From Candidatus Hydrogenedentota bacterium (GTDB lineage: Bacteria > Hydrogenedentota > Hydrogenedentia > Hydrogenedentales > SLHB01), in assembly GCA_963668025.2 (NCBI GenBank), contig CAXXTH010000019.1, forward strand, positions 128,001-192,000: a stretch of DNA of 64,000 nt, given 5' to 3'. Below are positions 1 to 64,000 of the stretch, piece after piece (position 1 is the stretch's first letter; every line of letters starts with the position of its first letter). The position numbers were made by a program, and so were the translations under genes. The notes beneath the pieces were generated by a model, which worked only from the letters and a program-made list of their open reading frames with translations, was not told the origin of the DNA and did not search any database.

Positions 1-638
1 GCAGCACATGAGAAGGACGGCCCTGTTTCGCCGGATTGTAGCCCAGCACGGCCCCTTCTTGATGGCCGAACAGGGGCTTCACGCTTGTATCCACGTCCAA
101 AATCCAAGGCTCATAAAGCAACGGCTCATAACAGCGGCGCAGGTGCTTCTGTAGCCAGCCCGCGCAGGCTTCCCCGTCCGCCAGTATAAATGCCCGCCGC
201 GCCGAGGAGGCGCTCATGATCTTGCTCATACCCAGCAAGCCCGGGTTCACCGCGTCGTAACGGACCGCGTCAATGTGCGCATAGCGGGTGTGGCCCGCCA
301 GCACTGATAAAAATAGCGTGCCCAGCACATCCCTCTTGCGCGGCGCATTATTGCTGGCGTACGCCAGCGGACAGTCCTCCACCCACGCTTCAAAAAGCTC
401 CGCCGTCTTGAGGAAATCGATAAAGAACGCCAACTGGCCAAACGGCGTCGTTGCCGCCTCCCGGTCCCATTCCACATGCACCCGGCCCCCGTAGCTATCT
501 ACGAAAATCGGCGCCTCCAAAGACAACCATTCCTCCTCTCCCAATGGGGGAGCATCTTGCTGTTGCGATTCTGTTTCCATGTTCTTTATCTTGAACTACT
601 TCCTGCTCGACACTCAAGATTCAACTGGCGTTTTTAGG
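1..638 (-). mobile_element. IS1380-family element, copy 1 (runs off window start; transposase ATG at 580)
   Basis: Near-identical to 15085-15722 (2 substitutions noticed); ends in the same terminal repeat ...ACTGGCGTTTTTAGG. Confidence 0.92.
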
Positions 639-640
639 GT

Positions 641-710
641 GATACATCATTTTGCGTCCAACGACCGGCGCCCTCGCCGGTCATTCTTCACCACTTGGCT
701 AAAGTGTTGC
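641..710 (-). repeat. Half copy of the MITE at 23092-23230, interrupted by IS1380
   Basis: Reverse complement GCAACACTTTAGCCAAGTGGTGAAGAATGACCG...AAAATGATGTAT matches 23092-23160. Confidence 0.85.
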
Positions 711-717
711 CAAAAAT

Positions 718-757
718 AAAACCGGGGAAGCCTCATTTCTGGGCTTCCCCGGTTTTT
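718..757. terminator. Intrinsic terminator, probably bidirectional
   Basis: AAAACCGGGGAAGCC-N9-GGCTTCCCCGGTTTT, just downstream of the stop at 776. Confidence 0.85.
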
Positions 758-775
758 ACATATTCGTGGAATGGC

Positions 776-2482
776 TTATAGGGAATCGAATACGCGCTGG
801 CCTTCCGTTTTATCTTCCACCATGGTCTGGTTCTGCGCGAGCACTTGGATCTTGGCCTCGAAATCGGGCACGCGCTGGGAGATGAGCGTTTCCTCGATAC
901 GCTTCTTGAGTTCGGGGGTCAGGTCTTCCCGGAACTGGTATTGAGGCACGGTATTCGTCGCGACATTCTCATACACGCCGACATGCGCGCCATCGATGGT
1001 GCGGTAATAGACGCTCCAATTGCCGTTCATGACGCACTCGGCCCACATGTCCACCGGGACGTCAAAGCGGTCTTTCGTGGGAATTTTCGCGAAGAAGTAA
1101 TCGCGGGAAGCGGAGATCTCGATTTCTTTCGCGACCAGGTCCGCGTATTCTTGCATGAGCTGCGGGTCCACCCATTGAGCCGCTTTCACTTTAGCGAGCA
1201 GGGCGTCCACCGTCGAAACGCGGGCGTCATGGCTGAATTTCTCGGGGGTCAAGGGAAGGCCGTCACGGATCTGAATCGACAGGACGCTGACCGCATGCTC
1301 CAAGGCGTTCTTGGTGTCCATGCGCCGGACATCGGCTTCTTGAAGTTTGCCGACTTCACCCTCGAGGCGGTCGGTCTCGGAGAGCATGCCATCGCGGCGG
1401 GCCTGCCAGATCGAGGTCTGGTTGAGGAGATCCTCGTAGTCTTTCTCGGCGCGGAGATATTCGTCTTTCTTCGTGGCAAGCTGGCGTTCGACTTCATCCA
1501 AGGCTTCTTTATTGGTGGTGACGTCTTCTTCCAGCTTGGTCTTTTGCGCATTCAGGTCTTGGATCTCTTGCTGCATTTTCGCTATTTGCTCAAGACTGAT
1601 CTGTCCGCCATCAATATCCTTAGGTATTCCCTCATCGATAATCTTCTTTTGCTGCGCGACCGTGGATTCCAGTTGAGCGATCTGGTCGCTCAAGTCCTTG
1701 TTCTCGACCTGCCATGGGTTCATAGGCATGAACCCAAGGCCCCATTCTTTCGTGGCCTTGGGGCCAAGAAGGAGGCCGAGGGCGAGCGCGACGATGACCA
1801 GGACCACGGTGACCAGAATGCTCGAGCCGCCGCCGCCACCACCGCCTCGGGGTGCGCCCGCAGCCATGCCCATCCCCATGCCCATGGGTGAAGGGGTGGC
1901 AGGCTGGGTGGGCACCGCCGTATCTGGAGAGAAATCGGGAACGGGGGTGCCGCCTTCGAAGTTGAAGCCGCCGAAATCTCCGCCGCCGCCAAACGCATCC
2001 CCATCGAATCCGCCGGGTTGCTGCTGGCCGCTGGGCCGCCCTTGATTCGCCCCTCCGAACATAGGTGTCTCCATGGCTTGTGTCGGTGTGGAAGTGCCGA
2101 CTCCCTGGCCTACCCCACTGCCGCCGCCAAAGGCGCTATCGAACAGGGGCGTTTCAAAATCCGAGTTTGGGCCGGGCCCTAACGCGGGGGTTTCTGGGGA
2201 AAAATCGCTATCCGCGGCGGCTCCGGGGAAACTCCCGGCGCCAAAATCCGAGATGGGGGTGTCGAAATCGGATCTACGGGATTCGAGGTTTGATGGAGGG
2301 GGCTTAATGGCGCCGCCAGTGGGTACAGGAACCTCGACATTGATGTCACTGATGGGAGGAAGCCCGCTGATTGGGCCATCCTCTTCGTCCTTTCCGCCGG
2401 ACGTATCGAAATCGCCTAGCGGGGGGAGATTCCCGAAATCGCTATCGTGCGATTCATCCCCCTTTTTTTTCTCACCAGCCAT
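776..2482 (-). CDS. Hypothetical single-pass membrane protein: acidic G/P/D/F low-complexity N-terminus, TM helix, coiled coil, C-terminal domain
   Basis: ORF translation; start placed at MAGEKKK; TM segment ILVTVVLVIVALALGLLLG. Confidence 0.8.
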   Translation of the reverse strand: MAGEKKKGDESHDSDFGNLPPLGDFDTSGGKDEEDGPISGLPPISDINVEVPVPTGGAIKPPPSNLESRRSDFDTPISDFGAGSFPGAAADSDFSPETPALGPGPNSDFETPLFDSAFGGGSGVGQGVGTSTPTQAMETPMFGGANQGRPSGQQQPGGFDGDAFGGGGDFGGFNFEGGTPVPDFSPDTAVPTQPATPSPMGMGMGMAAGAPRGGGGGGGSSILVTVVLVIVALALGLLLGPKATKEWGLGFMPMNPWQVENKDLSDQIAQLESTVAQQKKIIDEGIPKDIDGGQISLEQIAKMQQEIQDLNAQKTKLEEDVTTNKEALDEVERQLATKKDEYLRAEKDYEDLLNQTSIWQARRDGMLSETDRLEGEVGKLQEADVRRMDTKNALEHAVSVLSIQIRDGLPLTPEKFSHDARVSTVDALLAKVKAAQWVDPQLMQEYADLVAKEIEISASRDYFFAKIPTKDRFDVPVDMWAECVMNGNWSVYYRTIDGAHVGVYENVATNTVPQYQFREDLTPELKKRIEETLISQRVPDFEAKIQVLAQNQTMVEDKTEGQRVFDSL

Positions 2483-2702
2483 GCGCACAAACCTCCATGC
2501 TTGGATATCAAACAATACAAAGCTTTTCACCCAGTTTAAGTCGCATTCTAGCATGCAACCTGGGCGCAGTCAAGAAAATCCCCAGCCCTTATTCCGCCTC
2601 GCAATCGGGGCGGGAACCGCGTAAATATAGGGTGCAAGCCTTTCTGTTGCAGCGCTATCCGGGCTTGCCCCCTTTGTTTCGAGTGGTGTGTAAAATGCGA
2701 AA

Positions 2703-4379
2703 TCAGCCAACGGCTCCCCCTCGGCCGCGCATGCGGTCCACCTGCGGTTTCAACGCGGGATTCAATTGGACGGCGCGGTCGAGAAGCGGCTGAATGCGGT
2801 TTGTATCGCCCATGGCCCGGTAACAATGGGCCAGCCCCAATGCGGCTTCGGCCAGCATGGCGCTATTGTTTGGGGTGGGCGCTTGTTTTAAGGCTCCTTC
2901 AAACTGGCGTGCAGCCATATCGAATTGTTGTTCTTGGGCGGAGATGCGGCCAAGCGAGAGCAAGGATTCGAGTTCATCGCCGCCCATTTCCTCTGGGGCT
3001 TGCCCCGCCTTGCGTTTTGCTTCATAGAACACCAGCACGCGTTCGTATTCCCGGCGCGCTCCTGGCCGGTTATGCAGGATGTCCTCGTAGGTGACGGCCA
3101 GGTTGAAATGGACGCGCACGGCGTCCGGGCTTTTCGAGAGGGTATCGAGGAAGAGGGTTTCGTTATTCCGCCAATCCTGATTCCGCGCCGCCGTGAATGC
3201 GATGCACGCCACGCAGGCGGCAGCCACCAGCCCTATCGCGATGCCGCTCGTGGACGTGCGGCGGCTGGCGGCGAACCATATGATCTCCGCCAGGGCCCAT
3301 AGGAAGCCGATCATGGGCATGTATAGCCAATGCTCGGCCAGCGGGGCATTGAGCGGGAAAATTCCCGAAATAGGCAGCCAGGCCGCTAAAAACCATCCCA
3401 TGGCGCAGACCAGCCGGTAGCGCCGCGTGCGCCATCCCCAGCCAATGCCGCCCGCGCATGCCAGCAGCAATACGCCTCCGATGGCGGCATGCCATCCGGG
3501 AACGCCTTCGAGCGTCCGCTCCATATGCAGGCCGGTAGGAATAAACAGCAGGCGGATGTAGATGCTAAAGGATTGAAGCGCTTGTACGGCGCGCGCCAGG
3601 AGAGGCGCGGCGTTTGCGGCCCCGCCTTCTCCAAAATGAAGGATAGTCATGCGCAATAAGGCATAGAACGCCGTGGCGGCTACAGCCGCCACCAGCGGTG
3701 CGGCTCTCCGCATTCGGTGAAGCGGAGCCGGTGAGCCGTCATCGCGGTGTGGCGCGGCGGCTAACACGAACAGCAAGAGCACGGGATAAATCAGCGCGGA
3801 TTCTTTACTGAGCAGTGCGGCGATAAAGCACAGCGTGCCGCATAGGAGGCCTGCCAGCCGCTGGCGCGGGCCGTTTTCCCATAAAGCGAACCAAAGGCCC
3901 GCCAGCATAAACGCACCCGCCATCGAATCGCCCCGTCCGCTGATATAGGTGACCGCCTCGGTATGAAGCGGATGGACCGCGAAAAGGAGCGGAGCGGCCA
4001 GGCATGCGAACCGGGGCGCTTGCATGCGCAGTAGCAGGGCCAAAAACAGCAGCGCCGCCGCGATGTGCCAGGCGATGCTGGATACATGGAACACAAGCGG
4101 GCTGGGAGCCGCGTCCGGAGCGGGTCGCGATAGGGCGTAATCCAGCATGAACGAAGCGGCGAGGAGGGGGCGGTAGAAATTCCCCTGGCCGCGGCCATAC
4201 GCATGGAGATCCTCGCGGAAAAGCTGGAAGAATTGCGACGGATCTTGCACATGCTGATGAATCAGGATCGACGACGCGTCATCCCAGACAAACTCGTTGC
4301 GCAAGCTATTGGCATATGCGAGGATGCCAGCCGCTACGATGGCGGTTGCGGCGAACCATCGAAACTGTCGCTCGCTCAT
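2703..4379 (-). CDS. TMTC-like GT-C glycosyltransferase with C-terminal TPRs
   Basis: FVWDD, YRPL, LFAVHPLHTEAV..ISGR, SKES, AEHWLYMP and RNQDW motifs; many TM helices; TPR tail. Confidence 0.85.
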   Translation of the reverse strand: MSERQFRWFAATAIVAAGILAYANSLRNEFVWDDASSILIHQHVQDPSQFFQLFREDLHAYGRGQGNFYRPLLAASFMLDYALSRPAPDAAPSPLVFHVSSIAWHIAAALLFLALLLRMQAPRFACLAAPLLFAVHPLHTEAVTYISGRGDSMAGAFMLAGLWFALWENGPRQRLAGLLCGTLCFIAALLSKESALIYPVLLLFVLAAAPHRDDGSPAPLHRMRRAAPLVAAVAATAFYALLRMTILHFGEGGAANAAPLLARAVQALQSFSIYIRLLFIPTGLHMERTLEGVPGWHAAIGGVLLLACAGGIGWGWRTRRYRLVCAMGWFLAAWLPISGIFPLNAPLAEHWLYMPMIGFLWALAEIIWFAASRRTSTSGIAIGLVAAACVACIAFTAARNQDWRNNETLFLDTLSKSPDAVRVHFNLAVTYEDILHNRPGARREYERVLVFYEAKRKAGQAPEEMGGDELESLLSLGRISAQEQQFDMAARQFEGALKQAPTPNNSAMLAEAALGLAHCYRAMGDTNRIQPLLDRAVQLNPALKPQVDRMRGRGGAVG

Positions 4380-4401
4380 GAGCCTCGCGCTTCCTGTTTA
4401 G

Positions 4402-5079
4402 TCATCGCATTACTTGGAAGGTGTCGCCTGTGGCGAGGTAACGCAATCCAACGCCCCGCCGCTTGCCGATGACCTCCTCGAACCGGAGTCCATCAAACTC
4501 ACTCCCTTCCCGTATTTGCTCCCGTTTGGTTTCCCCGGTTTCTGGAATGCGCACTTCGAGCTGGGCGTACGTGATCTCTTTGGGCGGCGTGACGCTATCG
4601 TCTTTTTCCATGTAAAATCCGAGGACACGCACTACCGGCCGGTTATTATGCAGTTTCGCCCATTCGCGGTAGCGATCGATAATGCCTTTATCGGACCCCA
4701 GCACATCGAGCAGATCGGTCGTCAGCAACACCACGGCGGCGTTTTGGGCTTCCCGGGCGGTGCGCATGCGCGTATCCAGGTCTTGCATGACCTTCTCGAT
4801 GGCGGCTTTGCCATTAGGCTCCGCCTCGCTCTTCGTTTTCCAATCTCCTAAATATTTGAGGAGCTGGGCATGGCCTTCCGGCGACACCAAGAATTGCAGC
4901 GGCGTTCCTGGCGGAATGATCTCGAGCAACTGCAAGCTTTGCAGGGCCTCCGAGACCATTTGGTCCACCGATACAGGAGGGGGCGTAGTCTCCGGCGGCT
5001 TTTCCTCTTTTTTCTCTTCTTTACAGCCAGCCACGGTGAGCGCCAACATGATGCACGCCAGAACAAGTCGAGTCCACAT
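4402..5079 (-). CDS. Hypothetical lipoprotein, paralog of 5120-5770
   Basis: Lipobox VAGC; C-terminus GLRFEEVIGKRRGVGLRYLATGDTFQVMR. Confidence 0.75.
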   Translation of the reverse strand: MWTRLVLACIMLALTVAGCKEEKKEEKPPETTPPPVSVDQMVSEALQSLQLLEIIPPGTPLQFLVSPEGHAQLLKYLGDWKTKSEAEPNGKAAIEKVMQDLDTRMRTAREAQNAAVVLLTTDLLDVLGSDKGIIDRYREWAKLHNNRPVVRVLGFYMEKDDSVTPPKEITYAQLEVRIPETGETKREQIREGSEFDGLRFEEVIGKRRGVGLRYLATGDTFQVMR

Positions 5080-5119
5080 AGGGTTGGGCCTTTCGTATAT
5101 GGTGCGAATTTCCGGTTTT

Positions 5120-5770
5120 CTAACGCAAGACGTCAAATTCGTCACCCGTCGGCAAATACCGCAGGCGAATGCCCTTCATTTTACCAATGGTCTCGATATA
5201 CTTGAGCCCAAAGAACTCTTCATTTTCCATAACTTGTTTGCGTTCCGTCCTATCTTCATCGGGCAAATAGACTTCGACAATCACCATCGCTTTATTGGTA
5301 TTTGTATCCGTGGTGAAGCCTTTGATGAAAACTTGTGGCTTGCTCTTCTCCAATTTTGCCCGTTCCCGATAGGATTCAATACGCGTGTCGTCAGGCACAA
5401 ACGCTTCTAGGGCGTCACACATTTTAAGGACGGCATTCCAATCATTGGGCTGGTTAGTGGTTTCCGCAGTGGTTTTGGCGGTTTTCAACAACTCCCGCAC
5501 ATCACTGGTAATCATGGTCTTCGCCGTAGCGCCGTTCGGCTCGGGATTCAATTTAGAGACGATTTCATTGACTTTTTGCTGCACTTCTTCCTTTGTAGCT
5601 GGCACGCCCGGCGTCAAGATGGCCGTTAGCGTGTTCAATGCCTCGCTACGCAATTGTTCCGCGCTGGGCGGAGGAGGCGGCGGAGCCTCGACCGGCTTTG
5701 GGGGTTCTTTTTCTTTGCATGCGGCACATGCCACTGCTAAGATGAAGATGAGAATGGTCGCTCGTTTCAT
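5120..5770 (-). CDS. Hypothetical lipoprotein, paralog of 4402-5079
   Basis: Lipobox-like CAAC; Pro linker; C-terminus GLKYIETIGKMKGIRLRYLPTGDEFDVLR. Confidence 0.8.
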   Translation of the reverse strand: MKRATILIFILAVACAACKEKEPPKPVEAPPPPPPSAEQLRSEALNTLTAILTPGVPATKEEVQQKVNEIVSKLNPEPNGATAKTMITSDVRELLKTAKTTAETTNQPNDWNAVLKMCDALEAFVPDDTRIESYRERAKLEKSKPQVFIKGFTTDTNTNKAMVIVEVYLPDEDRTERKQVMENEEFFGLKYIETIGKMKGIRLRYLPTGDEFDVLR

Positions 5771-6022
5771 GCTGCTCCCCTCAATATACGCTCATGTATG
5801 CATGATTCCCGCCGCAAAGCCCACTCCGCGGCCTTTTTGTCAACCAATTATAGTCAAAAAAAACGTGTAAGAGCAAGGGAATATCACAAGGTTTTATGGT
5901 AAATCACACCCGCTGTCGAAATAAGGAGGGATTGATGGCTCGTAATCGGCGCTTCCACAAATACCACGCATGTCTTCGCGGATTGCCTGAACAATAGAAA
6001 CAAGAACCCAGACTATTTCCAT

Positions 6023-6312
6023 ACACCCAAAGCGGCAGCGGGCTTCCGAACTCCAAACTATTTGACATGAAAAGACTTAGAGCGAATGTTTGGCGAGATC
6101 GATTGCTGCCGCTTTCATGTTCTTTTTCGCACTACTACCTGTCAGGATGTCGTTTTCTTGCGAAGATTCTTCATGCAAATCCAGTCGCATCACATGGGCG
6201 GGACGCCCATGCTACGGGAGATGCAAAAACATTTTAGAGGATATATTGGCGTTCATTCGCGTCCATTCGCGGTTAAAAGCAAGCCGTTTGGTTGCGGCCA
6301 TGCCGCGTTACG
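6023..6312. repeat. Cluster of REP-like palindromes (composite)
   Basis: AAAGCGGCAGC...TTGCTGCCGCTTT pair as at 9913-10000; CATGGGCGGGACGCCCATG...GTTGCGGCCATGCCGCG composite as at 39370-39487. Confidence 0.7.
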
Positions 6313-6366
6313 TATTTCGCTGTTGTTTCCCGTTTTTGGCTTGCTCGCTCCATTTTCGAAAATCCT

Positions 6367-8737
6367 TTAATGGAGGCGTGTAATCCCCTCGCCGCAGCTT
6401 GGCAGCACTTCCCGGAACTCGGCCGGGCCAAGGGCGAAGACCACAAAACCGCCCACGCCCGCATCGCGCGCGGCGCGCACCTGTTCGACAAGGCGCACGG
6501 CGTCCCCCGGCTCCGGCCATACACTGATGCCAATGCCGGGATACAAAGCGGCCTTGCCCACCCATGCCTTCTGCTTCCGCACCTGCGTGGCGAATTGGGG
6601 CGTATAGGGCGTGTAGTCCATGGGACAGGCGAAATCGAGATATCCCTGTTCACACCAGGCTTTCCAGTCCTGCCCGAGCGTGTCGCGGTCCACGGGCCAA
6701 TTGGTGAACAGGGCGGCGGACACCTGGATGCCGGGGCGGGCCTTGCGCGCACCCTCACTTGCGGCGGCCACGACCTTCGTTATGGCTGCGCGGCGGAATT
6801 CTAGCCATTTTGGGGCCAGCGCCGGATCGGTGCGAACATCTCCGGGCCAATGAGCTACCTTTTTACCGATGCGCTCCTCGAAGCGTTTGCGGCAGCCAGC
6901 ACAGAAGCAGGTGTCGGCGTTTTCGTAGCGGATATAGTCGAAATGGACGCCATCCAGCTCGTATTTCCGGGCGAGTTCGAGCATCACGCCGATCTCGATC
7001 TGCTGGTTCGCGGGATTTGTGGGGCAAAGCCATTGCGATTGGACCGAGCCGTCGTAGCGCACGGCGAGGCGGCCTTCGCGCTTCATGCGTTCGAGGAAGG
7101 AGGCTGGGGCGTCATTGTCCAGCTTCCAGCAGATTTTCCAGGCATGGCATTTGACGCCATACTGTTTGCATGCCGCCACGCAGGCCGCCACTGGATCGCC
7201 CTTGGTCCGCACTTCATCCGATACGGGCAGCACTTCACTCGGATAATACGCCACGCCGCCGGAGGCCATTCGAGGAAACACGGCGTTGAAGCCATTGGCC
7301 GCGAGTACGCGGATGGTCTCATCCCAATCTTTTCCCGGTGCGCCCCAGGCGTCGTTTATCCAAAAACCACGAAACTCACCCGGTTTGGAGGATTGGGCGG
7401 CGCAATAAGCCCGGGCCAAGGCGTCTTGGGCCTGTGCGGCGGCTGTGATGGCATCGGCATATTGCTCTTTCTTCAACATATCTTGCGCGCGCATGCGCTG
7501 TTCGGCGGCTTGGGCGAGATGGGCGGTGGCGCGCTCGTTCGCCTGGGCTTTGATGGCGCTCTGGGCGGCTTCAAAGGAAGTATACGGTCCCACGTTTCCG
7601 ATGCGGCCGACATTCCGTGATGCGGTCTCGCGTATGGCGTTGGGGATAAACTTGCCCAGCATGCCCAGCATGAGCCGTTGCTTGCCCGCCCAGTCGTCGC
7701 GCAAGAGGACATGAGTCATGAAGACGCCTTGGGTGGAGGCCAATATGGCCGCTTGGCCGGAATCGGCGCCCGCGGCGTCATGCCATTCCGCCGCCACTTC
7801 GCTTTTGCCTTTCACCGGCGTGGCGCGGCGGATGTTCCAGGAGGCTTGGCTGAGGGTGTCCGGGGCGCAAGGCAGCCCCGCGCTTGTTTTATGAATTTGG
7901 GCGAACTGCCCCGGCGATTGTTCCGCCATGAATCCGCCCATCTCGAATCCGAGGCGGCTGGCCAGCGATTGGGGTAAATCATAGAACGCCACAATGCCGC
8001 CGCCCGCATCGGCATGGCGGATGAGCGCGGCGGACGCCTGGGCGGGCAAATCGCCGTTGTAGGGCAGAATCACCACGCGGACGCCTTTTAGGCGGGCGGA
8101 TGACAAATCGGATTCCTGTACAATCATGGGAGGCAGCCCCAGCGCATCCAAGGCGGCGTCCACATTCTTCGCGTACTGGAGGGCGCTTGCATCGCCGCTC
8201 AGCGCGAGGACGATATCTGGCCGGGCTGGGCGGGCCTGCATATCCGCGAGATAAAACGAAGTATCGGAATCGATTCCCTTCCACGCCGCGATGCGGATGC
8301 GGTCGATCTTGCCCCAATCAATGACTACATCGGACACGGCCATGTCCATTTTCGAGACGGATACGAACGCCCAATCGCCGCCTTGGTCCGCGATGAGGTT
8401 CGTGAAGTTCGCGGAACGCCATGCGCCCTGGCTGCCGAAATACAAGGTGAATCCGCCGATGGGAGACATGTCAGGGCAATAAAAAGCGAATTGGACGCCG
8501 CGCCCCGTGCGCAAATCGAGCGATACAGGCAGATCCCAAGCGGCGCGGTCGGCGGTCGAGGATGAAAACGTACACGGAAATTGGAGGGCCCTCACGGCCT
8601 TGAATGGTCGCACGCGACACGGCAGGGCTGCCGCCCACCGGCGACCACGCGGCGGGATCATCGCCCAGGGCGTGGGCAAGGCAGGGGCACAAGGATAAGG
8701 CAAGATAAAGAAGGATGCGGGGAATAGCGGTCTGCAT
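6367..8737 (-). CDS. Secreted GH10-like (DUF187/GHL10) glycoside hydrolase, one frameshift at ~8590
   Basis: EFRGFW, YYPSEVLP and YELDGVHFDYIRY motifs; signal peptide MQTAIPRILLYLALSLCPCLAHA is in another frame and joins if one G of a GGG run is removed. Confidence 0.8.
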
Positions 8738-8798
8738 GGCGGCAATTTCCTTCCGTTGTAGTCCGAGCCAGCGTCCAAGCGGATAAGGATATACGGCT

Positions 8799-9374
8799 TC
8801 ACCCGTTTCCAGGCTCGTGATCATCAGTATCAGATTCCGTTGTGTCCGGTTGCCAGTTTCGAAAACCGACAAGTTTCAAATATGGTCTCTCAGTTCCGTC
8901 GGGAAGCACGTGAAGGAATCTCGTCCCTCTCCTGACGTACTCATCGTCACAACATTTGCACCAGTAACGATATTGTCCCCATTTTTCGCGACCATAGATC
9001 CGCCCCACTACCCAAGCATAATCATTTATGCTACAGCATTGTCCTCCTCTGCACGGTGGAAAAGGATAGAAGAGCAGAAGAGGTCCAAGTTTAAGCGCCC
9101 ACACCAGCAACAATACGATGACTATCAGCGATGGAACGCCAATCCATAGGCTAAGGCCGATTTCGTCGTTGAGATGCGAAGCTAGTGCGAGGGAAATACT
9201 GTATAGGAAGATTACGAAAATGAATCTACCAGGCCATCTAATTTGACCAACAAATAGATCAGCCAAAAAGACGGCCCACCCCCATCGCCCAACAATGAGT
9301 CCTTCAAAAAGTGATATTTTCACGCGATCCTCCAATAAAACCAGTCTAGCTACACGCATCTCCGAAACCAACAC
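8799..9374 (-). CDS. Hypothetical membrane protein with Cys-rich C-terminus, lower GC (possible immunity protein; start uncertain)
   Basis: Two TM segments, then PPCRGGQC...YWCKCC. Confidence 0.55.
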   Translation of the reverse strand: MLVSEMRVARLVLLEDRVKISLFEGLIVGRWGWAVFLADLFVGQIRWPGRFIFVIFLYSISLALASHLNDEIGLSLWIGVPSLIVIVLLLVWALKLGPLLLFYPFPPCRGGQCCSINDYAWVVGRIYGREKWGQYRYWCKCCDDEYVRRGTRFLHVLPDGTERPYLKLVGFRNWQPDTTESDTDDHEPGNG

Positions 9375-9840
9375 TGCTGGAGATCACACTTCCCGACGCA
9401 GACAGCACATTGGGTCCAGTCTTCATAGCTGCAGAGATATTCCCACCAATTCCCCCCAACTTAGGGTCGGGCTTCCACACTTGACCCAAATCGCGAAAAG
9501 GATTCCAGGCCGCCCAACCGGGGATAGGCTGATTCTCGGGCAAACTTAAGCGGGAAGCCAATCCATGCGCACAGGTCCAGCAATCGCGGCACTACCGACG
9601 AAGGCACCAATATTATATCTTATGTTTTTCAGGAGAATGATCATTCCTTAAACTCCAGAACATCAAAAACACGCCTGCGGCAGCCGCAACGAATAACCCT
9701 CCAGTAACCACGGCAGCGGGAACCCCGAATACCACAGCACCTGTTGCAGCCCCTACGAAAATGATCGCTCCTGCTGCCCCGTCTAGAGCCCCTCCTGCGA
9801 CCCCCTGCAAATCTCTTTACCCAACACCCGATTTAGAACA
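9346..9840 (-). pseudogene. Frameshifted Gly/Ala-rich ORF resembling an Rhs/polymorphic toxin C-terminal tip
   Basis: Pieces in different frames join into one GA-rich hydrophobic peptide (GVAGGALDGAAG / NIGAFVGSAAIAG / LASRLSLP...GDACS*). Confidence 0.4.
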
Positions 9841-9912
9841 AAGCTGAATAGGGAGTTCAGGATGGCTTATACGCCTCACTAAACGTTACACATAATGCTT
9901 AATAAAATCCGC

Positions 9913-10000
9913 ACACCCAAAGCGGCAGCAAGCTGCCGCACTCCATATAGCGAAATATACGTTAATACCCATATGGAGTGCGGTAGCTTGCTACCGCTTT
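9913..10000. repeat. Inverted REP-like pair
   Basis: AAAGCGGCAGCAAGCTGCCGCACTCCATAT ... ATATGGAGTGCGGTAGCTTGCTACCGCTTT. Confidence 0.8.
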
Positions 10001-10091
10001 TTTGTTCTCTTTCGCATACATCATCTGTTTTTTCATCATCAGGCTTGTTAGCGCTGTTATGTCAAAAAGTTTCTGGAAGGGGGTCCGGGGG

Positions 10092-11437
10092 CATAAGCGC
10101 TAACCTTATTTGATGTCTCCTGACGAATCTTCTATACTGGGTGCATGGAAGCAGCGTGGAATGAGAATTGGCAGTGTTTACAGCGTTTTCTCCCTGCTGG
10201 ATGGGAGGACAAGGCTCGTGAATTGGGCGCGTGGCACCGCAAGCCTCGTTCTATATCGTCGACGGAATCGCTCCTGCGCTTGCTGTTGATCCATTTGGCG
10301 GATGGGTGTTCTCTGCGTGAGGCTGTCGTTCGTGCTCGAGAAGGGAATGTGGCGTCCGTGTCGGATGTGGCACTTCTTAAGCGGTTGCGTGCTTCGGGGG
10401 AATGGCTGCGGTGGATGGCCGTAGAGATACTTCAACGTCGCGCGGGACCGTGCGTTCGGCCTGCATGGCTGGAGTATTACCGTGTTCGCGTCGTGGATGC
10501 GAGCGTTGTCTGCGAACCGGGAAGCACGGGAACGGACTGGCGCGTTCACTACAGCCTATGTTTATACGGTCTTCAATGCGATGAGTTTCATATTACCGGC
10601 CCGAAGGTTGGAGAGAGTTTCGCGCGATTCCGAGTCTCGCCTGGCGACCTATTGCTCGGAGATCGTGCTTATGGGCATCTCAAAGGTTTTCGTTATGTGC
10701 TCGGCCATAACGGGAACTTTCTGACGCGTCTTAAGAATAAAGCCTTCAGTCTTCGGAATGGCGCAGGGAACACCTGTCCACTGGCTGGATTGGTGGCGTC
10801 TCTAGAGGTAGGGGAAGTGGGTGATTGGGCCCTGATTGGCCAGGCAAAGGGGCAGGAGGAGCTGGCGCTACGGATCTGTGCGCTGCGTTTGAGCGAGGAA
10901 GCCGCCGCGCAAAGCATCCGCCGGGCGAAGAAAGAGCTAAGCAAGAAGCAACGGAGTCTGGATCCCGAAACGCTTGTGCTGCATCGCTACGTCATACTGG
11001 CCACATCCTTGCCGGATTCAATATCGCCGCACCAGGTTATCGAGTTGTACCGGGCGCGCTGGCAGGTGGAGTTGGCCTTCAAACGGATGAAGTCGATTAT
11101 GGGATTGGGACACTTGCCAAAGGAAGACGAGGAGTCGGCCAAGGCTTGGCTCCACGGCAAAATGCTTGTCTCCTGCCTTGCCCAGGCCATTGTTGATGAG
11201 GGGCGCTTTTTTTCCCCCTGGGGATATCCACTGTGACGATATCTACCGCGAGGCCTCCTTGTGGCGCGAACTCTCTTTCGCCTTGCACCTCCTTCGCCAA
11301 GCGGTCAATCCGACGCTTGGATTATCCGAATGCATCAGCCAGTGGCGGGAAATCGCGAGAGATCTGGCAGAGCCCCCAAGGAAGCGAATGCAACAGTTGC
11401 GTGGTTTGATGGAGGCAATATAAGGTTAGCGCTTATG
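10092..11437 (+). mobile_element. IS4-family IS186/IS421-like element
   Basis: Perfect 18-bp TIR CATAAGCGCTAACCTTAT; 11-bp TSD GGGTCCGGGGG at 10081-10091 and 11438-11448. Confidence 0.95.
10145..11236 (+). CDS. IS4-family DDE transposase
   Basis: SDVALLKRLR, VVDAS, GDRAY and YRARWQVELAFKRMKS (YREK) motifs. Confidence 0.95.
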   Translation: MEAAWNENWQCLQRFLPAGWEDKARELGAWHRKPRSISSTESLLRLLLIHLADGCSLREAVVRAREGNVASVSDVALLKRLRASGEWLRWMAVEILQRRAGPCVRPAWLEYYRVRVVDASVVCEPGSTGTDWRVHYSLCLYGLQCDEFHITGPKVGESFARFRVSPGDLLLGDRAYGHLKGFRYVLGHNGNFLTRLKNKAFSLRNGAGNTCPLAGLVASLEVGEVGDWALIGQAKGQEELALRICALRLSEEAAAQSIRRAKKELSKKQRSLDPETLVLHRYVILATSLPDSISPHQVIELYRARWQVELAFKRMKSIMGLGHLPKEDEESAKAWLHGKMLVSCLAQAIVDEGRFFSPWGYPL

Positions 11438-11486
11438 GGGTCCGGGGGAAACCTCTTTTCAAAGAGGTTTCCCCCGGTATGCACAA

Positions 11487-13883
11487 TCATTCCTTGTCTT
11501 TATTTTTGTCTTTGTCTTTACCGAGCAGTTTTTTGAACCACCCTTTTTTCTCTTCCTTTTGTTTTTCAGGAGCGGCGGCTGGCTCGGCGGGGGGAGCGGG
11601 CTGCGGCTCGGGCGCGGGGGCTGGTTCGACCACGGGCGGCGGCGGCGCGGGCACTTCTTCCTCCTTCACGATGCGGAGGTTTTGGTTGACCTTGATGATA
11701 TCGCCCTTGATGCTATTCCAAGTGCGCAGGTCGGCCACGGCCACTTGATATTTCTTGGCGATATTCGAGAGGGTATCGCCCGATTTGACGATATGTTGAA
11801 TCTCGACCGTTTGCTTGATCATGGCGGGGGGAGCGGGAGGCGTCTGCGCGACGGCCACGGCGGGCGCAGGGACCGGTTGCGGAGCGGGCTGCGCCGCCAG
11901 GGCGGGAGCCGCCGCTGGCGCTTCGGCAGGCGCGGGAGCAGGTTCTGCTGCTTTTTCCGGCTCCACTTGCTCTTCAGCGGGAGCAGGCGCTTCGTTCTTT
12001 TTGTTGTTCCGCTTGGCCATCTGCATGGCGGCAGGCGCTTTCGGGGCGATCTGCAAGACTTCGCCCTTCTCGGCATGCCAAATAGTGGTGTTGCCGCTGG
12101 CGTTCATGGCCGCCGTGCTGGCTTCCGATGCGCCGGGGAAAAGGGCCACGCCTTCCGCGATTTCTGAGGTCTGCCCGCGCTGGGCGGACACGAGCCACGC
12201 ACCTGGGGCGGCCTCGAAGGCCAGCGGGCGCGCCACAAAGTGGCCGCTGGGATGCGTGGCGGCGAGTTGTTTGCGCAGGGCCGCGCCGCATTCGCCTTGC
12301 ACCTCGACGGGGCCGCCGTAGAACAACATGGCGGTCAGGAGGGCGTCATCGAGCTTACCGGCCTTCGCCGCATCGAAGGCCACGGGGCCGCAGGTGACGC
12401 CGTATTCCTCGAAGCGGCTGGTGCTGCTCGAGGCCGCGAGCCACGTGTTGAGGTCGGCGGGCAGCGTGGCGAGGGGCGACGGCAAGACGGGTACGCCGGG
12501 AAACGCTTCGGCCATTAGCAGGAACGCGCAGGCATCGGCCTGGACGCGGGTGGCGTTAAATTGTTTGAGGGCTTCATCGGGCATGCTGGTGGGCGCGACC
12601 ACAAAGAACTCGTAGCCCCATTTGCCCATCTTCTCACGCAACTGCGCGGCCCACGCCTTGCGCCCGGCTTCATTCGTGGGATCGAGCCACGTCTGGCCAT
12701 CGGCCGTTTTTGCTGACCATTCCGGGCTGCCGCCTTGAATCGCCAGCGGGTCAATGCTCAATCCGGGTTTCATGTCCATACCCAAAAGGGACGATGCCAG
12801 GGAGCCCATGTCGTGCGGGTAATTCGGGCGCGAGCCTTCGAGCGAACCGGGCATGCTTTGCCAATTCGGCGGCACGAGGATGCAGTCAATGCCCGAGCCG
12901 GACCAGGAGCCCGCCACGCCCGTCACATCGGTGCTCGATGCCCCGTCGGACGCAGTGGCCCATGCCTCAGGCATGCGCTTGCCGTAGTTCGCCTTAGGCC
13001 GCAGGCTATGGGTCCAGGCGTATAATTGGTCCACATCCGCCGCCTTAGGTACGGAAGTGAGGAGCCACATCGGATCGCTCGAGAGGGATTGCCCCGGTTC
13101 GAGCTTGATGGCAGGAGAGAACACGGAAGACACCACCGCCTGCCATGACGCACCGCTGGGCTGGATGTTCATCGAGAAATCGGCCTGGCGCATGGACAAG
13201 TTGCCCATCGCCAGCGTGAAGCCATGGGCGGCGTCTTGGAACACAGCCATGGTCGCGCCGCCTCCGCCCGCGGGCACGAGGTAGGGGCCGCGCGCTTTAA
13301 GGTTGCGCTGGCCCACGACCGTCGAGGCGCTCAGTCCAGTAATAGTAAACCAGCCCGGATCAATGCGCGCCACCTCGATGGGTGCGGCGGAACGGTTCAC
13401 CACCTCGACACGCAGTAAATAGAAGGGGCGTTCCTTTGGCACATTCAGCGTAAAGCGGAAGGCCAGCCCGTTCATCGGCTCGCTATCGACGGTATAGACC
13501 ATGCCTTCGCCATAGTCTTCGCTGAAGCGTTTCACGAGGCCCGAACCGTGGCGGATATCGTCCGCACTGATCACCGTGCCATCGGCAAGATAGGCCTTGG
13601 CCGTAGCGGTATCCACGACGGTGCCGATGCCTTCGCACTCAAGCCGCCATTCGCCATTATCGGCGGCCATGATTAAGGAGGCCTTGTCGGATGTAATGGT
13701 GTAATGCTCACGGAGCGTCCATGGCAGTCTCCTATTTGGATCCGCATCGGCCTCCTCGTTTGAGGCCTTTGCTTTTGCCTTTTTGGTTGTCTTGCCTGCC
13801 GCCGCGGCGGTATCCACGGGCGCTGCCGCCCAAAGCCCGGCTAAAAAGACGATTAACATCAATCGAAACACGCGTGCGCTCAT
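11487..13883 (-). CDS. Secreted GH36-like protein (apparently degenerate) with Pro/Ala linker and C-terminal LysM
   Basis: Signal peptide; YPHDMGSL...GMKPGL-like and LDPTN...WGYEFF barrel segments; LysM HIVKSGDTLSNIAKKYQV. Confidence 0.75.
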   Translation of the reverse strand: MSARVFRLMLIVFLAGLWAAAPVDTAAAAGKTTKKAKAKASNEEADADPNRRLPWTLREHYTITSDKASLIMAADNGEWRLECEGIGTVVDTATAKAYLADGTVISADDIRHGSGLVKRFSEDYGEGMVYTVDSEPMNGLAFRFTLNVPKERPFYLLRVEVVNRSAAPIEVARIDPGWFTITGLSASTVVGQRNLKARGPYLVPAGGGGATMAVFQDAAHGFTLAMGNLSMRQADFSMNIQPSGASWQAVVSSVFSPAIKLEPGQSLSSDPMWLLTSVPKAADVDQLYAWTHSLRPKANYGKRMPEAWATASDGASSTDVTGVAGSWSGSGIDCILVPPNWQSMPGSLEGSRPNYPHDMGSLASSLLGMDMKPGLSIDPLAIQGGSPEWSAKTADGQTWLDPTNEAGRKAWAAQLREKMGKWGYEFFVVAPTSMPDEALKQFNATRVQADACAFLLMAEAFPGVPVLPSPLATLPADLNTWLAASSSTSRFEEYGVTCGPVAFDAAKAGKLDDALLTAMLFYGGPVEVQGECGAALRKQLAATHPSGHFVARPLAFEAAPGAWLVSAQRGQTSEIAEGVALFPGASEASTAAMNASGNTTIWHAEKGEVLQIAPKAPAAMQMAKRNNKKNEAPAPAEEQVEPEKAAEPAPAPAEAPAAAPALAAQPAPQPVPAPAVAVAQTPPAPPAMIKQTVEIQHIVKSGDTLSNIAKKYQVAVADLRTWNSIKGDIIKVNQNLRIVKEEEVPAPPPPVVEPAPAPEPQPAPPAEPAAAPEKQKEEKKGWFKKLLGKDKDKNKDKE

Positions 13884-14031
13884 CCTTACTCTCCAAACCA
13901 TGTCTCTTATCTCTCCCGGACCACGCCAGCGCGGCCCCCTAAAGCATCAAGGAAGTATAACACGGACGCCCCAAGGGCTTGATAACGCCAAGACTCGGGA
14001 ACGGCGCTTCAAAATAGGGAATATATGTAAA

Positions 14032-15722
14032 CCTAAAAAAGGCAGTAGGAACTTGCTTTGGGATTTTTCCAGCCCAATTTTGTAAAGAAATAACTGTCCT
14101 GTCCCGCTCTTTACGTTGGCGCCGGCAGCAGGTTGGGGGTGGCCAGCGGCCTTCCCTCGAGTATTTTGGCGAAGATCCGGCTGAGGATCGTCCGCCATCG
14201 TTCGTTCCAGTTCAACTGCCGCGCAGTTGCTTTCATCTCCAATAAAAAGGCGTTTACGGATTTCAGAACTTGTTCCATAGCATGTCCTTGCGCATGCACG
14301 GGGGTGATGGTGAGCGTGGTTTGGCCTCCGTGGCGGGTCTGCTGTCCCACGCCGTAGAGCAGCAGAGGGCGGCTCGTGATCGCTTCGGCGTGGCGCTCCG
14401 GAATCGCCAAGCGCACGTACAAAGACCACCAATTGTAAATCAGGGCTATGATTCGCGCCATGATTTGGCAGCGCTTCATATCGTGGGTGGTATACCCGCC
14501 CCACCCCCACTGGTTTTTCTGTTCATCGTAGATGTTTTCCGCATCGCCCCGGTCGCGATAATGCTGGGCCAAGGCCGATAGGGGGTCTGTCAGCGAAGTG
14601 GCCAGCAGCGCGTATTCATACTGCTGCACGGCTCCCGCTTGGATCTCGATGAGCTGTAGTTGGGGGGAGGGGTCAGGCAATAGCGGCTCCGTTTCCAGAA
14701 CGATACTCCCTTTGAGCTTGCGCCGCAGAACGATTACCCGGCGTTTGCTCGTCCATCCCATAAGCTCCAGACGGTCTTCCAAACCTTCCCAGCCTTGGCC
14801 TGCTGGCGTCCAGTCCTTAGAACAAAAGGCCTGCTGGATAAGCCGTTTCACGTTGCTGGTCTGCCGCAATTTGAACAGATAGGGCACTCCGCGCGCTTCG
14901 GCTTCGCTCATGTCGCGTTCGTTGCCGAAGGCGCAGTCGCCGCGAATCATGCCCGGCCAGGCCGCGCGCGGCAAGCCATCGAGAAAATGCCACAATCCAG
15001 GCATGGTGTATTTCGCCGCCGTCTCGTTGCCCGGCCGGACTTCCACGTCCAGCACCAAGCGCGTGTTCGCCATAAAATAGGTATGCAGCACATGAGAAGG
15101 ACGGCCCTGTTTCGCCGGATTGTAGCCCAGCACGGCCCCTTCTTGATGGCCGAACAGGGGCTTCACGCTTGTATCCACGTCCAAAATCCAAGGCTCATAA
15201 AGCAACGGCTCATAACAGCGGCGCAGGTGCTTCTGTAGCCAGCCCGCGCAGGCTTCCCCGTCCGCCAGTATAAATGCCCGCCGCGCCGAGGAGGCGCTCA
15301 TGATCTTGCTCATACCCAGCAAGCCCGGGTTCACCGCGTCGTAACGGACCGCGTCAATGTGCGCATAGCGGGTGTGGCCCGCCAGCACTGATAAAAATAG
15401 CGTGCCCAGCACATCCCTCTTGCGCGGCGCATTATTGCTGGCGTACGCCAGCGGACAGTCCTCCACCCACGCTTCAAAAAGCTCCGCCGTCTTGAGAAAA
15501 TCGATAAAGAACGCCAACTGGCCAAACGGCGTCGTTGCCGCCTCCCGGTCCCATTCCACATGCACCCGGCCCCCGTAGCTATCTACGAAAATCGGCGCCT
15601 CCAAAGACAACCATTCCTCCTCTCCCAATGGGGGAGCATCTTGCTGTTGCGATTCTGTTTCCATGTTCTTTATCTTGAACTACTTCCAGCTCGACACTCA
15701 AGATTCAACTGGCGTTTTTAGG
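14032..15722 (-). mobile_element. IS1380-family element, copy 2 (complete)
   Basis: Imperfect TIRs CCTAAAAAAGGCAGT / CCTAAAAACGCCAGT; no TSD visible. Confidence 0.88.
14111..15664 (-). CDS. IS1380-family DDE transposase
   Basis: LDVDTS, GYNP, RGDCAF and YRDRGDAENIYDEQK motifs. Confidence 0.9.
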   Translation of the reverse strand: METESQQQDAPPLGEEEWLSLEAPIFVDSYGGRVHVEWDREAATTPFGQLAFFIDFLKTAELFEAWVEDCPLAYASNNAPRKRDVLGTLFLSVLAGHTRYAHIDAVRYDAVNPGLLGMSKIMSASSARRAFILADGEACAGWLQKHLRRCYEPLLYEPWILDVDTSVKPLFGHQEGAVLGYNPAKQGRPSHVLHTYFMANTRLVLDVEVRPGNETAAKYTMPGLWHFLDGLPRAAWPGMIRGDCAFGNERDMSEAEARGVPYLFKLRQTSNVKRLIQQAFCSKDWTPAGQGWEGLEDRLELMGWTSKRRVIVLRRKLKGSIVLETEPLLPDPSPQLQLIEIQAGAVQQYEYALLATSLTDPLSALAQHYRDRGDAENIYDEQKNQWGWGGYTTHDMKRCQIMARIIALIYNWWSLYVRLAIPERHAEAITSRPLLLYGVGQQTRHGGQTTLTITPVHAQGHAMEQVLKSVNAFLLEMKATARQLNWNERWRTILSRIFAKILEGRPLATPNLLPAPT

Positions 15723-15724
15723 GT

Positions 15725-16720
15725 CATACATTAGGGAGTTTCATCGGCGAGATATACGAACCATGGGCAGGAACAAACCGGAAAGCGGGACTACATACTG
15801 CCCGCCGTGTTCATGCTGCGTTTGAATCTATTCTCAATCTAGAGCTTGAAACAATAACTCCATGGCATATTGAGAAATGGCGTAGCGCTCGGGCTCAGAA
15901 CAGCGGCCGCCGCTCCCATGGAAACCGAGATCTCGCATGTCTGAAATCCGTGCTCAATAAAGCCAAGGAATGGGGCTATATCAACGAGAATCCAATACGT
16001 GATGTGCGTCTTGCCCGGCAAGACAAGAGCATTGTTGCCAAAATTCGTATCATCAGTACTGAAGAAGAAAACCGATTGTGGGCAGTAATACGCCATCGAG
16101 AAGATGAGATTCGGCGCCATCGCGCATCGCATAATCTTTGGCTTCGTGCCCGTGGATTTGAAGAACGCCAAGATCTAAGTAAATGCGAATTCGCAGACTT
16201 TCTGCGCCCCATGCTGATAATCATCTTGAATTGCGGATTGCGAAGAAGTGAAGCATTTCTAATCGAATGGGGAGACATGGATTTTCAAGTATGTACTTTG
16301 GCTATACGGGGCGAGATAGCCAAAAGTGGACAGACTCGGGTAATACCATTGAACACAGTAGCAATGGAAACCTTCACCGCGTGGCGTACCCAGAGTCCCG
16401 GTGGAGATGATTCTGTTGTATTTCCAAATCCAGAGACAGGACAACCATTCACCACGATCACCAAGACATGGCATCAGATGCGCAAGGCTGCCGGATTGCC
16501 CATGCTTAGGCTTCATGATTTACGTCATACTTTTTGTTCCCGCTTATTGGCTGCCGGTGCGGATTTACAGACCGTTCGAGAGCTTGCCGGACATACGAGC
16601 ATATCTACCACCGCGATATGTTTACACTCCACGCAAGACCGCAAGCGCGTTGCCGTGGAAGCACTAAGCCGCCCATCGAAGATAATCGATTTTGAGGCGC
16701 ACAGGGAAAATCATGCATGA
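15725..16720 (+). pseudogene. Tyrosine integrase, 5'-truncated by IS1380, catalytic Tyr replaced by Cys
   Basis: Frame open from the IS junction (HTLGSFIGEIYEPW...); GLRRSE, KSG, HDLRH, LAGHTSISTTAICLH. Confidence 0.85.
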
Positions 16721-16945
16721 ACGAAATAGCACCCATTGAAAACATCGAAGCGTTATCCAAACCATACGCGGCGCGCGCGCGCTCCTCGATGCGGACCTTG
16801 CCGAATTGTACGGAACGGATACGCGTTCACTCGTGCAAGCTATCAAACGCAATGAGGAACGGTTCCCGAAAGATTTTATGTTTGTCCTTACACGCCAAGA
16901 GGTTACGGCTTTGAGATCACAAACTGTGATCGCAAACGCGGATGA
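16717..16945 (+). pseudogene. ORF6N-domain protein, frameshifted
   Basis: LLDADLAELYGTDTRSLVQAIKRNEERFPKDFMF is out of frame with the ATG at 16717. Confidence 0.75.
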
Positions 16946-16968
16946 ACGAAACGCGAAGGAGATACACC

Positions 16969-17244
16969 ATGACGAACCGCTTCGAAGGCGAAGAAATCAA
17001 GCCCGACAAACTGTACACACGCTCACAAGTGTGCATGCGCCTCAACATCCGCTACAGCTCCGTCGAATCACTCATCAAATCCGGCGCAATCCGCGAAGTC
17101 CCCTTACCCGGCTACAAAACCACACGCATCACCGGCGTAAGCGTCCTTAAATGGCTCGAAGGCCCACCACAACCCGAAAAACGCATCCCAACCATAGAAG
17201 AAGTTCGCGCCTCGTGGGCGCATCGTTTAGGAGCAAAGCCATGA
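16969..17244 (+). CDS. HTH excisionase-like protein
   Basis: LYTRSQVCMRLNI...VESLIKSGAI...RIT; RBS AAGGAG. Confidence 0.7.
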   Translation: MTNRFEGEEIKPDKLYTRSQVCMRLNIRYSSVESLIKSGAIREVPLPGYKTTRITGVSVLKWLEGPPQPEKRIPTIEEVRASWAHRLGAKP

Positions 17245-17446
17245 CACGCGAAGAATTCAAACAACTTAGCCGACGGCTGGCTGAAGTTCAGCACACGCCA
17301 TCATAACGGCATGACCCGGCCATCGTGGCCGGTGAAAGCATAAAAGGCCCCTGAGTGTCGTAAGCACCCAGAGGCCGATGCGAGCAGCGGATTTAGAGGC
17401 TCCGCCGTCCGTAGAAGTATACCCGCCTCCGTAAGGAAAACGCACT

Positions 17447-17701
17447 ATGCCTACCAATCAGACCAAACCTGTCCCTACAAATCCGCCCGCCTATGTGCTC
17501 GACTTCTGCCGAATCTGGCTAGATAAGGATGGCTGGGGTCCCGACCAGGAAAACGACGACTTCTACAACCAGCTCTGCCCGTCATGCGGATGCAAGCTGA
17601 CGCCGATGGGAGCGCCGGTACGGTTCTGCTCGTATTGCGGGACAGAACTCGATATCGCGGAAGCCACCCTGCATGACGGTTGTAAAACGGGAAAGGAGTG
17701 A
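17447..17701 (+). CDS. Small zinc-ribbon protein
   Basis: CPSCG...FCSYCG; RBS AAGGA. Confidence 0.65.
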   Translation: MPTNQTKPVPTNPPAYVLDFCRIWLDKDGWGPDQENDDFYNQLCPSCGCKLTPMGAPVRFCSYCGTELDIAEATLHDGCKTGKE

Positions 17702-18138
17702 GTGACATGGCTCCGGTACGAGAAATCAGCCTGGCCGAGAAAGCCTATCTCGCCGCATTGGGCGAGCAGCACCATGGCGACTCACTTCACTTCCTCCGGC
17801 CCGCTATCGAGGCCCGGGCACTCATACAGAAAATTCTGGAAGTCGAGGCAGGACCGCTTATGCTCAAGAAGATCTGGGACGACGGAGAGTTCGTGTACTT
17901 TGAAACACCGGAAGGGATACTCCTGTTTCACGAGAACGGCAAACTAATTGTCCGAGGCGTGAACGGTGAATCCATCGAGGTGGCGCGTCTAGCGGACTTA
18001 GGTGCGTGTATTCCCTTGGCGTTCGCCTTAGAGGCGTCCAAACCCGACCCTGGCTGGGGAGTGGAACCTAAGAAAGACAAAACGCCGCTTAATCTGCGTG
18101 GACGCCAACGCATGAATCGCGTTACACTTCACCCATGA
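17698..18138 (+). CDS. Hypothetical protein
   Basis: ORF overlapping the previous stop; RBS AAGGAG. Confidence 0.55.
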   Translation: MSDMAPVREISLAEKAYLAALGEQHHGDSLHFLRPAIEARALIQKILEVEAGPLMLKKIWDDGEFVYFETPEGILLFHENGKLIVRGVNGESIEVARLADLGACIPLAFALEASKPDPGWGVEPKKDKTPLNLRGRQRMNRVTLHP

Positions 18139-18251
18139 CGGGTAGCCGGTAGCCGATTGCAACGGCCCGGCGCACGGGTCGGCCGAAAGTAAGCACCTCG
18201 ATCCTCCGCTGAAATCGGCCGACCCGGCCCATCCCCCAGGAGGATCTGAAT

Positions 18252-18812
18252 ATGACAAAGCGTTGCAAAAATTCCAAACCAACAATCGAAAACGTTCCCG
18301 TTGATGATGCACCTTCGGAAAATGAACTCGACACCGACATTGATTTCAATCCCCTGCGTGATGAACGCTTGTTGAAATCGTGGTGTAGACGCCACCTGTC
18401 TCATACACCTTGGACCGTTGATGAGGTCGCAGCGCTTGCCCTTATGTGTGAAAACCTAAACTCCCAGACTTATGTCTTGATGCTTACCGACAGTTTGAAT
18501 TCGGATGAGTGGGATTTTCGTGAAATTGTTCGAGATGATTTGTATAAAAACCTGGAACGTGATCGCTGTGTTTTTGGCGTTGGGGTGCCGCCTAAAGCTG
18601 TTATCAAGCCATATGACGCACTGGTATTTTTAGGGGAATATGGTACAGATATTCCTGACTGGCTCGACACCCGTTTCCCCGCGCCGCTCCCCGCATCTTC
18701 CATGGAGCAAGTAGTTCCAGCGCAAACGGAACCAGCGCTTTCTGAAGATCAGAAACTCGCCCTTGAGCGTGGCGAGAAAGTCAGAGCAGGTGCAAGTGAG
18801 GGGGTCGTATAA
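18252..18812 (+). CDS. Hypothetical protein (3' end probably frameshifted, possibly continuing to ~18969)
   Basis: RBS AGGAGG; downstream frame fragments look like an HTH (SEKTIRRHIKS). Confidence 0.55.
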   Translation: MTKRCKNSKPTIENVPVDDAPSENELDTDIDFNPLRDERLLKSWCRRHLSHTPWTVDEVAALALMCENLNSQTYVLMLTDSLNSDEWDFREIVRDDLYKNLERDRCVFGVGVPPKAVIKPYDALVFLGEYGTDIPDWLDTRFPAPLPASSMEQVVPAQTEPALSEDQKLALERGEKVRAGASEGVV

Positions 18813-19130
18813 GAAAGGAGAAAACCGTCAAGACACGCGAAGATATTCAAACGGATGCCGAGATCTTACGTAAAAAAATCCCACCCTTAGTGATCGTGAT
18901 ATTGGGTGAATGCTTTGCAAAAAATACGATTGTTCTGAAAAAACTATTCGGCGCCATATAAAATCTTAGGGTGGGACAGATCCCCGGTTTGTCCCACGTA
19001 AACTCTTTCATAATAGCCATTTATACTATTTGGGACACATCCCGCCACTTGTCCCGCCATCTTATGTCAAACTCTTGACGTAATCGAGGGGCGCACAAAG
19101 CGCCAGCGAAAAACGTCAGGGGTACGGAAC

Positions 19131-19388
19131 ATGCAAAACGATCAAACGCCTCAACTCGTGGACACAAAAACAGCGGCGAGAATTCTCAACGTTTCTCCGA
19201 ACTATCTACGCAAACGTCGATTTGAAGGTTTTCTGCCTGGCCATTTGAATCTGCCGTATATCGTTGTTGGACGTTCAGTAAAATATCGGCTCGACGATCT
19301 CCGAGATTTCATCGAGTCGAATCGTGTGATGCCCACAGATCCGTGTGAGCAAATTCAAAAACACAGTTGCAAAGGCGGTCGGCGATGA
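19131..19388 (+). CDS. HTH AlpA/excisionase-like protein
   Basis: LVDTKTAARILNVSPNYLRKRR...PYIVVGRSVKYRLDDL. Confidence 0.85.
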   Translation: MQNDQTPQLVDTKTAARILNVSPNYLRKRRFEGFLPGHLNLPYIVVGRSVKYRLDDLRDFIESNRVMPTDPCEQIQKHSCKGGRR

Positions 19389-19969
19389 GGACGCGAGCAA
19401 TAAGATATAGACGAATTTCCACTGCGATATGGTCTGACCGGAAATTCAGGACGCTCAGTGATGACGGCAAGTTAGTTCTTCTACACCTCCTAACGCATCC
19501 GGGAATGACCAGTTTAGGCATTATGCGGGCTAACACTCCCGGACTGGCGTATGAAATGGGCTGGCCTCAAGAACGCTACATGGAAGCCTTCGAGGAAGTC
19601 TTACACCAAGGCTTGATTGAAACAGAAGAGGGGCTTTCAATAATTCGTGCACCCAGATTCCTCCGGCACAATCCGCCCGAGAGTCCGAACGTCGTGCGAA
19701 GCTGGACAAAACTCCTACCAGATTTACCCGAAAGCGATTTACTCGAAAGGCATATCGCGGACACGCACACTTTCTTGAAAGACTTCGGGGAAGCCTTCGC
19801 GGAAGTCTTGGCTGAAGCCTTCGGGGATGAAGCGCCCCACCCTTCCCTTAATCCCGATCCCTTTCCCTTACCCGAAAAGGGGAAGGGAAGGAATGTTCGA
19901 GCTTCAAATAAGCCGGTCGTAGCCAAAGGCACAAAACCGTTGATTGTTTTCGACAAGGATGACGACTAG
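19385..19969 (+). CDS. Phage replication-initiator-like protein (N-terminal wHTH)
   Basis: YRRISTAIWSDRKFRTLSDDGKLVLLHLLT; FLRHNPPESPN; ATGA overlap. Confidence 0.7.
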   Translation: MRTRAIRYRRISTAIWSDRKFRTLSDDGKLVLLHLLTHPGMTSLGIMRANTPGLAYEMGWPQERYMEAFEEVLHQGLIETEEGLSIIRAPRFLRHNPPESPNVVRSWTKLLPDLPESDLLERHIADTHTFLKDFGEAFAEVLAEAFGDEAPHPSLNPDPFPLPEKGKGRNVRASNKPVVAKGTKPLIVFDKDDD

Positions 19970-20475
19970 TGAACGAGGAAACCAAAACACCATTAGCAGC
20001 CAGCCTCACCCGCGCTATGACGCGATTGAAGGTAGCGATGAACGCCAGGACGCCCGAGGCTAAGAAGGCGGCAGAAGAGAGTTACGCCACGTGGCTCAGG
20101 GAACACGAGGAGCGCGAACGCCGCGCGCTTGAGTGGTATAAAGACAATTTCTCGGACAGCGGCAGGAAAACCAGAAAGCGAGCCGCTCCGCAAGAGAAAA
20201 ACGCTGCAATTGAACTCGCCAGCGAACTGGAAGCGCTCGCAACATCCGGCGACCCGGACCAGGCGGATGCCATAACCGAGACCATTGCGAAAGCTATAAG
20301 GCGGCGGTTTCGACTGCCTGTGGCGACCTTCCACGGATCGATTGTGGCAAAGTGCGTAAACCAAAATGGTCTCTCGGAGACCGCCGAGGCCGCCATGGCA
20401 CTGATCCGCCCAGCGGACGTTTCGAATATCTCTGACCCTTGGGGGCTGATGGAGCACAAGGCTAGGACATACTAG
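19969..20475 (+). CDS. Hypothetical protein
   Basis: ORF abutting the rep gene. Confidence 0.55.
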   Translation: MNEETKTPLAASLTRAMTRLKVAMNARTPEAKKAAEESYATWLREHEERERRALEWYKDNFSDSGRKTRKRAAPQEKNAAIELASELEALATSGDPDQADAITETIAKAIRRRFRLPVATFHGSIVAKCVNQNGLSETAEAAMALIRPADVSNISDPWGLMEHKARTY

Positions 20476-20625
20476 GACATACGGGGATGCCTAACTTAAA
20501 AAATCCAAACACAATGCCCAAGACTCCGTCCCCCGCGTTCCCACTGCGCGCGCGCGAGGGGCTGGGAGAGCGGGGATTAATCCCATGAATTTTCACGATT
20601 AGTGAATGTAGGAAGGAAAACGAAA

Positions 20626-21174
20626 ATGATACCACCTGAAGAGATTTTAGACGACGTGCGGAAAGAGTGTGCGGAATCCTATGTGGAGGCACTGGCCACG
20701 ATTCAGGTAGGGACTTAGGAGTCGCGTCAAAATAACTTACCGATTTTCTCCCACCACTCGGAAAGAAAGCGGTAATTCCTATCGCCATGAAAATTGCGTT
20801 GAATGCGAAAAAATAGTCAAGTTATTTTGACGCGCCTCCTTAGGGGACGAATATCCCCGGCCCAGGTCGCGGCGGCACAAGCTATTCTGAATTACGCCAC
20901 ACAACCGGTGAGCCAGAAGGAGGAAAAGACCGTACGGGTAACGAAGCAAAAAGGTGAAGCGATTGAACAAGAAATATCTCGGCTACGAGGTCGGAATAAA
21001 GTCGACCGGGAGGTACGCCGAGATGTTTTGCAAATATTGCCCGAGATCACCGACAAGACCGAGTATATGCGCCTCGTGGGTTGCATCATGATGCTTGAAG
21101 AGGAAATATCGAAGCGTAGCGCCACGGTGAGGTTGCTGTCGTTCGAGCGGCAAGAGCAGGAGTGCCGGGCATGA
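20626..21174 (+). pseudogene. Hypothetical gene with disrupted 5' half
   Basis: RBS and ATG near 20626 (MIPPEEILDD), then stop/frameshifts; intact 3' part at 20803-21174. Confidence 0.45.
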
Positions 21175-21377
21175 ATCTGGGATATGAATGTCAGCTTCAA
21201 AAACTCAGCGTCGAATTTGCACATAAGCTCGCTGCCAAAATCGAGAACGAGTGTGCAGGAAGAAGCGATGCGGAGGCCATTACCCGTGTGGCGTTGGCAA
21301 AAAACGAGGCGACAAAGTCGCGGATGCTACTGGAACGGTGTGAGGAACTATGGTTCCGAAAGCAGATGGCGCAATGA
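21171..21377 (+). CDS. Small hypothetical protein
   Basis: ATGA overlaps at both ends. Confidence 0.55.
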   Translation: MNLGYECQLQKLSVEFAHKLAAKIENECAGRSDAEAITRVALAKNEATKSRMLLERCEELWFRKQMAQ

Positions 21378-21807
21378 ACCCACGAACTGCACACGTGGCG
21401 CGGTTGTGCTTCGCTGTTCAAAACCGCAACGTTGTGGCGGAAGCGCTCGGTGTTGGCCGGAAGTGGGTGGACGAAATCATGGCCCGCCCCGACGTTCGCG
21501 AATACCTCGCCGTGCTCGAGTCCGGCAAGCGGATGCATCCGCGACGTTTGATGATTTGCTGGCGAGATCCATTCAGATGCTTGAGGGTGTGTTGGATGAC
21601 CCCGATGCGCCGCTTGCTACGAAACTGAAGGCGGCGGAGATGGTGATGGACCGCCATCCGAGCGGTGAGTTTGCGAAGCATTCGAAGCAGGAGCGGAGAA
21701 CCCGCCGAACAGGTGCCTATGTCACGAGCGCGCAGATCGATAAGCTGAGTCATACTGCAGTGAAAAGGATGCTGAAAGGTAGCACTGATGAAAAAACAGC
21801 CGACTGA
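21374..21807 (+). pseudogene. HTH protein resembling a small-terminase-like family, frameshift at ~21540
   Basis: VAEALGVGRKWV HTH, then LEGVLDDPDAPLATKLKAAEMVMDR in another frame. Confidence 0.5.
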
Positions 21808-22117
21808 TAGCAGGGCGGTCGTGAGCCCAAAGCTGAGAATATTGTGCCTGTTTCGCTCCTTGGGCCTGAGCATCCGCGAGGCCGCCGAGGCCGCGCACTA
21901 TGCCAGCGTGCAATCCGCGCACGCCTCGCTCCGGTCCCCCGCAGGCCGCGCCGAGCTGGCCCGGCTGCAAAGCGAGATCGAGGGAAAATACATCAAGATC
22001 GCGGTGATAGGTGACTTGCAGAAGGCCGGTATGCTCCCCCGCCCATGCACTCGCGGCGAAACATGCATGAACTACCGGCCAAAGCCCCAGGACACCCCCG
22101 CCGACCTCGGTGCCTGA
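21788..22117 (+). CDS. HTH-containing hypothetical protein
   Basis: GLSIREAAEAAHYAS..SAHASL. Confidence 0.55.
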   Translation: MKKQPTDSRAVVSPKLRILCLFRSLGLSIREAAEAAHYASVQSAHASLRSPAGRAELARLQSEIEGKYIKIAVIGDLQKAGMLPRPCTRGETCMNYRPKPQDTPADLGA

Positions 22118-22255
22118 CATGCCCGCCCTCAGACGGTGCGAATTCGTTTACGTGCTGGCCGCCCTGCTACGATCTGCCATCAAGCCATCCCCCATTCATA
22201 CTGCTAAACCGCCCGCGTTGCTCTACGGGCATCCTGCGAAGCGGAGAGAGGGGCG

Positions 22256-22284
22256 TTGACGAAACTCTAAGCTTACGGTACGCT
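22256..22284 (+). promoter_or_regulatory. Putative sigma70 promoter of the rhuM-like gene
   Basis: TTGACG-N17-TACGCT. Confidence 0.45.
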
Positions 22285-22349
22285 ACGGCCATCCTCCCAC
22301 GTCCGTTGGAAAACACGAGGCCGCGAATACGATAAATGGAGATAACAAG

Positions 22350-23079
22350 ATGAGCGAACCAGACACCTCCCGCCCCGGCGGCGAAATGATCGTTTACCAG
22401 ACCGAAGACGGCCACAACCGGATTCTCGTCCGGCTGAAAGATGAAACTGTCTGGCTCACACAGAGTGCACTGGCAGACCTGTTTGACACAACCAAACAGA
22501 ACATAAGCCTTCATATTAAAAACATTTACGAAGAAAACGAGTTGCGGGAAGAATCAGTTGTCAAGGAATACTTGACAACTGCCGCCGATGGCAAACAGTA
22601 TCGAGTAAAGCATTATAGCCTCGAAACGGGATGCCGCCACGGCGAAAAACTATCTCGATGCAAAGGAAATCGACACACTCAACCGAATCACGGTCATGTT
22701 CCTCGACCAGGCCGAATTCCGCGCCCAGCGGCGGCAGGATATCCGCATACGCGATTGGGAAATGCTTCTCGACAAGTTTCTGGGCGATACGGAACTGCCG
22801 GTGCTCGACGGCCCAGGCTCCATCAGCCACCAAGCGGCCCAGAAATGGGCGTATCTGCAATACGGCGCTTTCGCGGAACGGCGGAGGCATACGGCGGAAG
22901 ACGAGGCCGAAAAACGGTATCTGGATGATCTGCGGAACTCCGCCAGGGAACTGGAATCGGAACGGAAGAAACCAGCCCCCCAAAAAACTCGGCGCGAAAA
23001 ACGCCGAATATCGCTGAGAATCCACCCTATTTCCACTGGCGGAGTTCATTCACCAGTGTGCGAAGAAACTGCTCGATGA
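22350..23079 (+). pseudogene. RhuM-family protein with out-of-frame internal deletion at ~22627
   Basis: N-terminal ETVWLTQ..LADLF...HIKNIY...AADGKQY jumps straight to C-terminal AKNYL...MFLDQAE...GSISH. Confidence 0.8.
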
Positions 23080-23091
23080 TGCATCTTTTTT

Positions 23092-23230
23092 GTAACACTT
23101 TAGCCAAGTGGTGAAGAATGACCGACGCCCTCGTCGGTCATCAGATGGAAAATGATGTATTAATACCGGTGCAAGGTAATAAATAAGGCTGCCAAATACC
23201 AGATGCTACTTCAGTCGGCTAAAGTGTTAC
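23092..23230. mobile_element. 139-bp MITE
   Basis: Perfect 14-bp TIR GTAACACTTTAGCC / GGCTAAAGTGTTAC; no ORF; second partial copy at 641-710. Confidence 0.8.
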
Positions 23231-23241
23231 TCTTTTCCGCA

Positions 23242-23276
23242 TTGCGGACCTCTGTGTTCTCCGCGCATCCGCGTTA
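23242..23276. repeat. 9-bp-periodic REP-like repeat, matches reverse complement of 59973-60007
   Basis: TTGCGGACCTCTGTGTTCTCCGCGCATCCGCGTTA. Confidence 0.7.
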
Positions 23277-23420
23277 AAAATAACCGCCTTTATTGGGTTG
23301 TAAAGATACCAAGTATGATACAACAACCTTATCGGGCGATATGGGGCAACCTTGCTGGTTTGCGGCAAAACCGCGTCGTGATATAAGATGCCGCTTTATG
23401 GAAATAGGAGATTATAAGCC

Positions 23421-24356
23421 ATGAACCAGCCATCCATTCTAGTCATCGGCAGCGCGAATGTGGACCTTGTCACGCGCGTATCCCGGTCTCCCCGGCCAGG
23501 CGAGACCATCACCGGTTTGTCTTTCCACATTTATCCTGGCGGCAAAGGGGCCAACCAGGCCGTGGCGGCGGCCCGGCTTGGCGCACGGACCGTTTTCGCC
23601 GGGTGTGTGGGAGCGGATGAATTTGGTGAAATGCAGCGGCATACGCTGGCCGAAGCTGGGGTGGATGTTTCGCACATCAAGACCGATCCTGACGAAGCCA
23701 CCGGCACGGCGTCGATCCTCGTCGCCGATGGAGGCGAGAACACCATCGTGGTGGCTCCTGGCGCGAATGGGCGCATTACGCCCGCCGACATCGAGCGGCT
23801 TGATGGGCTTTTCGCGGCAGCGGATGCCGTGTTATTGCAGCTTGAGATTCCCCTTGAAGCCGTCGAGGCGGCCCTTGACGCGGCCCGAAAACATGGCGCG
23901 CTGTCTATTCTCGATGCCGGGCCCGCCCAGCAGCTCCCGGGCAGCCTGCTCGCCAAGGCGTCCATCGTATCGCCCAATGAGACGGAGGCGCAGGCGCTCA
24001 CCGGCCTTGCCGTCAACACGCTTGATGAGGCGCGCGCCGCCGCGGAGGCCTTGCGCGCACTCGGCGTTCCTGAAGTCGTGCTCAAGCTGGGTTCTCGAGG
24101 TGCGCTCTATGTGGGCGATGAAGTGTTGTATGCGCCCGCGTTTCCCGTTAACGCCATTGACACCGTTGCGGCGGGCGATTCCTTCACGGCTGCATTGGGC
24201 TTTGCCTGGCGCATGGCATCGAGCAAGATGGAAGCCCTCCGCTTCGCCAACGCGGCAGGCGGCCTGGCCACGACCGTCGCAGGCGCACAGCCATCAGCGC
24301 CCACCCGCGACGCCGTCGAGGCGTTTTTACGCAGCCAGCGCACGGATGCCTCTTAG
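23421..24356 (+). CDS. rbsK: Ribokinase
   Basis: GSANVD, PGGKGANQAVAAARLG, PNETE and DTVAAGDSF motifs. Confidence 0.95.
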   Translation: MNQPSILVIGSANVDLVTRVSRSPRPGETITGLSFHIYPGGKGANQAVAAARLGARTVFAGCVGADEFGEMQRHTLAEAGVDVSHIKTDPDEATGTASILVADGGENTIVVAPGANGRITPADIERLDGLFAAADAVLLQLEIPLEAVEAALDAARKHGALSILDAGPAQQLPGSLLAKASIVSPNETEAQALTGLAVNTLDEARAAAEALRALGVPEVVLKLGSRGALYVGDEVLYAPAFPVNAIDTVAAGDSFTAALGFAWRMASSKMEALRFANAAGGLATTVAGAQPSAPTRDAVEAFLRSQRTDAS

Positions 24357-25012
24357 CGCATCTCGGGGAAATAATGGGCTTCGATAAGCGCACACATGGT
24401 GTGGTACAGCACGAGGTGCGCTTCTTGAATCGTTTTCACGCTATCGCCTGGAGCGCGCAACGCGATATCCGCGAAGGCCGCCATATGCCCGCCATCCGGC
24501 CCCGTGAACGATACGGTTGTAGCGCCCACCGCACGCGCCACGGACAGCGCCATCCGCACGCTGGGCGCGTTGCCGGAAGTGCTGATCCCCACGACGACAT
24601 CGCCTGGACGCGCGAGCGCCGCCAATTCCTGGGCGTAGGCGATATCACGCATGGGCGAATCATTCTCGATGGCGGACTTGAGCGAGCCGTTCAATCCTAA
24701 AGCGATGGCGGGCAGGCCCGCCTCGAGGTGCGCCGCCAGTTCATCGCCGAACGGCAGCCCATCCAGGCGTGTTAAAAAATCCGCAGGCAGCGGGCGTTTG
24801 CGCTCGAAGCTCTTGCACAATTCACCCACGATATGCATGGCGTCGGCGAAACTGCCGCCATTGCCGCATGCCAGCAATTTTCCGCCCTGGTTGTAGCACG
24901 CCACCAACGCGCCATGGAGCGCTAAAAGCTCCTCTACGCACCCCGACAAATCAGGGCGGCGCGTCCGCATGCCATCGAGCACCCCATGTTCTTCCGCGGA
25001 TAATGCGCTCAC
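24353..25012 (-). CDS. GmhA-like SIS-domain phosphosugar isomerase
   Basis: CGNGGS..DAMH..GEL, ISTSGN and IQEAH motifs. Confidence 0.88.
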   Translation of the reverse strand: MSALSAEEHGVLDGMRTRRPDLSGCVEELLALHGALVACYNQGGKLLACGNGGSFADAMHIVGELCKSFERKRPLPADFLTRLDGLPFGDELAAHLEAGLPAIALGLNGSLKSAIENDSPMRDIAYAQELAALARPGDVVVGISTSGNAPSVRMALSVARAVGATTVSFTGPDGGHMAAFADIALRAPGDSVKTIQEAHLVLYHTMCALIEAHYFPEMR

Positions 25013-25023
25013 CGCGCCTCCTT

Positions 25024-25653
25024 TCATTCCAGAATGCGCACCTTGCGCCCTTCAACCTGCAACCGGCCCTCCGCGTACAATTGGATCGCACGCGGGTAAA
25101 GCTCCCGCTCCTTGGCCATCACCCGTTCCGCCAGGGTATCCGGCGTGTCCGTATCGAGCACTGGCACGGCTTCCTGGAGAATCACTGGGCCTTTATCATA
25201 TTCTCCATCCACGAAGTGAATGGTCGCGCCAGAGAGTTTCACGCCATATTCGAGCACCGATTCATGCACATGATGCCCATACATGCCCTTGCCGCAGAAC
25301 GAAGGTATTAAAGCAGGGTGTGTATTCATAATCTTGCCATTAAAATCGTTCGGGACATCCAGCAGGCTCATGAAACCGGCAAGCACCACCAACTCGGCCT
25401 CATGCTGGCGTAAAATATCCCAGATTGCCGCACTGAAACCCGCAAGCCCAGCGTCCGACTGGGCGTAATCTTTGCGGCTTACGAGATACGCGGCAATGTC
25501 ATGCTGTTTCGCTCGTTCAAGGCCATACGCGCCCGCGCGCGAACTGATGACGCACGTTACGGATGCATCGAGTTCGCCACGGTCAATGTAGTCGATGATA
25601 TTTTGCAGCGTTGTTCCGCCGCCAGATAGCAACACCCCTAGTTTAACCGCCAT
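25024..25653 (-). CDS. purN: Phosphoribosylglycinamide formyltransferase
   Basis: LLSGGGTTLQ, LAGFM, NTHPALIP and DGEYDKGP motifs. Confidence 0.96.
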   Translation of the reverse strand: MAVKLGVLLSGGGTTLQNIIDYIDRGELDASVTCVISSRAGAYGLERAKQHDIAAYLVSRKDYAQSDAGLAGFSAAIWDILRQHEAELVVLAGFMSLLDVPNDFNGKIMNTHPALIPSFCGKGMYGHHVHESVLEYGVKLSGATIHFVDGEYDKGPVILQEAVPVLDTDTPDTLAERVMAKERELYPRAIQLYAEGRLQVEGRKVRILE

Positions 25654-25711
25654 AAACACTCCCTTGCTAGGCCATTTTGCCAGAGACCCCTCCCCCTCAG
25701 TCTATCTCAGT

Positions 25712-26245
25712 CTACAGCACTTCGATGGTGAAATGCGTATTGGTGTAGATGCAAATCCCCGCCGCGATGGTCAGAGATTTCCGCACCACCTCTTCCGCAT
25801 TGAGCCCGGGCTGGTCCGATAACGCGCGCGCCGCCGCAAGGGCATAGCATCCACCTGAACCGATGGCCAAAATACCGTCGTCGGGCTCTATGATCTCGCC
25901 GCTGCCTGCGATGAGGAGGGATTTTTCCTCATCACACACAGCCAGCAACGCTTCGAGATTGCGCAGGTATTTATCCGTGCGCCATTCCTTGCCCAGCTCC
26001 ACCGCGGCGCGTACAAGGCTTTTATTGAATTCGTTCAGTTTTGCTTCAAACCGTTCGAATAAAGTGAACGCATCGGCCACGGAGCCCGAGAATCCAGCCA
26101 GCACCCGGCCCTCGGCCAGCCGCCGCACCTTGCTGGCCTTCGTTTTCATGACCGTCGCGCCGAGCGTCACTTGTCCATCGGAGCCAAGGGCCACCTGTCC
26201 ATCGCGCCGGACGCTGATCACCGTTGTTGCATGCCATTCCGTCAT
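25712..26245 (-). CDS. hslV: ATP-dependent protease peptidase subunit
   Basis: [23 protein letters not shown] and ICIYTN motifs. Confidence 0.97.
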
Positions 26246-26499
26246 TGGTTCACCTCCTATTCCGTAAGGTTCTATCACACCCGTCCGGCTGGGGCAAGTA
26301 TGACGTGAGATTTGCCCAATCGATATATTCTGCTTTTGTCTCTTGGGCTTGCCTAATACTTCATTTTGTTGAAATGGTATCATGATAGCAGGCTTTCGGA
26401 AGAGCCATTCGTTTGTGGCGCAAGCACAAAGCGCCTATACTTTTTGCGGAATGGATGAGGTAATGCCGTGAGCTTAACCGTCCCAGGGGCATGTAAAAA

Positions 26500-27594
26500 A
26501 TGAAAACACGAATCCGCGCCGCCATACTCGGACTTGGAAGGAGCGGGCGCGATATCCACGGCGCTTGTTTGCGCCAGGATACGCCGCACTATGTGATCGC
26601 CGCTGTAGTGGACCCCCTGCCCGAGCGCCGCGAACGGGCGGCGCGTGAATATGGGTGTGATACGTATGCGGATCATGCGCCTTTATTGCAGCGGACGGAT
26701 CTGGACTTGATTATCAACGCCGCTCCGTCCAAATTTCATGTGCCGTATACGCTCGAATTCTTGAAGGCCGGATTCAACGTGCTCTGCGACAAGCCCTTTG
26801 CATTCCAGGTGAAGGACGCCGACAAAATGCTCGCCGCATCGCAGCAGAGCGGAAAACTGCTCGCGGTTTTCCAGCAGTCACGCTTTGCGCCCGGTTTCCA
26901 GCAAATGCGCAAGGTCATCCATTCCGGCGTGCTGGGCGGCATCATCCAAATTAGCATTTGTTCGAGCAGGTTCTCGCGCCGGTATGATTGGCAGACGCTC
27001 ACGGAAGAAATGGGCGGCAATCTATTGAATTCGGGCCCGCACCTCATAGACCAGGCGCTCCAGTTTTTCGGCACAGACATCATGCCCAAGGTCACGTGCG
27101 TGATGCGCAACGCCGTCAGTTGTGGCGACGCGGATGATCATACCTTGATTATCTTGCAAGGCGAGGGGCGGCCAATCATTGAAATAGAGCTATCCTCGTG
27201 CAGCGCTTATCCGCGCCCCATGTATGTGGTGTATGGCGCGCGCGGCGGCTTGCAAGGCTCCATGCAAGAGCTTCAGTGGAAATATTATGATGTGGAAAAA
27301 GCCCCCAAGCAGACGCTGGTGCGCGAACCGTTGAAAGACGAGAATGGCGAGCCCGCGTATTGCAACGAGGCCCTGGACTGGATGGAGGAATCCTGGACAG
27401 CGCCGCAAAGCGGGCATACTCTTCTCGCGGACGGCGCCGGGCAGTTTTACGCTATGCTGTATAAAACCCTGGCGGAGGGAGCGCCCCTCGAGATCACGCC
27501 ACGGCAAGTCCGCCAGCAAATAGCCGTTATTGAAGAGTGCCTCCGCCAGAATCCGCATATCTTCAGGCGGAAAAGCAAACGAGCCAAGCACTAG
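26500..27594 (+). CDS. Gfo/Idh/MocA oxidoreductase
   Basis: GLGRSG, CDKP, GGNLLNSGPHLIDQ. Confidence 0.92.
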   Translation: MKTRIRAAILGLGRSGRDIHGACLRQDTPHYVIAAVVDPLPERRERAAREYGCDTYADHAPLLQRTDLDLIINAAPSKFHVPYTLEFLKAGFNVLCDKPFAFQVKDADKMLAASQQSGKLLAVFQQSRFAPGFQQMRKVIHSGVLGGIIQISICSSRFSRRYDWQTLTEEMGGNLLNSGPHLIDQALQFFGTDIMPKVTCVMRNAVSCGDADDHTLIILQGEGRPIIEIELSSCSAYPRPMYVVYGARGGLQGSMQELQWKYYDVEKAPKQTLVREPLKDENGEPAYCNEALDWMEESWTAPQSGHTLLADGAGQFYAMLYKTLAEGAPLEITPRQVRQQIAVIEECLRQNPHIFRRKSKRAKH

Positions 27595-27605
27595 AGGAGC
27601 AATTC

Positions 27606-28472
27606 ATGCGTATTGGGATTATCGGAGCGGAGAACAGCCATGCGGCCGCCATCGCGAAGATCATCAATGTGGATAAACTAATCAAAGGCTTTTCGGTGGA
27701 ATATTTGTGGGGCGAAAGCGATGCGCTGGCTCGGGCAGCCGCTAAAGCCGGGCAAATCCCCCAGATTGTGCAGAAGCCGCGCGAAATGCTCGGGCTGGCG
27801 GATGCGATAGTCGTGGATCATCGCCATGCGAAGTATCACCTGCCCGCCGCGAAACCGTTCGCGCACAAGGGCGTACCGATTTTTGTGGACAAGCCTTTCT
27901 GTTACCGTTCAAACGAGGGGGCCGAATTCATCAAACTCTGCCGGCGCGCCGGAGCGCCGCTCACGTCGTTTGGAATCGTGCCGCGCCAAAAGAGTTTCGC
28001 CCGATTCCAGAAGAAGCTTGAGGGAATGGGGCCCGTGCTGGCTGCTTCGACCTACGGCCCTTGCGACTTGGATAATCCGTGGGGCGGCATCTTCTTTTAT
28101 GGCATCCACCAAGTGGAAATCGCACTCATGGCCTTTGGTTATGGCATTCACGAAGTGGAGTTGATCAAAAACGGCGGAAAAAACGCGGCCGCCCAATTGT
28201 TCTACTCGTCGGGATTGATCGTGACAATGAACCTCATTCGGGAAGGATGCTCCGGTTTCGGCGTGCATGCCGTGTGCGCCCAAGGCAGCGTGCAGATGCC
28301 GCTGGCGTTTGACAAGAATCCCTATCTCCCGGGCGTCAAACTCTTCACGCGCATGTTCAAGACAGGTGAATTGCCCCTGGCGGATAAGCAGCTTATCGAG
28401 CCCATCCGCATTCTCGAGGCGCTGGAGCGCTCTGAACAATCCGGCGAGCGGGAAGCGGTTCAAGACAAGTAA
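27606..28472 (+). CDS. Gfo/Idh/MocA oxidoreductase
   Basis: IGIIGAENSHA, FVDKP, FYGIH. Confidence 0.88.
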   Translation: MRIGIIGAENSHAAAIAKIINVDKLIKGFSVEYLWGESDALARAAAKAGQIPQIVQKPREMLGLADAIVVDHRHAKYHLPAAKPFAHKGVPIFVDKPFCYRSNEGAEFIKLCRRAGAPLTSFGIVPRQKSFARFQKKLEGMGPVLAASTYGPCDLDNPWGGIFFYGIHQVEIALMAFGYGIHEVELIKNGGKNAAAQLFYSSGLIVTMNLIREGCSGFGVHAVCAQGSVQMPLAFDKNPYLPGVKLFTRMFKTGELPLADKQLIEPIRILEALERSEQSGEREAVQDK

Positions 28473-28520
28473 ACCTCGGTTGCTCCCCGAAGCAATCGCA
28501 TTAAAAACAATTTTGAATTG

Positions 28521-28585
28521 GCCTCAAGAGGCGCAAAAGACGCAAGAAGCGATTTATTTTTTGTGTCTTTTGCGCCTTTTATGGC
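28521..28585. repeat. 9-bp-periodic palindromic repeat
   Basis: GCCTCAAGAGGCGCAAAAGACGCAA...TTGTGTCTTTTGCGCCTTTTATGGC. Confidence 0.7.
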
Positions 28586-28689
28586 TCATTCTCCAGAAAT
28601 GTGGGGAGTGGTGTTTCAGATAGGTTTGGACACCACAAAATACTCTGATGAAAGGGAAAAACAGCGCTTTTTTTTGTGATTGCCCTCGG

Positions 28690-29166
28690 TTACTCCCCGA
28701 GCAGCTCTTTCATACGCGGGTGGCCGTGCAGGCCCAGGCGGGGTTCGAGTTCCGCAAGGTGTTTGCGCATGCCGGGATCGAGTTCGAGCGATTTGGATAA
28801 CGACTCGAATGCTTCTTCCGTGCGAGGCGGCTCCATTAAGGATAAAAATACGCCCAAATCAAAATGAGCCAGCGCATTGCGAGGTTCAAAAGCCGTGGCC
28901 ATGCGCAATTCTTTTTCTGCTTCTTCATGGCGTCCGAGATGAAAAAGCACATTCCCCAGCAGCCGGCGGCTGTCGGCCCACATGGGCGCTCGTTTCACCA
29001 CCCGTTTCAGGCGTTCACAAGCCTTCTCGAAATTTCTTTCATTAACCGCCGCGACCGCCTCTTCCCATTGCGCGCGCAGCCGCCGTCCCGTTCCACGTTC
29101 ACGGACGTATAACCATATACATAGGGCGAACACTATTAGTCCGCCCGCCAGCTTGAGCATATCCAT
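28690..29166 (-). CDS. Membrane-anchored TPR protein
   Basis: N-terminal TM; TPR pattern LGNVLFHLGRHEEA. Confidence 0.8.
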   Translation of the reverse strand: MDMLKLAGGLIVFALCIWLYVRERGTGRRLRAQWEEAVAAVNERNFEKACERLKRVVKRAPMWADSRRLLGNVLFHLGRHEEAEKELRMATAFEPRNALAHFDLGVFLSLMEPPRTEEAFESLSKSLELDPGMRKHLAELEPRLGLHGHPRMKELLGE

Positions 29167-29194
29167 TCGAAATCAGCCTTTCCCCGGCGCGCCT

Positions 29195-29962
29195 TTATGC
29201 ATCCGCCTCGAGGGGATGCCCCACGCGGGCTTTGACAAACACTTCCACCATCCCAGGGTCAAAATATTTCCCGCTTTCTTCGTGAATGAAATCCATGGCG
29301 TCATCATGGCGGGTATAGCCAGGGCGATAGTGCCGGGGGCTCGTCATGGCGCAATACACATCAATGATTTTCATGGCCCGGGCCAGCAAGGGAATGCCGC
29401 CGCCTGTAAGGCCATTGGGATACCCCGAGCCATCAAAACACTCATGATGGTGGCGCACAATGAGCTCCGTGTCCGCTAACAAATGCAGGCCGCGAACCAC
29501 ATCCGCCCCTAAATTGGCATGCTGCTGGAGCATTCCCCATTCTTCATAAGACAAAACGCTTTTCTTCGTCAACAATTCCGGCTGGATGAACAGATTGCCG
29601 ATATTGCGCACATAAGCGGACTTCTCGAACGCAAACTGGCCGTCCGCATTCAAGCCCAGCGCCGCCGAAAACCGTGTAGCATGTTCACGGAGCCGCCGGG
29701 ACGCGCCTGCGGGATAATACTCCGTGGCGTCAATGGCTGAACCGAGCCATTCGAGCAGCTCTTCCATCCCCTCCGCCATATGGAGCGCCAAGCCAAGCGC
29801 CACGCCGGGATCGCCGCCGCCCAATACTGCTACGGCATTGGCTGGCTGGCGCGCCGCTGGCTCCATATGCAAGATCTCGACGCCTTCATGATCACGCGCG
29901 GTTTCCACCGCGAGGCGCTCCATCGCCTCGTTTTCTTCCAGCATAATGATTCGTTTCAGCAT
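29195..29962 (-). CDS. HD-GYP domain protein with degenerate HD motif
   Basis: HHECFDGSGYPNGL present; LHDIGK position reads VRNIGN. Confidence 0.85.
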   Translation of the reverse strand: MLKRIIMLEENEAMERLAVETARDHEGVEILHMEPAARQPANAVAVLGGGDPGVALGLALHMAEGMEELLEWLGSAIDATEYYPAGASRRLREHATRFSAALGLNADGQFAFEKSAYVRNIGNLFIQPELLTKKSVLSYEEWGMLQQHANLGADVVRGLHLLADTELIVRHHHECFDGSGYPNGLTGGGIPLLARAMKIIDVYCAMTSPRHYRPGYTRHDDAMDFIHEESGKYFDPGMVEVFVKARVGHPLEADA

Positions 29963-30043
29963 GCCCCAGCCTCCTGTATCGCCGCACCATCTTACCAGTA
30001 TGGCATGTGCGCGGCAACTCTTTGATTCAGGACCGCTTGCGCC

Positions 30044-31138
30044 TTAATATGTGCATGCCCGCGCTTCATCCGCGTAGGCTTTAATTAATTCAATGTCCGC
30101 ATCGAAAAAGTGGTCGCTCACGCACAAAATATACCCGCCGCCTTCCCCCGCCTCTTCAAAACAGCGGCGGACTTCCTTGCGGGTTTGTTCCGGCGTGCAG
30201 CCAAGGAAATAGTGGAACTGGTCGAATCCGCCGATCATGCACACCCGATCTCCGATGCGGCGTTTGGCTTCCCGCAGATTCGTATCGCCGCCCATGCCTG
30301 CCGGCGTGAACGTCTCCATGGCGTCTGGCCTCATATCCGCGATACGCTCGAGAAACGGCATCATGCCGCCGCAAGTATGATAAACAATCCGCTGCCCGGC
30401 TTTATGCGCCACACGGATGATCTGGGAATCATAGGGCGCGACAAAATCATCAAAAATGGCGGGGGAAATCACCGTGGAGGAAGCGTCGCCGCCGCCCAAT
30501 TCGAGCACATCGAATTGGGCGCCTTTCAGCGTTTCGGCAAACGCGAGTTTGCGGCGCAGAATGACGCCCAGCAGCTCATGCACCCATTCCGGGTCTTCGA
30601 AAGCCGATACAATCAAGCGCTCGATGCCCACCATGCAGGAAGCATCTTGCCAGCAGCCGGGCTGCCCATAAATCTCCGAACACCAAATATAGGAGCGCGC
30701 GAGGCCTCGCTGGCCAAATTCCGCCACCGCTTTATTGGCGGCGGCGACATCGCACCGCATCGTAGGCGCGTATGCGCCGATCAGCTCGATATCTTTTTTC
30801 TCTTTAATCAGGTGTTCCGTCACCCAGACCGTGTGTTGATTGCTCTGGGTCACCATCGTGAGCGTTCCCTTGGGCGTATCGATATAATGGCGCGTGGTGG
30901 GATACTCGTGCCCAGGAAGCTCCTCCGAACGGAGCCGCCATTCATCGCTGGGAGGGTCCGCTTCAAGAGGAAGGGTGTACAAAATAGGATCAAGGCCGAA
31001 ATAATCCCAAAATTCGCCCATCGAGATGCCATTCATATAGGTATTGAGAAAATACGGCATCACATCATGCGATGTAACAGGCAAACGGTCTGGCGTTCGG
31101 CGTTCGAGTGCGGCGATGAATCGCTCTTTCGAGGTCAT
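30044..31138 (-). CDS. Uroporphyrinogen decarboxylase / MtaA-CmuA family protein
   Basis: MTSKER...PDRLP, YHTCG, GGGYIL. Confidence 0.88.
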   Translation of the reverse strand: MTSKERFIAALERRTPDRLPVTSHDVMPYFLNTYMNGISMGEFWDYFGLDPILYTLPLEADPPSDEWRLRSEELPGHEYPTTRHYIDTPKGTLTMVTQSNQHTVWVTEHLIKEKKDIELIGAYAPTMRCDVAAANKAVAEFGQRGLARSYIWCSEIYGQPGCWQDASCMVGIERLIVSAFEDPEWVHELLGVILRRKLAFAETLKGAQFDVLELGGGDASSTVISPAIFDDFVAPYDSQIIRVAHKAGQRIVYHTCGGMMPFLERIADMRPDAMETFTPAGMGGDTNLREAKRRIGDRVCMIGGFDQFHYFLGCTPEQTRKEVRRCFEEAGEGGGYILCVSDHFFDADIELIKAYADEARACTY

Positions 31139-31256
31139 TGTTCACCTTTCTGGCCTCCCAAGGCGGGGAAGCGTTCTTGACAGTCTTAGGGTTTCGATGC
31201 TACACCCTTCCACAAGGTTGAAAGTATTGTGGCATCTACACACAAGGGGTTCAAGA

Positions 31257-32522
31257 ATGAACGAGCACCTTTCCGGCGTCTTTGGCGCACAGGACACGCT
31301 GGCCCTCGAATCCGTCGTGGCCCGCATCGTGGCGGAGACGCCCGCCACCGATGTGCATACCCACTTGTTCGCTCCGCCATTCGGGGAATTGCTCCTGTAT
31401 GGCGTGGATGAATTGCTCACCTATCATTACCTTGTCGCGGAGGTCATGCGGGTAGCCAGTGTGGGCTATGACGCATTCTGGGCCATGGACAAGCAAGCCC
31501 AAGCGGACCTGATTTGGAAAGAACTGTTCATCGAGCGCGCGCCCATCAGCGAGGCGTGCCGTGGCGTGCTGGCCTCTCTTAAGAGCTTAGGGCTGGATGT
31601 ATCCTCGCGTAATCTCGCGTCATTCCGAGAATATTTCAACGATATCGGCATCGAAAGCCATATCGAGAATGTGTTCCGTCTCGCCCGCATCGAGTCGGTG
31701 GTCATGACAAATGATCCCTTTGATGACGCCGAACGGCCCATTTGGCTCGATGGTTACAAAAGCAGTACATTTTTTCACGCCGCTTTGCGCATCGATCCGC
31801 TCCTGCTCAACTGGCCTTCCACCTGCAGCAGGCTCAAAGGCTGGGGATATGAAACCGACGCCCTCCTTTCCAAAACGACGGTTGAAGAAGTGCGCCGCTT
31901 TCTGGACGATTGGCTGTATCGCACGAAGGCGCTATATATGGCCGCCTCTTTATCGCCCGATTTCACGTATCCGCAGGAATCCGCCAGCGGCACGCTCCTC
32001 GAACAATGCGTGCTGCCCGTGGCGCGCGAGTGCGGCATTCCCTTCGCGATGATGATCGGCGTGGAGCGGCAGATTAATCCCGCCTTGCGCCTGGCGGGCG
32101 ATTCCGTATGCAAGGCTGACATCCGCTCCGTGGAGCGCCTGTGCGCGCGCTATCCGGAAAATAAATTCATGGTGACCATGCTCGCACGCGAGAACCAGCA
32201 TGAACTCTGTGTCGCCGCGCGCAAATTCCGCAATATGATGCCCTTCGGCTGCTGGTGGTTCCTCAACACGCCGGGCTTCATTGATGAGATCACCCGCATG
32301 CGCCTGGAATTGCTGGGCTTAAGCATGACGCCGCAACATTCCGACTCCCGAGTCCTGGAACAAGTAATTTACAAGTGGGAGCATTCGAGGGCCATCATCG
32401 GGCGTGTTCTAGCCGAGAAGTATGTCGATCTCGCCACCACGGGCTGGACCATCACGGAAGCGGAAATCCGCCGCGATGTGCAGCGCTTGCTGGGCGGGAA
32501 TTTCTGGGAGTTCGTGAAATAG
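31257..32522 (+). CDS. uxaC: Glucuronate isomerase (short Bacillus-type uronate isomerase)
   Basis: DVHTHL, LLTYHYL, MTNDPFD, GCWWFLN, HSDSRVLEQ.IYKW. Confidence 0.88.
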   Translation: MNEHLSGVFGAQDTLALESVVARIVAETPATDVHTHLFAPPFGELLLYGVDELLTYHYLVAEVMRVASVGYDAFWAMDKQAQADLIWKELFIERAPISEACRGVLASLKSLGLDVSSRNLASFREYFNDIGIESHIENVFRLARIESVVMTNDPFDDAERPIWLDGYKSSTFFHAALRIDPLLLNWPSTCSRLKGWGYETDALLSKTTVEEVRRFLDDWLYRTKALYMAASLSPDFTYPQESASGTLLEQCVLPVARECGIPFAMMIGVERQINPALRLAGDSVCKADIRSVERLCARYPENKFMVTMLARENQHELCVAARKFRNMMPFGCWWFLNTPGFIDEITRMRLELLGLSMTPQHSDSRVLEQVIYKWEHSRAIIGRVLAEKYVDLATTGWTITEAEIRRDVQRLLGGNFWEFVK

Positions 32523-32571
32523 CCGCCAGTTGTGAAGCCCTTGGAATGCTCGAGCATTTGGGAAACAAGCC

Positions 32572-32979
32572 ATGTTCGCATACGCCACTACGATCAAAAT
32601 GCGGGATGTGGACGCCGCGGGCGTCTTGTTTTATGGCCGCTACTTCGGCTTGGCCCACGACGCCTACGAGGCGTTCATGGAATCATGCGGATATAGCTCC
32701 GCGCGCATCATGAACGATGAGCCGTTTATCATCCCCGTGGTCCATGCCGAAGCCGATTATCATATCCCCCTAAGGCTGGGCGATGCCGCCACAATCCAAG
32801 TGCATGCCGATGAAGTAAAGCGCCGCGCATACCGGATTATCTGTGAAATGCGGACGCCTGAAGGAAAAATCGCCTGCATGGTCCGCACGACGCATATGAC
32901 GGTCGATAAAGCCAAGAAAAAATCCATCCCGCTCCCGGAATCCCTCCGTGAGGCGCTACAAAAGCATGTAAGCGTATAG
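32572..32979 (+). CDS. 4HBT-family acyl-CoA thioesterase
   Basis: DVDAAGVLFY; PVVHAEADY. Confidence 0.88.
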   Translation: MFAYATTIKMRDVDAAGVLFYGRYFGLAHDAYEAFMESCGYSSARIMNDEPFIIPVVHAEADYHIPLRLGDAATIQVHADEVKRRAYRIICEMRTPEGKIACMVRTTHMTVDKAKKKSIPLPESLREALQKHVSV

Positions 32980-33203
32980 ATGCAAATAAGCACGCCCCAT
33001 CTCCCGCGCGGCCACGGTTAAATGAATTTGGCGGCCTCCATGGGAATCCTATAAAATGGGGGATTGTTTTTTCAGTGCTTTCTGGCATATGCTTACGCCA
33101 TTAGTTGTGTTTCACGCGCGTTTCATACACGCTTAGGAGTGCATAGTTCCAGCGCCTCCAAGGCGAAGAGCGCTACCATCATTACTCAGCTAATCGGAGG
33201 ATT

Positions 33204-33749
33204 ATGTACGAATCTATTTATTTTACAGAGCTAAAGGAATCTGAGATAGGCGAATCATTGTTCGTAAACTTCAATCGATATCAAGATGTGAAGAAATGTT
33301 GGCGCAAGGAAAATGGGAAATGGATATTAAAAGAGGTTGTTTTTACAGAACAATGGGGTTCTGATGAGTATAAAAAGCTGATTGAATGCTTGAAAAATAC
33401 AGTAAAAACGGGCGGCGCCCTATTTGCCGCCTTTTGTGGTGACATACTCGTTGGATTTGCTTCCATTGAAAGTGCGTTTTTTGGCTCACAAAAGGAGTAT
33501 TTGGAACTATCAAGCATTCATACATCTTACGAATATCGTGGGACGGGAATAGGGAAAAAACTATTTTCTCTTGTCTGCGAAAAAGCAAAAGAGATGGGAG
33601 CTAAAAAGCTGTATATATCTGCGCATTCATCTCAGGAGACACAGGCCTTTTATGAGACAATGGGCTGTGTGGAAGCTCTCGAATATAATGATGGATTGGT
33701 TGCGAAAGAACCATGCGACTGTCAATTGGAATATAGATTGCCAATATAA
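33204..33749 (+). CDS. GNAT N-acetyltransferase, low GC
   Basis: [11 protein letters not shown] motif A; AFYETMG; RBS GGAGG. Confidence 0.9.
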
Positions 33750-33774
33750 CCATAATTTCAGGTACGGACCCTTG

Positions 33775-36681
<2,907 letters not shown>

Positions 36682-36706
36682 AATATGTAGTAGTTGTTTT
36701 TTATTT

Positions 36707-36790
36707 ACCACAAAGACACTAAGGCACAAAGGTATTACTACGCACAACCATTTGCTTGAAACCTCCTTGTGTCTTTGTGCCTTTGTGGTG
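36707..36790. repeat. 9-bp-periodic inverted repeat pair
   Basis: ACCACAAAGACACTAAGGCACAAAG ... CTTGTGTCTTTGTGCCTTTGTGGT. Confidence 0.75.
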
Positions 36791-36832
36791 AAAAAACATA
36801 AAGGGTATAGCCACATGAATCACGAGTATGTG

Positions 36833-38202
36833 GGGTGTTCCCGCAGAATGCTAAAGAAATCCTCGTGTCGGGTCGATAAGTATGCCGGACCCTTAACGGA
36901 GGAAGACCGATGGCAGCGATGGTGACAAGGCGCGACGGCGACACGTTCGAGGTGAGTTTCTCGCTGAGGCTGCGTGGTTCGATGCTCGATATGGAGGAGG
37001 CGGTCCAGGAGGCCCTGAACGGGGTGGGGCGCGCAGTCATGGCCGAGGCCCTGGCCCGTTTCGACACAGACGGCTCGCCCATCCGCGTCGGCGCCACCAC
37101 CTTCAAAACCAAGGGGCGCTTCGGCCAGACCTACGAGACGCCCCACGGCCCGGTCCGCGTCGAGCGGCACGTCTACCAGAACACCGCCACGGGCGGGCGC
37201 ACCTTCTGCCCGCTGGAGCGGGACGCGCGAATGGTCATGAACGCCACGCCGCGCTACGCCCGGATCGTCAGCGGAAAATACTCCCGCATGGGCGCCGATG
37301 TCATGCGCCGCGACCTGCTCGAGTCGACAGGCCGCGCAATCTCGCGCGACTATGTGAAGAAGATCGGCGATTTTGTGGGCGCCCTGGCGCAGGCCAGGGA
37401 GGAGACGTGGGAGTACGAGCTGCCGGAATTGGACAGGCCGGTCGCGTCGGTGGCCGTGGGCCTGGACGGCACCTGCATGCTGCTCAGGGAGGACGGCTGG
37501 CGTCAGGCGATGTGCGGGTCCATCAGCCTGTACGACAAGGACGGGGAGCGGCTGCACACGATCTACGCGGGCGCATCGCCCGAGTACGGCAAGCAGACTT
37601 TCCTCGAGCGCTTCGGCCGCGAGGTGGAGCGCGTGAGGGCGAGGCACCCGGCGGCGCTGTATATCGGCCTGGCCGACGGCGCGCCGGACAACTGGAAGTT
37701 TTTGACGCCGCGCACGGACCGGCAGATGCTGGATTTCTATCACGCGCGGGAATACGTGGGGAAGGCGGCGGAGGCGATTCACGGTCATGGCGCGCGCCGC
37801 CGGGAGTGGGAGGCGGACTGGAGTCACCGGCTGAAGCACACGAGGGGCGCAGCCGGACGCTTGCTGGAGGAGATGAAGGCGAGCTTGCCAAGCGTGCGCG
37901 CCCAGGCTTGCCGCGAGGAACTCGGCAAGGCGATCACCTACTTCGGCAATCACCGCTCGAAGATGCAATACTGGCGGCACACGGCGGAGCGCCTTCCCAT
38001 CGGCAGCGGAGTGACGGAGGCGGCGTGCAAGACGCTGATCAAGCAACGCCTGGCATGCTCCGGGATGCGGTGGAAGGAAGCGGGCGCGAGCGCGGTGATC
38101 GCGCTCAGGTCGCTGGAGATGACCGAGGGCCGTTGGGACCAGTTCTGGCAACACGTGGCCCGCCACGGGGTCAATTGAGGTTATCATATTGAGGGAGCAC
38201 CC
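36833..38202 (+). mobile_element. ISKra4-family element inserted after codon 6 of a methyltransferase gene
   Basis: TIR GGGTGTTCCC / GGGAGCACCC; 8-bp TSD AGTATGTG at 36825-36832 and 38203-38210. Confidence 0.92.
36910..38178 (+). CDS. ISKra4-family transposase
   Basis: LDGT, ADGA..NW, LDFYHA.EY, PIGSGVTEAACK...RL..SGMRW. Confidence 0.92.
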   Translation: MAAMVTRRDGDTFEVSFSLRLRGSMLDMEEAVQEALNGVGRAVMAEALARFDTDGSPIRVGATTFKTKGRFGQTYETPHGPVRVERHVYQNTATGGRTFCPLERDARMVMNATPRYARIVSGKYSRMGADVMRRDLLESTGRAISRDYVKKIGDFVGALAQAREETWEYELPELDRPVASVAVGLDGTCMLLREDGWRQAMCGSISLYDKDGERLHTIYAGASPEYGKQTFLERFGREVERVRARHPAALYIGLADGAPDNWKFLTPRTDRQMLDFYHAREYVGKAAEAIHGHGARRREWEADWSHRLKHTRGAAGRLLEEMKASLPSVRAQACREELGKAITYFGNHRSKMQYWRHTAERLPIGSGVTEAACKTLIKQRLACSGMRWKEAGASAVIALRSLEMTEGRWDQFWQHVARHGVN

Positions 38203-38207
38203 AGTAT

Positions 38208-38996
38208 GTGCATGGTTACACGCCGCGCGAGAGCGAGCGGCTGGTGGATCAGGCGATGACTCTGGCGGAATTGTTGCACGCGGATACGGCGTATCCGACG
38301 GGCGCGCTGGTGCTCGAGGCGGGATGCGGAGTGGGGGCGCAAACCGGTACGCTGGCGCAAAACAGTCCCGAGGCGAGATTTGTCTGTGTGGATATCTCCG
38401 AGGATTCGCTGGCTCGCGCGCAGGCGGAGGCGGCCCGGCTGGGCTTGGCGAATGTGTCGTTCCAGCAGGCGGATCTTTTTCAGTTGCCGTTTCCGGACAG
38501 CCATTTCGACCATGTGTTCGTATGTTTCGTGCTCGAACACCTGGCCGCGCCCGAGGCGGCGCTTCGGGAGCTGAAGCGGGTGTTGAAACCCGGCGGCTCG
38601 ATCACCGCCATCGAGGGCGACCATGGCTCGACGTATTTTCACCCCGACAACGCCCGCGCACGGGAAGCCGTGGCATGCCTGGTGGAGATTCAGCAACAGG
38701 CAGGAGGCGACGCGAACATCGGGCGGCGCTTGTATCCCCTGCTGTCGGCGGCGGGATTCCTCGACGTGCGGGTGTCGCCCCGGATGGTCTATGTGGACGG
38801 CAGCCGCCCGGCGCTTATCGACGGCTTCACGAAGAAGACCTTCACGGCCATGGTGGAAGGCGTGGGCGGGCAAGCCGTGGCGCTGGGGCTTATGGACGAG
38901 GCGGCGTGGTCGGAAGGCATCCGCGCCCTATACCGCACGGCGGAGCCGGACGGCGTGTTCTGTTATACGTTCTTCAAAGGCGTGGCCCACCGGTAA
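38208..38996 (+). CDS. Class I SAM-dependent methyltransferase (original ATG at 36815, split by IS)
   Basis: VLEAGCGVG, FDHV, LKPGG; removing the IS restores MNHEYVHGYTPRE. Confidence 0.88.
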   Translation: MHGYTPRESERLVDQAMTLAELLHADTAYPTGALVLEAGCGVGAQTGTLAQNSPEARFVCVDISEDSLARAQAEAARLGLANVSFQQADLFQLPFPDSHFDHVFVCFVLEHLAAPEAALRELKRVLKPGGSITAIEGDHGSTYFHPDNARAREAVACLVEIQQQAGGDANIGRRLYPLLSAAGFLDVRVSPRMVYVDGSRPALIDGFTKKTFTAMVEGVGGQAVALGLMDEAAWSEGIRALYRTAEPDGVFCYTFFKGVAHR

Positions 38997-39017
38997 CATG
39001 TATATTAGGAGATATCT

Positions 39018-39287
39018 ATGGGCCTGGTTGTCCGGTTGATCATTTTTGTCGCCATATGCTGCGCCGCCGCCTATTTCGCCCCGGACGGTGGTAACGCTGG
39101 ACACGTGTTTAGCCTGCTTGTCGCTATGGGTGCGGCATTGGTTATCGCGTCGCCGGAAGGGGGCCAGTACCTTCATTGGGACGGTACAAGCGAGAACGTT
39201 CCCGGATGCGCGTTGGTGGGGCTGGGCATCTTCTTGTGGATCATCGCGTTAGTCGTGTATATCGTTGCGCTTCATGAGGCCGCGTGA
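39018..39287 (+). CDS. Small three-TM membrane protein
   Basis: RBS AGGAG; hydrophobic segments. Confidence 0.6.
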   Translation: MGLVVRLIIFVAICCAAAYFAPDGGNAGHVFSLLVAMGAALVIASPEGGQYLHWDGTSENVPGCALVGLGIFLWIIALVVYIVALHEAA

Positions 39288-39343
39288 ATATACAGAGAAC
39301 GATTCAAGATTTAATGCAATAAGATAATTAGGTTTGCCTTTCC

Positions 39344-39487
39344 CGTGGCATGGCCGTCCCGGCCATGCGCATGGGCGAGACGCCCATGCCACGGAAGTAA
39401 AAACATCGATAAACATTTATTTGTGTGTATGAGTGTTCATTCGTGGTCCAACATCCAGATCTTTTGTTGCGGCCATGACGCGCTGTG
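39344..39487. repeat. REP doublet plus composite repeat
   Basis: CGTGGCATGGCCGTCCCGGCCATG..CATGGGCGAGACGCCCATGCCACG; tail resembles 6220-6312. Confidence 0.78.
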
Positions 39488-39720
39488 TCCTCGATGTTCA
39501 CAGCCAAACGGATATTCCCGACTTTTCCACATTCCAGCGGTGAGGCCACAATAACTCATCTTCTAAAAGAATGCTTTTGACAACTGAACTAGAAAACTTT
39601 ATAACTAGAGGTAATGAAAATATAATTCGTATGCTCAAAAAAGGGAGTCCCGTTACACCGTACAACCGTATCTTGAAAATTCTTCGATAAAGCTATAGAC
39701 ACGAAAGGAGGATATATTCC

Positions 39721-40827
39721 ATGTGTACACGAGTTCATCTCAGGATATCTTTCTGTGTGTTGTCTGTTTCCATGTTTGCGGTGGCAGCACATTCATTTGC
39801 CGCGAGCAATCAGCTAGATCGAGAGACGGTGTCCACGAGCCAGATGAGTACTGGTGACAGCTTCGAAAAAACGCAAACATTGAACAATGAGGAGGATCTC
39901 AAGCGACTCGGAACCACTGAGTTTGAGAGGGAATTCCTGGATTCGATGGTGAACCACATCGGTGAAGGGCTTATTCCAGTGTGCCTGCCGATGTGCGAGA
40001 GAATATTCCAAGATGTCGCAACACTCAATAAGGAATCACTGCCAATCAGCCTCTCTATGTTGTCAGAAGTGGAAATGTTCTATTGGCCGGGCGGTCAACC
40101 AGAAGACATGGCGGGTGTGATTCTGCCTTTTGGGAAAGAGATTGGGCAATGGGAGATTGAGGCCATTTGCAGCAATCGTAGGTTTTTGAAGGTGTGCCTG
40201 GAACTCGCCAGTTTGCCTAGAGATGAGGCGTCGAAACTAGTTGAGAATGAGATTGGCACGATTTTTCCAATATATCAAGATTTGTTCACTGAGACATGGG
40301 CGCAGGTTCAGAATACAAGAGCGAATTACCCTGTTGACAACCAGCAAACATACACTGTGGGGCCGTCATTACAAATTGGCAATAACCCCGATCATACGCC
40401 CACACTAGCGGGGGCAAGGCTAAAACTGTTCAGCCTACTTATGATTGCAGGCGATCTGCATCTTGCGGAGACAAGCGGCGCGTACAAGAAAGTGCTTGAC
40501 GAAGCCATTCGCCAACGCACTTACTTTTATGGCGATAATGGTTTGGAGGGAGATCGTTTTATGACGTTGAAAACGATCTGGCTGTATAACCGCCAGATAC
40601 TTGCCACCGCATTTCTTGGAATGCGAAATTCGCCGCTATGGGATGAAGAGCAACGCTGGACGGGTCATGAATTGACCACTTATGATGCCGTGTTTACTCC
40701 ATACGACTTACTAACGCGGCATCAGGGACCTCTCCCAGCGGATTTTACTAAAGGAAAGCAAATAATCAAGTTTCATGCGCCGCTGGATGATTCGGAGTTT
40801 GATTCCATCCTATCGAGTATGCGCTGA
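39721..40827 (+). CDS. Secreted hypothetical protein, lower GC
   Basis: RBS AGGAGG; signal peptide ending AHSFA. Confidence 0.75.
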   Translation: MCTRVHLRISFCVLSVSMFAVAAHSFAASNQLDRETVSTSQMSTGDSFEKTQTLNNEEDLKRLGTTEFEREFLDSMVNHIGEGLIPVCLPMCERIFQDVATLNKESLPISLSMLSEVEMFYWPGGQPEDMAGVILPFGKEIGQWEIEAICSNRRFLKVCLELASLPRDEASKLVENEIGTIFPIYQDLFTETWAQVQNTRANYPVDNQQTYTVGPSLQIGNNPDHTPTLAGARLKLFSLLMIAGDLHLAETSGAYKKVLDEAIRQRTYFYGDNGLEGDRFMTLKTIWLYNRQILATAFLGMRNSPLWDEEQRWTGHELTTYDAVFTPYDLLTRHQGPLPADFTKGKQIIKFHAPLDDSEFDSILSSMR

Positions 40828-40884
40828 AGCGTGCCCGTTCAAACAGATTCCAACGCCGACCCACCGGTAATGCCTTAGATGAAA

Positions 40885-40955
40885 TCTCTGTGTCCTCTGT
40901 GTCTCTGTGGTGAATGGTCCGGAATATCACCACAGAGACACAGAGGGCACAGAGA
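40885..40955. repeat. 9-bp-periodic inverted repeat
   Basis: CTCTGTGTCCTCTGTGTCTCTGTGGTGA ... TCACCACAGAGACACAGAGGGCACAGAG. Confidence 0.8.
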
Positions 40956-40982
40956 GTATTTGTTCAGTGCCAAAAAACGGGC

Positions 40983-41858
40983 TTATTTCGATTCGTTGCC
41001 CTTCAGCTTGGTCTTTAGCGTCGTAACCAGCATCTTGGGGTCGATGGGTTTTTGGAAAATACCCGCGAGGCCGAGGTCGCGCGCGTCGATGTTGTAGCGC
41101 ACTGTGTCGCCAGCGGAACTCAGGAGATAGATGGGGCCTGGGTATCCCGACTCTTTGAGTTTTTTAGCCGCTACCGCCCCAGCGTCGACCGTCTCCATCA
41201 TGAGGTCGATGACGACGGCGTCGGGATTGATGCGTGCGGCGATTTTAAGCCCTTCCTCGCCCGACGAGGCTTCGCCCACGGCAAACCCTTCCGCCTCGAG
41301 AACCATGCGCAAGGCGGCGCGGATATCCGGATCGTCATCGATAGTCAGTATGGTTTTCTTTATCGTGTTACTGCTTTCCATATTGCTTTCCCTCCACGTC
41401 CGAATGTTGTGCAGGACGAAGGCCAGCGCCTGTTCCAGATTATCCCTGGCCTGTGGCGACAATCCCTCTTTAAACTCGAACTCATAGCCGCGTATGCCGA
41501 GCACCCACGCCTTTGGCCGCGCCTGGAAGTGTTCTTCGCAGATGGCGAGAACCGAACCAGGCGACACGGAGTGGCTCGTGAAGGCTACTTCCGCCGCAGG
41601 CTCCAGCCGCTCGAAGATGAAGGATTCGGGGGCGTTCTTGCTTGCATCCGCGAACACGATTATATCATGAGATGCAAGCGTGGCGGCGTCTTCAATATTC
41701 AACTGATAATCCGCGTCCGTTTCCACCCCATCGAGCGCCAATTCTTCGATGCGGCGCGCCAATTCAGGCCCCAGCCCATCATCCCGCCGTCCGGGATTGC
41801 CATATCCCAGCACGAAAATTCGGGGGCGGGCGGCGCGTTTAGCCCCGGTATTGCTCAT
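40983..41858 (-). CDS. hoxW: Hydrogenase maturation protease fused in frame to a receiver domain (internal ATG at 41381)
   Basis: GYGNPGRRDDGLG, FADA, TSH; then ILTIDDD, VIDLMM and QKP with no intervening stop. Confidence 0.85.
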   Translation of the reverse strand: MSNTGAKRAARPRIFVLGYGNPGRRDDGLGPELARRIEELALDGVETDADYQLNIEDAATLASHDIIVFADASKNAPESFIFERLEPAAEVAFTSHSVSPGSVLAICEEHFQARPKAWVLGIRGYEFEFKEGLSPQARDNLEQALAFVLHNIRTWRESNMESSNTIKKTILTIDDDPDIRAALRMVLEAEGFAVGEASSGEEGLKIAARINPDAVVIDLMMETVDAGAVAAKKLKESGYPGPIYLLSSAGDTVRYNIDARDLGLAGIFQKPIDPKMLVTTLKTKLKGNESK

Positions 41859-43293
41859 CAAGCACTTCGCCATCGGGCCCGACCAACTGCACGTGCAGGC
41901 GCATCTGCCCCAAGGCATGGGTGGCGCAGCTCAGGCACGGATCATACGCCCGGATGCCCACCTCGATGTGGTTGAGCAAGCCTTCCGTAATCTCCTTGCC
42001 ATCGAGATACTGGCTTGCGATCACCCGCACGGCCTTGTTCATGGCCTCGTTGTTGTTGGTGGTGGACACGATCAGGTTGGCCTGGGTGATCTGGTCCGTC
42101 TCGGGATTCACCTGGTAGTGGTGGAAGAGCGTGCCGCGCGGGGCTTCGATCCACGCCACGCCGCGTTCCTGCCGCTTGCCCGTGCGCACGAGTTCCGCGC
42201 CTTGCAGATCGGGGTCGTTGAGCAGCTCCTTGATCTTCTCGATGGAATGCACCAGTTCGATGAGGCGCGCCCAATGGTACGCCATGGTCGAGTTGATCGG
42301 CTTGCCGCCGCCGAGGGCCATAAAATCCTGGCGGGCCTTCTCGGCCAGGGGCGTATCGATATAATCACAGGCGTTGACCCGCGCCAGCGGCCCCACGCGA
42401 TACCACCCGGTTTCCTTGCCCAGCGACTTGATGTGCGGGAACTTCATGTAGCTCCAGGGGCGCACTTCCTCGGTGAGGTAGTCGAGGTAATCGGCGGGTG
42501 CGACCTGGTCGAAGATTTTTTTACCGTCCGCATCGATGGCGCGCAGATTGCCGTCGTACAAATCCATGCAGCCGTCCTTGCCCACGATGCTCACGTGGTT
42601 CGAGGGAAAGCTGCCGAATTCGAGCAGGCTTTGCCCGCCGGCCTTGGTGGTGTTGATGCACAGTTCGAGGCCGCCCATGGCCCATTCGGTCATCGTATCC
42701 ACGTCCTTGAGCAGGGCGTCGCGCTCTTCGATGCTCAGGTTTTTGTTCACGCCGCCGGGAATCGAGCCCGTGCCGTGGACTTTCTTGCCCGCCGTGGCCT
42801 TGATCACTTCCTGCCCATATTTGCGCATGAGCACGGCCTGCTTGGCCACCTCGGGAAACGCCTCGATGACGGCAATGACGTTGCGTTTCGCCACGGGCGC
42901 GTCGAATCCAAACAGCAGGTCTGGCGAAGCGAGGTGGTAGAAATGCAGCGCGTGGGACTGGAACGTCTGGCCGTAATGCATGAGGCGGCGCATTTTCTCC
43001 GCCGTGGGCGAGATGGCCCGCTCGACGCCCACGATCACGTCCATGGCCTTGGACGCGGCGAGATGGTGGCTCACCGGGCAGATGCCGCATAGGCGCTGGA
43101 CAATGACCGGGGCCTCCCAATAGAAACGTCCCTGAACGAAGCGCTCGAAGCCGCGAAACTCGATGATATGGAACCGGGCCTGTTCGATAACGCCTTTTTC
43201 ATCCACATGGAGCGTGACCTTGCCATGGCCTTCCACTCGGGTCACGGGATTGATGACGATCTTGCGTTTGCCAGTGTTTTCAGCCGTAGCCAT
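41839..43293 (-). CDS. hoxH: Group 3d [NiFe]-hydrogenase large subunit
   Basis: TRVEGH; L1 QRLCGICPVSH; L2 YDPCLSCATH with cleavable tail. Confidence 0.96.
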   Translation of the reverse strand: MATAENTGKRKIVINPVTRVEGHGKVTLHVDEKGVIEQARFHIIEFRGFERFVQGRFYWEAPVIVQRLCGICPVSHHLAASKAMDVIVGVERAISPTAEKMRRLMHYGQTFQSHALHFYHLASPDLLFGFDAPVAKRNVIAVIEAFPEVAKQAVLMRKYGQEVIKATAGKKVHGTGSIPGGVNKNLSIEERDALLKDVDTMTEWAMGGLELCINTTKAGGQSLLEFGSFPSNHVSIVGKDGCMDLYDGNLRAIDADGKKIFDQVAPADYLDYLTEEVRPWSYMKFPHIKSLGKETGWYRVGPLARVNACDYIDTPLAEKARQDFMALGGGKPINSTMAYHWARLIELVHSIEKIKELLNDPDLQGAELVRTGKRQERGVAWIEAPRGTLFHHYQVNPETDQITQANLIVSTTNNNEAMNKAVRVIASQYLDGKEITEGLLNHIEVGIRAYDPCLSCATHALGQMRLHVQLVGPDGEVLDEQYRG

Positions 43294-43312
43294 ATGTTCG
43301 CCTCCGATGCAA

Positions 43313-43855
43313 TCAGTCGTATTTGACCAGTTCGTACGGCAGGTTCAAGGGTTCCCCGTTCAGGAGCGCCGTTATCGCCGCCCACAGCGTATCGCCGGAA
43401 GGCGGGCACCCAGGGATAAAGTAGTCGATCTTCACCACCTCGTGGCACGGATACACCTTGTCCAGGAGGATGGGAATATCCGGGTCGTTCGGAATCATGC
43501 CGCCATTATAAATGGTCGGGCCATTCAGATACGCCTCTTCGAGGCATTCCTTCAATGGCGTCGTGTTGCGCATGGCGGGCACGCCGCCCGTAATGGCGCA
43601 CGCGCCCATGGCGATGAGAATGGTGCAGTTCTCGCGGAACATGCGCAAAAACTCGACGTTCTCGTCATTGCTCACGCCGCCTTCGATGATGCCGATGTCC
43701 ACCGGGCGCGAAAAACGCTTGATGTCGTTGATGGGCGATTTATCGAACTCGACAAGCTGCACCAAGTCAAGGATGCGCTCGTCGATATCGAGCAGCGACA
43801 TATGGCAGCCAAAACAGCCGGTGAAATGGCCGGTTGCAATAATGGGTTTTGCCAT
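43313..43855 (-). CDS. hoxY: Hydrogenase small subunit
   Basis: GCFGCHMS, GACA, PGCPP. Confidence 0.95.
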   Translation of the reverse strand: MAKPIIATGHFTGCFGCHMSLLDIDERILDLVQLVEFDKSPINDIKRFSRPVDIGIIEGGVSNDENVEFLRMFRENCTILIAMGACAITGGVPAMRNTTPLKECLEEAYLNGPTIYNGGMIPNDPDIPILLDKVYPCHEVVKIDYFIPGCPPSGDTLWAAITALLNGEPLNLPYELVKYD

Positions 43856-43873
43856 GACGGTTTCCTTTCCTTA

Positions 43874-44584
43874 TTACACTTGTTTGTGTTCGATTTCAGA
43901 GCCGATGGGAGCAAAATCGTATTTGCGCTTGCCCACGGGAACGCGGAAGCCTTCCCGTTTCACCACGATAGCGCCCGTCGGGCAAAGCGCGGCGGCGCGG
44001 TCGGTCTGGGCGAGCGCCGTATCGCCAAGGCCGTCGCTGCTGTCCACGGCCACGCGCTTATCCACGCCGCGCCCCTCGAATCCAAATACGTTTTTACCGT
44101 CGCAAAGCGCGGAGGCCCGCACGCAGCGCCCGCAGAGAATGCAGCGGTCGCGATCTAGATACACGTCCTTATGCGTCGCATCCAGTTCGCGCTTGCGGCG
44201 CAGGTAGGGTAGTGTCATGGCCATGAGGCCCAGGCGGTAGGCCATGGCTTGAAGCTCACAATTGCCGCTCGTTTCACACGCGGGGCAATAATGGTTGCCC
44301 TCGACAAACATCATTTCGACAAGGGCCCGCCGGTGCGCGTTGAGCTCTTCCGTATTGGTTTCGATGACGAGGCCATCGGCGACAGGGAAGGTGCAGGCGC
44401 TCTGCGGGCGGCCATTGATGCGCACCGTGCATAAGCGGCAATGGCCCACGCTGGGAAGGTCCGGATGGTAGCAAAGCCTCGGGATGTAGATGCCCGCCGC
44501 GTCCGCCGCCTCCATGACCGTTTGGCCCATTTTGGCTTGGACTTCAGCGCCATCCATGATTAATGTGACGGTTGCTTCGCTCAT
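43874..44584 (-). CDS. hoxU: Diaphorase small subunit
   Basis: IPRLC...CRLC; HYCPAC...CELQ; CILCGRCVRA. Confidence 0.95.
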   Translation of the reverse strand: MSEATVTLIMDGAEVQAKMGQTVMEAADAAGIYIPRLCYHPDLPSVGHCRLCTVRINGRPQSACTFPVADGLVIETNTEELNAHRRALVEMMFVEGNHYCPACETSGNCELQAMAYRLGLMAMTLPYLRRKRELDATHKDVYLDRDRCILCGRCVRASALCDGKNVFGFEGRGVDKRVAVDSSDGLGDTALAQTDRAAALCPTGAIVVKREGFRVPVGKRKYDFAPIGSEIEHKQV

Positions 44585-46359
44585 ATGTGGTGCTCCTCCA
44601 GCTCAGGTTTCCGGCCCGTGATGGCGCAGCCTTCTTGCATCGCCTTGGACAAATCGAAGGACGGGATGAAGTCATCCGGTTTGATCCGCGCCATATACAG
44701 CTCTCGAAAATTCTTCAGCGTCGTCAACACCGGATTCGCCGCCGTCTGGCCCAGGCCGCAGCGGCTCGTGACCTTGATGCTGTTTCCCAGCTCCTCGAGG
44801 CGCTTCAAATCGGAAGCCGTTCCATGGCCATCCAGGATTTTATTGAGCAATTCGAGCAGCAGCGTCGTGCCCACGCGGCACGGCGCGCACCAGCCGCAAG
44901 ATTCCTCGACGAAAAATTCGACTTTCTGCCTCATACAATCCAGCAGGTCGCGTTTCGGGCCAAAAATAATGATGGAACCGCCGGTTGGAAGGTCTTCGAA
45001 AGAAATGCCCTTGCCGAAGTCTTTTGGATGAAGGCATTGGCCCGAGGGGCCGCCCACTTGCGCCGCCTGGGCGTCGCCGCCGCCCACAATGCCTAGCAGG
45101 GTCTCGATGGATACGCCATACGGTAATTCATATATGCCCGGGCGCTCGCAATCGCCTGAAACACTCAGCACCTTGGTGCCGGTCGAATCCCGCGTGCCGA
45201 TCTTCGAGAACCACTCCGCGCCTTTCTCCATGATCCGGGCGGCGCAGCACAGCGTCTCGACATTATTTACCGAACTGGGTTCGCCCAGATAGCCTTTCTG
45301 CACCGGGAAGGGCGGGCGGTCGCGCGGAGCGCCGCGCTTGCCCTCGAGCGATTCGATAAGGGCGGATTCCTCGCCGCAGATATACGCGCCAGCGCCCAGT
45401 TGAATGCGGATATCATAATCGAAGTTTTCGCAGCCGCAGATATGCGCGCCCAAAAGGCCCAGGCTCCGGCGGCGTTCGAGCACTTGCTCAAGCTGGGGCG
45501 CGAGAAACTCGTATTCCCCGCGCAAATACATGAGGCCTTGCTTCGCGCCGATGGCGTAGCCCGCCACCGTCATCCCTTCGAAAACCAGGTCCGCCTGCGT
45601 GCGCAGAATATCGCGGTCTTTAAACGTGCCCGGCTCGCCCTCGTCCGCGTTGCAGATGACATAATGGGCATTGCCTTTCGCCTTGCGGCAAAAGTCCCAT
45701 TTCATCGCTAGCGGGAAACCCGCGCCACCCCGCCCGCGCACGCGGGCCTTGTTCATCTCGCCAATCACTTCTTCGGGGGGCATGCAGAGGGCTTTGCGGA
45801 TAGCCTTGCCGCGCTCCATCGGGGCGAAAATCACCTCGCCCTGCTGGCGGATGTTCACATCCACCTCGGCTTGCGGCAGCGAAGCAGGCTCCTTGCCTGC
45901 TCGCAATGCCTCGACAATGGCCGGGACATCCGCCGCGCGAAGGTTCACGAGCGGCACGCCGTTCACGAGCGCGCTCGGGGCTTGGTCGCTCATGCCCATG
46001 CATGCGGTGTGCTCCAGCGAGAATGCGCCATCTACAGTGGTTTGGCCAAAGGCAATGCCGAGGGCTTGCTCGAACGCCTTCCCCACTGCATCCGCGCCCT
46101 TCATGCGTTCCACCACTGCATTACAAAGGCGGATAGCCGTGCGGCCTTTAGGTTCGCGGGGGAGAAAAGCGTAGAAACTGACCATATCGCGCACTTCAAC
46201 GCGATGGATGCCGAGGGCTTCGGCAATTTCGCCGATGGCATCCTCCGTGATGCACCCCAGTTGGGCATGCACCGCACGCGCGATATCCATGAGCCGCGTG
46301 CGCTCCTTGCCGAATTGCTCGACAATCCTTCCGACGGTTTCCAACTGCGCCATAGCCAT
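44581..46359 (-). CDS. hoxF: Diaphorase large subunit (NuoE-like plus NuoF-like)
   Basis: GRGGAGFP, CNADEGEPG, GAGAYICGEESAL, ESCGWCAPCRVG. Confidence 0.95.
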   Translation of the reverse strand: MAMAQLETVGRIVEQFGKERTRLMDIARAVHAQLGCITEDAIGEIAEALGIHRVEVRDMVSFYAFLPREPKGRTAIRLCNAVVERMKGADAVGKAFEQALGIAFGQTTVDGAFSLEHTACMGMSDQAPSALVNGVPLVNLRAADVPAIVEALRAGKEPASLPQAEVDVNIRQQGEVIFAPMERGKAIRKALCMPPEEVIGEMNKARVRGRGGAGFPLAMKWDFCRKAKGNAHYVICNADEGEPGTFKDRDILRTQADLVFEGMTVAGYAIGAKQGLMYLRGEYEFLAPQLEQVLERRRSLGLLGAHICGCENFDYDIRIQLGAGAYICGEESALIESLEGKRGAPRDRPPFPVQKGYLGEPSSVNNVETLCCAARIMEKGAEWFSKIGTRDSTGTKVLSVSGDCERPGIYELPYGVSIETLLGIVGGGDAQAAQVGGPSGQCLHPKDFGKGISFEDLPTGGSIIIFGPKRDLLDCMRQKVEFFVEESCGWCAPCRVGTTLLLELLNKILDGHGTASDLKRLEELGNSIKVTSRCGLGQTAANPVLTTLKNFRELYMARIKPDDFIPSFDLSKAMQEGCAITGRKPELEEHHI

Positions 46360-46479
46360 TCGATATACCTCCACCATTGAAAGCGGTTTTTTCCCGCCTA
46401 CGGTTTCCCTGAGGACTTAACGGCATATGCACCCAAGACGCCTTGGCTGAACGGGTATGTGAACTTCCTTACCCGCTAT

Positions 46480-46497
46480 TCGTGAACGCTATCACAA
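46480..46497. promoter_or_regulatory. Candidate Rex or CRP/FNR-type operator upstream of hoxF
   Basis: TCGTGAACGCTATCACAA versus Rex consensus TTGTGAA-N4-TTCACAA. Confidence 0.5.
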
Positions 46498-46930
46498 TTT
46501 TTGCTCCAAATTCAACCAAATTTCCCGTCTATCGCATTATTAACCATACAAAAACTCCCCCACCCACATCAACAGGAATCCAAAACCGCCGGACAAGCAT
46601 CACCGTAATCTAAATTTCTTTATCTATTACTATAGCAATTCTATTGAATTGCCAGCCCCAGGCGCACCTGGGTAAAATAGCAGTAAAATCTGTCCGCTCG
46701 GATGCACTCTATTCATGCGCGCGGAAAAGGCGCTGTTAAGGCAGACTGCGGATAACATCCCCGCAAAAAGCGTGTATGACCATTCTACTTTTGGATACTA
46801 TAAAACAATAACGCGAATGAAGTAGGATAGTTGGATACAGTTGGCTGGCTACATATTAACCAGCAGGCATCTCCGTGAGTATGAGAATCGCCGCTCCATG
46901 AATGAAGGCAATCAGGGGAAAATACGATTC

Positions 46931-49477
46931 ATGAGCGAAACGAAACAAAACGGCAAGGAACTCGAAAAACAACGTATTGCGGACGAAGCGGCGCCCGGGA
47001 TTATGCCCGCCAGCCAGCCAGGCTCGCCCAATGACGCAGGCCATGCGCAAGCACGCCAGGCGGAGCAACGCGCCGCCCATATGAAACAAACACTTCTGGC
47101 CATCCGTGGCATCAAGCAGCTAATGATCACCGAGACCGAGCCGATGCGCCTTATCGAGCGCGCATGTGCGAATTTGACTAGGACGCTTGGATTCCATCAT
47201 GCCTGGATTGCTCTGATGCCAGAACCAGGCCAGCATATAATGATAACTGCTTCTTCAGGCTTTAATGGCGAATTTGAAGCAATGCGCGAAAACCTCGAAC
47301 GCGGCGAATACGCGCCGTGTATTAGGCGGATTCTCGATCAAGAAGAATTCATCATCGTAAACGACCCGCCGAATGAATGCCCGGATTGCCCCCTGGCAAC
47401 ACAATATGCAAGCCACGCCAAGTTTTCCCACCGCTTATCTTTCCAGGGCCACATATATGGCATTCTTTCTGTATCCATCCCCCGCGCGTATGCGGGCGAC
47501 AGCGAAGAGCAGAACCTCTTTCGTGAAATCGCTGGTGATCTGGGATTCGCCTTGCGGAAAATGGAGGATGCGGAAACCCTCCGGCGGAGTGAAGAAAAAT
47601 TCGAGAAAGCATTCCAAAACGCCCCCCATGCGATAACCATCACGCGAGCGGAAGATGGAAAATTCGTGGATGTAAACCCAGCGTTTTCCACTATATTCGG
47701 ATACTCACGGGAAGAAGCTCTTGCCAATTCCACCGTGGGGCTAAACATATGGGCCGCCCAGCATGAACGAAACCAGGTAATTGCCCTGCTTCTGGCGGGC
47801 GGCGTTATTACAGGCCATGAAACGCATTTCCGAGGTAAGAATGGCGAAGAAATCGTGGGCGTATTATCCGCCCAAGTCATTACCCTCCATAATGAGCCTT
47901 GCCTTCTTTCCAGCATAGGTGACATCACCCGCCGCAAGCAGGTCGAAGAGGCGCTGCACGAAAGCGAGGAGCGGTTCCGTGCGCTGATCATGCAATCAGG
48001 GGACTGCTTGATATTGCATGATCTGCAAGGCGAAATCCTGGATGTGAATCCTTGCACATGCCAAACATATGGCTACGCCCGCGACGAACTGCTCGGCATG
48101 AGGGTTGGCCTCCTTGCGCCAGACTCCACCCGGCAAGAAGACAACGGGAGCGAATGGGAGCAACTTCGCCCCGGCGTCCCCTGCGTTTCCGAAACGGGCC
48201 AGAAGAGAAAAGATGGCGTGGAATTCCCCGTGGAAATCCGGCTTTCCCTCATCGAGCTGCATGGGCAACAGCTCGTGATGCGGCTATGCCGCGACATATC
48301 AGAACGCAAACAAGCCGAAAAAGAAAAAGCACGCCTCGAAGATCAATACCGCCAAGCCCAAAAAATGGAAGCGATTGGACAGTTGACCGGCGGCGTGGCC
48401 CATGATTTCAATAATCTGTTGCAAGTGATTGGCGGCGCGACGGATTTGGCTTTAGAGGATCTAGAGCAAGAGCACCCCGTCCGCGAGCAGCTCGAACAAG
48501 TCGAAAAAGCCTGCCAGCGCGCGGCCCGCCTAGTGTCGCAATTGCTGGCCTTTAGCCGGCGCCAAATCATGCGGCCTGAAACATTGCTCCTAAATGACAC
48601 CGTCGCGGACTTGCTCAAAATGCTGGGCCGTGTCATCGGCGAGCATATTCAACTGCAATGGCTTCCCAGCCCGCAGGCGGGAGCCATTCATGCCGACCGC
48701 GGCATGATCGAGCAAGTGCTCATGAATTTATGTGTCAACGCCCGGGACGCCATGCCGGATGGCGGCACACTCACGATCGAGACCCACGATGCGCTGGTTG
48801 ACGAAGATTTTAGGGTGCTTCACTCCTGGGCTAAGCCCGGGCGGTATGCCCTGCTGGGCATATCGGACACGGGCTGCGGGATGGATAAAGAAACCCTCGG
48901 CCATATTTTTGAGCCGTTTTTCACCACCAAAGAAAAAGGCAAGGGCACCGGCCTGGGCCTTTCCATGGTGTATGGCATCATCAAGCAGCATGAAGGCATG
49001 ATCCATGCCTACAGCGAACCCGGCAGAGGTTCTACATTCAAGCTCTATTGGCCGCAACATGAATCCCGCTCCCAAGCGCCAGAAGCGCCGGTAAATGCCG
49101 TGGCCTCCAATGGAACAGAAACCATCTTGCTGGCCGAAGATGATGAAATGGTGCGCAAACTCGCAAAAACAATCCTCGAACGTTCGGGATACACCGTGTT
49201 ATCCGCGGCGAATGGAGCCGAAGCCTTGGCGCTGTATGAACAGTATGCCCATATAATCGATTTGGCCGTGCTTGATGTGGTCATGCCCGAAATGGGCGGG
49301 CGCGAGGCCTACGAATGCATGCGTGTCGTCAATCCGGAATTGAAAGCGCTTTTCGCCAGCGGGTATAGTGAAAACGCCATCCATACCAATTTTATTCTGG
49401 ACAAAGAGCTGACACTTATCCAAAAACCGTTCACGACCGACACCCTGCTTCGCGCTATACGGTTCTTGCTAGACTAA
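46931..49477 (+). CDS. GAF-PAS-PAS hybrid histidine kinase with receiver domain (start uncertain)
   Basis: AHDFNNLL H-box, [24 protein letters not shown]...DVVMP. Confidence 0.93.
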
Positions 49478-49624
49478 CCGGTGAGGCTGGCATATACCGA
49501 ATCCAGCCCTGTACTACATAACAGCCAACTTTTTCTTGCGAAAATTTTCCATGTAAACCAAAGCATATCAATTTGTTACGTATAGCAATCCTTGCCGGAT
49601 ATTTCAATGGGATCCTCCCTGCTC

Positions 49625-49642
49625 GGTGGGGCAAGCCCCACC
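49625..49642. repeat. REP-like hairpin (same family at 61963-62020)
   Basis: GGTGGGGCAAGCCCCACC. Confidence 0.6.
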
Positions 49643-49761
49643 GCTGGAGTTTCTACCTTTTTTGGGCGAGGTGGACACGCTTTTTCTCTTGCCATCGCAC
49701 AGCTTATCGTCTTTGTCGTAGCTTCCCTTTCGCCGAATAGGCCGGTCATTGAAAATATATA

Positions 49762-49790
49762 TTGACATACCGACTCGTTTGCGCTACAAT
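49762..49790 (+). promoter_or_regulatory. Near-consensus sigma70 promoter of the element
   Basis: TTGACA-N17-TACAAT, then RBS AGGAGG and ATG at 49819. Confidence 0.8.
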
Positions 49791-49848
49791 CTTGTTGGCT
49801 AGGCAGGAGGGCGGCGCCATGAATGACGAATTGCGTGACACGATCCTA

Positions 49849-51016
49849 GTGTATTGATTTATAATTAAGGCAACTTATTTGGTTTGAGAGGTATTCATCT
49901 TGTAGCGGAGGATGAATACGATGAAAGTCGCATGTGAAATCGTGTTGGACGAACAGGAACGTTCTACGCTCGAAAAGTGGTCGAAAGGCCGTATGACGCC
50001 GGTACGCGTGGTACTGCGCGCAAAGATTGTGCTGTTGGCGGCTTCGGGCATGGAGAACAAAGGCATTGCGGCAGCGCTTGGTATCGGACGCGATACGGTG
50101 GGACAGTGGCGGCGCCGGTTCTCTGAGTGCCGTTTGGCGGGGATCGTTAAGGACGCTCCCCGCGGCGGTCGCAAGCCCACGCGTCGGGAAGAGGTGACCC
50201 GGCTCATCGTAGAGCGCACAACGCAGGCCAAGCCTGCAAACGCCACTCATTGGAGTACCCGGACGCTGGGCAAGGAGTTGGGGGTGAGTCCGTCGATGGT
50301 TCAGCGTGTGTGGCAGGCCAATGGGTTGAAGCCGCACCGCGTCAAGACCTTCAAGGTGAGCAATGACAAGCAATTCGTGGAGAAGATGCAAGACATTGTT
50401 GGCCTGTATCTCAACCCCCCTGAACATGCGCTGGTGTTGTGCGCAGACGAGAAGAGCCAGATTCAGGCCCTGGACCGGACCCAACCCGGATTGCCCATCA
50501 AGAAAGGGCGCTGCGGCACGATGACCCATGATTACAAGCGCAACGGCACGACGACCCTTTTTGCCGCGCTCGAACTGGCCGAAGGCCGTCTCATCGGCTC
50601 GTGCATGCAACGGCATCGCCATCAGGAATGGATCACGTTTCTTAAGCAGATTGATGCGGAAACGCCTGAGGGACTCCATCTGCACCTGATTGTCGATAAT
50701 TACGCCACGCACAAACATCCCAAGGTCACCGCTTGGCTTAAGCGGCATCCCCGGTTCCATATCCATTTCACGCCGACGAGCAGTTCGTGGCTCAACCTGG
50801 TGGAACGCTGGTTCCGAGAGATCACAGACAAGCGCATTCGGCGCGGCGTCTTCAAATCCGTCAAGGACCTCGTTCAAGCGATCATGGACTACATTCAACA
50901 GCATAACGCCGACCCCAAAACATTCGTCTGGCACGCAAAAGCCGAGGACATTCTTGCCAAAGTCCGCCGGGCAAGAGCACGGCTGGATAAGATGGCAACA
51001 GCATGAATCAATACAC
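49849..51016 (+). mobile_element. IS630-family element
   Basis: TIR GTGTATTGATT / AATCAATACAC; TA duplication at a CTAG site. Confidence 0.95.
49912..51006 (+). CDS. IS630 transposase
   Basis: [29 protein letters not shown]. Confidence 0.95.
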
Positions 51017-51320
51017 TAGAGGCTATGGAAAAAGGGCTTGAGGCGCAGCTTCGGGCGGTGCGCCGTCTGCGTAGGGGGGAAGAATCCAGGGAGGAGCCAC
51101 GACCCAGAACAAGTATGTCGCAAGTAGATATGGCATATGACATACTCTTGAGGGCCGCTCATCCCCTTCATGTCAATGAGATCCTGAGTCGCATTCATGC
51201 GGTCTTCGGCATTACGGTGGACCGGGAAAGCCTGGTGTCTTCCCTCACCAAAAAGGTGGCTCGGGAAGACCGCTTTGTCCGCGCGGACAAGAACACCTTC
51301 GGACTCAAAGGAGGCAAGCG

Positions 51321-52700
51321 ATGAGTCTTTTACACGAATGGCTCAACGTTACCGAGCGCTGGCGCGATGCTTTTGCCCAAGAGCGCACCACCGTGCGTGC
51401 GGTGCGGCAGGGACTTGGGTCACTGGTCTGTTTGGGGCGGCGCACAATCACGCGGACCCTTTGGGCCTGTGGTCGCGAGAATCTGCCGTGGCAGGCTGAA
51501 TACCACATGTACGGCCGCGCCAAGTGGGACCCCCAGCAGCTCTTCGACCCTATTTGGGAAGGAGCCCTGCCCCAGTGTGAAGACCCGCTTGTAGGCGTCG
51601 CCGTCGATGATACCAAGCTGCACAAGACCGGCCGGTGCATTGTCCAGGCTTTTCATCAGCGCGACCCCCTGTCCCCGCCGTTCCACACCAATCTCATTCT
51701 GGGCCTGCGTTTCCTGCAGGCCTCCCTTCTCGTACCGCTTCACCAAGGCGGCGCCTTTAGTTGCCGCGCCTTGCCCGTGCGTTTCGAGGAGCCTTCCCCC
51801 GCCAAGAAGCCTGGCAAGCGCGCAAGCGAGGAGGAGTGGATGGCGTACAAGCAGCGCCGTAAAGAGAAGAACCTTTCAACCCATTGCGTGGCGATGATGG
51901 ACTCCTTGCGCGCATCCCTCGACGCCGTCGGCGCCAGGGAGAAAACCTTGGTCATGGCCCTCGACGGCAGCTTTTGCAACCAGACCGTCTTCGACGCTGA
52001 ACGCGACCGCACCCACCTCATCGCCCGTGCCCGCAAGGACGCAGTCCTATGCTTTGGCGCTCCAGAGGGTTCGCGGCGTTTCTATGCCCAAGAAAAATTC
52101 ACCCCCGAGCAAGTACGCCAGGACGATAGCATCCCCTGGAAGACTACGAAGCTATTCTACGGCGGCAAACGCCGCAAGGTCCGCTACAAGGAAATCAAGA
52201 CCCTCTACTGGCAAGGCGGCGCGCGCCGTCTTCCCCTCCGCCTTTTCGCTATCGCTTCCACCCCCTACCGCAAGCGGAAAAGCAGTAAGCTTTATTACCG
52301 GCAACCAGCCTACCTTCTTTGTACCGACAGGGTTCACGCCGCACAGAGGCTGCTCCAGATCTACTTCGACCGCTGGCAGATTGAAGTCAACCATCGCGAG
52401 GAAAAGGACACCTTGGGCGTCGGACAAGCTCAGCTCTGGAACCCCAATGCCGTACCCAAGCAGCCCCCGCTTGCCGTCGCCGCCTACAGCGCATTGCTAC
52501 TGGCCGCCATAAAAACCTTTGGCCCCGAACGAAATAGTGCATACGCCCCGCTGCCACGGTGGCGAAAACACGCCACACGCCCATCGTGCCTCGCTCTCAT
52601 CACTCTATTGAGAAAAGAGATGGACGAACAGCCCCATTTGCTCCGTCCACTCGGCATAGAAACCTCCAGAGCAACAATGGCAAGCGCCGCGGCTGCTTAA
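51321..52700 (+). CDS. DDE transposase (IS701/IS4-like)
   Basis: AVDDTKLHKTG, LDGSF, YFDRWQIEVNHREEK; ATGA overlap with the wHTH gene. Confidence 0.88.
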   Translation: MSLLHEWLNVTERWRDAFAQERTTVRAVRQGLGSLVCLGRRTITRTLWACGRENLPWQAEYHMYGRAKWDPQQLFDPIWEGALPQCEDPLVGVAVDDTKLHKTGRCIVQAFHQRDPLSPPFHTNLILGLRFLQASLLVPLHQGGAFSCRALPVRFEEPSPAKKPGKRASEEEWMAYKQRRKEKNLSTHCVAMMDSLRASLDAVGAREKTLVMALDGSFCNQTVFDAERDRTHLIARARKDAVLCFGAPEGSRRFYAQEKFTPEQVRQDDSIPWKTTKLFYGGKRRKVRYKEIKTLYWQGGARRLPLRLFAIASTPYRKRKSSKLYYRQPAYLLCTDRVHAAQRLLQIYFDRWQIEVNHREEKDTLGVGQAQLWNPNAVPKQPPLAVAAYSALLLAAIKTFGPERNSAYAPLPRWRKHATRPSCLALITLLRKEMDEQPHLLRPLGIETSRATMASAAAA

Positions 52701-52740
52701 TAATGGAGAAACTCCAGGCATGGGCGTCCCGCCCATGCCA

Positions 52741-53517
52741 GTGCGACTGCGAGTGTACGCTGTCCGAGAGGTGTGAGTCCTCTTCAGGCATGCACGCTCC
52801 GGCCTGTAGCCGACTGTAACTGCGTCGCCGCGAGGCGGGGTGGAGAGCAACGGAAGGCGAACGGCCAGTCCGTAGGATACGAACTCGATTCGGCCTGATG
52901 TTCCGGCGAGCCTGCTGGCAAATGGCGAAGCCTAGAAATAACCGGTCACGCTAAGGGGTCGTGTGCAAAAGCGATGGCGGGGGAACATGGGGTGGTTGGA
53001 GACGGAATGGCCAGGAAGGCAGAGTACATGAAGCAGTGAGAGCCGCTTAGGGTAAGCAGGCAGAAATGCCACTGAGCGGCAGTCAGAGCCGCCATAGTAG
53101 CGAGGAAACGCCGTAATGGGCGTGGAGCGAAGGGCGGTAGGAAGGTGGATGGGTGAGTACGGAATGCGAGGAAATACAACCGTCACCAGTGAACCGCGCA
53201 AGCAGTTCTAAACATGCCGGAGATAACCGCCCCTACTGGAAGCGAGCGGTCCTTGCGTCTGGACGGAACCCATGTTGGCGGCCCTGAAACAAGGGGTGAA
53301 AGGAAGGCGATGGTTCAGCTTGATGGATAAGCAGACCATCAATACTGAGCTAATGCTTACTTTGGCGGCCATAGGTCTTTTCAGCTTACAAAAGCCTATG
53401 AAACCGCTCGCCAATCCTCCAAGAGGTAAGACCACCAACTGGAGAGCCGTATGCGGGAGATCTGCACGTACGGTTCGGAGGGAGGGGAGACCGGCCAACG
53501 GTCTTCCCTACCCCTAT
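52741..53517 (+). ncRNA. Group II intron ribozyme with deleted intron-encoded protein
   Basis: 5' GTGCG; DIII CAGTCAGAGCC..ATAGTAGCG...GGAGCGAAGGG; DV GAGAGCCGTATGCGGGAGATCTGCACGTACGGTTC (AGC triad); DVI ending CCCTACCCCTAT; only IEP termini remain. Confidence 0.92.
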
Positions 53518-53543
53518 CGACACTCGATTGCCCTGATCTGCCA

Positions 53544-53580
53544 TTCACCGGTGCTGCGGCGTGCCGTACCATTGGCTGCC
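53544..53580. repeat. 37-bp direct repeat of 55437-55473 (3' end of the GT gene)
   Basis: TTCACCGGTGCTGCGGCGTGCCGTACCATTGGCTGCC exact; ~10 more bp degenerate. Confidence 0.95.
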
Positions 53581-53692
53581 GCATGGCCGATCTATTTGTT
53601 TTTTGTATGGACAAAATAGTTGCTTTATGGTATAGCTTATATGGAGCAGTTAAGTTTAATATTACGTACTTAACAAGCAAGGAGTAATTGTC

Positions 53693-54601
53693 ATGAAGAA
53701 GCTAGTGTTCTCTATGAGTGTTCTTTTTAGTCTCCTTTTTTCCTTAACCACATGGGCTCAGTTTTCTACAAACGATCTTGAGAATCCTAAGCCAGGTTCG
53801 TTTATTGCGAATCTAGTTGAACAAGAAGCTGGAATAGCCGCAAATGAGACTATGAGCGATAATGTCCGAAATCTATACTTTAAAGGAGAACTTTTTACTT
53901 GGTATTCACAGTTATATTTTAGTAGGAATTATGCTGCTTTCTTCAATAGCATAGAAAGAGTACCACGAATTCAAAAATTGATGCAGATTATCCGTACTGG
54001 GTCTTCAGACGAAAAAGCTAAATTGAAAGCATGTGTTATTGGCATGTGTAATTTTTACATAAAAGAAGCTCCTCTATTGCCTTCGTCTCAAAATACGGAT
54101 CCTGCCTCGGTCGCTTTTAATAATGAACCTTCGGCATTATTTCCAAAGGATGGAATTGCATATGCTTATTTGTTGAGTTATATAGATGAAAAAGGTGATA
54201 TGCTTCCATTGCTAGTAAAAATGCATGAGCGACAACAAGAGGCATCGTATGAGTTAGGAAAACTCATGCTTAGTAAGAATAACTCCGATAATGTTGAATC
54301 TACACCAAAGGTGTTTACTGCAACTATACATGGCGCAATTATTTCCTATGCATGCGGACATATTATGCGGGCGATTACTATAAATGAAGAAAAAAAAGAC
54401 TCTCTTACAGAGATACAGAAAAGTGTATTGGAGCGGTTTGTACAGCTTGAAGCAGAAAACCAAGCTGAATGGGAAAAAGATATTGCGGAAAACCTCCAAA
54501 ATACAGATGAACAGCTAGAGAAAAAAAGACCTGAATGGATGGATATGAATTCTCAGACTAAAATTCTTGCACTTGCAAAAGAGTACGTTTCAGCTATATG
54601 A
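53693..54601 (+). CDS. Secreted hypothetical protein, AT-rich
   Basis: RBS AAGGAG; signal peptide ending TTWA; upstream TGGACA-N17-TATAGC. Confidence 0.8.
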   Translation: MKKLVFSMSVLFSLLFSLTTWAQFSTNDLENPKPGSFIANLVEQEAGIAANETMSDNVRNLYFKGELFTWYSQLYFSRNYAAFFNSIERVPRIQKLMQIIRTGSSDEKAKLKACVIGMCNFYIKEAPLLPSSQNTDPASVAFNNEPSALFPKDGIAYAYLLSYIDEKGDMLPLLVKMHERQQEASYELGKLMLSKNNSDNVESTPKVFTATIHGAIISYACGHIMRAITINEEKKDSLTEIQKSVLERFVQLEAENQAEWEKDIAENLQNTDEQLEKKRPEWMDMNSQTKILALAKEYVSAI

Positions 54602-54632
54602 ATAAAATCACAGCATAACTACACAAAGGGAG

Positions 54633-55334
54633 ATGTGTGTCATGAAAAAAATGAATGTAATTATGTTTTTTTTAGTGTTGTCTGCTTTTTGTGCAACCGC
54701 AGATGAACCTAACGGAACAGTAGACGACTTTTTTTGTACTGGCTTATATGAAGGAGGAGGAATTCAGACTATTTTTTTTAAATTAGCCAGGTATGAGATT
54801 CCTGATGCCGATGATGATGAATGCTATAATGGCGCAGATTGGTGCATATCTACCTCTACAGGAAGAAAAGTTGCACATTGGCATCTCGATACTTCCTATC
54901 GCTCTGATTTAACAAGCGAAGAAAAAGCTAATATGAATAGACTTTATGAGTATATGAATTCATGGGCAACTTCCCAGAATCGAATAGGTTATCCTTCAAT
55001 TGCATATAATTGTCATGCTTATGCGTGGGGACGAAACGATATCTTAATTTTAGGAACACCATATGGTGGAGATGGGATGGAGCGTTTATTTGCTGACGAT
55101 TGTGAACATATTAATAGTCAGCAATTATGTGAAACGGGAGATCTATTTAAGCATACTCCAAATCCAGGTATAGATCATACATCGATAATAGATGCAGGAA
55201 CATTAAATGGTGTCACAGTAATTGATAAGTTTCGAGGAAAAATGGGTTTTTATGGTATTTATAGATTGGATAGAGATACAGTTTTTGATGATGCATTAGG
55301 TAGTGATAATGGTGGTATTTTTCGAAAGGAATGA
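54633..55334 (+). CDS. Secreted protein with papain-like NCH motif, AT-rich
   Basis: Signal peptide; YNCHAYAW...DHTSII...KMG. Confidence 0.7.
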   Translation: MCVMKKMNVIMFFLVLSAFCATADEPNGTVDDFFCTGLYEGGGIQTIFFKLARYEIPDADDDECYNGADWCISTSTGRKVAHWHLDTSYRSDLTSEEKANMNRLYEYMNSWATSQNRIGYPSIAYNCHAYAWGRNDILILGTPYGGDGMERLFADDCEHINSQQLCETGDLFKHTPNPGIDHTSIIDAGTLNGVTVIDKFRGKMGFYGIYRLDRDTVFDDALGSDNGGIFRKE

Positions 55335-55437
55335 ACCCTAAAATATTAATGAATATTTCTAGTAGAGGATAATGCTTCGTCTAAACCGTAAACCGCAAAT
55401 ACGCTTGAGAAGGAGCTTTATCCTCTATTTTTATTCT

Positions 55438-57756
55438 TCACCGGTGCTGCGGCGTGCCGTACCATTGGCTGCCCGCGTGGTCGAGGTGGAGGGTGGGAAG
55501 GCCGCTCAGGCGGCGTTCCTGTCCGAAGCGCGCCCGCATATCGTTGCCGAATTTCCAGTCCGCACCCTCGAAGTGGTTCATCTCCTCGTAGCGCACGGCC
55601 TCGAAGCACTCCTTGCGCACGCATTGGCAAAAGCCGATGGGCACGCCTTCTGCCTCGGCCCGGCGGTATTCTCCTGGCCCTGCGAGCAATTCCTCCCAGC
55701 ACTCCCATGGCTGGATTTCACCTAGAAGAATGCGGGCCGTCGTGTCCGCCGGTAGCATTTTGCGCCCGTCTGGAATGGCGAAGGCCGCTTCAGGCGGCAA
55801 TGCGTCCAAGGCCGCGAAAAACGCGGGAGGGAGAATAATGTCCGCATCGAGCAAAACCACCCAATTCCCGGAGGCCATCCGCGCCGATTCGTTGATGAGG
55901 AAGCCCTTTGCCATGGCGAGGCCGTCCGCGAAAGGCGCGCGCACGATGCGCAAGGCGGGATGGGCCGCTTCGATGCTCTCGATGACATCACCCGTGGCGT
56001 CGATGCCCGGCACATACGCGATGATCACCTCGATGCGTTCCAGCAGTATGCCGCGCTGGTGTGCAATGCCCTGCAAGGCGGCCTGCAAGCGCCGCGCATA
56101 GCGCGTGCTCACGATCAATACGGAGTACTCCGCCTTGGTTTGGGATGCGCTGGCCTCTCCGCCCCGCCAGATGCTCACGCCTTGCGTGCCGATGACGCCG
56201 TCGATGTTCCAGATGGACAGGCGCGGTTCGAGGCGGCCACCGAGGCGGCTGGGCACGCAGTGCTGGCCCGCGAATTCCATGGGCTCCACCGACGCGCCAT
56301 CGCGCAACAGCACATAGCGCCCGTCCGCCTCGACATGGAGAATCATGCGGTGGGACGCGGCGATCATCGGGCACACGAGCCGGGCATGGCGGCCCAGGCT
56401 GAATCCTACATAGTCCGCGAATCCGCCGCCGAAAGTGGCCGCGAGCGTGAAAGGCGGTTCAAGCCGCGCGAGGGGCGTGCTGGTCTTCTCCGTGTTCGTC
56501 CAGGAGAACCAGCGCACGGTGCCCGCCAATTGCCAAGTCCATTGGCCTTCGATGCGATACGCGAAGGAATCGATCTCGATGTCCGGGCGGCGCTGCGCCA
56601 CGAGGGCGTTCGCGCGTGCGGCCAGTTCGACGCCCTTCGGGCCGCGCTCGCGGCGGAGTTGATCCACGGCATCGTAATAACGCCGCCGCTGGGCGGTGTA
56701 ATAATGGGGATCGCACACGTTTTCGCCTTCAATGCGCCGCACCTCGACGCCCGGCAGCCTGCGCCGCAACGCCTCGGGTGCGTGGTCGCAGATGCGCCGG
56801 AGGCTGCACGCGCCGCATTCCGGGCCAAGGGCCTCGGCGGACCCGGCTTCCCGCCGCGTGCGTTCCGCTTCATGCGCTTCCGGCGTTTCAACCAGCGCCC
56901 GGGGGGCATGCGGCAAGAATCGTGAATACCGGGAAACCTTGTGCCATGCCCACACCCGTGCGCGCGCCCACGGATGCTCGGTGAGCCACGGCAGCAGGAT
57001 GGAGTCAATGGGATTCGGATACGACGTGTAGCGCGCGAGAAGCATGAAGAGCACGATCCGCGCCCGCATGGGGCCCATGGCATGCAATTCCTGGGCGAGG
57101 GCGTAGGCGTTGTTTTCGTAGTGCTGGTGGTCGTGGTGGAATTGGGCCATGGGGACGCAGAAGGAGCGGGCCGCTTCCTCGACCCAGCAAAAGGGCATGC
57201 CGGGCAAGTTCGCTTCGATGCCGTGGGCGTCGAAAGCCAGCGCCAGGCGCGCCATGAGGTCAATCGTGGTGCGGGCCGTTCCGGCGTCCAGTGGCGGCGC
57301 TGTATTGCGGGTGAAGGGATCCGAAAAAGCCAGGTTCACGGCCATCACGCCGCCCGCCGCGAGGCGCGCCGCCTCGGCGTTAGGATTTAGGCCGGGCGCG
57401 AAGGGGGGAAAGACTTGGAGCCGCAGAGGCAATTTCGCGGCACGGCAGGCGCGGAACCAGGATTCCAAATGGTCCACATGCAGTCCGCGCACTTCGGCGA
57501 ATACATCGAACAGGCCTGCCGCCGCGAAAGCGCCCAATTCGCGCGGCGGGGCGTGCTCCGTGCGGAGGGAAATCCGTGCGTCGAGTTCACGCGCGGTTTC
57601 CAGGAGCGCGGGCATATGCCGCAGCCCCTCCGGCCCGGCCAGCACGTCGATCTTCTCCGTTTTGAACGCCAGCCTGCAAATGCGCATCCACCGCTGAAGG
57701 TCGGGCGCATGGAAGAGCTTGCCGCTGGCGTTATGCGTGATGACCAAGCCGCGCAC
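55438..57756 (-). CDS. Multidomain protein: radical-SAM-like N-terminus lacking CxxxCxxC, Cys cluster, C-terminal GT2
   Basis: GMPFC...ECGACSLRRIC; YSVLIVST and VLLDADII (DxD). Confidence 0.75.
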   Translation of the reverse strand: MRGLVITHNASGKLFHAPDLQRWMRICRLAFKTEKIDVLAGPEGLRHMPALLETARELDARISLRTEHAPPRELGAFAAAGLFDVFAEVRGLHVDHLESWFRACRAAKLPLRLQVFPPFAPGLNPNAEAARLAAGGVMAVNLAFSDPFTRNTAPPLDAGTARTTIDLMARLALAFDAHGIEANLPGMPFCWVEEAARSFCVPMAQFHHDHQHYENNAYALAQELHAMGPMRARIVLFMLLARYTSYPNPIDSILLPWLTEHPWARARVWAWHKVSRYSRFLPHAPRALVETPEAHEAERTRREAGSAEALGPECGACSLRRICDHAPEALRRRLPGVEVRRIEGENVCDPHYYTAQRRRYYDAVDQLRRERGPKGVELAARANALVAQRRPDIEIDSFAYRIEGQWTWQLAGTVRWFSWTNTEKTSTPLARLEPPFTLAATFGGGFADYVGFSLGRHARLVCPMIAASHRMILHVEADGRYVLLRDGASVEPMEFAGQHCVPSRLGGRLEPRLSIWNIDGVIGTQGVSIWRGGEASASQTKAEYSVLIVSTRYARRLQAALQGIAHQRGILLERIEVIIAYVPGIDATGDVIESIEAAHPALRIVRAPFADGLAMAKGFLINESARMASGNWVVLLDADIILPPAFFAALDALPPEAAFAIPDGRKMLPADTTARILLGEIQPWECWEELLAGPGEYRRAEAEGVPIGFCQCVRKECFEAVRYEEMNHFEGADWKFGNDMRARFGQERRLSGLPTLHLDHAGSQWYGTPQHR

Positions 57757-57801
57757 GGGGCGTCAACGGCGTTATGGTTTCATCGGGCGGCATACAGGCA
57801 G

Positions 57802-58845
57802 CTAATCCCCCAACAGCTCATTAATCACCTCGACCGGCAGGGCGGGGTGTTCGCGGTAGCGTTTTCCGCGCAAGGCTGCCCGGTATTCGGCCAGCCAGGC
57901 GCGCGCCTCGGCCTTGCCGCGTGCGCGTCCCAGCGCCTCCAAGATCAAGCGCGGGTCTTCCGGAGCAAGGCTGAGCGAGCGGCCGCCCCACACCCACTCC
58001 GTGGAGATGAAAATGTGCAGCAATCGCGCCGGGGATACATTGCGAAGCAGGCGGCGGCACGCAATGAGCTTGATGCGGGGGCTGGCGGTCTGGCTGGGTT
58101 TCGTCACGACGAAGTCGCCCGAGGCCACCTGCGGCATCTCCATGCATTCGCGCCGTTCCGGGTCATACGATTTCGCGATCACCTCGAGCATGCGGCCCTT
58201 GAGCAGGTCGGTCTGGGCTTTCGAGAATGACTGCGGCTGGCGCACATTCACGAAGAATTGCAGATTGCGGTCCACGCCCAATTCATGGTATGTCCCCAGC
58301 CATTGCGTCATATAGGCGTATACCGTGCGGTCCTTCTCTTTGCGATGGTAGCGGTCCGGCAGGAATACCGTGCCGCCGAGGAAAGGCCGCACGATGAAAT
58401 CCTGGTCGCGGCGGTACAAGATGCGCAGGTTCAAATGCTCGGCTTCCGCGAGGGTGCTGATGCTGCCCTCTTTCTTGGCCGCCACTAATCCGAAGACGCC
58501 CATTTTCCGCTTCACGTTCGTGGCTCGCACGCGAAAGATGAGTTGATATTGCCCTTCCTGGAACAGCTCGAACACGATATTCGTCAACGGCGCTGGCCCG
58601 AGCATTTGCTGGATGCTGGGCACGATGAACCGGTCGTTGCCCAAGACCATGCCCTCGATGGAGCTGCTGAGCGTCTCGACTTGGTAATGGCGCGGGATCT
58701 CCTTGCCCCAAAAATCATACATGGTGCGCAATCCAAGCCAGCGCACGCGGAGCGGGCCTTTGCGCACCACGTTCGTGCGCACCGGGCGTTTCTTCACGGG
58801 CTTGGCGGGTGTAGCGGTCTTCGTCGTTTTCAATGGCTGCCGCAT
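57802..58845 (-). CDS. Hypothetical protein, possible degenerate kinase-like fold
   Basis: EGQYQLIF, AEHLNL, TQWLGTYHE, ASGDFVV. Confidence 0.6.
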   Translation of the reverse strand: MRQPLKTTKTATPAKPVKKRPVRTNVVRKGPLRVRWLGLRTMYDFWGKEIPRHYQVETLSSSIEGMVLGNDRFIVPSIQQMLGPAPLTNIVFELFQEGQYQLIFRVRATNVKRKMGVFGLVAAKKEGSISTLAEAEHLNLRILYRRDQDFIVRPFLGGTVFLPDRYHRKEKDRTVYAYMTQWLGTYHELGVDRNLQFFVNVRQPQSFSKAQTDLLKGRMLEVIAKSYDPERRECMEMPQVASGDFVVTKPSQTASPRIKLIACRRLLRNVSPARLLHIFISTEWVWGGRSLSLAPEDPRLILEALGRARGKAEARAWLAEYRAALRGKRYREHPALPVEVINELLGD

Positions 58846-58943
58846 TCAATTCATCCCCTGGGTTGTACCGAACTGGCGTTATTATGACATCTTGCAATGG
58901 CTTGCGGGAAGCCCGAAGCGTGAGGCGCGCCCGGTATGCCGGC

Positions 58944-59864
58944 TCACCAAGGCAGCCATGCCGCCATTTGCGGCCCGTAATGAATAATCACGGTGCATGC
59001 GGCGCCCCATAAGGCGAGATTGAGTAGAAACGGGCGGTCACGCAAGATCAATTCCGCCGGGTTCCCTCCGTCATTCCGGTGATAACTCAAATACAAATAC
59101 CGGAAAACGCCATACAACACGAAGGGCACGGTGGCGATAAGGCCCCGCGTGTGGAACACTTCCGCCGTGCGCGCATCCACGGTATAAAGGATGTAACACA
59201 GCAGCGTCGCCCCCGTCGAAATGGACACCATCTGGTCCAGAAAATCGTGGCTGTAGTGTTCCAGCACCTCCCGGTGCGAATGGGCGCGCCCCTCGAGATC
59301 GATGAGTTCCGCGCGGCGCTTCGTGAAGCCCAAGAAAAGCGACACCGTGAGCGTGCAGAGCAGCAGCCAATGGGAGGGCGAAACTGCCGCCGCTGCCGCG
59401 CCGATGAGCACCCGCAAGATGAAGCCCACTGCTAAAAACATGACATCCAAAATCACGAGATGTTTTAAGTATAAGGAATACAACAAGTTGCTCAATATAT
59501 ACGCAATAAGCACCATCGTGGCAAACAGAGGGAGCATGAGCAGGGACAGCGCCAGCGCCGCCGCGGCTAATCCCAGCGCCATCCCAATGGCCGCGGATAT
59601 CGTAAGGCGGCCAGACGCCAGCGGGCGCATGCGCTTGACGGGATGCAGCCGGTCGCGGCGCAGGTCGATGAGGTCATTCATGGCGTATACGGCGCTCGAC
59701 GCCAGGCAAAATGCCGCGAAAGCGGCGAATACGGCCAATGCTTTATCAGGGACGGCAATCTGGCGCGCGAATAACGGCGCAGCGAACACGAAGCCATTCT
59801 TGATCCACTGCCGGATCCGCATGGCCTCAATAATCGTTTGAACATGAGTGCTTAGCAACACCAT
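58944..59864 (-). CDS. UbiA-family decaprenyl-phosphate phosphoribosyltransferase-like protein
   Basis: RIRQWIKN, YAMNDLIDLRRDRLHPVKRMRPLASG, YSLYLKH, KRRAE. Confidence 0.9.
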   Translation of the reverse strand: MVLLSTHVQTIIEAMRIRQWIKNGFVFAAPLFARQIAVPDKALAVFAAFAAFCLASSAVYAMNDLIDLRRDRLHPVKRMRPLASGRLTISAAIGMALGLAAAALALSLLMLPLFATMVLIAYILSNLLYSLYLKHLVILDVMFLAVGFILRVLIGAAAAAVSPSHWLLLCTLTVSLFLGFTKRRAELIDLEGRAHSHREVLEHYSHDFLDQMVSISTGATLLCYILYTVDARTAEVFHTRGLIATVPFVLYGVFRYLYLSYHRNDGGNPAELILRDRPFLLNLALWGAACTVIIHYGPQMAAWLPW

Positions 59865-60340
59865 CGCCTTATATCCCTTTTGTACGGCTGTTTCGTGCGC
59901 GATCAACGGAGAAAGAATATCATATAGGCCTCGCGGCGCGCCTCATCCGCCTCGCATGTAGATAATCACATGTAACGCGGAGGTGCAGAGAACGCGGAGG
60001 TCCGCAAAGAAGAAAAGACCTATTCCTACAATTTCTGCGTGCATTCGAAAATGAACAGCATCAGTAGAAATAGAGCAGAATAGATTCTCTGCAAGACCCT
60101 GCATTCTTAGCGCCTCTGCATTGAAATGACTCAACTCACCAGCAGGTGAGCCAGTGTTTCTCATGTCACACAGCAACCTTGCCTGCTTTTGTGAGCTAAT
60201 GCGCCTGCTTACCAGAAAATGATTGTTCTTGCCCGCTGATTAGCCCATGGTTGTGCATGGAATATGAATCTAAGTACAATCGCACCAATGAGGCTTCTAT
60301 CGTCGAGTAAAGATGGGCTTGCATACAGAGGAATCCTTTT

Positions 60341-61951
60341 ATGATGGCCAACAAAATACCGTGCATCTGGTTTCCTGCCGCATTAATCGTGCTGTATACC
60401 TCCATTGCTTGCGCCACGCCATTGGACGATTACGTGGCCGCGCCGGATTCGAGCTATGCCTATTCTCTCAACAGCGTCATATCTGGAACCGGCTACACGG
60501 GCTATGTCTATCACATGGCTTCGCAACGGTGGCGTGATACCCCGTCCGAGATTGACCGTAATCTGTGGGAGCATTGGCTGGTGATGGCCGTACCTGCGGT
60601 CGTCAGCCATCCCACAACCGCCTTGCTATTTATAGATGGCGGTTCTAATAGTGGAAATGCGCCGTCGGCAATAGAGGCCATGCTGGCGCAAATCGCTACA
60701 GCAACGCAGTCGATTGTCGTGGACCTGCGGATGATTCCCAACCAGCCGTTGGTCTTCCCGGATGAAACGGATCCCCGATATGTTACGGCTGGCCGTAAAG
60801 AAGATGAGATTACGGCATATGCGTGGGACAAGTTTCTGCACACGGGCGACGCAACGTGGGTTCCCCGCCTGCCGATGACCAAAGCGGTCGTACGTGCAAT
60901 GGACGCCATCCAGGCCGAACATCCAGGCATTACGAGCTTTGTCGTCGCGGGAGGCTCCAAGCGCGGTTGGACGGCTTGGACGACGGCCGCCGTCGATCCT
61001 CGAGTAATGGCCATCGTTCCGATGTCCATCGACATACTCAACATCAAAGCCTCGATGCAGCACCACTGGGACGCATATGGATTCTGGTCCAGCGCGCTCA
61101 GCGATTATGTGGACATGGGCGTCCTGGATTGGCTGAACACGCCCCAATTCGATGCGTTGATGGCCATCGAGGATCCGTATTCGTATCGAGACCGAATGAC
61201 CATGCCCAAGTATATCATGAACGCCACCGGCGACCAGTTCTTCCTGCCCGATTCCTCCCAGTTTTATTTCGAGGAGCTGCCGGGCGAAAAATACTTGAGG
61301 TATACCCCCAATACCGATCATGGGCAGAATGCGGAAGCCGTTCTGAATTTTCTGGCGTATTACACGGCGTTGTTGAATGGCGTGGCGCGTCCCGAATTCA
61401 CGTGGACAAAGGAAGCGGACGGCTCGCTACGCGTGCAAACCACCACATCGCCCAGCGAGGTCAACTTGTGGCAAGCCACCAATCCCCATGCACGCGATTT
61501 CCGAGTCGAAACCATCGGCGAAGCGTGGACCCGTTCATCCCTCACTGATCAGGGAGGCGGGCTTTATATCGGGCAGGTTCCTGAGCCTAGCGAGGGCTGG
61601 ACAGCGTTCATGGTGGAACTGGTGTATCCCAGCGGCAGTATTTACCCGTTGAAGTTCACGACGGAGGTCAGCGTCGTTCCCGATATTCTGCCATATAAAG
61701 ATTCCGATGGCGATGAAATACTCGATGGCGAAGAGGGAACAGCCGACCCCGATGGCGACGGGACGCCTAATTACCTGGACCTCGATTCCGATGATGACGG
61801 CCTGAGCGACCATTCGGAACGGTTCACCTGGAACACCGATCCATACGATCCGCTGCATCCCAATGCTTTTACGCTCCACGCTTGGCCCCTCCTGCTACTA
61901 TTGCTTCTGGCAGCCTGGAAGATGCAGCGAAGGCAGATTTCTTTGCAATAA
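60341..61951 (+). CDS. PqaA-type alpha/beta hydrolase with Asp-rich repeats and C-terminal membrane anchor
   Basis: LDDYV, RLPMTKA, GGSKRGWT, GDQFFLPD; DSDGD/DPDGD repeats. Confidence 0.9.
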   Translation: MMANKIPCIWFPAALIVLYTSIACATPLDDYVAAPDSSYAYSLNSVISGTGYTGYVYHMASQRWRDTPSEIDRNLWEHWLVMAVPAVVSHPTTALLFIDGGSNSGNAPSAIEAMLAQIATATQSIVVDLRMIPNQPLVFPDETDPRYVTAGRKEDEITAYAWDKFLHTGDATWVPRLPMTKAVVRAMDAIQAEHPGITSFVVAGGSKRGWTAWTTAAVDPRVMAIVPMSIDILNIKASMQHHWDAYGFWSSALSDYVDMGVLDWLNTPQFDALMAIEDPYSYRDRMTMPKYIMNATGDQFFLPDSSQFYFEELPGEKYLRYTPNTDHGQNAEAVLNFLAYYTALLNGVARPEFTWTKEADGSLRVQTTTSPSEVNLWQATNPHARDFRVETIGEAWTRSSLTDQGGGLYIGQVPEPSEGWTAFMVELVYPSGSIYPLKFTTEVSVVPDILPYKDSDGDEILDGEEGTADPDGDGTPNYLDLDSDDDGLSDHSERFTWNTDPYDPLHPNAFTLHAWPLLLLLLLAAWKMQRRQISLQ

Positions 61952-62135
61952 CATAGCCGTATGGTGGGGCTGGCCCCACCGTTCGAAGCTGAAAGCGTTA
62001 CCGGTAGGGCAAGCCCCACACTACTTTTCTTGGCGCGGTTTGTTGAGCAGGAGTTTGAGGCTGCACAGCAGCATCTCCCGCCCCTTCGACGAACCATAAT
62101 GTGTAGGATAGCCGTGAAGGCTATCAATCATCTAG

Positions 62136-64000
62136 CCCATTTTCCGCAGTAAGGCCGTCTTTTTTCTGGTTTTGAGCGTCTTTTCGGCTGTAAGTCCTTT
62201 GTTGGTCTTGCGTGCTGGTAGGATTTCCGTGTAGTGGCGAAAACCCCCTTGTTACGCGGGCCAGCGCGTGAGATCATGAGTGCCAGTTGGGAGGCTCTGG
62301 CATCGTGTTTCTCAAGCCGAATCGGAAGACCTTCGATGGCGTGACCTACGAGTATTGGTCGCTCGTGGAGTCGGTGCGCACGGCGAATGGGCCGCGCCAG
62401 CGGACGGTGGCCACCATCGGGAAGCTGCCGGGCCTGGATGAGGAAGCGCGGGTGGGCTGGGAGCACATCGGGGAGATCCTCGATGGCCGGGTGCATCAGC
62501 GGGACTTGCTCGAAGTCGAGCCGGAACCGCCGGCGTGGGCGACGGTGGACACGTCTCGGGTGCGGGTGGAACGGTTACACCGTTTCGGCGAGGTCTACTT
62601 GGGGCTGGCGTTGTGGCGGCGGCTTAAGCTGGATACGTTTTTCGACGAAGCCATGGCGCCAGGCCGCGAGGAGATCCCGTGGGGCGTAATGGCTTGTATC
62701 CTCACGTTGGCGCGGTTCTGCGCGCCGTCGTCGGAGTTGCACATCGCCGAGTCGTGGTATGGCAAGACGGCCTTGGAGGATATCCTCGACGTGGCGCCGG
62801 AGAAGGTGAATGAGGACCGTCTGTACCGGGCTCTCGACGCGCTGCTGCCCCACAAGGACGCGCTCTTCGGTCACTTCCAGAAGGTCTATGGCGAGCTGTT
62901 TGGCGCCACCTTCGACATCCTGCTCTACGACATCACGTCGACGTACTTCGAGGGGCAGGCGGGGGACAACCCTCAAGCGAAACGAGGCTACTCCCGGGAC
63001 AAGCGGCCCGATTGCGTGCAGGTCTGCATTGCGCTGGTGGCCACGCCGGAGGGACTTCCCCTGGCCTACGAGGTCTTCGACGGCAACCGCAGGGACGTGA
63101 CCACGGTGGAGGAGATGGTGGAGGCCATGCGCACGAAGTACGGCCACGAGCGCCGCACGTGGGTCATGGACCGCGGCATGGTGAGCGAGGACAACCTCGA
63201 GATGCTGCGCGAGGCCAAGGCGAGCTATCTCGTGGGCACGCCCAAAAGCATGCTCAAACAGTTCGAGCGTGACCTCTTGGAACAGGGTTGGGAGCAAGTG
63301 GAGCCCGAGGTGGAGGTGAAACTCCGCCCCTCGCCCGAGGACGAAGACGAGACCTTCGTGCTCTGTCGCTCGCGCGGCCGCATCGAAAAAGAACGGGCCA
63401 TACGCGAGAAACAGCGCGTGAAGCTCGAGGCTGAACTCAACCGGCTCAAAGCGCGCATCGACGCCGGCACACGCGCCCTGCGCGACCGCGGCGCCGCTGA
63501 ACGCCACGTGGGCCGGTGCTTCCAGAAGTACTCCCGCGCCGCCCGCTTCTTCCAAGTGGCCATCCGCGAACAAGACGACCCCAAACACAAAAGCGGCAAG
63601 CGCCTCGCCATCGCCATCACCCAAGACCCCGCCCATCGCGAATGGGCCGAACTTACCGACGGCTGCTACCTGCTGCGCACCAACCTCCAGAACCACGACC
63701 CAAAGCAACTCTGGAAAGCCTACATCGGCCTCACGCAGATCGAGGACAGCTTTCGCATCAGCAAGCACGACCTCGGCCTCAGGCCCATCTTCCATCACAG
63801 AGAACGCCGGACCCAAGCACACATCCTCGTGTGCTTCCTTGCCCTCGTGATGTGGCGGACTCTCCAGCAATGGATGGACGGCGCCGGCCTCGGCGCCGCG
63901 CCCCGAAAACTCCTCGAAGAGATGGCCGAAGTCCGTTCCTTGGACGTGGTCTTGCCTACCGGCCAAGGCACAGAGTTACGCCTGCGCACCGTCAGCAAGC
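62136..64000 (+). mobile_element. IS1634-family element (transposase from GTG ~62305, runs off window end)
   Basis: MFLKPNRKTFDGVTYEYWSLVESVRTANGPRQ, YDITSTYFEG, GYSRDKRPD, MDRGM, IEDSFRISK..L.LRPIFH; left end approximate. Confidence 0.9.

What the first reader, a model, noticed from the sequence alone, without database searches (positions are those of the whole stretch)
52718..53525. ORF-less group II intron inserted in a host REP hairpin, with a matching candidate EBS1
Seen: a 777-nt intron with GTGCG start, DIII, full-length DV (AGC triad) and DVI. The IEP is reduced to its N-terminus (VWTEPMLAALKQGVKGRRWFSLMDK) joined at ~53331 to a frameshifted C-terminal scrap (DHQY*ANAYF..GLFSL..ARQSSKR*), while the ribozyme core motifs look intact. 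Removing the intron restores GCATGGGCGTCCCGCCCATGCCA|CG, the REP family also at 39369-39393 and 6193-6216. TGGCA at 52916-52920 is complementary to the exon end TGCCA. Known: insertion after hairpins is typical of IIC introns, which have a CGC triad and short DV, unlike this one. Inference: a non-autonomous, non-IIC intron that uses REPs as safe landing sites and borrows an RT in trans.
Basis: partly seen in the sequence, partly recalled or inferred. Interest (0 to 1): 0.75.

Follow-up and report, generated by a model that had tools for sequence, protein, structure and literature searches.

The report
Gene-less hairpin-homing group II intron
This is a real, structurally intact self-splicing group II intron that has lost its own reverse-transcriptase gene and sits just behind a small repeated DNA hairpin. 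It belongs to a widespread intron lineage that always lands behind hairpins, so it is a well-supported variant of a known kind of mobile element.

Summary
Window 52741-53517 is a 777-nt group II intron (Rfam domain V/VI, 56.6 bits). Only scraps of its reverse-transcriptase gene remain, joined at 53331|53332. It lies 1 nt after a REP hairpin, and TGGCA (52916-52920) is its EBS1.

The genome (a Hydrogenedentota relative) holds 4 copies with the same deletion junction. Three are at the same position of the same REP family. The fourth is at a non-REP site whose 5' exon was later split by an IS630-type element.

In 50 related insertion sites from genomes and metagenomes, the homologous loop pairs 5/5 with the exon end in 37, against 4.9% when shuffled. 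All 69 distinct 5' exons carry a hairpin ending 0-6 nt before the site.

The core is not class C: it has an AGC triad, a 33-nt domain V with a 5-nt loop, and a relative's protein that scores far below class C levels. Its targeting is nevertheless IIC-like. No EBS2 was found.

Loss of the gene recurred at least 9 times in this lineage. No cognate reverse transcriptase is in this assembly; the best is 36-39% identical. The copies therefore spread with a helper that is now absent or unassembled, or with a foreign one.

Earlier notes of this scan report similar gene-less hairpin or REP introns in other genomes.

The parts
52717..52739 (+). REP hairpin. The 10-bp stem pairs 52717-52726 with 52730-52739 and the loop is TCC. 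It is the structured DNA target just 5' of the insertion site.
   Evidence: Read. Folded at -16.6 kcal/mol, lower than all 1500 random 45-mers of the genome. The REP family has 298 strand-specific exact matches in the genome.
52736..52740 (+). IBS1 (TGCCA), the last 5 nt of the 5' exon.
   Evidence: Perfect complement of EBS1.
52741..53517 (+). ORF-less group II intron, 777 nt.
   Evidence: There are 4 copies in the genome, 97-100% identical.
52746..53037 (+). Domain I (intron positions 6-297), with stems I(i), I(ii), IA, IB, IC and ID.
   Evidence: Consensus fold. In one search, 94.9% of cells are paired against 35-42% in the slid controls.
52792..52797 (+). Alpha (GCACGC), in the IB loop.
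   Evidence: Pairs with 52961-52966. This is helix 6: 78% of cells paired, and 3 of 6 pairs changed on both sides.
52905..52932 (+). EBS1 hairpin in domain ID. The loop is 52913-52923.
   Evidence: A sub-threshold alignment to Rfam group-II-D1D4-3 places it in the same hairpin.
52916..52920 (+). EBS1 (TGGCA).
   Evidence: At the homologous loop offset, 37 of 50 distinct sites pair 5/5 with their own exon end, against 4.9% when shuffled. There are 33 distinct EBS1 5-mers.
52961..52966 (+). Alpha' (GTGTGC), in the terminal loop of hairpin 52942-52981.
52995..52995 (+). Candidate EBS3 (G), which pairs with the first base of the 3' exon.
   Evidence: Across 54 elements the base at this position complements the first 3'-exon base in 51: G:C 41, A:T 5, T:A 4, G:T 1.
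53042..53080 (+). Domain II, a short hairpin.
   Evidence: It shows compensatory differences between the genome's own copies.
53088..53138 (+). Domain III.
   Evidence: Rfam group-II-D1D4-1 matches at 30.2 bits, below its cut-off of 35.
53257..53331 (+). N-terminal scrap of the intron-encoded protein (25 codons shown; 81% identical to G009 over 27 aa).
53334..53429 (+). Decayed C-terminal scrap of the protein. It is in another frame, with an internal stop and further frame changes.
53444..53476 (+). Domain V: 33 nt, AGC triad at 53445-53447, 5-nt loop GAGAU.
53479..53514 (+). Domain VI, with the bulged branch A at 53510 and a 3-bp basal helix.
   Evidence: Rfam alignment, and reading.
53518..53518 (+). 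IBS3 (C), the first base of the 3' exon.
   Evidence: All 4 copies have a 3' exon that starts with CG.

Best explanation
The element is a non-autonomous deletion derivative of a retrotransposing group II intron. An internal deletion of about 1.07 kb removed the reverse-transcriptase/maturase gene and left the whole ribozyme.

The lineage finds its DNA target much as class C introns do. It needs a GC-rich hairpin, presumably extruded in single-stranded DNA, that ends about 3 nt before the insertion point. It also needs 5 bases that pair with EBS1 and one base that pairs with EBS3. No second exon-binding site is involved.

In this genome EBS1 (UGGCA) matches the conserved 3' tail of a REP family (GCCCATGCYA|CG). 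One guide sequence therefore gives access to about 160 harmless intergenic sites.

Shown here: the ribozyme fold, the EBS1 and EBS3 pairings, the hairpin rule, four copies at four different sites with one shared junction, and the recurrent gene loss in the lineage.

Inferred: that the copies arose by reverse splicing and reverse transcription with a protein supplied in trans. Also inferred: that this protein was a cognate one that is no longer in the genome (or not in the assembly), so that the copies are now probably dormant though still foldable.
For: Identity of the element:
- RF00029 matches at 56.6 bits.
- Fold: 94.9% of cells are paired and 60 of 123 pairs change on both sides. The slid controls give 8-15 such pairs, and 0 of 500 shuffles reach the observed values.

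Deletion derivative:
- G009 carries a full-length 1844-nt relative with a 447-aa RVT_1+GIIM protein.
- That relative aligns to intron positions 1-591 and 591-777.

Spread:
- There are 4 copies, each covering 1-777, with different flanks.
- Three lie at GCCCATGCYA|CG of the REP. The genome has 158 empty such sites and 3 occupied ones.

Target rule:
- EBS1 pairs 5/5 in 37 of 50 sites, against 4.9% shuffled.
- The EBS3 base is complementary in 51 of 54 elements.
- A hairpin ends 0-6 nt from the site in 69 of 69 distinct exons.

Intactness:
- The four copies differ from the consensus at only 2-3 of 143 positions that are at least 95% conserved in 38 full-length elements. These differences are a compensated pair (C304-G338) and a G.U wobble.
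- Between the copies there are compensatory pairs: G124-C271 against A124-U271, and changes in the DII stem.

Mobility in trans in this lineage:
- Gene-less forms arose at least 9 times on the tree, with different breakpoints.
- Two 100% identical 771-nt gene-less elements sit behind different hairpins (L117, L145).
Against: - No cognate RT is in the assembly. The best tblastn hits are 36-39% identical class C proteins, so the helper is not identified. The assembly is 93.75% complete in 24 contigs, so absence is not proven.
- The copies differ by 1-21 positions of 778 columns. The two C10 copies carry EBS1 UGGGA, which mismatches position -4 of their exon.
- One copy's 5' exon was later split by an IS. 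These points suggest old rather than current activity.
- 20 of the 21 variable columns lie in positions 75-336 and none in 337-761. That fits recombination between variants better than simple divergence after transposition.
- No transcript, spliced-exon or empty-site evidence was obtained.
Confidence: 0.75

Rival explanations
1. The copies are still mobile today, mobilised by the reverse transcriptase of one of the two resident class C intron families. One of these has 16 nearly identical copies, and both also target hairpins.
For: - 16 class C copies, each behind a terminator-like hairpin, 3 of them behind REP-like hairpins.
- Both kinds of intron use hairpin targets.
- The ribozyme of the 777-nt element shows no disruptive change.
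- G000 and G002 hold gene-less copies, and G032 holds a larger deletion derivative that keeps part of the gene. None of the three has an RT matching the G009 query at E<=1e-60 that is close to it; G000's one match is 37% identical.
Against: - The class C protein is only 37% identical to the nearest cognate-type protein.
- The RNAs share nothing but one 20-nt stretch.
- The 777-nt copies have diverged by up to 2.7%, whereas the 16 class C copies share identical sequence over the 5' ~100 nt inspected; their overall identity was not measured.
- To my recollection, cross-class mobilisation has not been reported. I did not search for it.
Confidence: 0.15
2. It is simply a member of bacterial class C (IIC).
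For: - Hairpin targeting, no EBS2 found, small size and a 3-bp DVI basal helix.
- The relatives' protein lacks an endonuclease domain.
- The best, though sub-threshold, Rfam D1-D4 matches are to the same two models that the resident class C introns hit.
- Earlier notes of this scan call look-alikes 'class C-like'.
Against: - AGC, not CGC. Domain V is 33 nt with a 5-nt loop, and the RF00029 match is 76 nt against 72 nt for the resident IIC.
- EBS1 is 5 bp.
- D1D4-3 scores 26 bits against 122-144 bits for the resident IIC.
- The G009 protein scores 195-196 bits against solved IIC RTs, where the resident IIC protein scores 286-449. It scores 171 bits against a chloroplast-like RT.
Confidence: 0.1
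3. The gene-less RNA works on its own as a protein-free DNA-cutting or self-integrating ribozyme, like the HYER ribozymes. It would be kept for that activity rather than as a parasite of an RT.
For: - HYERs are described as natural gene-less group IIC introns with a 6-nt recognition site (review passages in PMC12990946 and PMC11754743).
- Here EBS1 plus EBS3 also give 6 nt.
- The core is conserved without a cognate RT.
Against: - No activity data.
- Copying into DNA still needs a polymerase.
- The HYER paper itself was not available to me, so likeness to HYER sequences is untested.
Confidence: 0.05
4. The copies spread at the DNA level, by REP-mediated recombination or duplication, and not by retrotransposition.
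For: - 3 of 4 copies share the REP upstream.
- The variable sites form a mosaic that implies recombination between copies.
Against: - The flanks are unrelated beyond the REP, and the 3' flanks share only CG.
- The boundaries coincide exactly with the intron ends in all 4 copies, including the non-REP copy.
- In G032, where two copies do share flanks, the duplication is plainly visible. That is not the case here.
Confidence: 0.03

Closest known systems
Bacterial class C (IIC) group II introns such as B.h.I1. Features as listed in the introduction of Toor et al. 2006, PMC1702495, which I read.
   Same: - Insertion just after a DNA stem-loop.
- Short exon pairing with EBS1 and EBS3, and no EBS2.
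- Small ribozyme, and a protein without an endonuclease domain.
- Location in intergenic 'safe' sites.
   Different: - AGC instead of CGC.
- Domain V is not shortened by 2 bp and has a 5-nt loop.
- EBS1 is 5 bp rather than 3-4.
- Alpha' is in a terminal loop.
- The hairpins lack a T-run.
- The protein scores far below class C levels against solved IIC RTs.
Group IIE/IIF introns (Nagy et al. 2013, PMC3753933; passages read).
   Same: - Alpha' at the tip of a stem-loop in domain ID.
- 5-nt loop in domain V.
- Ribozyme of 450-700 nt.
- Protein without an endonuclease domain.
   Different: - Those introns show an apparent EBS2-IBS2 pairing and are described as homing to sequence sites.
- Here no EBS2 was found and every site has a hairpin.
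- Protein phylogeny was not tested.
Gene-less bacterial introns mobilised in trans. Sources: the survey by Simon et al. 2008 as summarised in Zimmerly and Semper 2015, PMC4424553 (passages read), and Thermosynechococcus (Mohr et al. 2010, PMC2882425; listing and abstract only).
   Same: Deletion derivatives that keep the ribozyme and occur in several copies.
   Different: The review says such introns nearly always sit in genomes with closely related protein-coding introns. Here none is in the assembly.
HYER ribozymes (Liu et al. 2024). I saw them only through review passages in PMC12990946 and PMC11754743.
   Same: Natural compact gene-less group II introns with about 6 nt of target recognition.
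   Different: They are described as IIC. A hydrolytic DNA-cutting function was shown for them and is untested here. Sequence likeness is untested.
Intron types g6, U1 and U2, found next to terminators (Miura et al. 2022, PMC8919778; passages read).
   Same: Non-C protein types that sit immediately after terminator hairpins.
   Different: That survey gives no RNA anatomy in the passages I read. Whether this lineage is one of those types is untested.
Group II intron and IS insertions in Pseudomonas REPs (Tobes and Pareja 2006, PMC1525189; table read).
   Same: REPs serve as targets of mobile elements. In P. putida, 2 of 9 group II intron copies are REP-associated.
   Different: There the association is partial and no pairing rule is given. 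Here 3 of 4 copies are at one exact position of the REP, with a matching EBS1.

Membership tests
Group II intron ribozyme | 5' GUGYG and 3' AY ends | tested here: met
   GTGCG at 52741 and ...CTAT ending at 53517. The same ends occur in all 4 copies.
Group II intron ribozyme | Domain V/VI matching Rfam RF00029 above its cut-off, with a bulged A in DVI | tested here: met
   56.6 bits against a cut-off of 40, and A53510 is unpaired in the alignment.
Group II intron ribozyme | Multi-domain fold kept by compensatory change | tested here: met
   94.9% of cells paired, 60 of 123 pairs changed on both sides, and 0 of 500 shuffles as high.
Group II intron ribozyme | EBS1-IBS1 pairing with the 5' exon | tested here: met
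   5/5 pairs in the window copy, and in 37 of 50 sites of the lineage.
Group II intron ribozyme | Self-splicing activity | not testable with these tools
   No spliced reads were found. An in vitro assay is needed.
Class C / IIC (Toor et al. 2006) | CGC in place of the AGC triad | tested here: not met
   AGC at 53445-53447. AGC is found in 53 of 54 elements of the lineage. The two resident IIC families have CGC.
Class C / IIC (Toor et al. 2006) | Distal stem of domain V 2 bp shorter | tested here: not met
   Domain V is 33 nt in 52 of 54 elements. The RF00029 match spans 76 nt here and 72 nt in the resident IIC family.
Class C / IIC (Toor et al. 2006) | 11-nt epsilon' bulge with conserved AGGAA | tested here: inconclusive
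   In the sub-threshold alignment to D1D4-3 the homologous stretch reads AGCAA. The predicted bulge is about 6 nt. The alignment is weak.
Class C / IIC (Toor et al. 2006) | EBS1-IBS1 of only 3-4 bp | tested here: not met
   5 contiguous pairs in 37 of 50 sites. Three of this genome's own copies (C14, C10a and its twin C10b) have only 3 contiguous pairs (C10b by identity of its exon end and EBS1).
Class C / IIC (Toor et al. 2006) | No EBS2/IBS2 | tested here: met
   No complementarity to exon positions -4 to -18 recurs at a homologous unpaired column in 9 sequences.
Class C / IIC (Toor et al. 2006) | Stem-loop in the 5' exon where IBS2 would be | tested here: met
   All 69 distinct exons have one, most often 3 nt from the site. 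The window copy folds at -16.6 kcal/mol.
Class C / IIC (Toor et al. 2006) | Protein of clade C | tested here: not met
   By score proxy only. The G009 protein scores 195-196 bits against solved IIC RTs. The resident IIC protein scores 286-449 bits. No reference tree was built.
IIE/IIF (Nagy et al. 2013) | [quoted passage not shown] | tested here: met
   Alpha' at 52961-52966 lies in the terminal loop of hairpin 52942-52981. The pairing with alpha covaries.
IIE/IIF (Nagy et al. 2013) | 5-nt loop in domain V | tested here: met
   The loop is GAGAU here. A 5-nt loop is predicted in 41 of the 53 elements folded; one further element had no AGC match and was not folded.
IIE/IIF (Nagy et al. 2013) | Apparent EBS2-IBS2 pairing | tested here: not met
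IIE/IIF (Nagy et al. 2013) | Protein in clade E or F | not tested
   No reference protein sequences of these classes could be obtained with the tools.
Gene-less introns mobilised in trans | Protein gene deleted, ribozyme kept | tested here: met
Gene-less introns mobilised in trans | Several copies with the same deletion at different sites | tested here: met
   4 copies.
Gene-less introns mobilised in trans | A closely related protein-coding intron in the same genome | tested here: not met
   The best hits are 36-39% identical. The assembly is 93.75% complete.
HYER ribozymes | Protein-free hydrolytic cleavage of DNA | not testable with these tools
   Known to me only from review passages.

The most novel reading that the evidence does not exclude
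This is a lineage of group II introns outside class C that has the IIC way of finding targets: a DNA hairpin plus 6 paired bases and no EBS2. It repeatedly sheds its reverse-transcriptase gene to give MITE-like ribozyme-only elements of about 700-900 nt. These elements persist and spread in genomes that lack any cognate reverse transcriptase. That would mean either mobilisation across intron classes or a protein-independent step of integration.
Probability: 0.2. Interest if true: 0.75.

Novelty: new variant of a known kind. Interest (0 to 1): 0.5.

Why it matters
Two reviews I read bear on this. [quoted passage not shown] Another says that only class C introns are reported to use an upstream stem-loop.

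Here a lineage with a non-C catalytic core follows a strict hairpin rule at 69 of 69 sites. It lost its gene at least 9 times. In this genome it has four foldable copies and no cognate protein.

This gives a clean natural data set for three questions:
- How hairpin recognition is built into the RNA.
- Whether a foreign reverse transcriptase can mobilise these RNAs.
- Whether small programmable ribozymes can be found outside class C.

In kind it remains a variant of well-known retroelement behaviour.

Tried and rejected
Sequencing runs. Four runs, all held as contigs, were laid on 52300-53900. No contig joined the exons across the intron. No empty site was seen, and nothing shows transcription. 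The one RNA run gave three contigs, 90-95% alike, over conserved parts only. One 130-nt contig of a wastewater run (X4) spans 53277-53406 with 5 differences, so it bridges the deletion junction. I do not count this as independent support. A contig of run X5 matches up to 52718 and then runs on unlike, which only marks the end of the upstream IS.

Junction search. The exact 22-nt junction had 0 matches in metagenome contigs.

Genome-contig scan with the G009 protein. It found only G009 itself.

Search for an EBS2. Nothing recurred at a homologous column.

Naming the class.
- Rfam D1-D4 models match only below threshold.
- The solved-structure search gives scores but no class.
- Simon et al. 2008 and the HYER paper are not held.

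Closest full-length relative. Among the complete metagenome elements compared, none is closer than G009. The best is 74% identical over positions 1-590, against 78% for G009.

The idea that all four copies were in REPs. I tested whether the C14 copy had been in a REP before the IS630-type insertion. The restored exon ends ...GATCTCGGTCTA and is not a REP. I rejected the idea.

Biases to note.
- Complete short elements fit short metagenome contigs more easily than 1.9-kb ones. The share of gene-less forms (12 of 50 complete elements under 1000 nt, plus 3 intermediate) is therefore an overestimate.
- EBS1 was read with a regular expression. Sites where it found no loop were dropped before the count of 50.
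- The hairpin count of 69 has no matched random background. A background was made only for this genome.
Full report
WHAT IS THERE. Reading 52500-53800 shows a 10-bp GC-rich hairpin (52717-52726 paired with 52730-52739, loop TCC). It is followed by A52740, then GTGCG at 52741, and ...CCCCTAT ending at 53517. An Rfam scan of the whole window at curated thresholds gives one match. This is Intron_gpII (domains V and VI) at 53442-53517, 56.6 bits against a cut-off of 40. Domain V is 53444-53476, with AGC at 53445-53447. It is 33 nt with a 5-nt loop. Domain VI has a bulged A at 53510.

The frame from 53257 reads VWTEPMLAALKQGVKGRRWFSLMDK up to 53331. From 53334 another frame reads DHQY*ANAYF...ARQSSKR*. 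These are the two ends of an intron-encoded protein. The REP pattern occurs 4 times in the window against 0.07 expected. The copies at 6193 and 39370 are empty sites that read ...GCCCATGCTA|CG and ...GCCCATGCCA|CG.

COPIES AND PARENT. The window's genome (G000, 24 contigs, 93.75% complete) holds 4 matches to the 777 nt. All cover positions 1-777 at 97-100% identity, so all carry the same deletion. A sensitive blastn finds no longer version.

Among 61 related genomes, 19 including G000 have a match. In G009 the intron aligns as 1-591 (78%) and 591-777 (77%), with 1.07 kb between. That element is 1844 nt and encodes a 447-aa protein with RVT_1 and GIIM and no endonuclease domain. The junction is thus at intron position 591, which is 53331|53332. 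The G009 contig is titled a Candidatus Hydrogenedentota MAG. G009 is of the same family as G000.

A tblastn of that protein against G000 finds only two things. One is class C-type RT genes, 36-39% identical. The other is the 27-aa N-terminal scraps of the four copies. No cognate RT is in the assembly.

INSERTION SITES IN THIS GENOME. Three copies (C19, which is the window, and two on C10) lie directly after CATGGGCG-NNN-CGCCCATG-CYA, and all four have a 3' exon that begins with CG. The genome has 158 empty GCCCATGCYA|CG sites and 3 occupied ones.

The fourth copy (C14) follows the end of an IS630-type element. Comparison with six other copies of that IS shows that it inserts at CTAG with a TA duplication. 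Here it went into the CTA|G formed by the exon-intron junction. The original exon...GATCTCGGTCTA, is not a REP. So 3 of 4 copies are REP sites, and all four sites share CYA|CG.

THE RIBOZYME. I aligned domains I-III of three G000 copies and six relatives and derived a consensus fold. On it, 94.9% of cells form standard pairs, against 35-42% when partners are slid. 60 of 123 pairs change on both sides, against 8-15 in the slid controls. None of 500 shuffles reaches the observed values.

TGGCA lies in the 11-nt terminal loop of a hairpin in the distal part of domain ID. A sub-threshold Rfam alignment puts it in the same hairpin. An alpha-alpha' loop-loop pairing (52792-52797 with 52961-52966) covaries.

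Against 143 positions that are at least 95% conserved in 38 full-length elements, the G000 copies differ at 2-3. These differences are a compensated pair in DII (U-A to C-G) and one C-to-U change that gives G.U.

Between the copies there are further compensatory pairs: G124-C271 against A124-U271, and changes in the DII stem. Oddly, 20 of the 21 variable columns lie in positions 75-336 and none in 337-761. The alleles form a mosaic, which points to recombination between variants rather than clock-like decay.

THE LINEAGE AND ITS TARGET RULE. A degenerate pattern from domain ID found more than 120 stretches in metagenome contigs, of which 80 were fetched. With profile searches for the two ends I obtained 50 complete elements:
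- 33 of 1750-2000 nt
- 12 of 411-771 nt
- 3 intermediate in length
- 2 of about 3.7 kb

Joined with the genome copies, these give the target rule:
- EBS1: at 50 distinct sites where both the EBS1 loop and the exon could be read, 37 pair 5/5 from position -1, against 4.9% for shuffled partners. There are 33 different EBS1 words.
- EBS3: the base homologous to G52995 complements the first 3'-exon base in 51 of 54 elements.
- Hairpin: all 69 distinct 5' exons have a predicted hairpin whose 3' arm ends 0-6 nt from the site, 27 of them at 3 nt. 58 have at least 5 consecutive paired bases.

No EBS2 emerged. In G000's own background the REP exons fold better than 99% of random 45-mers. The target is therefore a hairpin plus 5+1 paired bases. 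REP-like hairpins of the CATGGSCG type recur as targets in G054, L085, L147 and L136.

WHICH CLASS. The two other intron families of G000 are textbook class C:
- They start with GUGUG and have a CGC triad.
- They have a shorter domain V (72-nt RF00029 matches).
- They are inserted after a hairpin plus T-run.
- They score 122-144 bits to Rfam D1D4-3.
- The 16-copy family's protein scores 449 and 286 bits against solved IIC RTs (third family's protein not scored).

The present lineage has AGC and a 33-nt domain V with a 5-nt loop. It scores 26 bits to D1D4-3. Its protein scores 195-196 bits against the IIC RTs and 171 bits against a chloroplast-like RT. By the features that Toor et al. 2006 list for IIC (PMC1702495, introduction read), it fails on domain V and on EBS1 length. 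It meets the missing EBS2 and the exon stem-loop.

It shows the two oddities that Nagy et al. 2013 list for IIE/IIF (PMC3753933, passages read): alpha' in a terminal loop and a 5-nt domain V loop. It lacks their apparent EBS2. Miura et al. 2022 (PMC8919778, passages) report non-C protein types (g6, U1, U2) right after terminators, and this lineage may be one of them. I could not test that.

LOSS OF THE GENE IS RECURRENT. On a maximum-likelihood tree of domains I-III (52 rows; I left out the near-duplicate copies C14 and C10b), the 14 gene-less rows need 11 changes. Well-supported branches force at least 9. Breakpoints differ between lineages: left end at 566-638 and right end at 1598-1682 of the sister element. 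G002's 918-nt element is 92% identical to a full-length sister (L116).

Two 771-nt gene-less elements are 100% identical but sit behind different hairpins with different 3' exons (L117, L145). This indicates recent movement of a gene-less element. Short contigs favour complete short elements, so the share of gene-less forms is overestimated.

HOW IT MOST LIKELY WORKS. Shown: the fold, the pairings, the hairpin rule and the multiple sites. Inferred from established knowledge of group II intron mobility: the RNA, transcribed by read-through, is excised and reverse-splices into single-stranded DNA. There the hairpin forms and the 6 bases pair. The RNA is then copied by a reverse transcriptase supplied in trans.

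The window copy lies in sense direction behind an IS transposase gene (51321-52700, DDE_5), which could supply the read-through transcript.

Several facts bear on the helper. The only RTs present are 36-39% identical class C proteins. The copies have diverged by up to 2.7%. One junction was later hit by an IS. The two C10 copies carry a mismatching EBS1. From these I think the helper was a cognate protein that is now lost or unassembled, and that the copies are dormant but foldable (0.75 for the whole reading). Cross-mobilisation by the resident class C proteins (0.15) and a protein-free HYER-like activity (0.05) are not excluded.

WHAT IS KNOWN.
- Gene-less bacterial introns are called rare and nearly always accompanied by close relatives (Zimmerly and Semper 2015, PMC4424553, passages).
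- Natural gene-less IIC introns, the HYERs, are known. I saw review passages only (PMC12990946, PMC11754743).
- Stem-loop targeting is described for IIC. Sonbol and Siam 2021 (PMC7923331, passages) state that no role of upstream structure was reported for IIB introns.
- REPs as targets of IS elements and of 2 of 9 P. putida intron copies are tabulated by Tobes and Pareja 2006 (PMC1525189).
- My searches for 'group II intron' with 'repetitive extragenic palindromic' and with 'Hydrogenedentes' found no description of this lineage.
- Earlier notes of this scan describe similar gene-less hairpin or REP introns in other genomes, 37 notes by word search. Some share short words with this sequence. 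They are AI notes and not independent evidence, but they fit the picture that the phenomenon is common.

VERDICT. The finding is real and well supported. In kind it is a variant of known behaviour: a non-autonomous group II intron that targets hairpins. Its interest lies in three things: the non-C core combined with IIC-like targeting, the recurrent gene loss, and the missing helper.

Noticed in passing
G000 contigs, e.g. C10:216973-218875 (L009). None of the copies lies at the finding itself.: A 16-copy family of canonical class C introns (identical over the 5' ~100 nt inspected): GUGUG start, CGC domain V, a 487-aa frame. Each copy sits after a terminator-like hairpin plus T-run. Three of the 16 are behind REP-like hairpins.
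   Followed up: partly
G000:C10:694486 and C17:956627 (L059 about 2838): Two copies of the 16-copy class C intron begin immediately after the last base of domain VI of a different class C intron. It looks as if the domain VI stem-loop of one intron served as the target hairpin for the other.
   Followed up: no
G000:C14:100666-101911 (L002 about 255-1500): An IS630-type element (7 copies in the genome, 99% alike) is inserted at CTAG with a TA duplication, exactly at the 5' exon-intron junction of the C14 intron copy. It replaces the original exon while keeping the CUA that pairs with EBS1.
   Followed up: yes
window 51321-52718: An IS with a DDE_5 transposase (459 aa) ends at about 52718, directly against the REP hairpin. 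A contig of run X5 matches up to 52718 and then diverges. An IS630-like DDE_3 gene lies at 49912-51006.
   Followed up: partly
G000:C17:415037-415125, minus strand: A relic of about 110 nt in which the 3' end of domain I is fused to a domain V/VI-like segment ending ...CTTCTAT|CG, just after a terminator-like hairpin. It is a heavily deleted relative of the same or a similar intron.
   Followed up: no
L045 (G046:C141) and L065 (G046:C17): In G046 neither copy's EBS1 matches its own exon, but the EBS1 of the C17 copy (TACCG) is the perfect complement of the exon end of the C141 copy (CGGTA). This suggests exchange of domain I segments between copies.
   Followed up: no
L095 and L114 (metagenome loci): Two elements measure about 3.7 kb from the 5' end to the next matching domain V/VI. 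That is twice the usual length, so they may be tandem or nested introns.
   Followed up: no
window 53600-55400: A stretch that looks AT-richer than its surroundings (judged by eye; no composition profile was run), just downstream of the intron. It holds two ORFs (302 and 233 aa, both with signal-peptide-like starts) that match no Pfam family.
   Followed up: no
L068 and L032 (G032:C11 and C16): A 772-nt derivative that lacks the 3' half of domain I through domain III but keeps part of the protein's C-terminus. It is present twice with identical upstream flanks, so it is a segmental duplication and not a transposition.
   Followed up: partly
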